DNA from: Candidatus Latescibacterota bacterium
GTDB lineage: Bacteria; Latescibacterota; UBA2968
Assembly (NCBI GenBank): GCA_038279365.1
Contig: JAYODI010000018.1
Location: 24,680 to 68,526 of the forward strand
Length of the DNA: 43,847 bases
Direction of reading: 5' to 3'
How positions within the stretch are numbered: position 1 is the stretch's first letter; each line of letters starts with the position of its first letter. Below the pieces are notes generated by a model, which made no database searches, was not told where the DNA came from, and worked only from the letters and a program-made list of their open reading frames with translations. Made by a program: the position numbers and the translations under genes. This document shows positions 1 through 43,847 of the stretch, one piece after another.

Positions 1-271
1 TCGTAGGCACACCCTTGGTAAAACACAAATCTTTCACCGCAATCGGCACCCCATGAAGAGGCCCACGATATTGCCCCACAGCAATCTCAGCTTCGGCTTG
101 TTTGGCCGCTTCTAAAGCCTCATCAGCCATCACCGTTGCATAACTCTTGAACCGACCATCCAACCGTTCAATACGTGCCAACATCTCCTGCGTTATTTCT
201 ACAGGAGACACCCTTTTAGACTGAATCAACTCCGCAACTTGGGCAATCGTTTGAAAGTGCAATACAGGCAT
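1..271 (-). CDS. Amidase-signature family (GatA-like) protein, N-terminal part; runs off window edge
   Basis: Manual translation MPVLHFQTIAQVAELIQSKRVSPVEIT...YRGPLHGVPIAVKDLCFTKGVPT has the GPLHGVPIAVKD motif; AAGGAG RBS upstream. Confidence 0.9.
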   Translation of the reverse strand, partial: MPVLHFQTIAQVAELIQSKRVSPVEITQEMLARIERLDGRFKSYATVMADEALEAAKQAEAEIAVGQYRGPLHGVPIAVKDLCFTKGVPT

Positions 272-393
272 ACCATACTCCTTAAAAATATCTGCCCTTA
301 AAATAACATTGGCTATCAGTATAAATCTTTAAATCTTGTTGCTCAAGCACTATATTATAACCCTCAAACAAATCCATCTAAACAGATACTTTC

Positions 394-500
394 GATCAGT
401 GATTCAATAACTTTTGCATTCAGAGAAGAAGAAAGATGGAACAAGAGAAATTGTGATTGTTTTGCCTTCCTTTTGTCTTCTTCCTAGTGGATCACGATAT
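394..500. repeat. Dispersed intergenic element, copy 1 (purine-rich arm, then pyrimidine-rich arm)
   Basis: GATCAGTGATTCAATAACTT at 394-413 is the exact reverse complement of 11975-11994; followed by GAAGAAGAAAG...CTTCTTCC arms. Confidence 0.65.
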
Positions 501-535
501 TTAATCATCCGTCCTTAACATAATTGAGGTTCTGA

Positions 536-1936
536 ATGTCTCATCCCAATAAACAAATTGAAAAAGCCATGCTATCGGTTCAAGAAGCCGTGCCACAAGC
601 CAACCAAGACCCCTTCAGACCCGTCTTTCACTTTCGCCCCCCCGCCCGCTGGATGAACGACCCAAACGGCACCATGTTTCACAACGGCTATTACCACGTC
701 TTTTATCAGCACAACCCCTTTGGTGACATACACGGCCCCATGTATTGGGGCCACACGCGCAGCAAAGATCTCGCACACTGGGAGCATTTGCCCATTGGCC
801 TTTGGCCCTCACACGACCAAGGCGAAACAGACTGTTATTCGGGCTGTGCGTGGAAAAATGCCGATGGCACCCCCATACTCATTTACACCAAAGTAGACAA
901 AAGCCAAACACCTCATCCAGACTATGAACAATGGGCCGCCTTACCAAAAGATGACGACCTCATCCACTGGGAAAAACACCCTAAAAATCCCATCATGGAA
1001 AAACAGCCCGAGTTTGGTGCCCGTTGGCGAGACCCCTTCGTATTTACAGAAAATGGGCGCACATTCGCTGTTGTGGGTGCATGTGAAGTGGGCACGCCTC
1101 TTTATGAAGCCACCCGTCCAGATTTATTAGAATGGGCCTATCGCGGTCTGATGTGTGACATCAGCACCGAATGTCCCAACTTTTTTAAAATCAACGAAAA
1201 ATACATCCTGCTCTCATCGCCTTATCGCCCCGTCGAATATCACATCGGCACCTTTGACGCCAACACCCCCTCATTTGCCATACAATCCGAGGGTGTTTTA
1301 GACCACGGTGAGGTCAACGAAAATGGACGCATGAAAAACGGCTTTTACGCCAGCAACATCTGTTTCAACGAACGCAATCAGTGTATCCTCTTTGGTTGGG
1401 TACGTGGGTGGGAAGGCGGTCGAGGTTGGAATGGGTGCTTGGCCCTGCCACGCTTACTCACCATAGACCCCCAAAATCGCCCGCGTCAAATACCTATTCC
1501 TGCCCTACGCGAATTGCGTGACCAACACACACACATTTCAGAAACCGAAGTCACTCAGACACGCATTTTTTCCCACATACAAAGCGACACTTTTGAAATG
1601 CTCGCTGTCATAGAACCACATTCTGCAACAAAATATGGCGTAAGCATCCGGTGTGATCAAAATGGCAAAAACGGCATCCCCATCACCTACGACGGCACAA
1701 ACCTCGCTATTGCAAATGTCTCTTTTCCATTTGCATTTGACCCTGGTGAATCCGCCCTCTTTTTGCACATTTTCCACGACAAATCGGTGCTCGAAGTCTT
1801 TGCCAACGGCGGGCGAGCCGTATCGACCCAAGTGGTGATGCCCCCTCTGGAAAACCAACACGTTTCAGCAATCTCAGAAGGCGGATCGGCCCTTTTAAAA
1901 TCGGCAGATATCTGGACATTAAAATCCATTTGGTAG
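536..1936 (+). CDS. GH32 beta-fructofuranosidase / sucrose-6-phosphate hydrolase family
   Basis: WMNDPNG, WRDP and ECP catalytic motifs; C-terminal D-x-S-x-x-E-x-F beta-sandwich motif. Confidence 0.93.
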   Translation: MSHPNKQIEKAMLSVQEAVPQANQDPFRPVFHFRPPARWMNDPNGTMFHNGYYHVFYQHNPFGDIHGPMYWGHTRSKDLAHWEHLPIGLWPSHDQGETDCYSGCAWKNADGTPILIYTKVDKSQTPHPDYEQWAALPKDDDLIHWEKHPKNPIMEKQPEFGARWRDPFVFTENGRTFAVVGACEVGTPLYEATRPDLLEWAYRGLMCDISTECPNFFKINEKYILLSSPYRPVEYHIGTFDANTPSFAIQSEGVLDHGEVNENGRMKNGFYASNICFNERNQCILFGWVRGWEGGRGWNGCLALPRLLTIDPQNRPRQIPIPALRELRDQHTHISETEVTQTRIFSHIQSDTFEMLAVIEPHSATKYGVSIRCDQNGKNGIPITYDGTNLAIANVSFPFAFDPGESALFLHIFHDKSVLEVFANGGRAVSTQVVMPPLENQHVSAISEGGSALLKSADIWTLKSIW

Positions 1937-2074
1937 AACCATCAATAACGGAAAAAATTGTGCAATCTCATCAATCACGCCGAAATAAATTTCAGCGCAA
2001 TGTATGAAAAGTCCTGCAGACTGAGAGTCCACACAATCAAGCACAGACAACAAACCCTTAAACGAAAAATAACC

Positions 2075-4147
2075 ATGCCCAATAACCCATGGATAGAAAT
2101 CGCATCAGGCATTTGGAAATGCGCAATTGGAGAACCAACATTCACCAGTTTTACAGCCGCACAAGCCCAGCCCAAAACAGATGCTATTGACAAGCTACCC
2201 GCCGTTCAAAACCCACTCAACACAGAAAACATTCACATCCACACACAGCCCAATGGCATCACCGTTCGATTACCCCTTCTGCCCCAAGAACAACTCTATG
2301 GACTTGGTCTTCAGTTCAAAAAAATCAATCAACGAAACGGCGTCTTTCATTTACAAGTAGATCACTATGGTGGAAAAGACACGGGGCGAACCCATGCACC
2401 CGTGCCCTTCTATATATCCAGCAATGGATATGGTGTTTGGGTTAACACCGCAAGCGACCCAACATTTTATATGGGCAGCAGCAACCGCAAAGACAGCCCC
2501 AACCCACCCCCAGCCAAAGACCGCACCACAGATCGCACGTGGTCGGCACATCCCACATCCGATGCCGTTGAAATCTTCATACCCGATACACAGGCCGAAA
2601 TTTTCATCTTTGGTGGCCCCACGCCTTTAGACGCTGTGCGTCGTTACAACCTTTATTGTGGCGGAGGTTGCCTCCCTCCACGTTGGGGCCTCGGATTTTG
2701 GCACCGCATTCCCACCCCCTATACAGATCAACAAGCCCAAAAAGAAGTGGATGAATTTGCACAACGCAACTTTCCCATTCACATACTTGGCCTTGAACCC
2801 GGTTGGCAAAATAAAGCCTACCCGTGTTCCTACGAATGGAGTGAAGTCCGCTTTCCTAACCCAACCCAATTTGTGCAAAACATGGCACAAAAAAACATAC
2901 GCATCAACCTCTGGGAAAACCCTTATGTCGCACCCGACACGCCACTCTACAAAGCCCTCCATCCACATTCAGGATCACACACCGTTTGGTGTGGTATTGT
3001 GCCCGATTACACACTGGCCAACGCACAAAAAATACTCGCAGACCAACACGAAAAAACCCATGTGGCCATAGGCGTTAGTGGTTACAAAATAGATGAGTGT
3101 GACGGATATGACCGATGGTTGTGGCCCAACCACGCCACCTTTCCATCGGGCCACAGTGGCATACACATGCGCCAAACATATGGCCTGCAACTCCAACACC
3201 TCACCACAAGCATTTTTCGCAAAAACAACACACGCACCTATGGCCTTGTGCGCGCCAGCAATGCAGGTGGCCAATCATTGCCCTACGTCATTTACAACGA
3301 CTACTACGACCACAAAGATTACATCACCGCACTGTGCAACAGCGGGTTCTCAGGCCTCTTGTGGTGCCCCGAAATACGCAAAGCCAAATCTGCAAAAGAT
3401 TGGGTGCGCCGCATGCAAACTGCGTGTTTTTCACCTCTCATGCAACTCAATGCCTGGGCAGATGGCACCAAACCTTGGTCTTACCCCGAAGTCGAAAACA
3501 CCATTCGCAACATCATCCAATGGCGTATTCGTCTCACACCTTATCTCTACTCGGCTTTTGCACGTTATCACACAGACGGCACCCCGCCCTTTCGTGCAAT
3601 GGCCTTAGAGTCCGCCAGTCAAACAGCCACACCCGAACAACAAGGCCTCCTTGATGCAACCGACAACCCCTATGCCATTCCCAAATCGGCAGAAACCAAA
3701 GATCAATATATGATGGGGGATACCCTTATGGTTGCGCCACTTTTTGACGATGAAACCGAGCGCAAAGTCATTCTTCCCCAAGGCAATTGGTATGACTTTT
3801 ACACCGGCCAATATGTGGGCAACGGCGAAACAATTACCACATCGCCACCACTTGAAATCATTCCGCTCTACGTCAAAGAAGGCGGCATCATTCCACTCTT
3901 ACCCGAAAACACAAACCTACACAAAAACCCAACCACCCTCGACATTCGTCACTACGGCCAAGCAAATGGTCACTTTTTACTCTACAACGACGATGGCATC
4001 ACTTACAATTATGAACACGGTGATTACACCGTTCAAGCATTGCATGTCAACACATCAAACCAACCCCCAACAGGCACAACAACACACCACGCAGGCAACA
4101 CAAAATGGTTGTGCAAAAACCTCAACTGGATATTTATGAACCTATGA
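2075..4147 (+). CDS. GH31 alpha-glycosidase (alpha-xylosidase/glucosidase-like)
   Basis: YGLG, PFYISS, LPPRWGLGFW, RFPNP, YKIDE nucleophile, QYMMGD-LMVAP, IPLYVKEG; ATG at 2075 preferred over TTG at 1958. Confidence 0.88.
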   Translation: MPNNPWIEIASGIWKCAIGEPTFTSFTAAQAQPKTDAIDKLPAVQNPLNTENIHIHTQPNGITVRLPLLPQEQLYGLGLQFKKINQRNGVFHLQVDHYGGKDTGRTHAPVPFYISSNGYGVWVNTASDPTFYMGSSNRKDSPNPPPAKDRTTDRTWSAHPTSDAVEIFIPDTQAEIFIFGGPTPLDAVRRYNLYCGGGCLPPRWGLGFWHRIPTPYTDQQAQKEVDEFAQRNFPIHILGLEPGWQNKAYPCSYEWSEVRFPNPTQFVQNMAQKNIRINLWENPYVAPDTPLYKALHPHSGSHTVWCGIVPDYTLANAQKILADQHEKTHVAIGVSGYKIDECDGYDRWLWPNHATFPSGHSGIHMRQTYGLQLQHLTTSIFRKNNTRTYGLVRASNAGGQSLPYVIYNDYYDHKDYITALCNSGFSGLLWCPEIRKAKSAKDWVRRMQTACFSPLMQLNAWADGTKPWSYPEVENTIRNIIQWRIRLTPYLYSAFARYHTDGTPPFRAMALESASQTATPEQQGLLDATDNPYAIPKSAETKDQYMMGDTLMVAPLFDDETERKVILPQGNWYDFYTGQYVGNGETITTSPPLEIIPLYVKEGGIIPLLPENTNLHKNPTTLDIRHYGQANGHFLLYNDDGITYNYEHGDYTVQALHVNTSNQPPTGTTTHHAGNTKWLCKNLNWIFMNL

Positions 4148-4680
4148 AAACACCTCAAAAAAAGATTCGTGCGATCTGTCTCGACTGTGGCGACACCCTT
4201 GCCGACGAACGCACAGAAATCAAAGACCCCAATGGCGTCACACAAACAGCCGACCTTATTCCTGGTGCGGCAGACATGGTGCGTGCCATCAAAAAACTCG
4301 GCTACCCCCTTGCCCTCGTGGCCGATGGCCCCACTGGCACTTTTCAAAACATCCTCACCCAACACCAACTCTACACCTGCTTTGACGTCTTTGCCATATC
4401 AGAGCAAGTGGGTGTGCTCAAACCCGATGCCAAAATGTTTACCACCGCACTGGATCAACTCGGCATTGCCAAAAAAGACTATGCACGTGTTATCATGGTG
4501 GGCAACAACCTCGAACGCGACATCAAAGGCGCCAATGCCTTAGGGCTCATCAGTGTCTTTTTAAGTTGGTCCAACAAACGCACACACATTCCAGCAGATG
4601 AAACAGAAATCCCCCAACACACCATTCAAACACCCATCGAATTGCTCTCACTCATTGACAAATTGGAAGCACAAACCTAA
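4144..4680 (+). CDS. HAD-superfamily hydrolase
   Basis: DCGDTL motif I variant, KP motif, MVGNNLERDIKGA motif IV; ATGA overlap with GH31 stop. Confidence 0.85.
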   Translation: MKTPQKKIRAICLDCGDTLADERTEIKDPNGVTQTADLIPGAADMVRAIKKLGYPLALVADGPTGTFQNILTQHQLYTCFDVFAISEQVGVLKPDAKMFTTALDQLGIAKKDYARVIMVGNNLERDIKGANALGLISVFLSWSNKRTHIPADETEIPQHTIQTPIELLSLIDKLEAQT

Positions 4681-4727
4681 CGTTACGCGTTGGCCTCACA
4701 TTCGCAATCTATAAAAAGGACCCATTC

Positions 4728-5441
4728 ATGATCGAAATTGTCTGCCACCGTGGCGCAAACGAATATGCCCCCGAAAACACCTATCCTGCCGCACAAAAGT
4801 GCATTGAATGGGGTGTTGATTATGTCGAAATAGACGTCAACACCAGCAAAGACAATGTCATGTATGTCTTTCACGGACCCGATCTCGAACGCACCACCAA
4901 TGGCGTGGGTATGTTACCCGACTTACCATCCACACACATCGACACCCTCGATTGTGGCAGTTGGTTCTCGCCCGACTTCAAAGACGAGCGCATCCCACAT
5001 GTAGATGCTTTCTTGCGCTGGGTCAAAGGCCAAGCCAAGGTTTATTTCGATGTCAAACGTGCAGACCACCAACAACTCATCGACCTCGTTTACGAAGTGG
5101 GCCTCGAAAAAGACTGTTTTTTTTGGTCCCACAGCAACGAATGGTCTGCCGAACTTAAACAACGCGCCCCCGAATTACCCGTCAAATTTAATACCCGAAA
5201 CATCGAAGACCTAAAACGGGTGCATGAACAATACAACACCGACATTGTTGAAATTGGTCTCAACAACATGACCGATGAATTCAAAAACATGTGCCAAGAA
5301 CTCGGCATCAAAATCATGATTTACCACCAACAAAAAGACCCCGAGGCCTTTCGTAAAATCATTCAATGGGATGTCGAAATGCTCAACCTCAACCATGCCG
5401 ATGCCTTTATCAAAGTGGCGCGTGAAATGGGCGTTCGGTAA
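4728..5441 (+). CDS. Glycerophosphodiester phosphodiesterase (GDPD) family
   Basis: HRGA...PENT, EIDV..SKD, FHG..LERTTNG. Confidence 0.9.
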   Translation: MIEIVCHRGANEYAPENTYPAAQKCIEWGVDYVEIDVNTSKDNVMYVFHGPDLERTTNGVGMLPDLPSTHIDTLDCGSWFSPDFKDERIPHVDAFLRWVKGQAKVYFDVKRADHQQLIDLVYEVGLEKDCFFWSHSNEWSAELKQRAPELPVKFNTRNIEDLKRVHEQYNTDIVEIGLNNMTDEFKNMCQELGIKIMIYHQQKDPEAFRKIIQWDVEMLNLNHADAFIKVAREMGVR

Positions 5442-5448
5442 AAACTGC

Positions 5449-5605
5449 CGAATAGACGAATAGACGAATAGGCGAATGGACGACAAACCTTGATTCATTG
5501 ATGACTCGCTACACTCGTTGTAGCCTGCGGCTGTGCGTCAATTCGTCAATTCGTTGATTCGTCAATCCGGCAATCCGTTGATCCCCCGTTTCACAGTTTC
5601 GCATT
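5449..5605. repeat. 8-mer modular inverted-repeat element (CGAATAGA arm / CAATTCGT-TTGATTCG arm)
   Basis: About four CGAATRGR units at 5449-5482; complementary CAATTCGT/TTGATTCG units at 5539-5582; CAGTTTCG at the end. Confidence 0.75.
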
Positions 5606-5621
5606 CCTCAAAGGATCACAG

Positions 5622-5984
5622 ATGCCCCAAACATCAACCGAACACCCCTTTATCATCGCCAACTTTGCCAACATACCCGGCGTACCGTGCCCATGTGGCA
5701 GTGCCCAACGCGCATTTGCCGAATCAAACACCTGTACCCTCCACACCGTTACCATCAGCAAAGACGCTCAAACCCACTACCACAAAAACCATACCGAAGT
5801 CTATTATTTTCTCGAAGGCACAGGCCAAATGGAGCTCAATGGTGAATTGTACCCCGTTCACCCCGGCATGACCATCTTCATTCCACCCGGAGTAAGACAT
5901 CGTGCTGTTGTAGAAAACGAACCCATGAAAATCCTCAATTTTGTCATGCCCCCATTCGATCCAGAAGACGAATATTTCGATTAA
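5622..5984 (+). CDS. Cupin domain protein
   Basis: HYHKNHTEVYYFLEGTG and IPPGVRH metal-binding motifs; AAGGA RBS. Confidence 0.9.
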   Translation: MPQTSTEHPFIIANFANIPGVPCPCGSAQRAFAESNTCTLHTVTISKDAQTHYHKNHTEVYYFLEGTGQMELNGELYPVHPGMTIFIPPGVRHRAVVENEPMKILNFVMPPFDPEDEYFD

Positions 5985-6015
5985 AATACGCACCTCATTT
6001 TGAAGGACCTTAGGT

Positions 6016-6852
6016 TTGAACCACAGCACAAACACATTAAACACATCGGGAAACATCACACTCTTCACACAATCTTGGGTACCCGATACACCGCCCAAAG
6101 CCATTGTCGTCATCCAACACGGTTTTTGCGAACACAGCGGGCGATATCAGCATGTGGCCGAATATCTTGTCTCCAAAGGATATGCCGTCTATGCCAGTGA
6201 CCTGCGCGGTCACGGCCAATCACAAGGCAAGCGCATCTACGTGGATCTTTTTGAAAGTTACGTTGAAGACTTCACCCGATTCGTGTATTGGGTTCAACAC
6301 AAAAACCCCAACAAGCCCACATTTGTACTGGCACACAGCTTAGGGGGCACCATCGCAGCCCTGTGGGCCATTCAAAACCCACCCGATGTAACAGGCATCA
6401 TCCTGAGCGGTGCCGCAATCAAAATCAGCGCAAAAATTCCCAAAATACTGCTCATATTATCCAACCTCCTCAGCAAATATCTGCCACGCCTGCCCACAAT
6501 CCAATTCAACAACCCCCAGGCGCTTTCCCGTGACGCACATATATCCACACACCACACCCAAGACCCCTACATCTACCGTGGTCGCATCCCTGCAAGAACG
6601 GGTGCCGAACTGCTCAAAGGTGCCCATCTGGCACAGCAAAATTTAGAAAAAATCACACGCCCAGTTCTCATTCTTCACGGCACACAAGACACCATCACAG
6701 ATCCACAAGGCAGCCAAGACCTACAAAATCGTGCACAGTCACAAGACAAAACATTGATATGTTACGAAAACCTACGCCATGAAATCCTGAATGAACCCGA
6801 AAGAAATCGCGTATTAAACGACATAGAAACGTGGATGGCGCAACGGATATAG
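6016..6852 (+). CDS. Alpha/beta hydrolase, monoacylglycerol lipase/lysophospholipase family
   Basis: HGFCEHSGRY, DLRGHGQS, AHSLGG nucleophile elbow, HGTQD, HEILNE. Confidence 0.9.
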   Translation: MNHSTNTLNTSGNITLFTQSWVPDTPPKAIVVIQHGFCEHSGRYQHVAEYLVSKGYAVYASDLRGHGQSQGKRIYVDLFESYVEDFTRFVYWVQHKNPNKPTFVLAHSLGGTIAALWAIQNPPDVTGIILSGAAIKISAKIPKILLILSNLLSKYLPRLPTIQFNNPQALSRDAHISTHHTQDPYIYRGRIPARTGAELLKGAHLAQQNLEKITRPVLILHGTQDTITDPQGSQDLQNRAQSQDKTLICYENLRHEILNEPERNRVLNDIETWMAQRI

Positions 6853-6955
6853 CAAAAACCTTTATCCTATGTCTAAAATGTGTATATTTACACATCTCGT
6901 CCCATACAGATAAAAACGCCAAAACAAACACCCTTAACCCAAGCCCATACTTCTT

Positions 6956-8323
6956 ATGACCTACGACTACGACGTAATTGTAATTGGCTCAGGCCCTGGC
7001 GGCGAAGGTGCCGCTATGAAATCGGTGAAAGAAGACAAGCGCGTAGCGGTTGTCGAAAACTTTGATTCAGTTGGGGGCAATTGTACACACAAAGGCACCA
7101 TTCCCAGCAAAGCGCTCAGACAATACGTGCAACAACTCATCGACATCAACGACTACCGCAATGCCAGTTTTCCCGATATGCTAAAACGTGCAGAACGGGT
7201 GATCAGCGATCAGGTAGATTTGCGCGCAAGCAATTACGAACGCAACGGTGTTGACATTCACAATGGACGCGCATCCTTCATCGACGAACACACCATAGAA
7301 GTCTCACACCTCAACGGTGGCCGCGAGCGTTATACCGCCGCCGGATTTATTGTTGCCACAGGTTCAAGACCTTATCACCCACCCGATGTCGATTTTTCAA
7401 ACCCGCGCATACTCGACAGCGATACGGTGCTCAGTCTTACTCAAAATCCACGCAGCATCACCATTTATGGTGCAGGTGTTATCGGTTGTGAATATGCCTC
7501 CATCTTTCGTGGCATGCGCATCAAAGTCAACCTCATCAACACACGCGACCAACTCCTCTCTTTTCTCGACGATGGCATCATCGACGCCCTCAGTTATCAC
7601 CTCAGCCAAAACGGCGTGCTCATTCGCCACAATGAAGAATATGAGCGCGTAGAAGCCAATGACAAAGAAGTGCGCGTTCATTTTAAATCAAACAAACAAA
7701 TTGTAAGCGATGTGCTCCTATGGGCGCAAGGGCGTACAGGCAACTCAGACAATATGGGCCTTGAAAACATTGGCATAGAAACCAATGAACGCGGCTCCAT
7801 TGTCACCAATGAAAACTATCAAACAGCACAACCACACATTTATGCAGTAGGCGATGTGGTGGGCTTTCCAAGCCTGGCCAGTGCCGCTTATGACCAAGGG
7901 CGTTTTGCGGCCACGCATTTTGTCTTTGGCGAATGTGAAACGCGACTGGTCGAAAACATACCCACTGGCATTTATACCATTCCCGAAATCAGTTCCATTG
8001 GCCTTACAGAAAAAGAACTCACCACCCAAAAGGTACCTTACGAAGTAGGCCACGCATTCTTTCGCCACCTTGCCCGTGCCCAAATGTCTGGACGCACCAC
8101 AGGTATGCTCAAAATTCTTTTTCATAGAGAATCACTCGAAATATTGGGCATTCACTGTTTTGGATCACGCGCCTCCGAAATCATTCACATTGGTCAAGCC
8201 ATTATGGCCCAAAAGGGCGAAGCCAATACTTTGATGTATTTCATCAACACCACATTCAATTATCCGACAATGGCCGAAGCCTATCGCGTAGCCGCCCTCA
8301 ATGGCCTCAATCGCGTACGGTAA
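6956..8323 (+). CDS. sthA: Soluble pyridine nucleotide transhydrogenase
   Basis: [24 protein letters not shown] (CxxxxT), [21 protein letters not shown]-terminus, as in SthA/UdhA. Confidence 0.93.
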
Positions 8324-8332
8324 AACCAAAGG

Positions 8333-8534
8333 CCGAATCAACGAAACTGCGAATCAACGAAAAGGTTTGGTCTATTCGTCCATTCGTCTATTCGTCTATT
8401 CGTCTATTCGTCCATTCGTCTATTCGTCTATTCGTCCATTCGTCCATTCGTCCATTCGTCTATTCGTCCATTCGTCCATTCGTCTATTCGTCCATTCGTC
8501 CATTCCTCTCGAAGTTTCGCCAATCCGTTGATTC
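8333..8534. repeat. 8-mer tandem repeat element: 16 x YATTCGTC flanked by CGAATCAA/CGAAACTG modules
   Basis: 16 consecutive TATTCGTC/CATTCGTC units at 8373-8500; GAATCAACG on the left is complementary to CGTTGATTC on the right. Confidence 0.95.
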
Positions 8535-8674
8535 CCAATTTGCCAAAAAACCCCGTATCCCATATATTGTATGATCCCAATACCCCCATTAATTCATATT
8601 CATGTGTGATTGTTGCTTAAGGTCGAATGCAGGGGGATTTCGACACACAATCCAAGACTTAAAGGGAGTTTATC

Positions 8675-9073
8675 ATGGCAGACCAGTTGCCCCTTGATCA
8701 AATTCAAGTCGATCAAGACAACTTATACCGCGAAGAAGCCATCACCGACCTTCGCGTGGCATCCATCCGCCAACTCATCCCCATCAAAGTTGATGGCAGC
8801 GATGACCCCAGCCGTGAAACAATGTATATTGCCTCAACACAAATCATGTCACAAATGGGTCCATTGCCTGTTTCAGCTCCCATTGAAGCAAGCAATCTCC
8901 AAGAAGCCCTAAACCAATTTCCGCAGGCAATTAAAGACGCCGTAGATAGAATGATTGAAGAGGCCAAAGAACACCGTCGCCAAGAAGCATCGCGCATTGT
9001 GGTGCCTGGCCAAGGAGGGATGCCTCCAGGTGGATTGGGTGGTCCACCAGGTGGTGGCATCATCTCCGGGTAA
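8675..9073 (+). CDS. Hypothetical cytoplasmic protein with Gly/Pro-rich tail
   Basis: AAGGGAG RBS, plausible codon usage, followed by a terminator; no function recognised. Confidence 0.8.
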   Translation: MADQLPLDQIQVDQDNLYREEAITDLRVASIRQLIPIKVDGSDDPSRETMYIASTQIMSQMGPLPVSAPIEASNLQEALNQFPQAIKDAVDRMIEEAKEHRRQEASRIVVPGQGGMPPGGLGGPPGGGIISG

Positions 9074-9085
9074 AAAATCTAAACA

Positions 9086-9130
9086 CAATAAAAAAAACCG
9101 CGAAGACGATGTCCTCGCGGTTTTTTATTG
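9086..9130. terminator. Intrinsic terminator (A- and T-tract flanks, possibly bidirectional)
   Basis: CAATAAAAAAAACCGCGAAGAC...GTCCTCGCGGTTTTTTATTG. Confidence 0.85.
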
Positions 9131-9421
9131 CGCCAAGCCAATTTTTCAAAACAGATCGCATCGATTGATTACTGAAAACATTTTTTATTAAATTCCTCCA
9201 AAGCATAGGCATAACAAAACAACATATTCCTCAAAAAACACCCAACCAGCCTGTATTTATCGCCTTATACTCGGCCAAATACAGTTCCTTGTTCATGGAA
9301 CCACACACATAACCACGTCGAATCAGCCAAAAAATCTTGGCAAAACCCTTCATATTTTTTGCCAAAATCTTGGGATGCCCTCCCCAAACGCCAAACACAT
9401 CCCCCTCGACCTTCGGTTTTA

Positions 9422-9450
9422 TTGACAACAATAAAAAAAACCACTACATT
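9422..9450 (+). promoter_or_regulatory. Putative sigma70 promoter
   Basis: TTGACA-N17-TACATT upstream of the 9493 ATG. Confidence 0.55.
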
Positions 9451-9492
9451 AGCCCCGTTCGGTTTGACATCCACCAAGAACTGGAGAACACC

Positions 9493-10059
9493 ATGCCCGA
9501 AGAACGATCCAAACTCAAACTCTACAGCGGCGGCCACAAAGGTGCTGAAGCCGAATTTGGAGAACAGGCAGAAAAGTGGAACATTCCTGAGATCAACATC
9601 TCCTTTGATGGCCACCAAATGGCCCGCGACAAAAACGCCAAAGTGTTGAGTGTAGAAGAACTCACCAAAGGCGATCTCAGCATGGAAATTATTTCTCAAA
9701 AAATGGGCCGCAGTTATGCCCGTCCAGACAAAATTCGCCGTGTCATTCAGTCCATATACCATATGGTCACCAACAGCTACCACATCTTTGCAGTCGGTTG
9801 GATTCAACCCGACGACACCGTTAAAGGTGGCACAGGTTGGGGAGTCGAATTGGCAAAAATGTTTAATCGCGATGTCAGTGTCTACGACCAAGACCGCGAT
9901 GGCTGGTTCACTTGGCGCGAAGGCAAATGGAACCCCGATTCGCCCATGATCCCGCATCGCCCCTTTACAGGCACAGGCACACGCAACCTCACCGAAGCAG
10001 GTAAAGTTGCCATTCAAGATCTTTTTCAAAGGTCATTTGGCGATCCCCCAAAGGCCTAA
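9493..10059 (+). CDS. Hypothetical protein, SLOG/DprA-like Rossmannoid fold candidate
   Basis: GGAGAA RBS; SGGHKGAE glycine loop and KGGTGWGV motif. Confidence 0.7.
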   Translation: MPEERSKLKLYSGGHKGAEAEFGEQAEKWNIPEINISFDGHQMARDKNAKVLSVEELTKGDLSMEIISQKMGRSYARPDKIRRVIQSIYHMVTNSYHIFAVGWIQPDDTVKGGTGWGVELAKMFNRDVSVYDQDRDGWFTWREGKWNPDSPMIPHRPFTGTGTRNLTEAGKVAIQDLFQRSFGDPPKA

Positions 10060-10072
10060 TAGATCCTCTTTT

Positions 10073-10107
10073 AAAAGCCGTAATCCGCAGCGATTACGGC
10101 TTTTTTT
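10073..10107 (+). terminator. Intrinsic terminator
   Basis: AAAAGCCGTAATC-loop-GATTACGGCTTTTTTT. Confidence 0.85.
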
Positions 10108-10195
10108 CTTATCTTGATTCAAAACCCGCAATCGCTTATCTTGATAAGCCAATCTTGACTCCCCCAATTGTGTTTCACATACGTTTAGGTTTGTT

Positions 10196-11014
10196 ATGCC
10201 ACTCGATATCACCTCAGGAATCAAACGCCCCAAAATTGACATGCACTGCCATGTATGGCAAATGGACAACTGGGAAAAATCCAGTGACCATCTGGTTGCC
10301 TGTAGCGAAGCTCTTGGCATCACCGAATCGTGGTGCTCTTCCATTATTTCAGCAGGCAAATTGGCACCAGCAGAAGAAATTCCACCGCACAACAACACAA
10401 TTTTGGCCGCCATGAAACGTCACCCAAAACACATTCGCGGTTGGTGCTTTGTCATTCCCGGTCACTTTCAAGCCACCCAAGATGAAATAAACCGTTGCCT
10501 CGATGCCGGTATGATTGGCATCAAACTCTACAACCAATACTGGTTAAACGATCCAGCGGTTTTTCCTGTTATCGAATTGGCCATCAAACGCAAAGTGCCC
10601 ATTTTGGAACACGCGGGTTATCCCACCACAGCCCAATTTAAAGCCGAGCAACCACACATATCACACGGCATCCATTTTACACAAGCCAGTCAGCGTTATC
10701 CCGAAGCCATGCTCATCCATGCACACATTGGTGGTGGTGGCGATTGGGAACAAACCGTGCGTGAAATGCGCAACGCATCATCCAACGTCTACATCGACGT
10801 CAGTGGCAGCAACCTCGATGATGGGTGCATCGAATTTGCCGTACGCGAAATGGGTGTCGAACGCGTTCTATTTGGCACCGACGGCACCATGGCAGGCTCT
10901 GTAGGCAAGGTGCTCGACGCCGATTTAACCGAAACACAACGCGAACACATCTTTTGGACCAATGCCGAACACATCCTTGCCCAACAAGGTGCCACACCTA
11001 CCCAATCGCGATAA
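10196..11014 (+). CDS. Amidohydrolase_2 family metal-dependent hydrolase
   Basis: IDMHCH, GIKL, ILEH, AHIGGG, RVLFGTD. Confidence 0.88.
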   Translation: MPLDITSGIKRPKIDMHCHVWQMDNWEKSSDHLVACSEALGITESWCSSIISAGKLAPAEEIPPHNNTILAAMKRHPKHIRGWCFVIPGHFQATQDEINRCLDAGMIGIKLYNQYWLNDPAVFPVIELAIKRKVPILEHAGYPTTAQFKAEQPHISHGIHFTQASQRYPEAMLIHAHIGGGGDWEQTVREMRNASSNVYIDVSGSNLDDGCIEFAVREMGVERVLFGTDGTMAGSVGKVLDADLTETQREHIFWTNAEHILAQQGATPTQSR

Positions 11015-11051
11015 CACTTGTAACACTCACCCTTAATCAGTTGCCCAATCC

Positions 11052-11855
11052 ATGCTCATCGATATCAACACCTACATTGGCCATTTTCCATTTCGCACCC
11101 TACGCGACAACACGCCCGAAAAATTGGTGGCGCGTTTGGATCGATCAAACATACAAATGGCCGCCGTGTCTTCTATTGACGCACTTTTTCACAGGCACCC
11201 CTATTCGGCCAATGAAAAACTTATGCGCGATCTTGAGCCCTATCCAGATCGCCTCATTCCAATTGGCACACTTAACCCGCTCTCACCACACTGGGAAGAC
11301 GATCTCCAAGATTGTTTGAAATGGAACATGAAGGGTATACGTATTTATCCACCCTATCAAGGTTTTGCAACCAACGGACAAGAAGCCCAAAGAGTGGCCA
11401 AAGCCTGCGCCCAACACAACATCCCACTGTTTATTCCCAATCGCCTTGAAGACATTCGCCAACAACATTGGATGGACCCTGGAAAAGAATCGAACCTTTC
11501 TCAAATAGCCGACCTCATTGCAACCGTACCAGATGCCACCATTGTCATTCCCAACGCCCGTGGCATTGCGCGTTCTGCACTTTGGCAAAGACAAGACATG
11601 CGCAATGCAAACTGGTATATCGACCTGTCTTTGGCCGAAATTTTTTATGGTCTTCATACCAATGTCCATGCCATGCGCGACTTGGCCGACGTCATCGACG
11701 AAGGCGGTGCCAACCACATCCTCTTTGGTACAAATTTGCCCCTTTCTTATGCCGGACCCGCCCTTGTCAAACACGCCCAATTGCCCGTAGATGCCGAAAC
11801 GCTCAAAAACATCAGTTATCGCACAGCAGCCAAACTCTTACAGATCACTCTCTAA
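11052..11855 (+). CDS. Amidohydrolase-fold protein with degenerate metal ligands
   Basis: IDINTYIG (no HxH), KGIRIYP, ILFGTNLP. Confidence 0.8.
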   Translation: MLIDINTYIGHFPFRTLRDNTPEKLVARLDRSNIQMAAVSSIDALFHRHPYSANEKLMRDLEPYPDRLIPIGTLNPLSPHWEDDLQDCLKWNMKGIRIYPPYQGFATNGQEAQRVAKACAQHNIPLFIPNRLEDIRQQHWMDPGKESNLSQIADLIATVPDATIVIPNARGIARSALWQRQDMRNANWYIDLSLAEIFYGLHTNVHAMRDLADVIDEGGANHILFGTNLPLSYAGPALVKHAQLPVDAETLKNISYRTAAKLLQITL

Positions 11856-11871
11856 AACAATTAAGAAATGA

Positions 11872-11994
11872 GAATAACTTGTGCACTTAGGAAGAAGAAA
11901 GTAGAAATAAAGGAGAAGTGAAGTCGCGGTTGTTTCTTCTTGCTTTTCTCTTCTCCCTTCTCTTCCAATAGATCAAGTTATTGAATCACTGATC
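11872..11994. repeat. Dispersed intergenic element, copy 2, with terminal inverted repeat
   Basis: AATAACTTG at 11873 and CAAGTTATT at 11974; GA-rich then CT-rich arms; 20-mer shared with 394-413. Confidence 0.65.
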
Positions 11995-12025
11995 CTAAAG
12001 CGTTCCTTTTAAAAAGTGAGACATC

Positions 12026-13288
12026 ATGGAACAACTTGCAATTCTTGGCGGACCAAAAGCCGTACAAACCGACCCCAAAGACATTTTCGCCTGGCCCATT
12101 ATCACCGAAGAAGATGAACAAGCAGTTCTCAAAGTCTTGCACTCAGGCAATATGTCGGGCATTGATGTCACCAAACAATTTGAAAAAGAATTTGCCGAGT
12201 GGTTTAAAGTCAAATATGCATTGGGCCACTGCAACGGCACTGCCGCCTTACAAGCCGCTATGTTTGGTGTTGGGCTGGGTATTGGCGATGAACTCATCTG
12301 TCAAAGCATGACTTATTGGGCCTCCGCATTGCCCGCCATGAACTTGGGAGCAACTGTCGTTTTTGCCGACATGGACCCCGAAACAATGGGCTTAGATGCC
12401 CAAGATGTTGAGCGCAAAATCACCGACCGCACCAAAGCCATTATGGTCGTTCATTACTGTGGGCACCCATCCAATATGGATGCCATTATGGCCGTGGCCC
12501 AAAAGCACAATATCAAAGTTATCGAAGATGTTTCTCACGCCCAAGGGGGCCTTTACAAAGGCCAACTCACTGGCACCTTTGGCGATGTGGCCGCCATGTC
12601 ACTCATGGGTCAAAAGTCGCTCGCCATTGGTGAAGGCGGCATGCTTATAACCAACAACCATGCCATTTATGAACGCGCCGTGGCTTATGGTCATTACAGC
12701 CGCACCAGAGACCTGACCTTGCCCGAACTCACCCCATTTTCGGGTCTACCTTTAGGCGGTGTTAAAAACCGAATGCACCAAATCTCTGCCGCCGTTGGGC
12801 GTGTGCAGCTCAAATATTATCAAGAACGCATGACCGAAATTCAAAATGCAATGAACTATTTTTGGGATCTCCTTGAAGGTGCCCCAGGCATTCGTGGTTT
12901 GCGCCCACCCAAAGATTCAGGCAGTACCAATGCGGGTTGGTACGCCTGTCGAGGGCGTTATTTTACAGAAGAATTAGGTGGTCTTAGTGTGCAAAAATTT
13001 GCCGAAGCCGTTCAAGCCGAAGGATCAGAATGTGTTCCAGGTGGCAACTTGTTGATGCACCTGCATCCCTTGCTCAATGAAGCCGACGTTTTCAACCACG
13101 GCAAACCCACCCGCATTGCCAACTCAAACCGCGATGTGCGCCAACACAAAGGCAGTTTACCGGTCACCGAAAGCCTGCCCGATCGCATTTTTAAAACGCC
13201 CTGGTTCAAACACAATCGCCCCGAAATCATTCGCGAACACGCCGAAGCGTATCGCAAAGTGGTCACCCAAGCCCACAAACTGCTCTAA
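12026..13288 (+). CDS. DegT/DnrJ/EryC1/StrS PLP-dependent aminotransferase
   Basis: NGTAAL, ITDRTKAIMVVHYCG, IEDVSHAQG, SLMGQKSL-GEGG with PLP lysine. Confidence 0.92.
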   Translation: MEQLAILGGPKAVQTDPKDIFAWPIITEEDEQAVLKVLHSGNMSGIDVTKQFEKEFAEWFKVKYALGHCNGTAALQAAMFGVGLGIGDELICQSMTYWASALPAMNLGATVVFADMDPETMGLDAQDVERKITDRTKAIMVVHYCGHPSNMDAIMAVAQKHNIKVIEDVSHAQGGLYKGQLTGTFGDVAAMSLMGQKSLAIGEGGMLITNNHAIYERAVAYGHYSRTRDLTLPELTPFSGLPLGGVKNRMHQISAAVGRVQLKYYQERMTEIQNAMNYFWDLLEGAPGIRGLRPPKDSGSTNAGWYACRGRYFTEELGGLSVQKFAEAVQAEGSECVPGGNLLMHLHPLLNEADVFNHGKPTRIANSNRDVRQHKGSLPVTESLPDRIFKTPWFKHNRPEIIREHAEAYRKVVTQAHKLL

Positions 13289-14343
13289 TGCCCATGTTCA
13301 ACGCCAAAATTCCAAAACACGCCCAAACCACCATCACCCTCAATGGTGAAACCTGTGGTGCGTCTGCCGATCAAGTAGGTCCCATTGGCGGTGGCAATGG
13401 GTATACACAACACATATCCCCATCTCAATCACCCATCCACACACTCGATGAATTGATCGATGCGCTTGCAAAAGCCCAATCAGGTGACATCATTTACATT
13501 CACCCACGCGCACAAATCGACTGCACCGAACGCGTTTACATTGAAGACCTTGTGCTCGAAGTTCCCGCAGGAGTCACGCTCGCCAGCAACCGTGGGCAAA
13601 AAGGCGCTCCTGGCGGCATGATCTTGAGCGATGCTTTCAAAACACGCCCACTCATACGCACACTTGGGCCAAACATCCGCATCACAGGTCTTCGTCTGCG
13701 TGGCCCAAACCCCAAACCTTGTCTCGAACACCATCGCAGATCATTTGCCGAAGAACGCGGGCGTGAATACTATTACAAATTTCCCACATCCGACGGCGTC
13801 GTCACCGAACACGACCACCTCGAAGTAGACAATTGCGAGCTTGCCGGATGGAGCCACGCAGCCATTTATCTGCGAGCAGGAAGCAACCATCACATTCATC
13901 ACAACTTCATTCATCACAACCAATACAATGGCTTGGGGTATGGCATCTCCCACGATGTGGCCCAGTCGCGCATCACACACAATCTATTCAATTACAATCG
14001 CCATTCCATTGCGGGCACAGGGCGAGCAGGCAGTGGATATGAAGCCTGTCACAACATCGAATTAGGTCAATCACTTAGTCACTGCTTTGATATGCACGGT
14101 GGACGAGATCGCAAAGACGAAACCACCATTGCAGGCACCTGGATGAACGTGCACCACAACACCTTCTTTAGCCCCAAAACAGCCGTTGTCATTCGAGGCG
14201 TTCCTGAAAAGCACGCAGAAATTCACCACAATTGGTTCTATCAATCACCCAATCAACTATCCATTCGCACCGACGGCAACACCACCATTACACACAACAC
14301 CTACGGCTTCAAAAACCCACAACTTGTCTCACACGCACAATAA
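13288..14343 (+). CDS. Right-handed parallel beta-helix protein (pectate-lyase-like fold)
   Basis: Repeated IHHNFIHHN / ITHNLF / VHHNTF / IHHNWF Asn ladders; TAATG overlap with the DegT gene. Confidence 0.75.
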   Translation: MPMFNAKIPKHAQTTITLNGETCGASADQVGPIGGGNGYTQHISPSQSPIHTLDELIDALAKAQSGDIIYIHPRAQIDCTERVYIEDLVLEVPAGVTLASNRGQKGAPGGMILSDAFKTRPLIRTLGPNIRITGLRLRGPNPKPCLEHHRRSFAEERGREYYYKFPTSDGVVTEHDHLEVDNCELAGWSHAAIYLRAGSNHHIHHNFIHHNQYNGLGYGISHDVAQSRITHNLFNYNRHSIAGTGRAGSGYEACHNIELGQSLSHCFDMHGGRDRKDETTIAGTWMNVHHNTFFSPKTAVVIRGVPEKHAEIHHNWFYQSPNQLSIRTDGNTTITHNTYGFKNPQLVSHAQ

Positions 14344-14359
14344 CGTACCCTCATTCCCC

Positions 14360-15259
14360 ATGTTTTCACCCAACCAAAAGCAAACACAATTCACCTTCGA
14401 AACCGATCTCCTAAGTGGCATTTTGCAACCCACAGGTCATCGCCACGGCATTCGCCAACTCATTCACAAACCCACCGGTGTGTCACTTGTTCACCCCGAT
14501 TTTTCACTGCTAAACCTCTATCTTCTATTTACAACGGGTCAGTGCATAGCCAGCGCCCGAACACTCCAACGCACAATCACCACCCAATCCAATCGCGTTC
14601 ACATCCACTGTGAACCCACCCACCAACACCGAGCCGACCTCACCCTCACCTACCATCTTCAACCACCCAACGCCATTGACCTCACCATTACCGTGCGCAC
14701 CCGTGACGACTATGTTGCATACGAAGCCTTATTGGCCAATTATTTTGATCTTGCATTTAAACCACAATTTTGTGTATCCGACAGCAATTTTTCCAAATCT
14801 CGCAAAGCCATTCATTGGTACACACCCATTGCCCAACACCAGCACAAAAACAACGCCCTCATTTTTCCAAGAGATGCCCAAATCGCCCACCTGCACCACG
14901 ACGGACGCTGGTCAAATGTCAAATCGATTTACCAATGGAAAACCCACCACTATTATGCCTACCCCATTGCCTTACAAGTGCATTCAGAACACAATATTGC
15001 CATTGCACTCATGGCCCAACCCCAAACCTGCCCCTCTTACTCTTGGACCATTGGCATCGCCGACATCAACCAAGGCAGTTATGGCAGTGACCACTTAGAC
15101 GACCCACAAAAAGCCCGCAATCCCATTTATACCTCTTTATTTGGTCACAACCTCCAAGCACCCCAACACTACACCGCACATATACGCCTTGCAGTCATGT
15201 CACTCGACGACCAAATGTCAAACCTCTATTCCGAATACGAATCCTTCCTAACGTTATAA
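14360..15259 (+). CDS. Hypothetical protein (beta-rich)
   Basis: Long ORF directly after the beta-helix gene; ATG 14360 avoids the overlap implied by the track start. Confidence 0.7.
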   Translation: MFSPNQKQTQFTFETDLLSGILQPTGHRHGIRQLIHKPTGVSLVHPDFSLLNLYLLFTTGQCIASARTLQRTITTQSNRVHIHCEPTHQHRADLTLTYHLQPPNAIDLTITVRTRDDYVAYEALLANYFDLAFKPQFCVSDSNFSKSRKAIHWYTPIAQHQHKNNALIFPRDAQIAHLHHDGRWSNVKSIYQWKTHHYYAYPIALQVHSEHNIAIALMAQPQTCPSYSWTIGIADINQGSYGSDHLDDPQKARNPIYTSLFGHNLQAPQHYTAHIRLAVMSLDDQMSNLYSEYESFLTL

Positions 15260-15263
15260 AACA

Positions 15264-15301
15264 AAATCTCCTGCCCAATCCATCGGCAGGAGATTTCTTT
15301 T
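15264..15301. terminator. Terminator between convergent genes
   Basis: AAATCTCCTGCC...GGCAGGAGATTTCTTTT. Confidence 0.8.
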
Positions 15302-15352
15302 GAAACCCCGTATCAAATCCAAACGGCCATCTTCACGTAGCAGTCACATAAA

Positions 15353-15841
15353 CTAAGGTTCTTTCATATCCCATTGTCCCTTTGTTTCTGCACGTGCCAT
15401 CAACATACACTGCTTAAACCGAATACCATACCTCGGCTCATATCCCACACAAATACCCAGTGCCGTCAAGGTTTCCCCCTTCTCCAACAAATCCACAACA
15501 CCTTGCTCTGTCTTTTGAAAGATAAGAGAAACCGCGATTTTTTTATCACGGTCTCCCTCCAATTGCACCACAGGTTCACCCAACCAATTCACATCAAAAC
15601 CCAAAATGTGCCCCGTTATCACACACAAACGGTTTTTGAATGTGCGATCGGCACGCTTGCGGTCTTTGGCAAATGCCCCTGCCAATGCCGTTGCCGAAGC
15701 CCGCAATGTATCTGCTTCAGCACCAACCAAAGCTGGTGCCGAAGCAGGTTTTTTAGGGTCGTAAACCCGCCCATACATCACAATCATCACAAACAAAACC
15801 CCCATCATCCCCGCAAAAACCAACCAGTTTCGTGCAGTCAT
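15353..15841 (-). CDS. Membrane-anchored OB-fold (tRNA_anti-like) protein
   Basis: N-terminal TM helix; A..L..AF..D...AD..FK...ITG and G...T..G.C.G patterns; AAGGGAG RBS. Confidence 0.7.
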   Translation of the reverse strand: MTARNWLVFAGMMGVLFVMIVMYGRVYDPKKPASAPALVGAEADTLRASATALAGAFAKDRKRADRTFKNRLCVITGHILGFDVNWLGEPVVQLEGDRDKKIAVSLIFQKTEQGVVDLLEKGETLTALGICVGYEPRYGIRFKQCMLMARAETKGQWDMKEP

Positions 15842-15915
15842 AAAAACACTCCCTTAGGATGATGGATGATGTTTCAAAAATACAACCCCAACATGCCCCG
15901 AAATGCCCCCCCCAT

Positions 15916-16689
15916 CTACCCCACGGATTCCAATGCAGCTCTCACACCCGGCCATTCGCGCCAAATGTCAATATAAGCATCCGAACCATTCTTTTCGCAA
16001 TCTTTATGCCGCAAACGGGTAATGGCCGCATACCGAATATGAGGCGACACATTAGGCCCTGCGGTGTGCACAATTTGATGATGTGCCAAAACCACATCAC
16101 CAGCTTGCCCAGTAATCATCACGGGTGGCTCTGGCAAATCAATGCGCGGCATCCCATCGGTCAAAATCTCATGCCCATGTTCCTTAAAATAATCGGCAAA
16201 TGTACGATGTGACTTTGGAAACACCGTAAAATTACCACTGTTCACATCTGGCAAATCAGACAACATCAACACCGCCAAACCCGAAAATCCACGCTTATAC
16301 GTGCCTTTTGCACTGCCATTGAGCCCACTGCCCAAACCATCCAAATGCCCGCGAGGAGGCGGCGCATCTTCACCCAATGGGCGTGGAAATCGCAACGCAA
16401 TTTGCACACCACCAACAGGCAACACATCGCCTTTACCCATCAACGATTCGGCAAGGGGCATAATGGGCGTGCGATTAAACAAATCAGTCAATACGGCCTC
16501 ATTGCGCAACTCTTTGCAATAAGACTGCGCCCGCAACGTGGGCAAATCTTCCTTGTTCATACCCTCTTCACCCAACGAATGATTAATCGCATGCAATGCC
16601 TGATCAACCATCACCCGTGGCACCACACCTTTAATCACCACATACCCTTCTTCATGAAAATGCAATTTCTGCTTCTGTGTCAATTCCAC
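15916..16689 (-). CDS. Phytanoyl-CoA dioxygenase (PhyH) family Fe/2OG oxygenase
   Basis: LT..QK..F.EEGY, HLD, SGNFTVFPKSH, AGDVVLAH...VH...N, R. Confidence 0.88.
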   Translation of the reverse strand: MELTQKQKLHFHEEGYVVIKGVVPRVMVDQALHAINHSLGEEGMNKEDLPTLRAQSYCKELRNEAVLTDLFNRTPIMPLAESLMGKGDVLPVGGVQIALRFPRPLGEDAPPPRGHLDGLGSGLNGSAKGTYKRGFSGLAVLMLSDLPDVNSGNFTVFPKSHRTFADYFKEHGHEILTDGMPRIDLPEPPVMITGQAGDVVLAHHQIVHTAGPNVSPHIRYAAITRLRHKDCEKNGSDAYIDIWREWPGVRAALESVG

Positions 16690-16772
16690 CGTAATACCTC
16701 CAAATTAAAAAAATCTCAATAACTCATTCGCCTTCTCTGCTCTTCTTCTTTTTTTTATCTTCTACCCTTTCC

Positions 16773-16815
16773 CGTTTGCCATTTGCCATTTGCCATTTGC
16801 CATTTGCCGTTTCCG
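16773..16815. repeat. 7-mer tandem repeat (TTTGCCA)n
   Basis: Five TTTGCCR units at 16775-16809. Confidence 0.9.
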
Positions 16816-16830
16816 CTGACAGCTACCTTC

Positions 16831-18231
16831 CTAATACGCCCACACCCGTTTCCGTGGGCGCTCCATCGCAATCAATCGCTGAAGCAACAAGTGCCGATGC
16901 CTCATCAATACTTCACCATATTTCGCCTCTCCCGATACATCTCGATATTCGCCCCACTGAGCCGTTAAATCATACAAAAATTCACGCCCGTCATCATGTG
17001 CAATATACCGATAATCTTGTGATCGAATCATCTTCCATCCCGTAAATTCCATCAACGTCACATCTTTCACGGGTTCATTTTCACCAGCAATCAACGACAT
17101 CAAAGATGTCCCCTGCAAATGAGGGGGCACAGGCACCCCACACAATTCCAACAATGTCGGCACCACATCCACACCCTCCACCAATTGCGACACCCGTTTT
17201 CCACCTGCAACACCCGGCACACGCATCAACAATGGTACACGACTCACACAATCATGCCCCGGATACCCTTTGCCATATTTCAAATGCTCGCCCAACCATT
17301 CACCATGATCCGATGTAAAAATCACCACCGTATCATCGGCCAAACCCAATTCATCCAATGTATCCAACATTCGCCCCACATGGTGATCCACTTCACTCAC
17401 CATCCCATAATACCCCTGTTGCGCCAAACGCAACTCAGCATCGTCATAATGGTCTGCTTTGCGTTTTTCATCCACCTCAGGCGGAAAACTGGGCAAGGTT
17501 AATGTGTCTGGATCGTACAAATCCAAAAACCGTTTGGGAGCTACCCACGGCGAGTGTGGCGAATAAATGCCTGCAATGCACATAAACGGACTACCCGATT
17601 GCGCCTGTTCTTTCATATACTGAATCGACCGATCTGCCACCCAAGCCGTATGCGTAAATTCATCCTTACCCGGAAATGGAATCGGGCATTTGGGAAACCG
17701 TTCTTCTGGGTGATGAACCGTATCATTCACCCGCATCATTTTATACCACTGCTCTGCCGCTGGTGGCAAGCCCACGCTCAAATGATCCAACTGATCGGGC
17801 GCCACCTTGCGCACCCATGCCCGATATGCATCTTCATACGGCCCAGGTTCATCACTGATTTCTAAGTGATCAAATCCATAATCCGGATGCACCTCGCTGT
17901 GATTGCGATTGGCATGGGGCAAAAAGTGAAGCTTCCCAATATTGGCCGAACGATACCCCGAATTGCGCAACATTTTGGGCAACGTCACAAAATCTTCTGG
18001 CACAGGCACACCCATATGTGTAATGCCCAGCGTAGAAGGATATTGCCCTGTCAAAAAACTCACCCGAGATGGCATACACACAGGGTTTTGAATAAAATAA
18101 TGATCGAAGTTCACACCTTCATGTGCCAACCGATCCAAATTGGGCGTCAACACATCCGGGTTCCCATTCACCCCCATCGCATCCCACCGTTGCTGATCGG
18201 TATAAATCAATAAAATATTCGGTCGTTTCAC
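16831..18231 (-). CDS. Formylglycine-dependent sulfatase (S1)
   Basis: RPNILLIYTDQQR, CMPSR (CxPxR), GKLH, PHSP, FTSDHG, RVPLL; GTG start at 18231. Confidence 0.93.
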   Translation of the reverse strand: MKRPNILLIYTDQQRWDAMGVNGNPDVLTPNLDRLAHEGVNFDHYFIQNPVCMPSRVSFLTGQYPSTLGITHMGVPVPEDFVTLPKMLRNSGYRSANIGKLHFLPHANRNHSEVHPDYGFDHLEISDEPGPYEDAYRAWVRKVAPDQLDHLSVGLPPAAEQWYKMMRVNDTVHHPEERFPKCPIPFPGKDEFTHTAWVADRSIQYMKEQAQSGSPFMCIAGIYSPHSPWVAPKRFLDLYDPDTLTLPSFPPEVDEKRKADHYDDAELRLAQQGYYGMVSEVDHHVGRMLDTLDELGLADDTVVIFTSDHGEWLGEHLKYGKGYPGHDCVSRVPLLMRVPGVAGGKRVSQLVEGVDVVPTLLELCGVPVPPHLQGTSLMSLIAGENEPVKDVTLMEFTGWKMIRSQDYRYIAHDDGREFLYDLTAQWGEYRDVSGEAKYGEVLMRHRHLLLQRLIAMERPRKRVWAY

Positions 18232-18250
18232 AACACACCTTTCATAAAGA

Positions 18251-18330
18251 AAAATGGCAAATGGCAAACGTGGTGCACACACCAAATAGAAAAATCAACC
18301 ATCTGCCGTTTCACATTTGCCGTTTGCCTG
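18251..18330. repeat. 7-mer inverted-arm element (AAATGGC / TTTGCCG)
   Basis: AAAATGGCAAATGGCAAACG ... TCTGCCGTTTCACATTTGCCGTTTGCC. Confidence 0.7.
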
Positions 18331-18333
18331 CCC

Positions 18334-19479
18334 TTATCTAAACCTCACCATCGCCATCACCATCCCCGCCGCATACAACCCACCGCCCATTAAAAAAATC
18401 CAATCCGTAGACAAATGCATCTGCAACGTCATCCAGCCCAACATCGGCCCTGTTGCCGACCCAAAATCAGATGCTGTCATATACGTAGCCACAGAACGCG
18501 CCCCTCGCATGCCTGACTCGGCAACCATCACCACCGACACACCCACACCACAGGCAAAAAAAACCAAAACACACACCACCAGCAAAACCACATGTGACAC
18601 CATAGACGCCACAAACATAGCCGTCATACCAACAACAAAATAGGTAATAGCGGCCCATCGACGGCCCATCTTGTCACTGATGGCCCCCAAAAAAGGCGCA
18701 CCCAAAGCATCCGTAATCCACCGAGTGGCCAACAGCAACCCATTCAATGTGGCCACACCTATTACCATCCCAAACACCAGCACCGACTCTCCCACCGTAT
18801 CCTTGAGCACCAACCCCAATGTAGACATCATCATCCCAGGCCCCACGCACCCAATTACAAACCCACAAAACAACAACTCAGGAGACCAACGATTGCCTTC
18901 CGCCTTATGAAGATCAATCTCCTTGTGCGGCACAGCACGTCGTCCCAACCACCCCAACGGCACACCCAAAAGCGAAACAACACCAAATATCATCAACGTC
19001 AATGAAAACCCAATGGCATCATGCCCAACCGCCCCAAGCAAATTGCCACTCACAGACCCCAAACGCGATGTGCCATTGTAAAACCCCATCATTCGACCAA
19101 TCAGTGCAGGTGGTGAACTGTCTACCACCGTCATCACACCCACCTGCCGAATAAAAGACCACGACAGCCCCCACAACATCCGTGCAATCAACAACACAAC
19201 AAACGATGTCACAAAACCATAAACAATCGTTAATAGTGCCCCAAAAATCAGAGCAACGGTCACCAACAGTGTCAAATCATAATGACGGCACATCCACTCG
19301 GCCAATGAATTGGTCACCAACCGCACCCACCGATTCACCGACAAAATCAAACCCACCTGATACGGCATCAACCCCAACTCAACATAATAAGTCGGCAACA
19401 CCGAATACAACATCTGATCGCCCAACAACGAAAACGCAGTTGCCAACGCAATCAATACCCCAGCCCGCGACGGCTTCAT
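18334..19479 (-). CDS. MFS transporter
   Basis: About 12 hydrophobic segments; GAISDKMGRR motif A; GAGGT RBS. Confidence 0.88.
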   Translation of the reverse strand: MKPSRAGVLIALATAFSLLGDQMLYSVLPTYYVELGLMPYQVGLILSVNRWVRLVTNSLAEWMCRHYDLTLLVTVALIFGALLTIVYGFVTSFVVLLIARMLWGLSWSFIRQVGVMTVVDSSPPALIGRMMGFYNGTSRLGSVSGNLLGAVGHDAIGFSLTLMIFGVVSLLGVPLGWLGRRAVPHKEIDLHKAEGNRWSPELLFCGFVIGCVGPGMMMSTLGLVLKDTVGESVLVFGMVIGVATLNGLLLATRWITDALGAPFLGAISDKMGRRWAAITYFVVGMTAMFVASMVSHVVLLVVCVLVFFACGVGVSVVMVAESGMRGARSVATYMTASDFGSATGPMLGWMTLQMHLSTDWIFLMGGGLYAAGMVMAMVRFR

Positions 19480-19504
19480 CAACACCTCACAAATAATGGG
19501 AATG

Positions 19505-19610
19505 TCACACGTCTGAAGGTCTCAAGTCACAAGTCTTAAAGTCACAAACCAAGAGCTTATGGTCCTTTTGACCTTCAGACCTGCAACCTGCAACCTGCGA
19601 CCTGCGACTG
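19505..19610. repeat. GACCTGC-family inverted-arm element
   Basis: GTCTGAAGGTC (19511) and GACCTTCAGAC (19570) form a perfect 11-bp IR, followed by four ACCTGCR units. Confidence 0.8.
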
Positions 19611-19613
19611 ATT

Positions 19614-20339
19614 TTAAGGATGATGTTTCACCTCTGCCCCCCGATTGCCACCATCCATAAATGCTTGCACATACTTCGTCACCTGCACAATCGACTCCTC
19701 CACCAAAGCCACACCCGCTTCAACCGTCGCTTCCAAAGGCTCCTTATCCACCTGATCTTGCATCGCATCATGCCGCACATTTTCTGGCCACAACGCCAAA
19801 GCAAATGCCGTTTCAAATTCTTGTGCATGCCCAGGATATCGCTTGGTTTTCAAATGCTTTTCTGCAAATTCTTTCGGAATCAAATCCCAATAACTCACCC
19901 ACTGCAAACTCACATCGGGCCGATCAATCTTAAAAAACAAACGCCATTGATCAAAATTCCCCTGCAATGGCGCAATGTTGCCACCATGTCCATTCAGCAC
20001 AATCACATTTTTCACACCGTGTCGCACCAAACTCTCAATGGCATCAAACAACACCGCCAACCACGACCCCGGTTTGGCTGTTACTGTACCTTTATGTGTC
20101 ATATGATGTTCAGAAATCCCAACCGCCATCGGCACATTCACCACCACATTGGGGTACAACCGTTTGGCCGCCTCAACCGCCACATGGGTAGCCGATGCCG
20201 TGTCGTGCTCCATTGCCAAATGTTCCAAATGCTGTTCATTGCTCCCCACCGGAATAATGGCCGTTTGCAACTCACCTCGTTCCAACGCTTCCCTAAATTC
20301 TCGCCGTGTCAACTTAGCCAACAAAACTTGATCTGCCAT
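19614..20339 (-). CDS. Creatininase / creatinine amidohydrolase family
   Basis: IPVGSNEQH..HL...D, GISEHH, LNGHGGN, HAQEFET. Confidence 0.9.
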   Translation of the reverse strand: MADQVLLAKLTRREFREALERGELQTAIIPVGSNEQHLEHLAMEHDTASATHVAVEAAKRLYPNVVVNVPMAVGISEHHMTHKGTVTAKPGSWLAVLFDAIESLVRHGVKNVIVLNGHGGNIAPLQGNFDQWRLFFKIDRPDVSLQWVSYWDLIPKEFAEKHLKTKRYPGHAQEFETAFALALWPENVRHDAMQDQVDKEPLEATVEAGVALVEESIVQVTKYVQAFMDGGNRGAEVKHHP

Positions 20340-20359
20340 AATCATCTCCTTAAAGTTAA

Positions 20360-20488
20360 TAATCAACGAAACTGCGAAACTGCAAAACTGCGAATCAACG
20401 AATCAACGAATCAACGAAACTAAGAATCAAAACCTATTCGCCTATTCGCCCATTCGCCCATTCGCCCATTCGCCCATTCGCCTATTCA
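20360..20488. repeat. 8-mer modular inverted-repeat element
   Basis: CGAAACTG x3, CGAATCAA x3, then YATTCGCC x6 (20435-20482), which overlaps the kef stop codon. Confidence 0.9.
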
Positions 20489-22344
20489 TCCGGCCGCCTC
20501 ACCTTATCCCACGCATGATCCTCTTGCGCCCCAAAGTCTTTTTCATCTCGCCGCATCAATGTTTCCAATTGTGACATCCGTTCTCTCACCCCCGCAGCAT
20601 ATGCTTCTCGATCATCACGCAAAGTAAACATCTTTTCATGAGTCTCTTGTTCGTGCTGTTTAAATTGTTTGGCCACACGATGCGCTTCATAAGCCCGAAA
20701 ACCCAACACCTTAAGTGCCTCAACACCCATACTCAATGCACTATCAAATGTCTCTCTAAACACATGATCCACACCAATATGCCGCAACTCATATGCATGA
20801 TCCAAACTGTCTGCTCGCGCCAATACTTTTAAGTGTGGAAAGTGGCGTTGAACTTCTTCTGCTATCACATTGGCTTTTTCAGGTTCATCAATCGCCAAAA
20901 TCAACACCTTGGCCTATTCTATGCCCGCCGAATGTAACAAGTCCAACCGCCCAGCATCACCATAAAACACCTTCAATCCAAAATGCCGCAACGTCTCAAT
21001 CTGCTCAGCGTCCAAATCCAACACGGTCGTTCCAATACCTTGCGCCTTCAACAACCGCCCCACCACATTGCCAAATCGGCCAAATCCGGCAATAATCACC
21101 TCGTTTTCTTCATCCATTGCGTCCATCTCGCGTTTGGGTCCAGTAGATGCAAACCGAGGTTGAACCAATTTTTCATTAATGATCATCAACAACGGCGCAA
21201 TCAGCATCGACAACGCCACCACCACAATCATCACATTGGCCAAATCAGGTGGCAAAACTTGATTTTGAGTGGCAAAGGAAAACAACACAAATCCAAACTC
21301 ACCCGCTTCTGCCAATGCAAAAGAAAACAAGAAATTTTGAGAAGTCGGCAATTTAAAAACCATACCCAACACAAACAAAATGACAAACTTCAAAACCACT
21401 AACCCACCCACCAAACCCGCAATCGTGCCCGGTTGCTCACCAAACAAATTGAAATCAATACTCGCCCCAACAGCAATAAAAAACAGCCCCAACAGCAACC
21501 CCTTAAACGGCTCCACATTCGACTCCAACTCATGGCGATATTCACTGTCTGCCAACACCACACCCGCTACAAAAGTGCCCAATGCGGGTGACAAACCACA
21601 CGCCGACATCGCAAGCGCAATACCAATGACCAACAACAATGCCGTGGCCGTAAACGCCTCGCGTAAACGCGTCCCCGCAATAAATCGAAACACGGGCCGC
21701 ATCAACACCCGCCCCACCACCACGATGCCTGCAACCAATGCAATGACCACCAAACCCTGTTGCCAACCCGGCAAATGCGCAATCAAGCTGCCGTGGCCAT
21801 CATCGTGCCCACCCACAGCATCACCCATAGCCAACAAGGGGAAAATGGCCAACATAGGAATCACGGCAATGTCTTGAAACAACAGCACGGCAAAACTGCT
21901 TTGCCCACCTTCTGTTTTCATCAATCCTTTTTCATTTAAACTTTGCAACACAATGGCCGTAGACGACAACGACAGCGTCATACCCAGTGCCAACCCCATT
22001 TGCCAAGTTTGCCCAAATGCGATCGCAATCCCCCCAATGACCACCATTGTCACACCCACTTGTAACCCACCCATGCCCAAAATAGGCCCTCGCAACCGCC
22101 ACAACAATGCAGGTTGCAATTCCAACCCAATTAAAAACAGCATCATGACCACACCAAATTCAGCAAAATGCATCACATCTTGGCCTTCTTCACCCACCAA
22201 CCCCAACACAAATGGCCCAATCACAATGCCTGCAATCAAATACCCCAACACAGAACCCAAACCAATACGCTTGGCAATAGGCACCGAAATCACCGCAGCC
22301 ATCAAATACACAAACGCCTGAAAAAAGAATCCACCCTCATGCAT
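20482..22344 (-). pseudogene. kefB: Glutathione-regulated K+ efflux antiporter KefB/KefC (CPA2 + KTN), interrupted by an in-frame TAG at 20914-20916
   Basis: Track ORFs 20914..22344 and 20482..20907 are in one frame: ...DLLHSAGIE*AKVLILAIDEPE...; AEFGVVMMLFLIGLEL, GFGRFG and RETFDSAL motifs. kefB vs kefC and pseudogene status are both uncertain. Confidence 0.75.
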
Positions 22345-22948
22345 GGCTGCCTCCTTCGTGCACCACGTCGTTCAAATACACTTTGTCTTGCCACTGTTCA
22401 GGTGTTAAATCATCATCACGTAATTTCGCAATTACGTTTTGGTAGACACGTGCATAATCGTCAATTTCATCTTCCGAAAGTTTTTGTACGCCATGAACCA
22501 CAAACGGAGGCAAATAAAGCATTTTACACAACCATGCGGTTTGTTCAAAAGGCTGTAACAATTCAGGAATGGTAAAATGATTATATCCCTCATGGCAATA
22601 GGCCTCTTCCCCTCCCCCTGTCGTAATCACCGTCAACAACCATTTATCCTTTAATGCCGTGCCTTCCTGCCCATAAGCAAACCCATGCTCCAAAACCAAG
22701 TCTTGCCATTCCTTGAGCAAGGCTGGGCTACTATACCAATAAAAAGGATGATGAAAAACAATCACATCGTGGTCCAGCAACAATTGCTGTTCTTCAGCTA
22801 CCTGAATATTAAAGTCTGGATACAATTCATACAAATCTCGAAACGTCACCCCATCCAAATGCTGTATAACTTCTACCAATTTTCGATTGACCCGCGACTT
22901 TTGAAATGCCGGATGAGCAAACAAAATCAAAACCTTTTTATGCGCCAT
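22337..22948 (-). CDS. kefG: KefF/KefG ancillary NAD(P)H oxidoreductase (flavodoxin_2)
   Basis: FAHP...SRVN, DLYELYPDF, PFYWYSSPALLKEWQD, TTGG; lies directly upstream of kefB. Confidence 0.88.
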   Translation of the reverse strand: MAHKKVLILFAHPAFQKSRVNRKLVEVIQHLDGVTFRDLYELYPDFNIQVAEEQQLLLDHDVIVFHHPFYWYSSPALLKEWQDLVLEHGFAYGQEGTALKDKWLLTVITTGGGEEAYCHEGYNHFTIPELLQPFEQTAWLCKMLYLPPFVVHGVQKLSEDEIDDYARVYQNVIAKLRDDDLTPEQWQDKVYLNDVVHEGGSHA

Positions 22949-22970
22949 ACCCACCTCTCAAAAAAAGAAT

Positions 22971-23684
22971 CTATGAATCAAAGTCTTTCAATTGCATACC
23001 CACCTCTAAATCTCGCCGTTCATGCACATCCACATGTCGCGCCAACCCACGCATGGCCAAAAACATCACCCATATCGAAACCCCAGCCCAAATAAACGCA
23101 ATCGGATAAGCCAAAATAGGCAGCCCCCAATACTGTGCCAAAATACCCGCATCGGTGCGTTCTGTTTGCATCCACAAATCTGTTCGAAAGTCTTCCAAAC
23201 TATACAAACACAACATCACCCCCATCCAGGAGGCCAACAACAATGACCAATTTTCCAATTGCAACGAAATTACTATTAATACCAAACCGCATCCCACACC
23301 AAACCAAAAATCCATGCCCCAAAATGGCGTATACATAACAGCCAACACCACTTGCAACACACCGATCAAGCCCAACACAACACGTTGCACCCCACCCCAG
23401 CGCCCACAATAAATCAACAAGGCCCCCATACAAGCCGCCCCCACATACCCTGCCGAGCTAATAATGGGCCTTATCCCACCACGGCTAATCACATGCCCAG
23501 ACTCATTCCACCGCACCCGCAACTCAGCCACTTCACCACCAGTGGCAAGCGTTGCCACCGCATGTCCCATTTCGTGCATCCAAACCACAAACACCCGAAA
23601 GGGTTTCACAAACGGCGTATCCCACAGTGCCAAAGCAACAACGGCAAGCAAAATATGAAGCCAAAAAACCTTTATGACACGCAT
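22971..23684 (-). CDS. M50B-like membrane metallopeptidase
   Basis: HEMGH (HExxH), SAGY, TDA motif, several TM helices; ATG at 23684. Confidence 0.85.
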   Translation of the reverse strand: MRVIKVFWLHILLAVVALALWDTPFVKPFRVFVVWMHEMGHAVATLATGGEVAELRVRWNESGHVISRGGIRPIISSAGYVGAACMGALLIYCGRWGGVQRVVLGLIGVLQVVLAVMYTPFWGMDFWFGVGCGLVLIVISLQLENWSLLLASWMGVMLCLYSLEDFRTDLWMQTERTDAGILAQYWGLPILAYPIAFIWAGVSIWVMFLAMRGLARHVDVHERRDLEVGMQLKDFDS

Positions 23685-23855
23685 AAAGCATCTCACCCCA
23701 AAAATAAAAAAAACGACCGCCCTCAAAGTATATGCACAATAAAAATTTTTCACACAAGCCAAATAAATATTGCCAGAAACAAAACATATATGGTACATTA
23801 TCCACCAGCGAAGAAACACGTCTTCCAAACCACCTACTTTATATTTGAGGCTCCT

Positions 23856-24509
23856 ATGAATACGCGCATATGTGTCTTTTTTTTGTGTCTTTTTTTGATG
23901 CAACCCTTTCCAGCTCGGTCACAAGATCAGCTCTCGTGTGACGAATTGGGAGAACTGAGTGACGCATTAAGCGAGCTGACAGATTGGGTCACCAGCGAAG
24001 GTGAAAAAATAGAAGAAGGCAGTGAAACAGACAAAGCTTTGGGCAAACTCATTCAAGCCCTGAAGCGCGTGGCCAAAATGGAAAAAAATGACCGCTTGGA
24101 CACGGCAATCAAAGCACTCCACGAAGCGTGGAAAGACGAAGATGGACAATGGGAGCAATTTCCTGCCACAATGGCCATTACCACTTATGAGTTTGACCGT
24201 ATTTATTACAATGCAGAATGCGAAAAAAACGCCGACAAAGAATACACAACGGCCGAATTATCCGATCTGGCATACACCCTTCGCCAAATAAATGGGGCCA
24301 TTGAATCAGAGGTCAAAATTATAGACGGAGGCCACCTCGACTTGGCATTTGAAAACCTCTTAGATGACCTCAAAGAACTGGTTGATGCCAGTGAAAACGA
24401 AGACTTGAAAAAACAAGTCAAAACCTTGCAAAAAGCTTGGAAAGATATGGATTGGGAAAAATTTGCAGAAATATGTGACGGTGTCGCCGACGCCGTTGAA
24501 GAATTGTAA
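23856..24509 (+). CDS. Secreted acidic helical protein with an internal duplication
   Basis: GAGG RBS, signal peptide MNTRICVFFLCLFLMQPFPARS, two approx. 90-aa repeats ending AWKD..W..F. Confidence 0.75.
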   Translation: MNTRICVFFLCLFLMQPFPARSQDQLSCDELGELSDALSELTDWVTSEGEKIEEGSETDKALGKLIQALKRVAKMEKNDRLDTAIKALHEAWKDEDGQWEQFPATMAITTYEFDRIYYNAECEKNADKEYTTAELSDLAYTLRQINGAIESEVKIIDGGHLDLAFENLLDDLKELVDASENEDLKKQVKTLQKAWKDMDWEKFAEICDGVADAVEEL

Positions 24510-24518
24510 ATTTCCTCT

Positions 24519-24565
24519 CACAAAAAAGGCGGTTCATTCTTAGCGAATGAGCCGCCTTTTTTGTG
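24519..24565. terminator. Bidirectional terminator
   Basis: CACAAAAAAGGCGGTTCATTC...GAATGAGCCGCCTTTTTTGTG between convergent genes. Confidence 0.9.
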
Positions 24566-24583
24566 TACCCATTGATGCCATCA

Positions 24584-26302
24584 TCAAACATTTCGCCCCA
24601 TAGACAATCCCTCTTGTTCCCGCCACAAAAACAAAATCTGTCGCGATCTGCGCAAATACCGTTCGTAGGCTTTATTAAAGCCCGTTCGCTTGCCACTGGG
24701 TGTTTTGCCATTGGGCAATGCATTGCATTTGCCACGCGCCTGTGAAATGGTATGGCTGCGGTTTTGCACCGCAATGGTCATCACCCGATACGTTTCCTCA
24801 CCATCAACGGGTGTCACCTGCATCGACCAAACCGATATATTGCCATTTTTACAATTCTTCGCATATGAACCCACACAATGGTGCATCGCCCGTCCTTCTG
24901 CCGACAATTCGCGCGTATCCAATATCTCTGTAATGGTCCACCTTGCCAAAGCAATGCCATACTTATTCGTTTGAGTCCAATCCAAAGGTTTAATATGAGA
25001 CGGTGCCCACACACGCGAAGGCAACCGGTCCCGACGATTTAACCCACGATGCCACATCTCCATTTGCTGTAACAACTTATCCATACTGCGTGCTTTAATC
25101 GCAAAATTCGGTTGCTCGGGTGGTAAAACAACCGTTTCACCATCCACCACTTCTTCACGGGGCTCATATTTCTGATTTTGGATATAATCCACAATTGGTC
25201 CCACCTCATCGGGGTCGAGCATTGGGTTGTTGACAAAAAAATGGATCACCGTATGCCAAAAGTCTTCATGCTCAAATGACATACCCAATCGCGTAGCATT
25301 AATCGCTCGAACCAAAGGCTCCTCGCCACCCAAACCTAAAACTTGCCCCCATCGAAACGCCTCATAAATCGTATAATCATCGGGTGCATGCAAAAACAAA
25401 TGCGCCATCTTCTTTGTAAGTGTTAGTGGTATATCCGCCTTGCGAATATTGCCACCCGTGCCCACATCTACAAACCACCTTTGTTGTGGGTAGGCATCCT
25501 GATCCACGCTCAAAAACCAAGCCACGTCCATAAATGTAGGCACCTCATATTTCACCAACAAATGACGCGCCAATGACCCAAACTGCTTGCGTGCATTGTG
25601 AGAATCGGGCCGCCACTCAGAAGGGTCACGCAACCAATGTTTGTGCCAACCGGCCAACGCACCCAATCCTTCAATAAACGTATTCCCATCTTGTGTGCCC
25701 AAACGGCTCAGTGCCGGTTTTACATCAAACAAATCGCCTCGTTTTTCCACCTGTAGCAACAGTTGCAACAACGCTTGTTTGGCTCGCCTGTCACGCCCCA
25801 AACCATCAAAGGCCACTTGTATTTTTTGCAAATGAGGTCGATTCAATTCTTCTTCAGACAAATGGCCTTCATAAATTGCATGAAGAGTATCTTGAGGGCG
25901 TCGGGTATGATTTTTCATCTTTGCCAACACCGCTTCACTTTGCAAACGCTCGGCCAACTCACGTTCTTTTTTGCGCTGTGCGTCACTCTTTTGAATGCCC
26001 GCACTCATACCTTGAGAAGAACACCACACCGTATAATCATCAACCGTCTTGAGTCCCAATAACGCAATATGACGCATCAACTCCTGATGGGCCAATTCCT
26101 GCTCCATCGCCTGATCGGCTATTTTGCGCTCTTGCCGACGCTCTTGCCAACTCTTGTTTGTTGCCCCATTAAACCCATGATCACGACACCAAGATTGATA
26201 TTGGCTCAACGTCTTCAATCCCAAAGACTGAATATGCGCATCCAAATCGGCATTGGCCTTGCCTGCCGCCCCTCGGTGTCGACCTTTTTTGCGTATTGCC
26301 AT
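24584..26302 (-). CDS. PcfJ-like domain protein
   Basis: C-terminal EL.AEGRAMHHCVGSY...SVWSM...TIAV...I.QARGKCN motif; GAGGT RBS before ATG 26302. Confidence 0.8.
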   Translation of the reverse strand: MAIRKKGRHRGAAGKANADLDAHIQSLGLKTLSQYQSWCRDHGFNGATNKSWQERRQERKIADQAMEQELAHQELMRHIALLGLKTVDDYTVWCSSQGMSAGIQKSDAQRKKERELAERLQSEAVLAKMKNHTRRPQDTLHAIYEGHLSEEELNRPHLQKIQVAFDGLGRDRRAKQALLQLLLQVEKRGDLFDVKPALSRLGTQDGNTFIEGLGALAGWHKHWLRDPSEWRPDSHNARKQFGSLARHLLVKYEVPTFMDVAWFLSVDQDAYPQQRWFVDVGTGGNIRKADIPLTLTKKMAHLFLHAPDDYTIYEAFRWGQVLGLGGEEPLVRAINATRLGMSFEHEDFWHTVIHFFVNNPMLDPDEVGPIVDYIQNQKYEPREEVVDGETVVLPPEQPNFAIKARSMDKLLQQMEMWHRGLNRRDRLPSRVWAPSHIKPLDWTQTNKYGIALARWTITEILDTRELSAEGRAMHHCVGSYAKNCKNGNISVWSMQVTPVDGEETYRVMTIAVQNRSHTISQARGKCNALPNGKTPSGKRTGFNKAYERYLRRSRQILFLWREQEGLSMGRNV

Positions 26303-26615
26303 ACCGACCTCAACAGATTCAAAAATCTTTGGATTCACCCAATCGCATCATGATGATAACAGATACCAAACAGCGGGTCAATTCGACTTTCATCCCCTCC
26401 TTACAACCCACAGGATATTTTTAGACAAAAAACTTGCTCGTAACCTATCATACTTTGATTGTTTAGCAACTATGTAACACCCCCGTGGATGCACCTTGTC
26501 ACATATACCTTCTCCAAAAACAATGAACCACAACTGGACAGCATGATTCATAATCGCTATATTTGATGTCTGATAAATTCCTATTCTCCAATCAACATGT
26601 AAGGAATCTTTAGCC

Positions 26616-27464
26616 ATGAGCGACGTTCTCAAACCCAAACCCTTTCCAGCCCTCACACCTGCCCAACGCTTACACATTGAAATTTATGGTTATGTGATCA
26701 TCGAAAATTTGCTCACCCCAAGTGAAGTAAACACCATCAAAGACACGCTTTATAGCATAGAAGACAACTTTCGGCGCACAGGTGAAATGCCAGGACCAAA
26801 TTGTTTTAACACCAGCACCACAGAACACTTCTTTCGCATAGACAACTTACCCCACTTGGCACCTTGTTTTTTCGACTACGTTACCCACCCACACATTGTG
26901 GGCATGGCCGAAGAAATTATTGGTGGCCCCGCGCGCCTCCAACAATCCGATGCCCACATTCGCCGCCCCGTACCCGAAGAAAATCGCAAATACGGTTTTC
27001 ACCGAGGCATCAACCCGGCCTATCATCACTACGACAAGGGCCTATATCACTTTTCCTTTATCAAAGCCCTCACCAACCTCACCGACCTTGGGCCCGACGA
27101 CGGCGGCACAACGGTCATTGCAGGCACCCACAAAGTGCCCACCGATGTGCCCCAAGAAGACATCATCAACGCCGCCTTAGAAGACCCCTCAATGATTCAC
27201 CAAGTAGAAGCACCCGCAGGATCAACGCTGCTCTTTTACGAATCACTCATTCACGCGGCTGGCATCATCAAATCCGATAAAGATCGCCTGCTCATTCTCG
27301 GCGGTTACATGCCCACCATGTTCCAAGCCTGGATGGGGTATGATCACGATCCCGATTTTGTTAAAACACTCTCCGATGAACACCGCGCGCTCTTAACAGG
27401 CGAAAACAAATTCCGCTGGCCACGCAATTCGCGTGATCTGGGAATGCCTGCACAAGAGGTGTAA
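26616..27464 (+). CDS. Phytanoyl-CoA dioxygenase (PhyH) family protein
   Basis: YGYVIIENLL, FHRG, DDGGT.VIAGTHK, PAGS.LLF.ESL.H. Confidence 0.85.
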   Translation: MSDVLKPKPFPALTPAQRLHIEIYGYVIIENLLTPSEVNTIKDTLYSIEDNFRRTGEMPGPNCFNTSTTEHFFRIDNLPHLAPCFFDYVTHPHIVGMAEEIIGGPARLQQSDAHIRRPVPEENRKYGFHRGINPAYHHYDKGLYHFSFIKALTNLTDLGPDDGGTTVIAGTHKVPTDVPQEDIINAALEDPSMIHQVEAPAGSTLLFYESLIHAAGIIKSDKDRLLILGGYMPTMFQAWMGYDHDPDFVKTLSDEHRALLTGENKFRWPRNSRDLGMPAQEV

Positions 27465-27468
27465 TCTC

Positions 27469-27511
27469 ACAAAAATACCCGCCGAACAAATTGTTCGGCG
27501 GGTATTTTTGT
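27469..27511. terminator. Intrinsic terminator (long perfect inverted repeat)
   Basis: ACAAAAATACCCGCCGAACAA-A-TTGTTCGGCGGGTATTTTTGT. Confidence 0.9.
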
Positions 27512-27602
27512 ATCTACTCATCACTGGACATTGTGAAACGCAACGGTTATCTTTATGTGTTCTTCCATTCAAACTCACATTAAATAATACGGGAACCATA
27601 CA

Positions 27603-28541
27603 ATGCCCGAAACACAAAATGTTCAAATAGACGACATCACCCTACAACTGGGCCGTCCAGTTATCAGCAATCAAAATTGGATTGGCCAGACCGACGTCTT
27701 ATATCAGCTTTTGGCCTGTTGGTTGGTGGTTCACGAAGCAGATTTACCACTGTCGCCACGTCTCATTGGCCCACCGGGTATTGGCAAAACCACACTGGCT
27801 ATGGCCGCAGCCAAAGAACGTGGGCAATCGCTTTACATCTATCAGTGCACCAGCGATACGCGCCCCGAAGACTTACTGGTCACACCCGTGCTCGCCGAAT
27901 CGGGCAAAATTGCCTATCATGCCTCACCCCTTGTCACCGCCATGATCACGGGCGGCATTTGTATTTTGGATGAAGGCAACCGCATGAACGAAAAAAGCTG
28001 GGCATCATTGGCCCCCTTGCTCGATCATAGGCGATACATCGAATCGGTCGTAGCAGGCATCACGGTTCCGGCACACAAAGATTTTCGGTGCTGCGTCACC
28101 ATGAACGACGACGAATCCACCTACGAAATTCCCGACTACATCCTCTCACGCCTACAACCCACGCTCCAAATTGGGTTTCCCAATCGCCAAGACGAAATGG
28201 CCATATTGCGCTATCACTTGCCCTTTGTAGAAGACGACATGCTCACCCTCACCGTCGACTTTCTCCAACGCGCCCACGATCTCAACCTCGAGTTTTCACC
28301 ACGCGATGGCATTCATATTTTGCAATATGCACTCAAGCGCTTGGCTCAAGATCGCGAACACCCCCTTCACAAAGACCAAGCCTGGGCCGAATCGCTCGAA
28401 TGTGTCTTGGGCGAAGAAGCCCTCGACCTCGAACAATTGGCCGAACAACGCCAACGTGCCTTGGGGGGCGAAATGCCAGGCATGAACCTCGGCGATTTTT
28501 TCTTTGGCATAGACGATCCACTCAACCCCGATAAAGAGTAA
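27603..28541 (+). CDS. MoxR-family AAA+ ATPase
   Basis: Walker A GPPGIGKT, Walker B ILDEGNR, TMN sensor 1, SRL arginine finger. Confidence 0.9.
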
Positions 28542-28550
28542 CTTTAAAAC

Positions 28551-28630
28551 AGTCACAGGTCGCAAGTCTGCAAGTCAAAACCTAAGTTGAATTGAGACCT
28601 GCAGACCTGCAGACCTGCAGACCTGAGACA
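28551..28630. repeat. GACCTGC-family inverted-arm element
   Basis: AGTCACAGGTCGCAAGTCTGCAAGTC left arm; (AGACCTGC)x3 plus AGACCTGA right arm. Confidence 0.8.
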
Positions 28631-28635
28631 ACCTC

Positions 28636-30474
28636 ATGGACATATTTGCATTAGGCCCCAAAATCACCCTCTTACCCGTGCTTCATGGCAGCGGTGACTT
28701 TGCCCTCGAAATACGGCGTCGCTTGCTCACCAACAACTACGATTGCTTGGCCGTGCCTTTGCCACCCGCTTTTGAAGAAAGTGTAGAGCTAGGCATCACA
28801 CACTTGCCTGCCATCACATTGGCAGCCCAACGAGAAGGTGGGCTTGATGGGGACCCCACCGCATATACCGTCGTACCCATAGACCCCTGCCAGCCCGTTA
28901 TCTCGGGCATTCGTACGGCCATAGAACACAACATAGATCGCGCCTATATCGATCTTGAAGTGCAAACCTTTGAACCCAAAGCCAGCGTATTACCCGACCC
29001 TTATGCACTCAAAGAAGTATCACTCGAAAAATTTGCAACAGCCATACTCACCGGCCTGCCCAAACCCGACCCCAACAGCCAACAAATGGCCCGCATCCGG
29101 TATATGGCCTATCAACTCCATCGCCTCGAACTCGACTACGACCACATTTGTTGCATCTGTGCGATCACAGACTGGCCGTGGATACGCGATGCCTATCAAG
29201 ACCGCGCACCTTATACACAACCCAATCCTCCCGTTTTCCCAGCCGAGATATTTCGCCCCACACAAGAAACGCTCTTCTTTTTACTCGGCGAACTGCCATT
29301 TATCACACACCTTTACGAACACCGTCGTGCCGAACTTTTGCCCGATGAAACACTGGCCATCGACGGCATCAAATCGCTCTTAATAGAAGCGCGAAACGCG
29401 TGGCTCAAACAACACGACCTCAAACAACACTGGCTCACGCCCCAAACCTTTTCATTGCTACTCAAATATGTACGCAACCTCACCCTCTTAGACCGTCGCC
29501 TCACACCCGATCTTTATACGCTCACATTGGCCGCCAAACAAATTGCAGGCGACGAATTTGCCATTTCATTGATCGAAACCGCACGCCAATACCCCCCCCA
29601 ACGCATCCCAACCACTTTGCCAGATTTGCGCATAGGCATCGACATAGCTGAGTTTCCAACCGGTGATGCCTCCTGGAAAAATCGCCTGCTGGGCACAGAA
29701 ATCACATGGCGTACCTTACCCTTAAAACCCGCGCCACCAAAAGAAAAAAAACAATCCTGGAAAATGCAATGGGACCCCTATCAACAATGCTCACACCCAC
29801 CCGAAGACGACAAAATCGAATCTTTTAATTCCCATGTGCGCGAACAAGCCAAACGCCTGCTCGGCGAAGACTTGGCCCGAACCGAAAAATTCACGTCATC
29901 TCTTAAAGATGGTCTTGATATGCGCGAAACTTTGCGCAATTGGCACACAGGTGATTTGTATGTAAAAGAAATTCCCCCATCACGTGGCACCATCGAAATT
30001 GCCGTTTTGCTCTTTGACAGCCCCTCAGACCCCAACAAATACCCGTGGCACACCACGTGGTATGCCGAACATGAGCAAGAATCAACCCTTTGTTTTTATG
30101 CCACCAACTTTTCAGACAACATCATAGGCCCAGGTATTGGACAAGCCATTTATGGGGGGTGCATGCTCATCTTTCCACCACGCCCCATTCCCGATATTTG
30201 GACAGATCCACGCCTCTCTTTTGCCCAAACACCCGAAGAACACCTCGTATCGGCGGCACTTTTGCACTCCAAAGAAAAACGCATTCTGGTTGTCTCCCCC
30301 CATCCACCATTGACACGCTGGCGGCGCATTGCCAAAAAATACAAACGACAAATGGTTCACCTGCCCTTAAAGCGTTTCTCCCTCCAAACCATTGATCGCC
30401 TTCGCCACTTTCACGTGCTCAATGGCAAAGATGTCCGCTCCTATGCCGCAAAATATATACGTGATTTTCGGTAG
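28636..30474 (+). CDS. MoxR-associated hypothetical protein
   Basis: 612-aa ORF following MoxR; contains GLDMRETLRN, like the motif preceding CoxE-type vWA domains. Confidence 0.8.
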   Translation: MDIFALGPKITLLPVLHGSGDFALEIRRRLLTNNYDCLAVPLPPAFEESVELGITHLPAITLAAQREGGLDGDPTAYTVVPIDPCQPVISGIRTAIEHNIDRAYIDLEVQTFEPKASVLPDPYALKEVSLEKFATAILTGLPKPDPNSQQMARIRYMAYQLHRLELDYDHICCICAITDWPWIRDAYQDRAPYTQPNPPVFPAEIFRPTQETLFFLLGELPFITHLYEHRRAELLPDETLAIDGIKSLLIEARNAWLKQHDLKQHWLTPQTFSLLLKYVRNLTLLDRRLTPDLYTLTLAAKQIAGDEFAISLIETARQYPPQRIPTTLPDLRIGIDIAEFPTGDASWKNRLLGTEITWRTLPLKPAPPKEKKQSWKMQWDPYQQCSHPPEDDKIESFNSHVREQAKRLLGEDLARTEKFTSSLKDGLDMRETLRNWHTGDLYVKEIPPSRGTIEIAVLLFDSPSDPNKYPWHTTWYAEHEQESTLCFYATNFSDNIIGPGIGQAIYGGCMLIFPPRPIPDIWTDPRLSFAQTPEEHLVSAALLHSKEKRILVVSPHPPLTRWRRIAKKYKRQMVHLPLKRFSLQTIDRLRHFHVLNGKDVRSYAAKYIRDFR

Positions 30475-30482
30475 ATAAATAA

Positions 30483-30581
30483 GCCCAAAAAAATTATATC
30501 GAAAGTGAAACACGTGGCCAATCTATCATTGCCGCAATGGCAGAAGGCATTGTTATGCACCGAAAAGATGGTCGACTTTAG
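30483..30581 (+). pseudogene. Short remnant resembling the start of a PAS domain
   Basis: 30501-30581 reads ESETRGQSIIAAMAEGIVMHRKDGRL*; no start codon upstream of this segment. Confidence 0.45.
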
Positions 30582-30691
30582 AAACAGTACAAAAAGCTAA
30601 GGCCATGCCAAAATTGCTTGCAAAGACACATAAAATGTTGTATTGCTGTTATATATTATCTACTACCCTCCACAGCAAAACAAACAAAACC

Positions 30692-31975
30692 GTGTCCAAT
30701 ATACCCACACATATCGCCAAATTAATCGAAAATACCACATTGCAAAATGACTGGGATGCATCTGTTCAGGCCATACCCAACCCTTTGCCATTCCTTCAAC
30801 CACAGGCCATCCAAGAATACGGCGAGTGGACGGCACTTCCCCAAGATGCCATCGACTTCGTCATTCAAACAGCACAAAAAATTGCCTCAGATCCAAATCT
30901 CACAAAACTGGCTTGGCATGCACACCGCATCCTCTTTGTCGATAAATCGCCAGATCGTGGTGCAACCCGAAATTGGCCCCTTCTCACTCCCATACTCAAC
31001 GAATATGGGGGCGCATTTTATTTGCTCATTGCCCTTTCGGGTATTCCACACATTCGCGCCATTCATCAATCTCTCAATATCCCTGATGACATTGCCAAAC
31101 TCACCTATCGCGACACCTACGTGTGGGCACAACAATATCACGACATCGGCACACCCATTCAGGACAAATTCACACATCCTTACAAACCACATACCTGGGG
31201 CTTGTGCACCCGCATCCTACCTTGGCTTTTGAGCCATCTTCATGGCGACTTGTATCGTATTGGGCGTTTGCAATTTAAAGTTGGCCCTTATCGCCAACCC
31301 ATACGTGCCTATCGCCATCGTCAAACAGGCCATATGCGCCTCATTGCCGAATCGGATCTTGCCTTTCGTGCAGACGGCAATTTTAATGGGGCCGGTGGCA
31401 TTACCGATAAAAATGCCTGGACATCTCACTTAGAAGAATCCGATACAGAAATCACAGGTACCCTCATTCACCCAAACGGTCACGCCCAACAAACCTCCAT
31501 TACCCTACCTCTTTCAGAATGGGAAGTCGTCATTCAACAAGACGATACCATTCTCGAAATCCACATCCCAGAAGACGGTCCTATGACTTTTGATGCTTGC
31601 GGTGAATCCCTTCGACACGCCGCATTATTTTTCCCAAAACATTTTCCAGACCGTCCGTTTAAGGCCATTTGCTGCACATCTTGGTTACTCGATCCTACCT
31701 ACCAAACACTCCTCTCCGAAACCTCTAACATCGTGCGTTTCCAACGTGAATGTTATCTCTTCCCCCTCAACACGCGTGGTCATCGCAGTGGCCTTGAACG
31801 CATCTTTGGCCCCTACACACACGATCTTTCCACTGCACCACGAAACAGCAGCATGCGACGGGCCGTGCTTGATCACCTCCAATCTGGAGGTGTCCTCATC
31901 AGCGGCGGGTGCTTGCTCTGGCCAGAACACCTCACCCAATGGGGTACGCAAACTTATCTTCGCCAAATAACTTAA
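30692..31975 (+). CDS. Acyltransferase-domain protein (DUF5596/GNAT-like C-terminal)
   Basis: YRIGRLQF, LEIHIP..GP, FF...FP, CTSWLLDP, SNI.RFQ, SSMRRA motifs; start uncertain. Confidence 0.75.
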   Translation: MSNIPTHIAKLIENTTLQNDWDASVQAIPNPLPFLQPQAIQEYGEWTALPQDAIDFVIQTAQKIASDPNLTKLAWHAHRILFVDKSPDRGATRNWPLLTPILNEYGGAFYLLIALSGIPHIRAIHQSLNIPDDIAKLTYRDTYVWAQQYHDIGTPIQDKFTHPYKPHTWGLCTRILPWLLSHLHGDLYRIGRLQFKVGPYRQPIRAYRHRQTGHMRLIAESDLAFRADGNFNGAGGITDKNAWTSHLEESDTEITGTLIHPNGHAQQTSITLPLSEWEVVIQQDDTILEIHIPEDGPMTFDACGESLRHAALFFPKHFPDRPFKAICCTSWLLDPTYQTLLSETSNIVRFQRECYLFPLNTRGHRSGLERIFGPYTHDLSTAPRNSSMRRAVLDHLQSGGVLISGGCLLWPEHLTQWGTQTYLRQIT

Positions 31976-32030
31976 TCAGCAACACCCTTTATCACATATT
32001 TACCACCTGCACAGATCACCAAAACTCCTG

Positions 32031-32216
32031 TGTGATCGGCATCACACGAAACGCGTTTTTTGTGTGCATCTTTCTCAAAATATCCGCAAAAATCTTTCCC
32101 AACGTGATACCCATCACAAGCACAACCCCTTTCCCATCTGATATTCATCACATCACAACAACACAATCCATTCATAAATAAAAATCATATTTTACCTACG
32201 CGTGAGCTGCATCACG
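32031..32216. promoter_or_regulatory. Four CRP/FNR-family-like palindromic operator sites
   Basis: TGTGATCGGCATCACA 32031, CGTGATACCCATCACA 32103, TCTGATATTCATCACA 32137, CGTGAGCTGCATCACG 32201. Confidence 0.6.
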
Positions 32217-32345
32217 CTCTAATCATATCATCCAGTCTATCTTTGGTCACAACATGTTAACAACTCTTTTAGCACGCACAAAGGCTGTTTACATCAAGAC
32301 GTCCTTTGTGATTGCTAAAAACAGTCATCTGTCGGGAGGAACACC

Positions 32346-34556
32346 ATGAACACAACATCACAAGACAATGAAACAAATCTCGTGCGCCGCAGTGGCCGTT
32401 TTATTTTGGGCCTGCTGTTGGCGCTATCCCTTACACCAAGCACATATGCCACATCACTTGACCTTAACAATTACAACACGCTCAATGACGTTGTCGTGGC
32501 CATCAAAAACAATATGCCCGATGAAAACAGCGAACAATACACCATTCCCAGTCAACAAGTGCGCGATGATTTAAATCAAGTCGTCATCAACATATTAAAT
32601 GGTCAAGATCCTCAAACCATCATTTTGCCCGCATCTTTGCAAAACCACTACACACTTGCAGAGGTTGTAGATAACGGCCAAACTTATGTTGTGCTTGCCG
32701 AAACGGTTGATGGTGACAATAACGGCGTAGCAGATCGTGGCTGGGCAACTGTTATCATCAACAACACGCTCAATGCCAAGACCCTTTCAATAGATATTCC
32801 ACACCCACTCAACGACGCTGGCACACCAGAGCAGGGTATTGCCATTTTCAAGGGTACTCAGGCACGCACCTTTGTTATGTCGGGTGCACATAGAAACGCC
32901 AACAATGCTCTGGCACCTTGTTTTAATGACCCCAACTACAAAATTGCCGATGCCGCGCATAACGAAGCACACACCTTTCACGCCATTGTTGAGGCCATTG
33001 ATCAATATTATGACAGCCAATTTCAAACCCATACGGCCTTTCAGTTTCATGGCATGGGTGAAGATTCAAGCAATGGCTTAGATGTTTATATGACCCACGG
33101 CACCAAACGCGTACCATTGCCCAACAGTGTCATAGACCAAATCAAGACAGACCTCAACATCTCACAACCCACATGGGATGTGGCCATTCCAGGTGATCCA
33201 ACAGAAGCCGATCTCAATGGCATAAGCAACTTACAAGGTCGTTTGCTCAACGATGTGCATCCCAATGCCATTTGCGAAATACGCGCCTACAGTTATACCG
33301 GTCAGTTTGTACACATTGAACAAATCAGTGATGCACGTGATGCCAATGCTTATGACGAATGGATTCACGCCCTCAATCATATCAACTTCAATATTGTTCC
33401 CCCACCGCCAGGTTATTGGATCACGTCTCCCAACGGTGGCGAAACCTGGGAAATAGGCACACAAGTAAACATCACTTGGAACACGCAAAATTCACCAGAA
33501 GATGTAGATATCGCACTCTACAAAAATGGTTCTCACGAAAAAACCATCACCAATGCCACTGCCAATGACGGGGAATATACTTGGGTCGTCGATGGCAATC
33601 TCACCGAAGGTGCCGATTACACAGTACGCATCAAAAATACCACCGATACCGATAACCGCGATTATAGCGATTTTACATTCGCCATCATCGAAGGCAACAA
33701 CACCCCCCAAATCACAGTGCTGGGCCCCAATGGAGGTGAATCTTGGGATTTGGGTGCACAAGTTCTCATCACCTGGTCATCCGTCAATGTCGATGGCCAG
33801 GTCAAAGTCTCACTACACAAAAACGGTGAATTTTATAAAACCATTGCCAACACCACAGAAAACGATGGCGAAATCACCTATGATGTTCCCATGGACATCG
33901 ATCCAGATGGTGATTATACGGTGCGTGTGCGCAGTGTAGACAACACCAGCATCAAAGACTTTAGCGACAACACATTTGCCATTGATGAAGGCAATAACAC
34001 ACCAAACATCACCGTATTGAGCCCCAATGGGGGGGAAATATGGACACAAAACCAACAAGCCATCATCACCTGGTCATCCAATGCCATTCCCGGTTTGGTC
34101 AAAATATCCCTTCACAAAAATGGCTCTTATTACAAAAATATTGCCGTTACCACAGAAAATGATGGGGAATATATCTGGAATGTGCCAGCATATGTCTCGG
34201 CAGGCAATGAATACACAGTGCGTGTGCGCAGCGTAGATGATATTGGCATTGTAGACTTTAGTGATGCCACATTCTCTGTCCAACTTGCAGGGCAAGCACT
34301 CACCACCATAGACAATTACCCCAATCCTTTCAACCCCGAAACTGTCATTCGCTACCAATTGCCCAATGCAACCCATGTAGAACTGGTGGTCTTTAATATG
34401 ATAGGGCAACAAATCACACAACTGGTCAACCAAACCCAAAACGCAGGTTATCACGCCATACACTTTGATGCACGGCACTTGGCCAGTGGCCAATACATAT
34501 ACCAAATTCGAGCCAACAACCAAACCACAACGGGCCGTATGTTGCTCATCAAATAA
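32346..34556 (+). CDS. Secreted protein: putative hydrolase domain + 3 Ig-like (PNGGE) repeats + T9SS/FlgD-like C-terminal sorting domain
   Basis: GGAGGA RBS; signal peptide; three IT..PNGGE.W...ITW repeats with approx. 297-nt period; NYPNPFNPET.I.Y.L...LASGQY.Y...M.L.K C-terminus. Confidence 0.88.
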   Translation: MNTTSQDNETNLVRRSGRFILGLLLALSLTPSTYATSLDLNNYNTLNDVVVAIKNNMPDENSEQYTIPSQQVRDDLNQVVINILNGQDPQTIILPASLQNHYTLAEVVDNGQTYVVLAETVDGDNNGVADRGWATVIINNTLNAKTLSIDIPHPLNDAGTPEQGIAIFKGTQARTFVMSGAHRNANNALAPCFNDPNYKIADAAHNEAHTFHAIVEAIDQYYDSQFQTHTAFQFHGMGEDSSNGLDVYMTHGTKRVPLPNSVIDQIKTDLNISQPTWDVAIPGDPTEADLNGISNLQGRLLNDVHPNAICEIRAYSYTGQFVHIEQISDARDANAYDEWIHALNHINFNIVPPPPGYWITSPNGGETWEIGTQVNITWNTQNSPEDVDIALYKNGSHEKTITNATANDGEYTWVVDGNLTEGADYTVRIKNTTDTDNRDYSDFTFAIIEGNNTPQITVLGPNGGESWDLGAQVLITWSSVNVDGQVKVSLHKNGEFYKTIANTTENDGEITYDVPMDIDPDGDYTVRVRSVDNTSIKDFSDNTFAIDEGNNTPNITVLSPNGGEIWTQNQQAIITWSSNAIPGLVKISLHKNGSYYKNIAVTTENDGEYIWNVPAYVSAGNEYTVRVRSVDDIGIVDFSDATFSVQLAGQALTTIDNYPNPFNPETVIRYQLPNATHVELVVFNMIGQQITQLVNQTQNAGYHAIHFDARHLASGQYIYQIRANNQTTTGRMLLIK

Positions 34557-34573
34557 CAAAAACACCATCATCC

Positions 34574-34615
34574 ATATAAAAAAACCGCCAATGATTATTG
34601 GCGGTTTTTTTATAT
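34574..34615. terminator. Intrinsic terminator
   Basis: ATATAAAAAAACCGCCAAT...ATTGGCGGTTTTTTTATAT. Confidence 0.88.
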
Positions 34616-34627
34616 ATCAACACCCTA

Positions 34628-34656
34628 TTGACATGCACCATGCCACACATTACCTT
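34628..34656 (+). promoter_or_regulatory. Putative sigma70 promoter of the selenoprotein/ABC operon
   Basis: TTGACA-N17-TACCTT, then AAGGAG RBS and ATG 34680. Confidence 0.6.
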
Positions 34657-34679
34657 ACACCCCAACAAAGGAGTGATCT

Positions 34680-35636
34680 ATGGCAGACCCATTGCCCAAC
34701 CGTGGCAACCCAGAAAACGATGACTTTGCATCGGGCCCCAATATCGGCGAACCCGTTCCCACATTTACGCTTCCCAACCAATGGGGTGATCTCGTCACCT
34801 ATGTACCCAATGGCACACATCAATCACTCATCCTCTTTCATCGCAGTGCCAATTGGTGAGGCTATTGCAAGGTTCAGCTCGTGGAGCTGCAAGACAAACT
34901 TTCATACTTTGAACAAAACGACATCTTACCCTATGCCATCAGTTATGATTCTGTAGAAAGCCTCCGCTCATTTGCCCAAAAACACAACATCACTTTTCCA
35001 ATTCTTTCAGATACAAACAGTGAGGTCATACGCCAATTCAACATCTTCAACCACCTGATACCCGAAGGCCATCATTGGTATGGTGTACCATTTCCAGGAA
35101 CCTACATGGTAGATGCCAATGGCATCGTCATTGACAAATATTTTTATGCCGATTATGGAGTGCGCGACTCAGTTGCACGCATGCTTCAAAAAACATTTCA
35201 AATTGACAGCCGAGGACTTCCTGTTCAAACTGTAGAAAATAGCGACATCAAAGCACGGGCCTATCTGTCATCACACACCGTGCGTCGTGGTCAAGTGCAA
35301 ACCTTTACATTGGACATTTCACTCAAAAAAAATAGACACATCTATGCCCCACACGTCTCGGGTGGCTACATCCCCATATCGGTCACCTTTGACCCAATTG
35401 AGGAAGTCACTTTTGGCTCCATCGTTTACCCAACACCTCTACAAAAAGAAATCCTCAGAGAAAAGGTGCTTGTCTACGAAAAACACCTTCGCCTGACCAC
35501 CACCGTGCAAAACAAAAAACGCGAAAATTTTACACTCCGAGCACACTTAGATTATCAAGCCTGTGATGATCACGAATGTTATATGCCTCAAACACTCACC
35601 CTTGAACTGCCCGTCACCTATTTGGAAAATGTCTAA
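34680..35636 (+). CDS. Probable selenoprotein: peroxiredoxin-like (AhpC/TSA, UxxC) domain fused to a DsbD-N-like domain
   Basis: AAGGAG-ATG 34680 reads MADPLP...GPNIGEPVPTFTLPNQWG...LFHRSANW-TGA(34857)-GYCKVQLVELQ, in frame with track ORF 34881..35636; C-terminal YQACDDHECYMP. Confidence 0.85.
34860..34892 (+). promoter_or_regulatory. Candidate bacterial SECIS hairpin
   Basis: CAGCTC-GTG-GAGCTG stem-loop whose G-starting loop lies 21 nt after the UGA; possible lower pairing TTG/CAA. Confidence 0.6.
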
Positions 35637-36613
35637 TGGCATATCACCCCTCTGACATAATCATTCAAAATCTACGCAAAACGTATGTTGTTCCCGAACG
35701 AGATACAGGTCTGGGTGCCGCCATCAAAAGCCTCTTTGTGCGCAACACCCGAGAAGTTGAGGCCGTAAAAGACATCACATTTACCGTTGAACCAGGGGAA
35801 GTCGTTGGCTTTTTAGGACCCAATGGCGCAGGAAAAACCACAACGCTCAAAATGTTCTCTGGCCTCCTTCACCCCACCTCTGGCAACATATCGGTTCTCG
35901 GTTACAAACCCTTTGATCGCAAAAAAGAATTTCTCCAACAAATCACCCTCGTTATGGGCCAACGCAACCAACTCATTTGGGATATTCCAGTTGGTGATTC
36001 ATTTGAACGCAACCGCGCAATCTACCGCTTGCCGACAAACGAATATATTCAAACACGCAACGAGCTCACAGATCTCCTCGACTTAGGTGACCTCCTCTCA
36101 AAACCTGTTCGCAACTTGTCTTTGGGCGAGCGCATGAAATGTGAAATTGCCGCCGCGCTTTTACACCGCCCACAAGTACTCTTCTTAGACGAACCCACCA
36201 TTGGCCTTGATGTTACCATGCAACGGCGTATTCGTACCTTCATTGGTGAATACAACAAACGTTACAATGCCACTGTTTTGCTCACTTCTCACTATATGGC
36301 CGATGTAGAAGCGCTGTGCAAACGCGTCATCATTATTCACCACGGGCAGTTGCTCTTCGACGGCGCACTCAAAGAACTCGTCAACCGCTTCTCACCCCAC
36401 AAAACCATTGTGATCGATCTCGATACCGACCACGCCGATCTTTCCTCCTATGGTGATATCATCACCGCACAAGGCAGTCGTATTACCTTGCGCGTACCCA
36501 AATCAGAAACCGCAACCGTAACGGGGCGCCTCCTTGCCGATTTACCCGTCATCGACCTTACTGTAGAAGATCCACCCATTGAAGAAGTGATTGAACAGGT
36601 GTTTTCTATGTAA
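35636..36613 (+). CDS. ABC-2 type transporter ATP-binding protein
   Basis: GPNGAGKTT, LSLGE signature, LFLDEPT, TSH; TAATG coupling to the upstream gene. Confidence 0.93.
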   Translation: MAYHPSDIIIQNLRKTYVVPERDTGLGAAIKSLFVRNTREVEAVKDITFTVEPGEVVGFLGPNGAGKTTTLKMFSGLLHPTSGNISVLGYKPFDRKKEFLQQITLVMGQRNQLIWDIPVGDSFERNRAIYRLPTNEYIQTRNELTDLLDLGDLLSKPVRNLSLGERMKCEIAAALLHRPQVLFLDEPTIGLDVTMQRRIRTFIGEYNKRYNATVLLTSHYMADVEALCKRVIIIHHGQLLFDGALKELVNRFSPHKTIVIDLDTDHADLSSYGDIITAQGSRITLRVPKSETATVTGRLLADLPVIDLTVEDPPIEEVIEQVFSM

Positions 36614-36758
36614 AATGCCAAAAATAAAACCAGTGAAACGGCAAAAGTAAAACCAGTGAAATGCCAAACGTGAAACGGCAAAAATAAAACCTAAAAACCA
36701 ATAAAAAACCAACCACGCAATCCAATTACACGATTGATTCGTTTGCCGTTTGCCGTCT
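36614..36758. repeat. Intra-operon repeat element (23-nt direct repeats; GTGAAACGGC / GTTTGCC arms)
   Basis: GCCAAAAATAAAACCAGTGAAAC and GGCAAAAGTAAAACCAGTGAAAT in tandem; GTTTGCCGTTTGCCG at about 36741. Confidence 0.7.
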
Positions 36759-36799
36759 CTCAAGAATCACATATCCATCACCCCCCTATACACCAAACC

Positions 36800-37603
36800 A
36801 TGAAACATTATCTCAACATCTACTGGGCGTTTTTCAAAACCACGCTCGCGGTTCAGTTTCAATACCGCGCAGCCATGAGCATATGGATGATTGGGCGGGT
36901 GTTAGAACCCGTTGTCTACTTGGTTGTTTGGGCCACAGTTGCCCAAGCACGCGGCGGTGTCGTGGGCAATTACAATGCCGCCGATTTTGCAGCCTATTAC
37001 ATCGTACTTATGATCGTCAACCAATTTACTTTCACATGGATCATGCACGAATATGATTATCGCATTCGCCAAGGGGCACTCTCCGTCTTACTTCTTAAAC
37101 CCATTCACCCCATACACTCAGACATTGCCGACAACATCTCATACAAAATTCTTATGTCGGTCATCGTTTTTCCCACAGCCATTTTCCTTTATGCCGTATT
37201 CGACCCCAATTTAATATTTCATCTCCATCTATTCGCCCTCTTTTTGCTATCACTCACACTTGCATTTTTTATGCGCTTCTTTGTTGAATGGACCTTGGCA
37301 CTTACAGCTTTTTGGACCACACGCAATGAGGCCATTAATCAAATGTATTTCACATTGGGACTCTTCCTCTCAGGGCGCATTGCCCCAATAGATCTATTGC
37401 CCAACTTTGCCCAACATATAGCCAACGCACTGCCCTTTCGCTGGACCGTTGCATTTCCGGTAGAACTCATGTTGGGGCGATTGTCTCACGACCAAATCAC
37501 ACATGGGTTCACAATGCAAGCCGTTTGGCTCACCGTGAGTCTCATCTTACTCAAACTCGTTTGGCGCAGCGGCATCAAAAAATATTCTGCCGTAGGATCT
37601 TAA
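36800..37603 (+). CDS. ABC-2 family permease (DUF990-like)
   Basis: QYRA, IRQGALS..LLKP, LSG.IAPIDL.P, Y.AVG C-terminus. Confidence 0.88.
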   Translation: MKHYLNIYWAFFKTTLAVQFQYRAAMSIWMIGRVLEPVVYLVVWATVAQARGGVVGNYNAADFAAYYIVLMIVNQFTFTWIMHEYDYRIRQGALSVLLLKPIHPIHSDIADNISYKILMSVIVFPTAIFLYAVFDPNLIFHLHLFALFLLSLTLAFFMRFFVEWTLALTAFWTTRNEAINQMYFTLGLFLSGRIAPIDLLPNFAQHIANALPFRWTVAFPVELMLGRLSHDQITHGFTMQAVWLTVSLILLKLVWRSGIKKYSAVGS

Positions 37604-37606
37604 GTC

Positions 37607-38392
37607 ATGCATTTTTTCTCACTCATCTGGACATTCTTTCGCATTGGCATCTTGAACGAATTGGCCTATCGCGTCAACTTTTATGTCCAACTCCTCCAAT
37701 CACTTCTCAGCTTAGGCACTGCCATTGCCGGTTTGGCCATTGTCTTTTCACACACCAACGAATTGGGTGGTTGGAAAGCTGTAGACATTTTGGCCTTGCT
37801 CGGTGTGTTTATGTTTGTCGGTGGCATGATTCGCTTGGTGATTCAGCCCAGCATGTCACAACTCATGGAAGACGTGCGCCAAGGCACACTCGACTTTACG
37901 CTCACCAAACCCTGCGATGCCCAATTGCTCATCAGCATCTCCCAAATTCGCATCTGGCGTATCACCGACATTTTTTTGGGCTTGGGTGTTTTACTCACCG
38001 CACTCATCTATCGAGGCACCCATGTGGGCCTCACAGACATCATGCTTTTTATACTCGTCCTATTCACTGGTGGTGCCATCATTTACAGTTTTTGGCTGAT
38101 GTTGGCCACACTCACTTTTTGGTTCTTACGCATCGAAAACATTCTCGTCATCTTTCAAAGCATGTATGAAGCTGGGCGCTGGCCCATTGGCATCTACCCA
38201 CATTGGTTGCGTTTTGTGCTCACCTTTTTGGTGCCCGTCGCTTTTGCAATCACAGTTCCAGCAGAAGCCTTATCGGGTCGCCTTACGACCAACAGCATTG
38301 TCACATCTATTTTACTCAGCATATTTATGCTTATTTTTTCACGTTGGTTTTGGAAACGTGGTGTCAAAAATTATTCAGGTGCTTCTGCATAG
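37607..38392 (+). CDS. ABC-2 family permease (DUF990-like)
   Basis: AYRVNF, GGW, VRQGTLDF.LTKP, WPI.IYP, YSGASA C-terminus. Confidence 0.88.
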   Translation: MHFFSLIWTFFRIGILNELAYRVNFYVQLLQSLLSLGTAIAGLAIVFSHTNELGGWKAVDILALLGVFMFVGGMIRLVIQPSMSQLMEDVRQGTLDFTLTKPCDAQLLISISQIRIWRITDIFLGLGVLLTALIYRGTHVGLTDIMLFILVLFTGGAIIYSFWLMLATLTFWFLRIENILVIFQSMYEAGRWPIGIYPHWLRFVLTFLVPVAFAITVPAEALSGRLTTNSIVTSILLSIFMLIFSRWFWKRGVKNYSGASA

Positions 38393-38400
38393 GAGAAACC

Positions 38401-39630
38401 ATGAAAAAACGAAACACCTTTCGTGTTGCCATTCGGCAATTTGATCCCTTTGCTTCAGCCATTCAAAAACAGTGGGCCACATTTTGTGACACATCAGGCA
38501 TCAATTTAACATTAGAAGCCATTGAACTGGACTTGCACCCGCTTTATGAAACCCTCTTTGAAAACGATGGTCTTCAAAAGGGTGAATGGGATGTGGCATT
38601 TGTCTGCACCGATTGGCTTGCCGAAGCCCATCAAAGCAATGCGCTCTTGGATATTCACACACATTTGCAAACACACCCACCAACAAATTACCCCAACGGA
38701 TGGACAGATTCCCTGCTGCGTTTGCAAACCTTCAACACGCACATTCTCGGCTTACCCTATCACGACGGACCTCAATGTCTCATTTATCGCCAAGACCTTT
38801 TTAACGATCCATCCGAACAACAAGCTTACCAACAAAAATATGGCAAACCGCTCACCATTCCTCAGACATGGGATGACTTTGTCCAAGTCGCACGCTTCTT
38901 CACCCGCCCCAACGCCAATTTATACGGCACCGTCTTTGCCGCCTATCCCGACGGACACAACACCGTTTATGACTTTTGCATTCAACTCTGGACGCGCGGT
39001 GGCGAACTTTTTGATGCCTCCAACCACCTCACCCTCAACACGCCTCAAGCCATAGACGCACTCACCTTTTATCGCAACATACTCAATGACACATCGGCCA
39101 TACATCCACAAGCACGTGAATTTGACTCGGTCAAAAGTGGCCTTGCATTTGCCAATGGCAACATTGCCATGATGACCAACTGGTTTGGGTTTGCGGCCAT
39201 GAGCGAAACCATTGCCGAAACAAAAGTTAAAAACAAAGTGGGTGTGGCCAACATCCCGCACGCCCCAAATTGTGACAGTGCATCACTCAATGTCTATTGG
39301 ATACTCGGCATCGGGTCGGGAAGCCCACATGCAGATGTGGCCTATTCATTTCTACAACACTGTGCATCTGCCCCCCAAGACAAACTGCTCACCCTCGAAG
39401 GCGGCATTGGTTGTCGCAAATCAACGTGGGCAGATGACGAGGTCAACACCACCATTCCCTTTTACCACCTGCTCGAACCCATTCACAAAAATGCCCGCGA
39501 ACTACCACGCCTAACCCACTGGGCACAACTGTCCGAAATCATTGACCAACTTGTGCTCAACACCATCAACACAGATCGCCCCATTGCCGACCTTGTGCAA
39601 GAAGCACAGAAAATAGCCAATACACAGTAG
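38401..39630 (+). CDS. Sugar-type extracellular solute-binding protein, no evident signal peptide
   Basis: AGGAG RBS; GLPY....L.YRQDLF, PQTWDDF..VARFF, F..G..AM..NW. Confidence 0.85.
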   Translation: MKKRNTFRVAIRQFDPFASAIQKQWATFCDTSGINLTLEAIELDLHPLYETLFENDGLQKGEWDVAFVCTDWLAEAHQSNALLDIHTHLQTHPPTNYPNGWTDSLLRLQTFNTHILGLPYHDGPQCLIYRQDLFNDPSEQQAYQQKYGKPLTIPQTWDDFVQVARFFTRPNANLYGTVFAAYPDGHNTVYDFCIQLWTRGGELFDASNHLTLNTPQAIDALTFYRNILNDTSAIHPQAREFDSVKSGLAFANGNIAMMTNWFGFAAMSETIAETKVKNKVGVANIPHAPNCDSASLNVYWILGIGSGSPHADVAYSFLQHCASAPQDKLLTLEGGIGCRKSTWADDEVNTTIPFYHLLEPIHKNARELPRLTHWAQLSEIIDQLVLNTINTDRPIADLVQEAQKIANTQ

Positions 39631-39652
39631 CGATCACCAAACACAAATCCAT

Positions 39653-39695
39653 AAAAAATGGCAGGACGTTTTATCATTACGTCCTGCCATTTTTA
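39653..39695. terminator. Bidirectional terminator
   Basis: AAAAATGGCAGGACGT...ACGTCCTGCCATTTTT between convergent genes. Confidence 0.88.
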
Positions 39696-39725
39696 TTTAA
39701 ATTTGACCTCATAAATAATCAGAAA

Positions 39726-40721
39726 CTATATCACTTCCCAAGCTCCTGAATCAGCAGACTTATAAACTGCTTCTTCCAACGCAATCATATCCACGCCTGC
39801 CTCACCAGGAATGGGTGCCGATTCACCTGCATACACGGCACGCACAAAATCTTTCACAGCCAACACACAATTCTCTTTCAAACCAATGCTGTCACGAATT
39901 TGCGAAGGCGCATAAACCACCGATTCACGGCTATTTCCCAATAACGTCACTTTTCCCGACAAATCATCCAACATCAGTCGCCCCTCGCTGCCTTCAATCA
40001 GCAACGTCGCCCCCGGGTTTAATGCACTGCTATAATCCGTTGCACCTGCCATTAACATCGCACCACTTTCATATTGAATCATATACGTCTTCATCGTAAG
40101 CGCACAATACATAAAGTTAGGAAACACCAAATCTGGTGACGATGGATGGGGTTTATCAGTCAATGGATTCTTATCAATCACCGACACCGCACGCACAGGT
40201 GTGCCAAATAAACTGTTTACATAATCGGTCATGTGATGAATGCAAAATCCAAATGCGCGCAAATGGGCAAACAACGGCTGACCAATTTTACCCGATCGAA
40301 TCGCTTCAGCCACATACACACAAGATGGGCTATAACGATAATTGTAACCCACATTGAGCAAACGTCCTGTATCGCGTGCAACATCCACCATCTTTTGCGC
40401 ACTATCACGCGTATGCGACAACACTTTTTCACAATAGACATGTGCACCACTTTGCAAGGCCGAAACAGTCAACGCTTCATGGGCGCGTTCGGGCGTGGCA
40501 ACAGACGCCACATCGGGTTTCACCTCATCCAACATCCGACCAAAATCGGTATAAAGTGGCACATGAAACAAATTGGCCACACGCTTTGCCCCATCATTAT
40601 CCGTACGACTCCACACCCCTCCCAATTCACACACATCAGACTCGGCAAATGCACGTAAATGATTGGCTCCCCATTTCCAACCCGCCACAACAACCTTCAA
40701 TTTTTGTCCATTTGTTGCCAT
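39726..40721 (-). CDS. Gfo/Idh/MocA family oxidoreductase
   Basis: VVAG..WG..H, DVASVATP...H, HVYCEK, VGYNYRY, IHHMTD. Confidence 0.88.
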   Translation of the reverse strand: MATNGQKLKVVVAGWKWGANHLRAFAESDVCELGGVWSRTDNDGAKRVANLFHVPLYTDFGRMLDEVKPDVASVATPERAHEALTVSALQSGAHVYCEKVLSHTRDSAQKMVDVARDTGRLLNVGYNYRYSPSCVYVAEAIRSGKIGQPLFAHLRAFGFCIHHMTDYVNSLFGTPVRAVSVIDKNPLTDKPHPSSPDLVFPNFMYCALTMKTYMIQYESGAMLMAGATDYSSALNPGATLLIEGSEGRLMLDDLSGKVTLLGNSRESVVYAPSQIRDSIGLKENCVLAVKDFVRAVYAGESAPIPGEAGVDMIALEEAVYKSADSGAWEVI

Positions 40722-40858
40722 CACAGCTCCTTTCACGCATAATCACCTCACAATCACACATCCCAACACATATATTTAACAGTTGTGATCTTAACATAAT
40801 TCAATTAGAATACAGACGCAATTTCAGACTTTAAACAAAAAGACAAAGGAGTCTTCAA

Positions 40859-42475
40859 ATGCCAACAAAAGAAGTCATTCTCATTGCCAGTGGGGACTTA
40901 CGCCTCTCTGCCAATCGGGTGTGCTGGCCTGCCCAAAAAGAAATGGAAAAGAAAATAACTGCCGCACTAAAACAAGAAGGTTGGAAAGTAAGACGGGGAC
41001 ACCCGTACAAAAAAGACAAAAAACATGGGTTTATTGGCTCACAAAAAGAAGGAATGGAAGTCTTCAAAAATATTCCTCAAGATGCTCCCCTCATCGTGGC
41101 CGAAGCAGTATGGCAATACAGTCACCACGTGCTTGCAGGTTTAATGAGCCACAAAGGCCCCATTCTCACATTGGCCAACTGGTCTGGGCAATGGCCAGGT
41201 TTGGTCGGTATGCTTAATCTCAACGGCTCACTCACCAAAGCGGGTGTGACATACAGTACATTGTGGAGCCTCAACTTTACCGACAGCTTCTTCAAACGCG
41301 GTTTACGCGAATGGCTCGACACTGGCCAGGTCACACACGACACCAGTCACGTGCGCGATGCCAGTACCTTCCGCCTACCCGAAAAGGAAGTTGAACTCGG
41401 TCAAAAATTGGCCGTAGACCTTCAACACAACAAAGCCATTATGGGCGTATTTGACGAAGGCTGTATGGGCATGTTTAATGCCATCATACCCGATCACTTG
41501 CTCAACACCACGGGCGTGTTTAAAGAGCGCCTTTCTCAATCGGCCCTTTGGGCAGGCATGCAACAAGTTACCGACAAAGAAGCATTGGCCGTTCGCACGT
41601 GGCTTGAGCGCAAGGGCATGACCTTTGTCACGGGCACAAAACCTGCAACAGAATTGACCGATGAGCAAATTCTTTCCCAGTGCAAAATGTATATTTCTGC
41701 CGTACGCATTGCACACGACTTTGGATGCGACACCATTGGCATTCAATATCAACAAGGCCTCAAAGACATTTGCCCAGCCTCAGACTTGGTAGAAGGCTTA
41801 CTTAACAATGTAGATCGCCCCCCAGTTAAACACGCCCAAACAGGCGAAATACTCTTCAAAGGCCAAGCCCTGCCCCACTTTAATGAAGTGGATGAATGTG
41901 CCGGACTTGATGGCCTTGTCACCAATCGCATTTGGAACACATTAAAACAACCGCCAGAAAACACCCTACACGACTTGCGTTGGGGAGAATATTACAAGGG
42001 CAAAGGGATTGATGATTATGTGTGGGTCTTTCTTATCTCAGGAGCTGCACCACCCGCACATTTTATAGGTGGCTACAAAGGCACCTCCTCAGAGCGTCAA
42101 CCCCCCATGTATTTTCCACTCGGTGGTGGGTCGTGCAAAGGCGTGAGCAAACCCGGCGAAATCGTATGGAGCCGCATTTATGTACAAAACAATGCCCTTC
42201 ACATGGACATTGGTCGTGGAGGTGTGGTTGCGCTCCCTGCCAAAGAAACCGAAAAACGCTGGCAAGCAACAACACCACAATGGCCCATTATGCACGCCAT
42301 TACCTACGGCGTTTCACGCGATCAGATGATGGCCCGCCACAAAGCCAACCACATCCAAGTGGCTTACGCCAAATCGGCCAAAGCGGCAAATCAAGCACTT
42401 GCCGTCAAAGTTGCCATGATGCAAGCCTTGGGTATTCAAGTCAATATTTGTGGCACAAACAATGGACTCGTTTAA
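40859..42475 (+). CDS. L-fucose isomerase-like protein
   Basis: [53 protein letters not shown] motifs. Confidence 0.82.
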
Positions 42476-42542
42476 CCTTGTATAAGGTATATGCGTGATT
42501 TGATACCTGATCTTAAAGCATCATAAAGCATTTTAGCGTGTA

Positions 42543-42606
42543 CACCGATAGAGACAGATCAGACATTTTTTGTCGTGTCTGTCTCTATCTGCATTTATCT
42601 GTGGTT
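42543..42606. repeat. Imperfect hairpin (ACAGAT / ATCTGT REP-like element)
   Basis: GATAGAGACAGA...TCTGTCTCTATC 12-bp IR, plus ATCTGCATTTATCTGTGG. Confidence 0.6.
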
Positions 42607-42621
42607 TTAAAAAGGGTTTTT

Positions 42622-43593
42622 ATGCAAAACATTAAAATCGGTGCCGCACAATTTGAAGCCAAGGACGGCGACAAAACATACAACCTCAACCGCATTGAAG
42701 CACTCACAAAACAAGCCGTGGCACAAGGAGCCGAAGTGGTTTCTTTTCATGAGTGTTGTATATCGGGTTATACTTTTTTGCAAACATTGTCACAAAAAAA
42801 GATCATCGACATTGCCGAACCCATTCCAAATGGCCCGTCTACAAATCGTCTCATTAAAATTGCCCAAACCTACAACGTGCCCATTCTGGCCGGATTGGTT
42901 GAATCAGATGGCGATAAGTGTTATAACACTTACGTCTGTGTGTCACCCGATGGTTTTGTGGCCAAACACCGCAAACTGCACGCTTTTATCAGCAAATATA
43001 TCTCTTCAGGTGATACATTCACCACCTTTGATTTATGCGGTTGCAAATGCGGCATCCTCATCTGCTATGACAACAACATTCCCGAAAATGTGCGCATCAC
43101 AGCGTTAATGGGCGCAGAAATCATCTTTATGCCTCATGTCACCTGTGGTCTGCCATCAGTTATGCCAGGTCGAGGGATAATAGACCGCAAGCTTTGGGAA
43201 AACAGACACGCAGACCCCGTTCCTTTACGACAAGAATTTTTGGGTCCCAAAGGACGGGCATGGCTGATGCGTTGGCTACCCACCCGAGCCTACGAAAACG
43301 GTGTGTATGCCATTTATACCAACCCCATTGGCATCGATCACGACACCGTCAAAAATGGCAATGCCATGATCATAGATCCATTTGGTGAAATCATCACCGA
43401 ATCCAATGCCCTTGAAGACGATGTTGTCATTGGTCTTTGTACACCCGAAAAAATATCCGTCTCATCGGGCTATCGCTATTTACGCGCCCGTCGCCCAGAG
43501 CTTTATGAAAAACTAACAGAACCCTTATCTGACAATATGAAACAAGGCACCAACCCAGGCTGGCAATTGGCCAAACCTGAAGATCAAGTTTAA
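42622..43593 (+). CDS. Carbon-nitrogen hydrolase (nitrilase family)
   Basis: E-K-C triad (FHEC, HRKLH, ICYD), RAYEN, RRPELY. Confidence 0.92.
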   Translation: MQNIKIGAAQFEAKDGDKTYNLNRIEALTKQAVAQGAEVVSFHECCISGYTFLQTLSQKKIIDIAEPIPNGPSTNRLIKIAQTYNVPILAGLVESDGDKCYNTYVCVSPDGFVAKHRKLHAFISKYISSGDTFTTFDLCGCKCGILICYDNNIPENVRITALMGAEIIFMPHVTCGLPSVMPGRGIIDRKLWENRHADPVPLRQEFLGPKGRAWLMRWLPTRAYENGVYAIYTNPIGIDHDTVKNGNAMIIDPFGEIITESNALEDDVVIGLCTPEKISVSSGYRYLRARRPELYEKLTEPLSDNMKQGTNPGWQLAKPEDQV

Positions 43594-43649
43594 GGGTTTC
43601 TCCAGACATAGCTTTTTCAGCTTTTACTACTACATTAAGCTTTAGAAAT

Positions 43650-43712
43650 GAAAAAATTAACGAATAGGTTTGATTCGATAATTCGCCTATTCATTTATTC
43701 GCCAATTCATCT
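43650..43712. repeat. Degenerate copy of the 8-mer ATTCG element
   Basis: AACGAATAGGTTTG...ATTCGCCTATTCATTTATTCGCCAATTCA. Confidence 0.5.
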
Positions 43713-43726
43713 GAATGGCTTTAAAC

Positions 43727-43763
43727 AAAAAAAGGGCTGCGATTATATCGCAGCCCCTTTTTT
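43727..43763. terminator. Bidirectional terminator
   Basis: AAAAAAAGGGCTGCGAT-TAT-ATCGCAGCCCCTTTTTT. Confidence 0.88.
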
Positions 43764-43782
43764 AATTCTTTGAATCTGAAAC

Positions 43783-43847
43783 TTAGAAAGTCAAGCCAAG
43801 CGAGAGACGAATGGGATACTCATCGAGGGCTTCAGCCTTCGAATAAG
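43783..43847 (-). CDS. C-terminal end of a probable outer-membrane beta-barrel protein (partial)
   Basis: Translates YSKAEALDEYPIRLSLGLTF*, with alternating hydrophobic residues and a terminal Phe (beta-signal). Confidence 0.55.
   Translation of the reverse strand, partial: YSKAEALDEYPIRLSLGLTF

Follow-up and report, generated by a model that had tools for sequence, protein, structure and literature searches.

A single reading frame in the genome of an uncultured Candidatus Latescibacterota bacterium, interrupted by one in-frame TGA, probably encodes one 318-residue selenoprotein in which a UxxC thiol-disulfide oxidoreductase is joined to a built-in relay domain of the DsbD_N type. The gene occupies positions 34680-35636 of the plus strand in a 43,847-nucleotide stretch of contig JAYODI010000018.1, which was analysed whole and is referred to here as the window. 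The frame is continuous on translation: it opens with ATG at 34680, carries the TGA as its only internal stop codon after 59 sense codons, continues for 258 codons and closes with TAA at 35634-35636. The read-through product thus holds the predicted selenocysteine (U) at position 60. The features on which this interpretation is built are as follows.

34578-34611, plus strand: intrinsic-terminator-like hairpin (A-run, 8-bp GC-rich core stem, T-run), from a folding test
34628-34633, plus strand: TTGACA, a candidate -35-like hexamer without a -10 partner, from sequence only
34668-34673, plus strand: AAGGAG ribosome-binding site, 6 nt 5' of the ATG, read from the sequence
34680-35636, plus strand: complete predicted selenoprotein coding sequence, from translation and from orthologues that align colinearly along residues 1-318 and have one TGA each
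34743-35132, plus strand: AhpC/TSA (peroxiredoxin/TlpA-type thioredoxin-fold) domain, residues 22-151, PF00578
34857-34859, plus strand: TGA for the predicted selenocysteine U60, which opens the U-x-x-C centre of W-U-G-Y-C, from conservation of the TGA and Cys in rarer homologues
34866-34868, plus strand: TGC, Cys63, second position of the UxxC motif, invariant in a 76-sequence alignment
34875-34889, plus strand: candidate bacterial SECIS hairpin CAGCUC-GUG-GAGCUG within the Q-L-V-E-L codons, its stem starting 15 nt after the UGA
35280-35603, plus strand: DsbD_N-like (immunoglobulin-like) domain, residues 201-308, PF11412
35562-35579, plus strand: C-x4-C pair from C295 (35562-35564) to C300 (35577-35579), within Y-Q-A-C-D-D-H-E-C-Y

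Since another in-frame TGA (34674-34676) lies just upstream of the ATG, the N-terminus cannot extend further. An earlier note, made from the letters of this DNA, had described a ribosome-binding site, this ATG and a 59-codon N-terminal stretch, all of which can be read directly from the sequence, and translation likewise confirms its placement of the TGA at the first position of W-[C]-x-x-C with 258 codons to follow. The promoter that it also proposed stands in part: the TTGACA hexamer is present, and in a sigma-70 scan of 34400-35800 the plus strand 5' of the gene had no -35/-10 pair that qualified. The upstream neighbour is a 736-aa gene (32346-34556), at whose end lies the terminator-like hairpin, with a minimum free energy of -19 kcal/mol and a z-score of -6.28 (0/200 shuffles fold equally well). 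The hairpin came from the folding test and was omitted by the pattern scan for such sites; it closes the 736-aa gene and marks off the selenoprotein gene as a separate transcription unit.

The identity of codon 60 is conserved far beyond the window. TGA was found in 99/99 orthologous motif instances, which derive from 97 of 98 related loci and from many phyla, and the residues on both sides of it are conserved in the 76-sequence alignment. Within the window's own phylum the gene is present in 18 of 168 genomes, where every best match carries TGA, and 16 of the 17 loci other than the window have it within W-U-x-x-C. TGA also fills 82/82 motif instances in 80 further loci, which depositors gave as Acidobacteriota, Chloroflexota, Armatimonadetes, Binataceae, Gemmatimonadetes, Acidimicrobiia, Poribacteria and Latescibacterota; the search showed roughly 570 relatives. 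Cysteine forms exist alongside: a Cys codon (TGC or TGT) takes the Sec position in 4 of 30 loci of one acidobacterial order, and among the aligned full-length database homologues 17/19 read W-C-x-x-C and 2/19 have W at the Sec place. The homologues thus bear out the expectation of Cys or TGA at codon 60, and within the subfamily that fuses AhpC/TSA to DsbD_N the Sec forms outnumber the Cys forms.

A Sec machinery, on which the proposal depends, is encoded in the genome. selA (592 bits), selB (379 bits), selD (367 bits) and tRNA-Sec (68 bits) all score above curated cut-offs and lie together on a single contig (C34) between 31 and 37 kb; selD of this genome itself carries one in-frame TGA. The ribosome would read the UGA at 34857-34859 as selenocysteine by means of SelA, SelB, SelD and tRNA-Sec, together with the hairpin downstream of the codon.

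It is very improbable that the TGA is a true stop, be it in a pseudogene, through a sequencing error or between two genes (one a fragment of 59 codons, the other 251 codons long and starting at GTG 34881), even though TGA serves as an ordinary stop in this genome and gene callers deliver exactly this 251-aa product. A stop is at odds with the presence of TGA at the same codon across phyla in a protein conserved on either side, and it would divide the thioredoxin fold right within the active site, where the Cys homologues are continuous; the hairpin downstream moreover covaries. A sequencing error sits badly with independent contigs that carry identical letters, as the TGA is bridged without difference by an RNA-library contig (34793-35024) and by a DNA contig of another study (34798-35010). 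The TGC or TGT at 34857 that the earlier note had considered does not occur in either, and no contig of another public run showed a different letter at 34857-34859. The RNA-library contigs leave 34560-34792 and some later stretches uncovered, which has no bearing on transcription there. The samples in which this DNA occurs are of estuary or marsh type. A different genetic code, with TGA standing for an ordinary amino acid (Trp or Gly), is scarcely credible at all. It could appeal to the W found at the position in 5/120 database homologues and to the window's long ORFs, of which a mere 2 of 32 end in TGA, but no TGA interrupts those ORFs, the genome-wide share of long ORFs with a TGA stop is 338 of 1557 (22%), and prfB, the gene for RF2, is present above its cut-off. 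The W forms would most simply be products of gene callers applying table 4. Other TGA-interrupted frames in the window with a Cys- or Sec-like context look like out-of-frame noise.

For the short hairpin that begins about 15 nt 3' of the UGA, the best explanation on sequence grounds is that it serves as a candidate bacterial SECIS element. Across 93 distinct sequences 91.1% of its cells are paired and three of the seven positions show compensatory pairs. Pair 27-37 is GC in 79, AU in 12 and GU in 2 sequences and pair 28-36 is CG in 87 and UA in 6, neither being unpaired in any of the 93, while pair 24-40 is GC in 51, CG in 25, UG in 1 and something else in 16. Loci with the A-U variants come, by their depositors' assignment, from several phyla. 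The covariation score is 0.194; shuffled alignments give 0.083 (0/500 shuffles reach 0.194), and sliding the partner columns gives no more than 0.107. Most other lineages form a seventh base pair (34874 with 34890), which is unpaired in the window copy. Thermodynamically the window's own hairpin is unremarkable, at -7.2 kcal/mol with a z-score of -1.47 (13/200 shuffles are as stable) and a z-score of 0.04 for its 44-nt context. Rfam returned no family at gathering thresholds in the whole window, and around the hairpin two chance-level matches at E up to 10. The Q-L-V-E-L motif is conserved in the Cys forms too, and all seven pairs are kept in 2 of 4 Cys-form loci, a small control; part of the pairing therefore reflects codon choice.

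The two domains of the read-through protein are recovered by sequence and by structure alike. Pfam places PF00578 at E 4.5e-25 (88.4 bits against a cut-off of 26) and PF11412 at E 2.7e-12 (47.2 bits against 25), so that the AhpC/TSA fold and the DsbD-N-like domain with its YQ.C....C motif, both called from the letters in the earlier note, are upheld. The AlphaFold2 model has a pLDDT of 93.4 and a pTM of 0.88, with a confident fixed arrangement between the domains. The N-domain, at about model residues 17-176, is matched best by AhpE (5id2_A; Z 21.5, rmsd 1.8, 148 residues aligned), followed by BCP-type chains (Z 20-21), ResA (Z 16.5) and TlpA (Z 12.3), and the top Foldseek matches are likewise true peroxiredoxins. 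The best solved match of the C-domain (model residues 179-313) is the N-terminal domain of ScsB (6c29_A; Z 13.8, rmsd 2.2, 126 residues aligned), obtained from VIA-align alone; a sequence search of the PDB with this domain gave 0 matches at E up to 1. R55, S56, W59, U60 and C63 are invariant among the 76 aligned sequences, and at least 90% of these retain C295 and C300.

The active-site stretch reads H-R-S-A-N-W-U-G-Y-C. Among solved folds, residues 17-176 come nearest to BCP/PrxQ and AhpE peroxiredoxins (Z 20-21.5), but the window protein lacks their P-x-x-x-T-x-x-C and instead, as in thioredoxin or TlpA, has its redox pair U-x-x-C inside a single helix turn. The wider signature P-x-x-x-T/S-x-x-C is also absent, since no Pro stands four residues before position 60 and Sec takes the place of the Thr; the T-x-x-C of peroxiredoxins presumably aligns with the C-x-x-C of thioredoxin-type centres. 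Because its motif is a thioredoxin-style U-x-x-C and not P-x-x-x-T-x-x-C, the N-domain is read as a thiol-disulfide (selenosulfide) oxidoreductase, in which Sec60 would be the attacking nucleophile and Cys63 would resolve. nDsbD exchanges electrons with the thioredoxin-fold domains cDsbD, DsbC and CcmG. By analogy, the C-terminal C-x4-C pair would most likely exchange electrons with the U-x-x-C centre and so provide a built-in two-centre relay. A single-chain relay from UxxC to CxxxxC, as the earlier note envisaged, is plausible, and the confident two-domain model and the near-invariant C295 and C300 are consistent with it.

The window protein fits a predicted class of UxxC selenoproteins, the 'Prx-like thiol:disulfide oxidoreductases', to which it is assigned by PF00578 and the motif, the class itself being compared by its description. 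Selenoproteins of this class (PF00578, UxxC/UxxU) are predicted with high confidence (PMC13188914, PMC1794560, PMC2398784), and the class corresponds to 'Prx-like 1' of the GOS study, with 225 Sec against 2,740 Cys forms (PMC2398784). Class and window protein have in common PF00578, Sec as the first residue of a thioredoxin-style UxxC, Cys homologues, truncation in annotation and a predicted function in presumed thiol-disulfide exchange. They differ in the C-terminal DsbD_N-like domain with its CxxxxC pair, which the window protein adds, and in the balance of forms, as Sec prevails in the fusion subfamily in contrast to the proportions given for Prx-like 1 in the GOS study (PMC2398784). The selenoprotein literature searched, as far as its consulted parts go, makes no mention of an AhpC/TSA-DsbD_N fusion; the only source found there that pairs selenoproteins with DsbD is a 2026 review, whose DsbD is a different, rhodanese/DsbD-like protein (TsoB).

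The nearest functional parallel for the C-terminal half is the N-terminal (alpha) domain of DsbD and ScsB, with which it shares PF11412, the fold (6c29_A), the Y-Q-x-C...C-Y cysteines and a position beside a thioredoxin-fold domain. The cysteine spacing in E. coli nDsbD is C-x5-C, unlike the C-x4-C of the window protein. A DsbD transmembrane domain is found neither within the protein, from which PF02683 is absent according to Pfam, nor adjoining it; the alpha-type domain is instead fused directly to its presumed partner, whose nucleophile is a predicted Sec, and the window copy, being without a signal peptide, would act in the cytoplasm. In Caulobacter, ScsB, whose alpha domain is of this fold type, passes electrons to TlpA, PrxL and ScsC, and it keeps reduced a Prx-like1 protein that showed no peroxidase activity (PMC3322552).

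The chemistry of the N-domain and the role of its partner domain each admit another reading. The protein might be a selenol peroxidase, with Sec60 reducing peroxides directly in the manner of glutathione peroxidases, the selenenic acid resolved by Cys63 and the redox centre recycled by the DsbD_N-like domain. Selenols are known for their rapid reaction with peroxides, structural comparison matches the N-domain best to the true peroxiredoxins named above, and its best NCBIfam match, although sub-threshold at 57.8 bits against a cut-off of 140, is a thioredoxin-dependent thiol peroxidase. This reading is nevertheless unlikely, as the sequence S56-A-N-W-U60-G-Y-C63 is no P-x-x-x-T-x-x-C, Sec-containing true peroxiredoxins have TxxU with Sec at the other position (PMC13188914), and the Caulobacter Prx-like1 protein, to which the likeness is one of analogy, showed no detectable peroxidase activity (PMC3322552). 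It is also doubtful, if a little easier to entertain, that a genuine selenoprotein passes no electrons between its domains and that the DsbD_N-like domain is a substrate-binding or docking module or serves some other partner. Two of the 76 orthologues (L047 and L049) retain UxxC and have lost both C-terminal cysteines, which suits such an arrangement, as does the lack of any conserved partner gene nearby among 143 flanking ORFs at 40 loci. Against it stand the retention of C295 and C300 in many phyla, the retention of the fusion wherever the gene was found and the fixed interdomain arrangement of the model; where DsbD systems have been solved, disulfides pass between this fold and its thioredoxin-fold partners. 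The selenosulfide oxidoreductase with an internal relay remains the preferred interpretation. The continuity of the gene, the conserved TGA, the Sec machinery, the covarying hairpin and both folds are established, and the insertion of selenium itself, the reductase chemistry and the interdomain electron flow are inferred.

The TGA has kept this protein out of sight. Among 120 database hits, 94 begin immediately behind the W-U-x-x-C motif, as expected if gene callers stop at the TGA, and the annotated product of the window locus is the 251-aa protein from GTG 34881, to which one database entry (P0002) is 100% identical; the truncation predicted in the earlier note is therefore what the databases contain. 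Since public databases contain this protein almost exclusively as the 251-residue stump without the active site, annotation and the reconstruction of redox pathways miss a selenoenzyme, and it is the annotation of these uncultured lineages that is affected. No new kind of system is opened here, the class having been predicted since the mid-2000s. The fusion would be a natural single-chain version of the electron hand-over between a DsbD-alpha domain and a thioredoxin fold, with selenium at the nucleophile.

The absence of a signal peptide, noted earlier, is confirmed for the window copy, and most relatives in other phyla do have one. The window protein is accordingly presumed to work in the cytoplasm and most of those relatives to be exported; the signal-less copy and the exported forms offer a ready comparison of one module in two compartments. 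It is possible, and we put this forward tentatively, that the fusion constitutes a distinct and very widespread selenoprotein subfamily, with Sec prevailing over Cys in many phyla and a self-contained selenosulfide relay, and that the window's lineage and some lineages named as Chloroflexota moved a normally exported module to the cytoplasm. If true, this would give a DsbD-alpha-type domain a cytoplasmic role that is so far undescribed.

Downstream, the gene runs directly into a set of transporter genes, identified by Pfam.

35636-36613, plus strand: ABC transporter ATPase gene, with an ATG that shares letters with the stop codon of the selenoprotein gene (TAATG)
36734-37603 and 37607-38392, plus strand: two ABC-2 permease genes, 3' of the ATPase gene
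within 38203-39630, plus strand: solute-binding protein gene, 3' of the ABC-2 permeases

By tblastn against the other loci, adjacency to the ABC genes proved confined to loci of the same genus and family (L028, L030/L044), and the ABC operon is probably a lineage-specific neighbour rather than a conserved partner. No conserved neighbour and no DsbD_TM/CcdA gene was detected by Pfam among the 143 flanking ORFs, which were picked heuristically by length. Sulfatase genes adjoin the selenoprotein gene in about five distinct loci and luciferase-like monooxygenase genes in five, numbers too small to build on. The genome's single DsbD_TM gene lies on a different contig from the selenoprotein gene.

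The gene at 34680..35636 on the forward strand almost certainly encodes a real selenoprotein, judging from its sequence and that of its relatives. The gene structure described in an earlier note could be read directly from the sequence: AAGGAG (34668-34673) precedes ATG 34680, 59 sense codons lead to a TGA (34857-34859) within W-U-G-Y-C, and in translation the frame then remains open to the TAA at 35634-35636. A longer N-terminus is impossible because an in-frame stop (TGA 34674-34676) lies immediately 5' of the ATG. The truncation expected of gene callers occurs as well, the ORF listing splitting the gene into a 59-codon ORF and a 251-codon ORF that starts at GTG 34881. The promoter claim stands only in part: a TTGACA is present at 34628-34633, but a scan found no qualifying sigma-70 site upstream. 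The locus comprises the following features:

32346-34556, upstream gene, ending at the terminator-like hairpin; 736-aa product that combines Kre9/KNH-like Ig domains with the type IX secretion sorting domain Por_Secre_tail
34578-34611, strong bidirectional terminator-like hairpin (-19 kcal/mol, z -6.3), parting the selenoprotein gene from the upstream secreted-protein gene
34680-35636, forward strand, selenoprotein gene (318-aa read-through protein)
34875-34889, hairpin CAGCUC-GUG-GAGCUG, 15 nt past the UGA, within the Q-L-V-E-L codons
35634-39630, 3' of the selenoprotein gene, genes for an ABC ATPase, two ABC-2 permeases (ABC2_membrane_6) and an SBP_bac_1 solute-binding protein

The read-through protein contains both domains that had been proposed, AhpC-TSA at residues 22-151 (E 4.5e-25) and DsbD_N at residues 201-308 (E 2.7e-12), each above its Pfam gathering score; no NCBIfam model matched the protein at its cut-off.

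An in-frame TGA could also reflect a sequencing error or a reassigned genetic code. The letters at 34857 recur with zero differences in two TGA-spanning contigs from other public sequencing runs, one of DNA and produced by another study (X6, 34798-35010), the other from a metatranscriptome library (X13, 34793-35024), which as an RNA-library contig is not proof of transcription; contigs of four runs reported no alternative letter at 34857-34859. Code reassignment is excluded because TGA is otherwise an ordinary stop in the genome, where it closes 338 (22%) of the 1557 ORFs that have 400 codons or more, and RF2 is present. Of the window's 32 ORFs with 250 codons or more, TGA closes 2, a low count that is probably a local fluctuation due to sampling noise. 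The machinery on which the earlier note had made the selenocysteine reading depend was found in full: selA, selB, selD and tRNA-Sec all score above their curated cut-offs and adjoin as one cluster outside the window (contig C34 of the same genome, ~31069-36920; loci L001, L009, L014 and L018). The selD gene has one in-frame TGA, so selenophosphate synthetase is itself probably a selenoprotein.

Homologues bear out the expectation of Cys or TGA at codon 60. Among 120 listed protein-search matches, 94 start right after the motif, mostly as proteins of 251-257 aa beginning in Q-L-V-E-L-Q, while the codon-60 residue is Cys in 20, Trp in 5 (P0059, P0064, P0072, P0074 and P0076) and Leu in 1 (P0060); the 19 full-length database homologues that were aligned have W-C-x-x-C in 17 cases and W-W-x-x-C in 2. 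The Trp forms are most simply explained as TGA translated with table 4 by the gene caller. When genomes of the same phylum were searched with stops read through, the gene was found in 18 of 168, with TGA in every best match, and W-U-x-x-C holds the TGA in 16 of the 17 loci other than the window's own. With one genome scanned for each species, at least 601 stretches matched; 569 of them were confirmed and 80 retained, and TGA stands in all 82 motif instances of these 80 loci. Their depositor names include Vicinamibacterales, Bryobacterales and Thermoanaerobaculia among the Acidobacteriota, as well as Chloroflexota, Armatimonadetes, Binataceae/'Deltaproteobacteria', Gemmatimonadetes, Acidimicrobiia, Poribacteria and Latescibacterota. 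One acidobacterial order had a match in 62 of 151 genomes, and the 30 loci fetched from it carry TGA in 26 cases and TGC or TGT in 4. By these TGA counts among the loci examined, Sec is the prevailing state of the fusion subfamily and Cys the exception.

Two loci from genomes of the window's phylum (L041 and L043, from G066 and G120) look like decayed gene copies: L041 lacks the motif and has several stops, and L043 reads U-U at the motif (two consecutive TGA codons) with further stops. Additional copies also occur, just upstream of the gene in L052, and in a genome named Longimicrobiales (L090:3013-6630) as three tandem UxxC-DsbD_N selenoprotein genes, every copy having a TGA and a hairpin of its own.

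Bacterial SECIS elements carry an apical loop ~16-37 nt from the UGA with a G in the loop, and the candidate hairpin agrees with them in position and size. On its own the hairpin is unconvincing (-7.2 kcal/mol, z -1.47, with z ~0 in longer contexts), and an Rfam search gave it no match. The helix is nevertheless kept, with compensatory changes, across 93 distinct orthologous sequences (identical stretches removed; 3 of the 80 kept loci duplicate own-phylum loci), 91.1% of cells being paired. At the third pair 79 sequences have G-C, 12 A-U and 2 G-U, and at the fourth 87 have C-G and 6 U-A, neither ever being unpaired; the outer seventh is G-C in 51, C-G in 25 and unpaired in 16, including the window's own clade. 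For covariation the helix scores 0.194; shuffling gives 0.083, with 0 of 500 shuffles reaching 0.194, and slid controls do not exceed 0.107. Because the A-U variants are spread over loci assigned to several phyla, they do not go back to a single inherited change. Part of the pairing is surely codon choice for the conserved peptide. All seven positions pair in 25 of 33 Sec forms and six in the other 8, against 7, 7, 5 and 4 in the four Cys-form loci, a small sample that would fit a hairpin relaxed in Cys forms.

AlphaFold2 predicts two domains (pLDDT 93.4, pTM 0.88) from a 76-sequence alignment of the protein with 75 of 86 listed read-through orthologues, 11 near-duplicates having been dropped by hand. 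The modelled residues 17-176 best match peroxiredoxin folds (AhpE 5id2_A, Z 21.5; BCP-type chains, Z 20-21), followed by ResA (Z 16.5), DsbE-like proteins and TlpA (Z 12.3). A peroxiredoxin-type active site is rejected: the signature P-x-x-x-T-x-x-C is missing, and the redox pair is instead a U-x-x-C in thioredoxin/TlpA style. Invariant residues include R55, S56, W59, U60, C63, Q66, L67, E69 and L70, and the DsbD-N cysteine motif that had been pointed out, C295 and C300 in Y-Q-A-C-x4-C-Y, is present in at least 90% of the 76 sequences; L047:3049-3999 and L049:3019-3933 have lost both C-domain cysteines and retained W-U-x-x-C.

Fold and motif suggest that the N-domain would act as a thiol-disulfide oxidoreductase in which Sec60 would be the nucleophile and Cys63 would resolve, and the predicted chemistry is probably that of a reductase, not a peroxidase. 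As both partner types are fused in one protein, electrons may be handed over within the chain through a Sec60-Cys295/300 selenosulfide. In DsbD and ScsB a domain of the C-domain's type receives electrons from one thioredoxin-fold domain and passes them to others, an analogy that makes direct exchange between the U-x-x-C and C295/C300 centres somewhat favoured. Caulobacter ScsB is described as maintaining a 'Prx-like1' protein without peroxidase activity in the reduced state (PMC3322552).

The protein lacks a signal peptide, as had been noted: a hydrophobic N-terminal stretch is absent and the start is set by the upstream in-frame stop. Orthologues of the same phylum are also signal-less, with a common N-terminus of the type M-A-E-x-L-x-N-x-G-D-P, as are several loci named as Chloroflexota; an obvious signal peptide is present in most orthologues of Acidobacteriota type. 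This pattern, by a crude hydropathy measure with heuristic start choice, indicates that the family is mainly exported and that the window's lineage has a cytoplasmic version.

The gene is a genuine, mis-annotated member of the already known UxxC Prx-like selenoprotein class. A table of a 2026 review (PMC13188914) enters proteins that combine UxxC with PF00578 under 'Prx-like thiol:disulfide oxidoreductase' selenoproteins, as a high-confidence prediction, tables of PMC1794560 place them in Geobacter, Desulfotalea and Syntrophus, and the GOS study gives 225 Sec and 2,740 Cys sequences for 'Prx-like 1' (PMC2398784). The descriptions of UxxC PF00578 selenoproteins in the relevant parts of these three papers make no mention of a DsbD_N fusion. 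Full-text searching, a scope that leaves subscription papers and PDF supplements outside (GOS Figure S1, on fusions, may be relevant), found selenoproteins paired with DsbD only in PMC13188914, where DsbD concerns a different protein (TsoB). The gene is of modest interest in that Sec dominates the fusion subfamily, a partner of DsbD-alpha type is built in and the form in the window's lineage is signal-less.

Among 143 flanking ORFs of 40 orthologous loci there is neither a common partner gene nor a DsbD_TM/CcdA gene, and the sole DsbD_TM gene of the window's own genome lies on another contig. At TAATG (35634-35638) the stop of the selenoprotein gene and the ATG of the ABC ATPase gene overlap, an adjacency confined to loci of the same genus and family.
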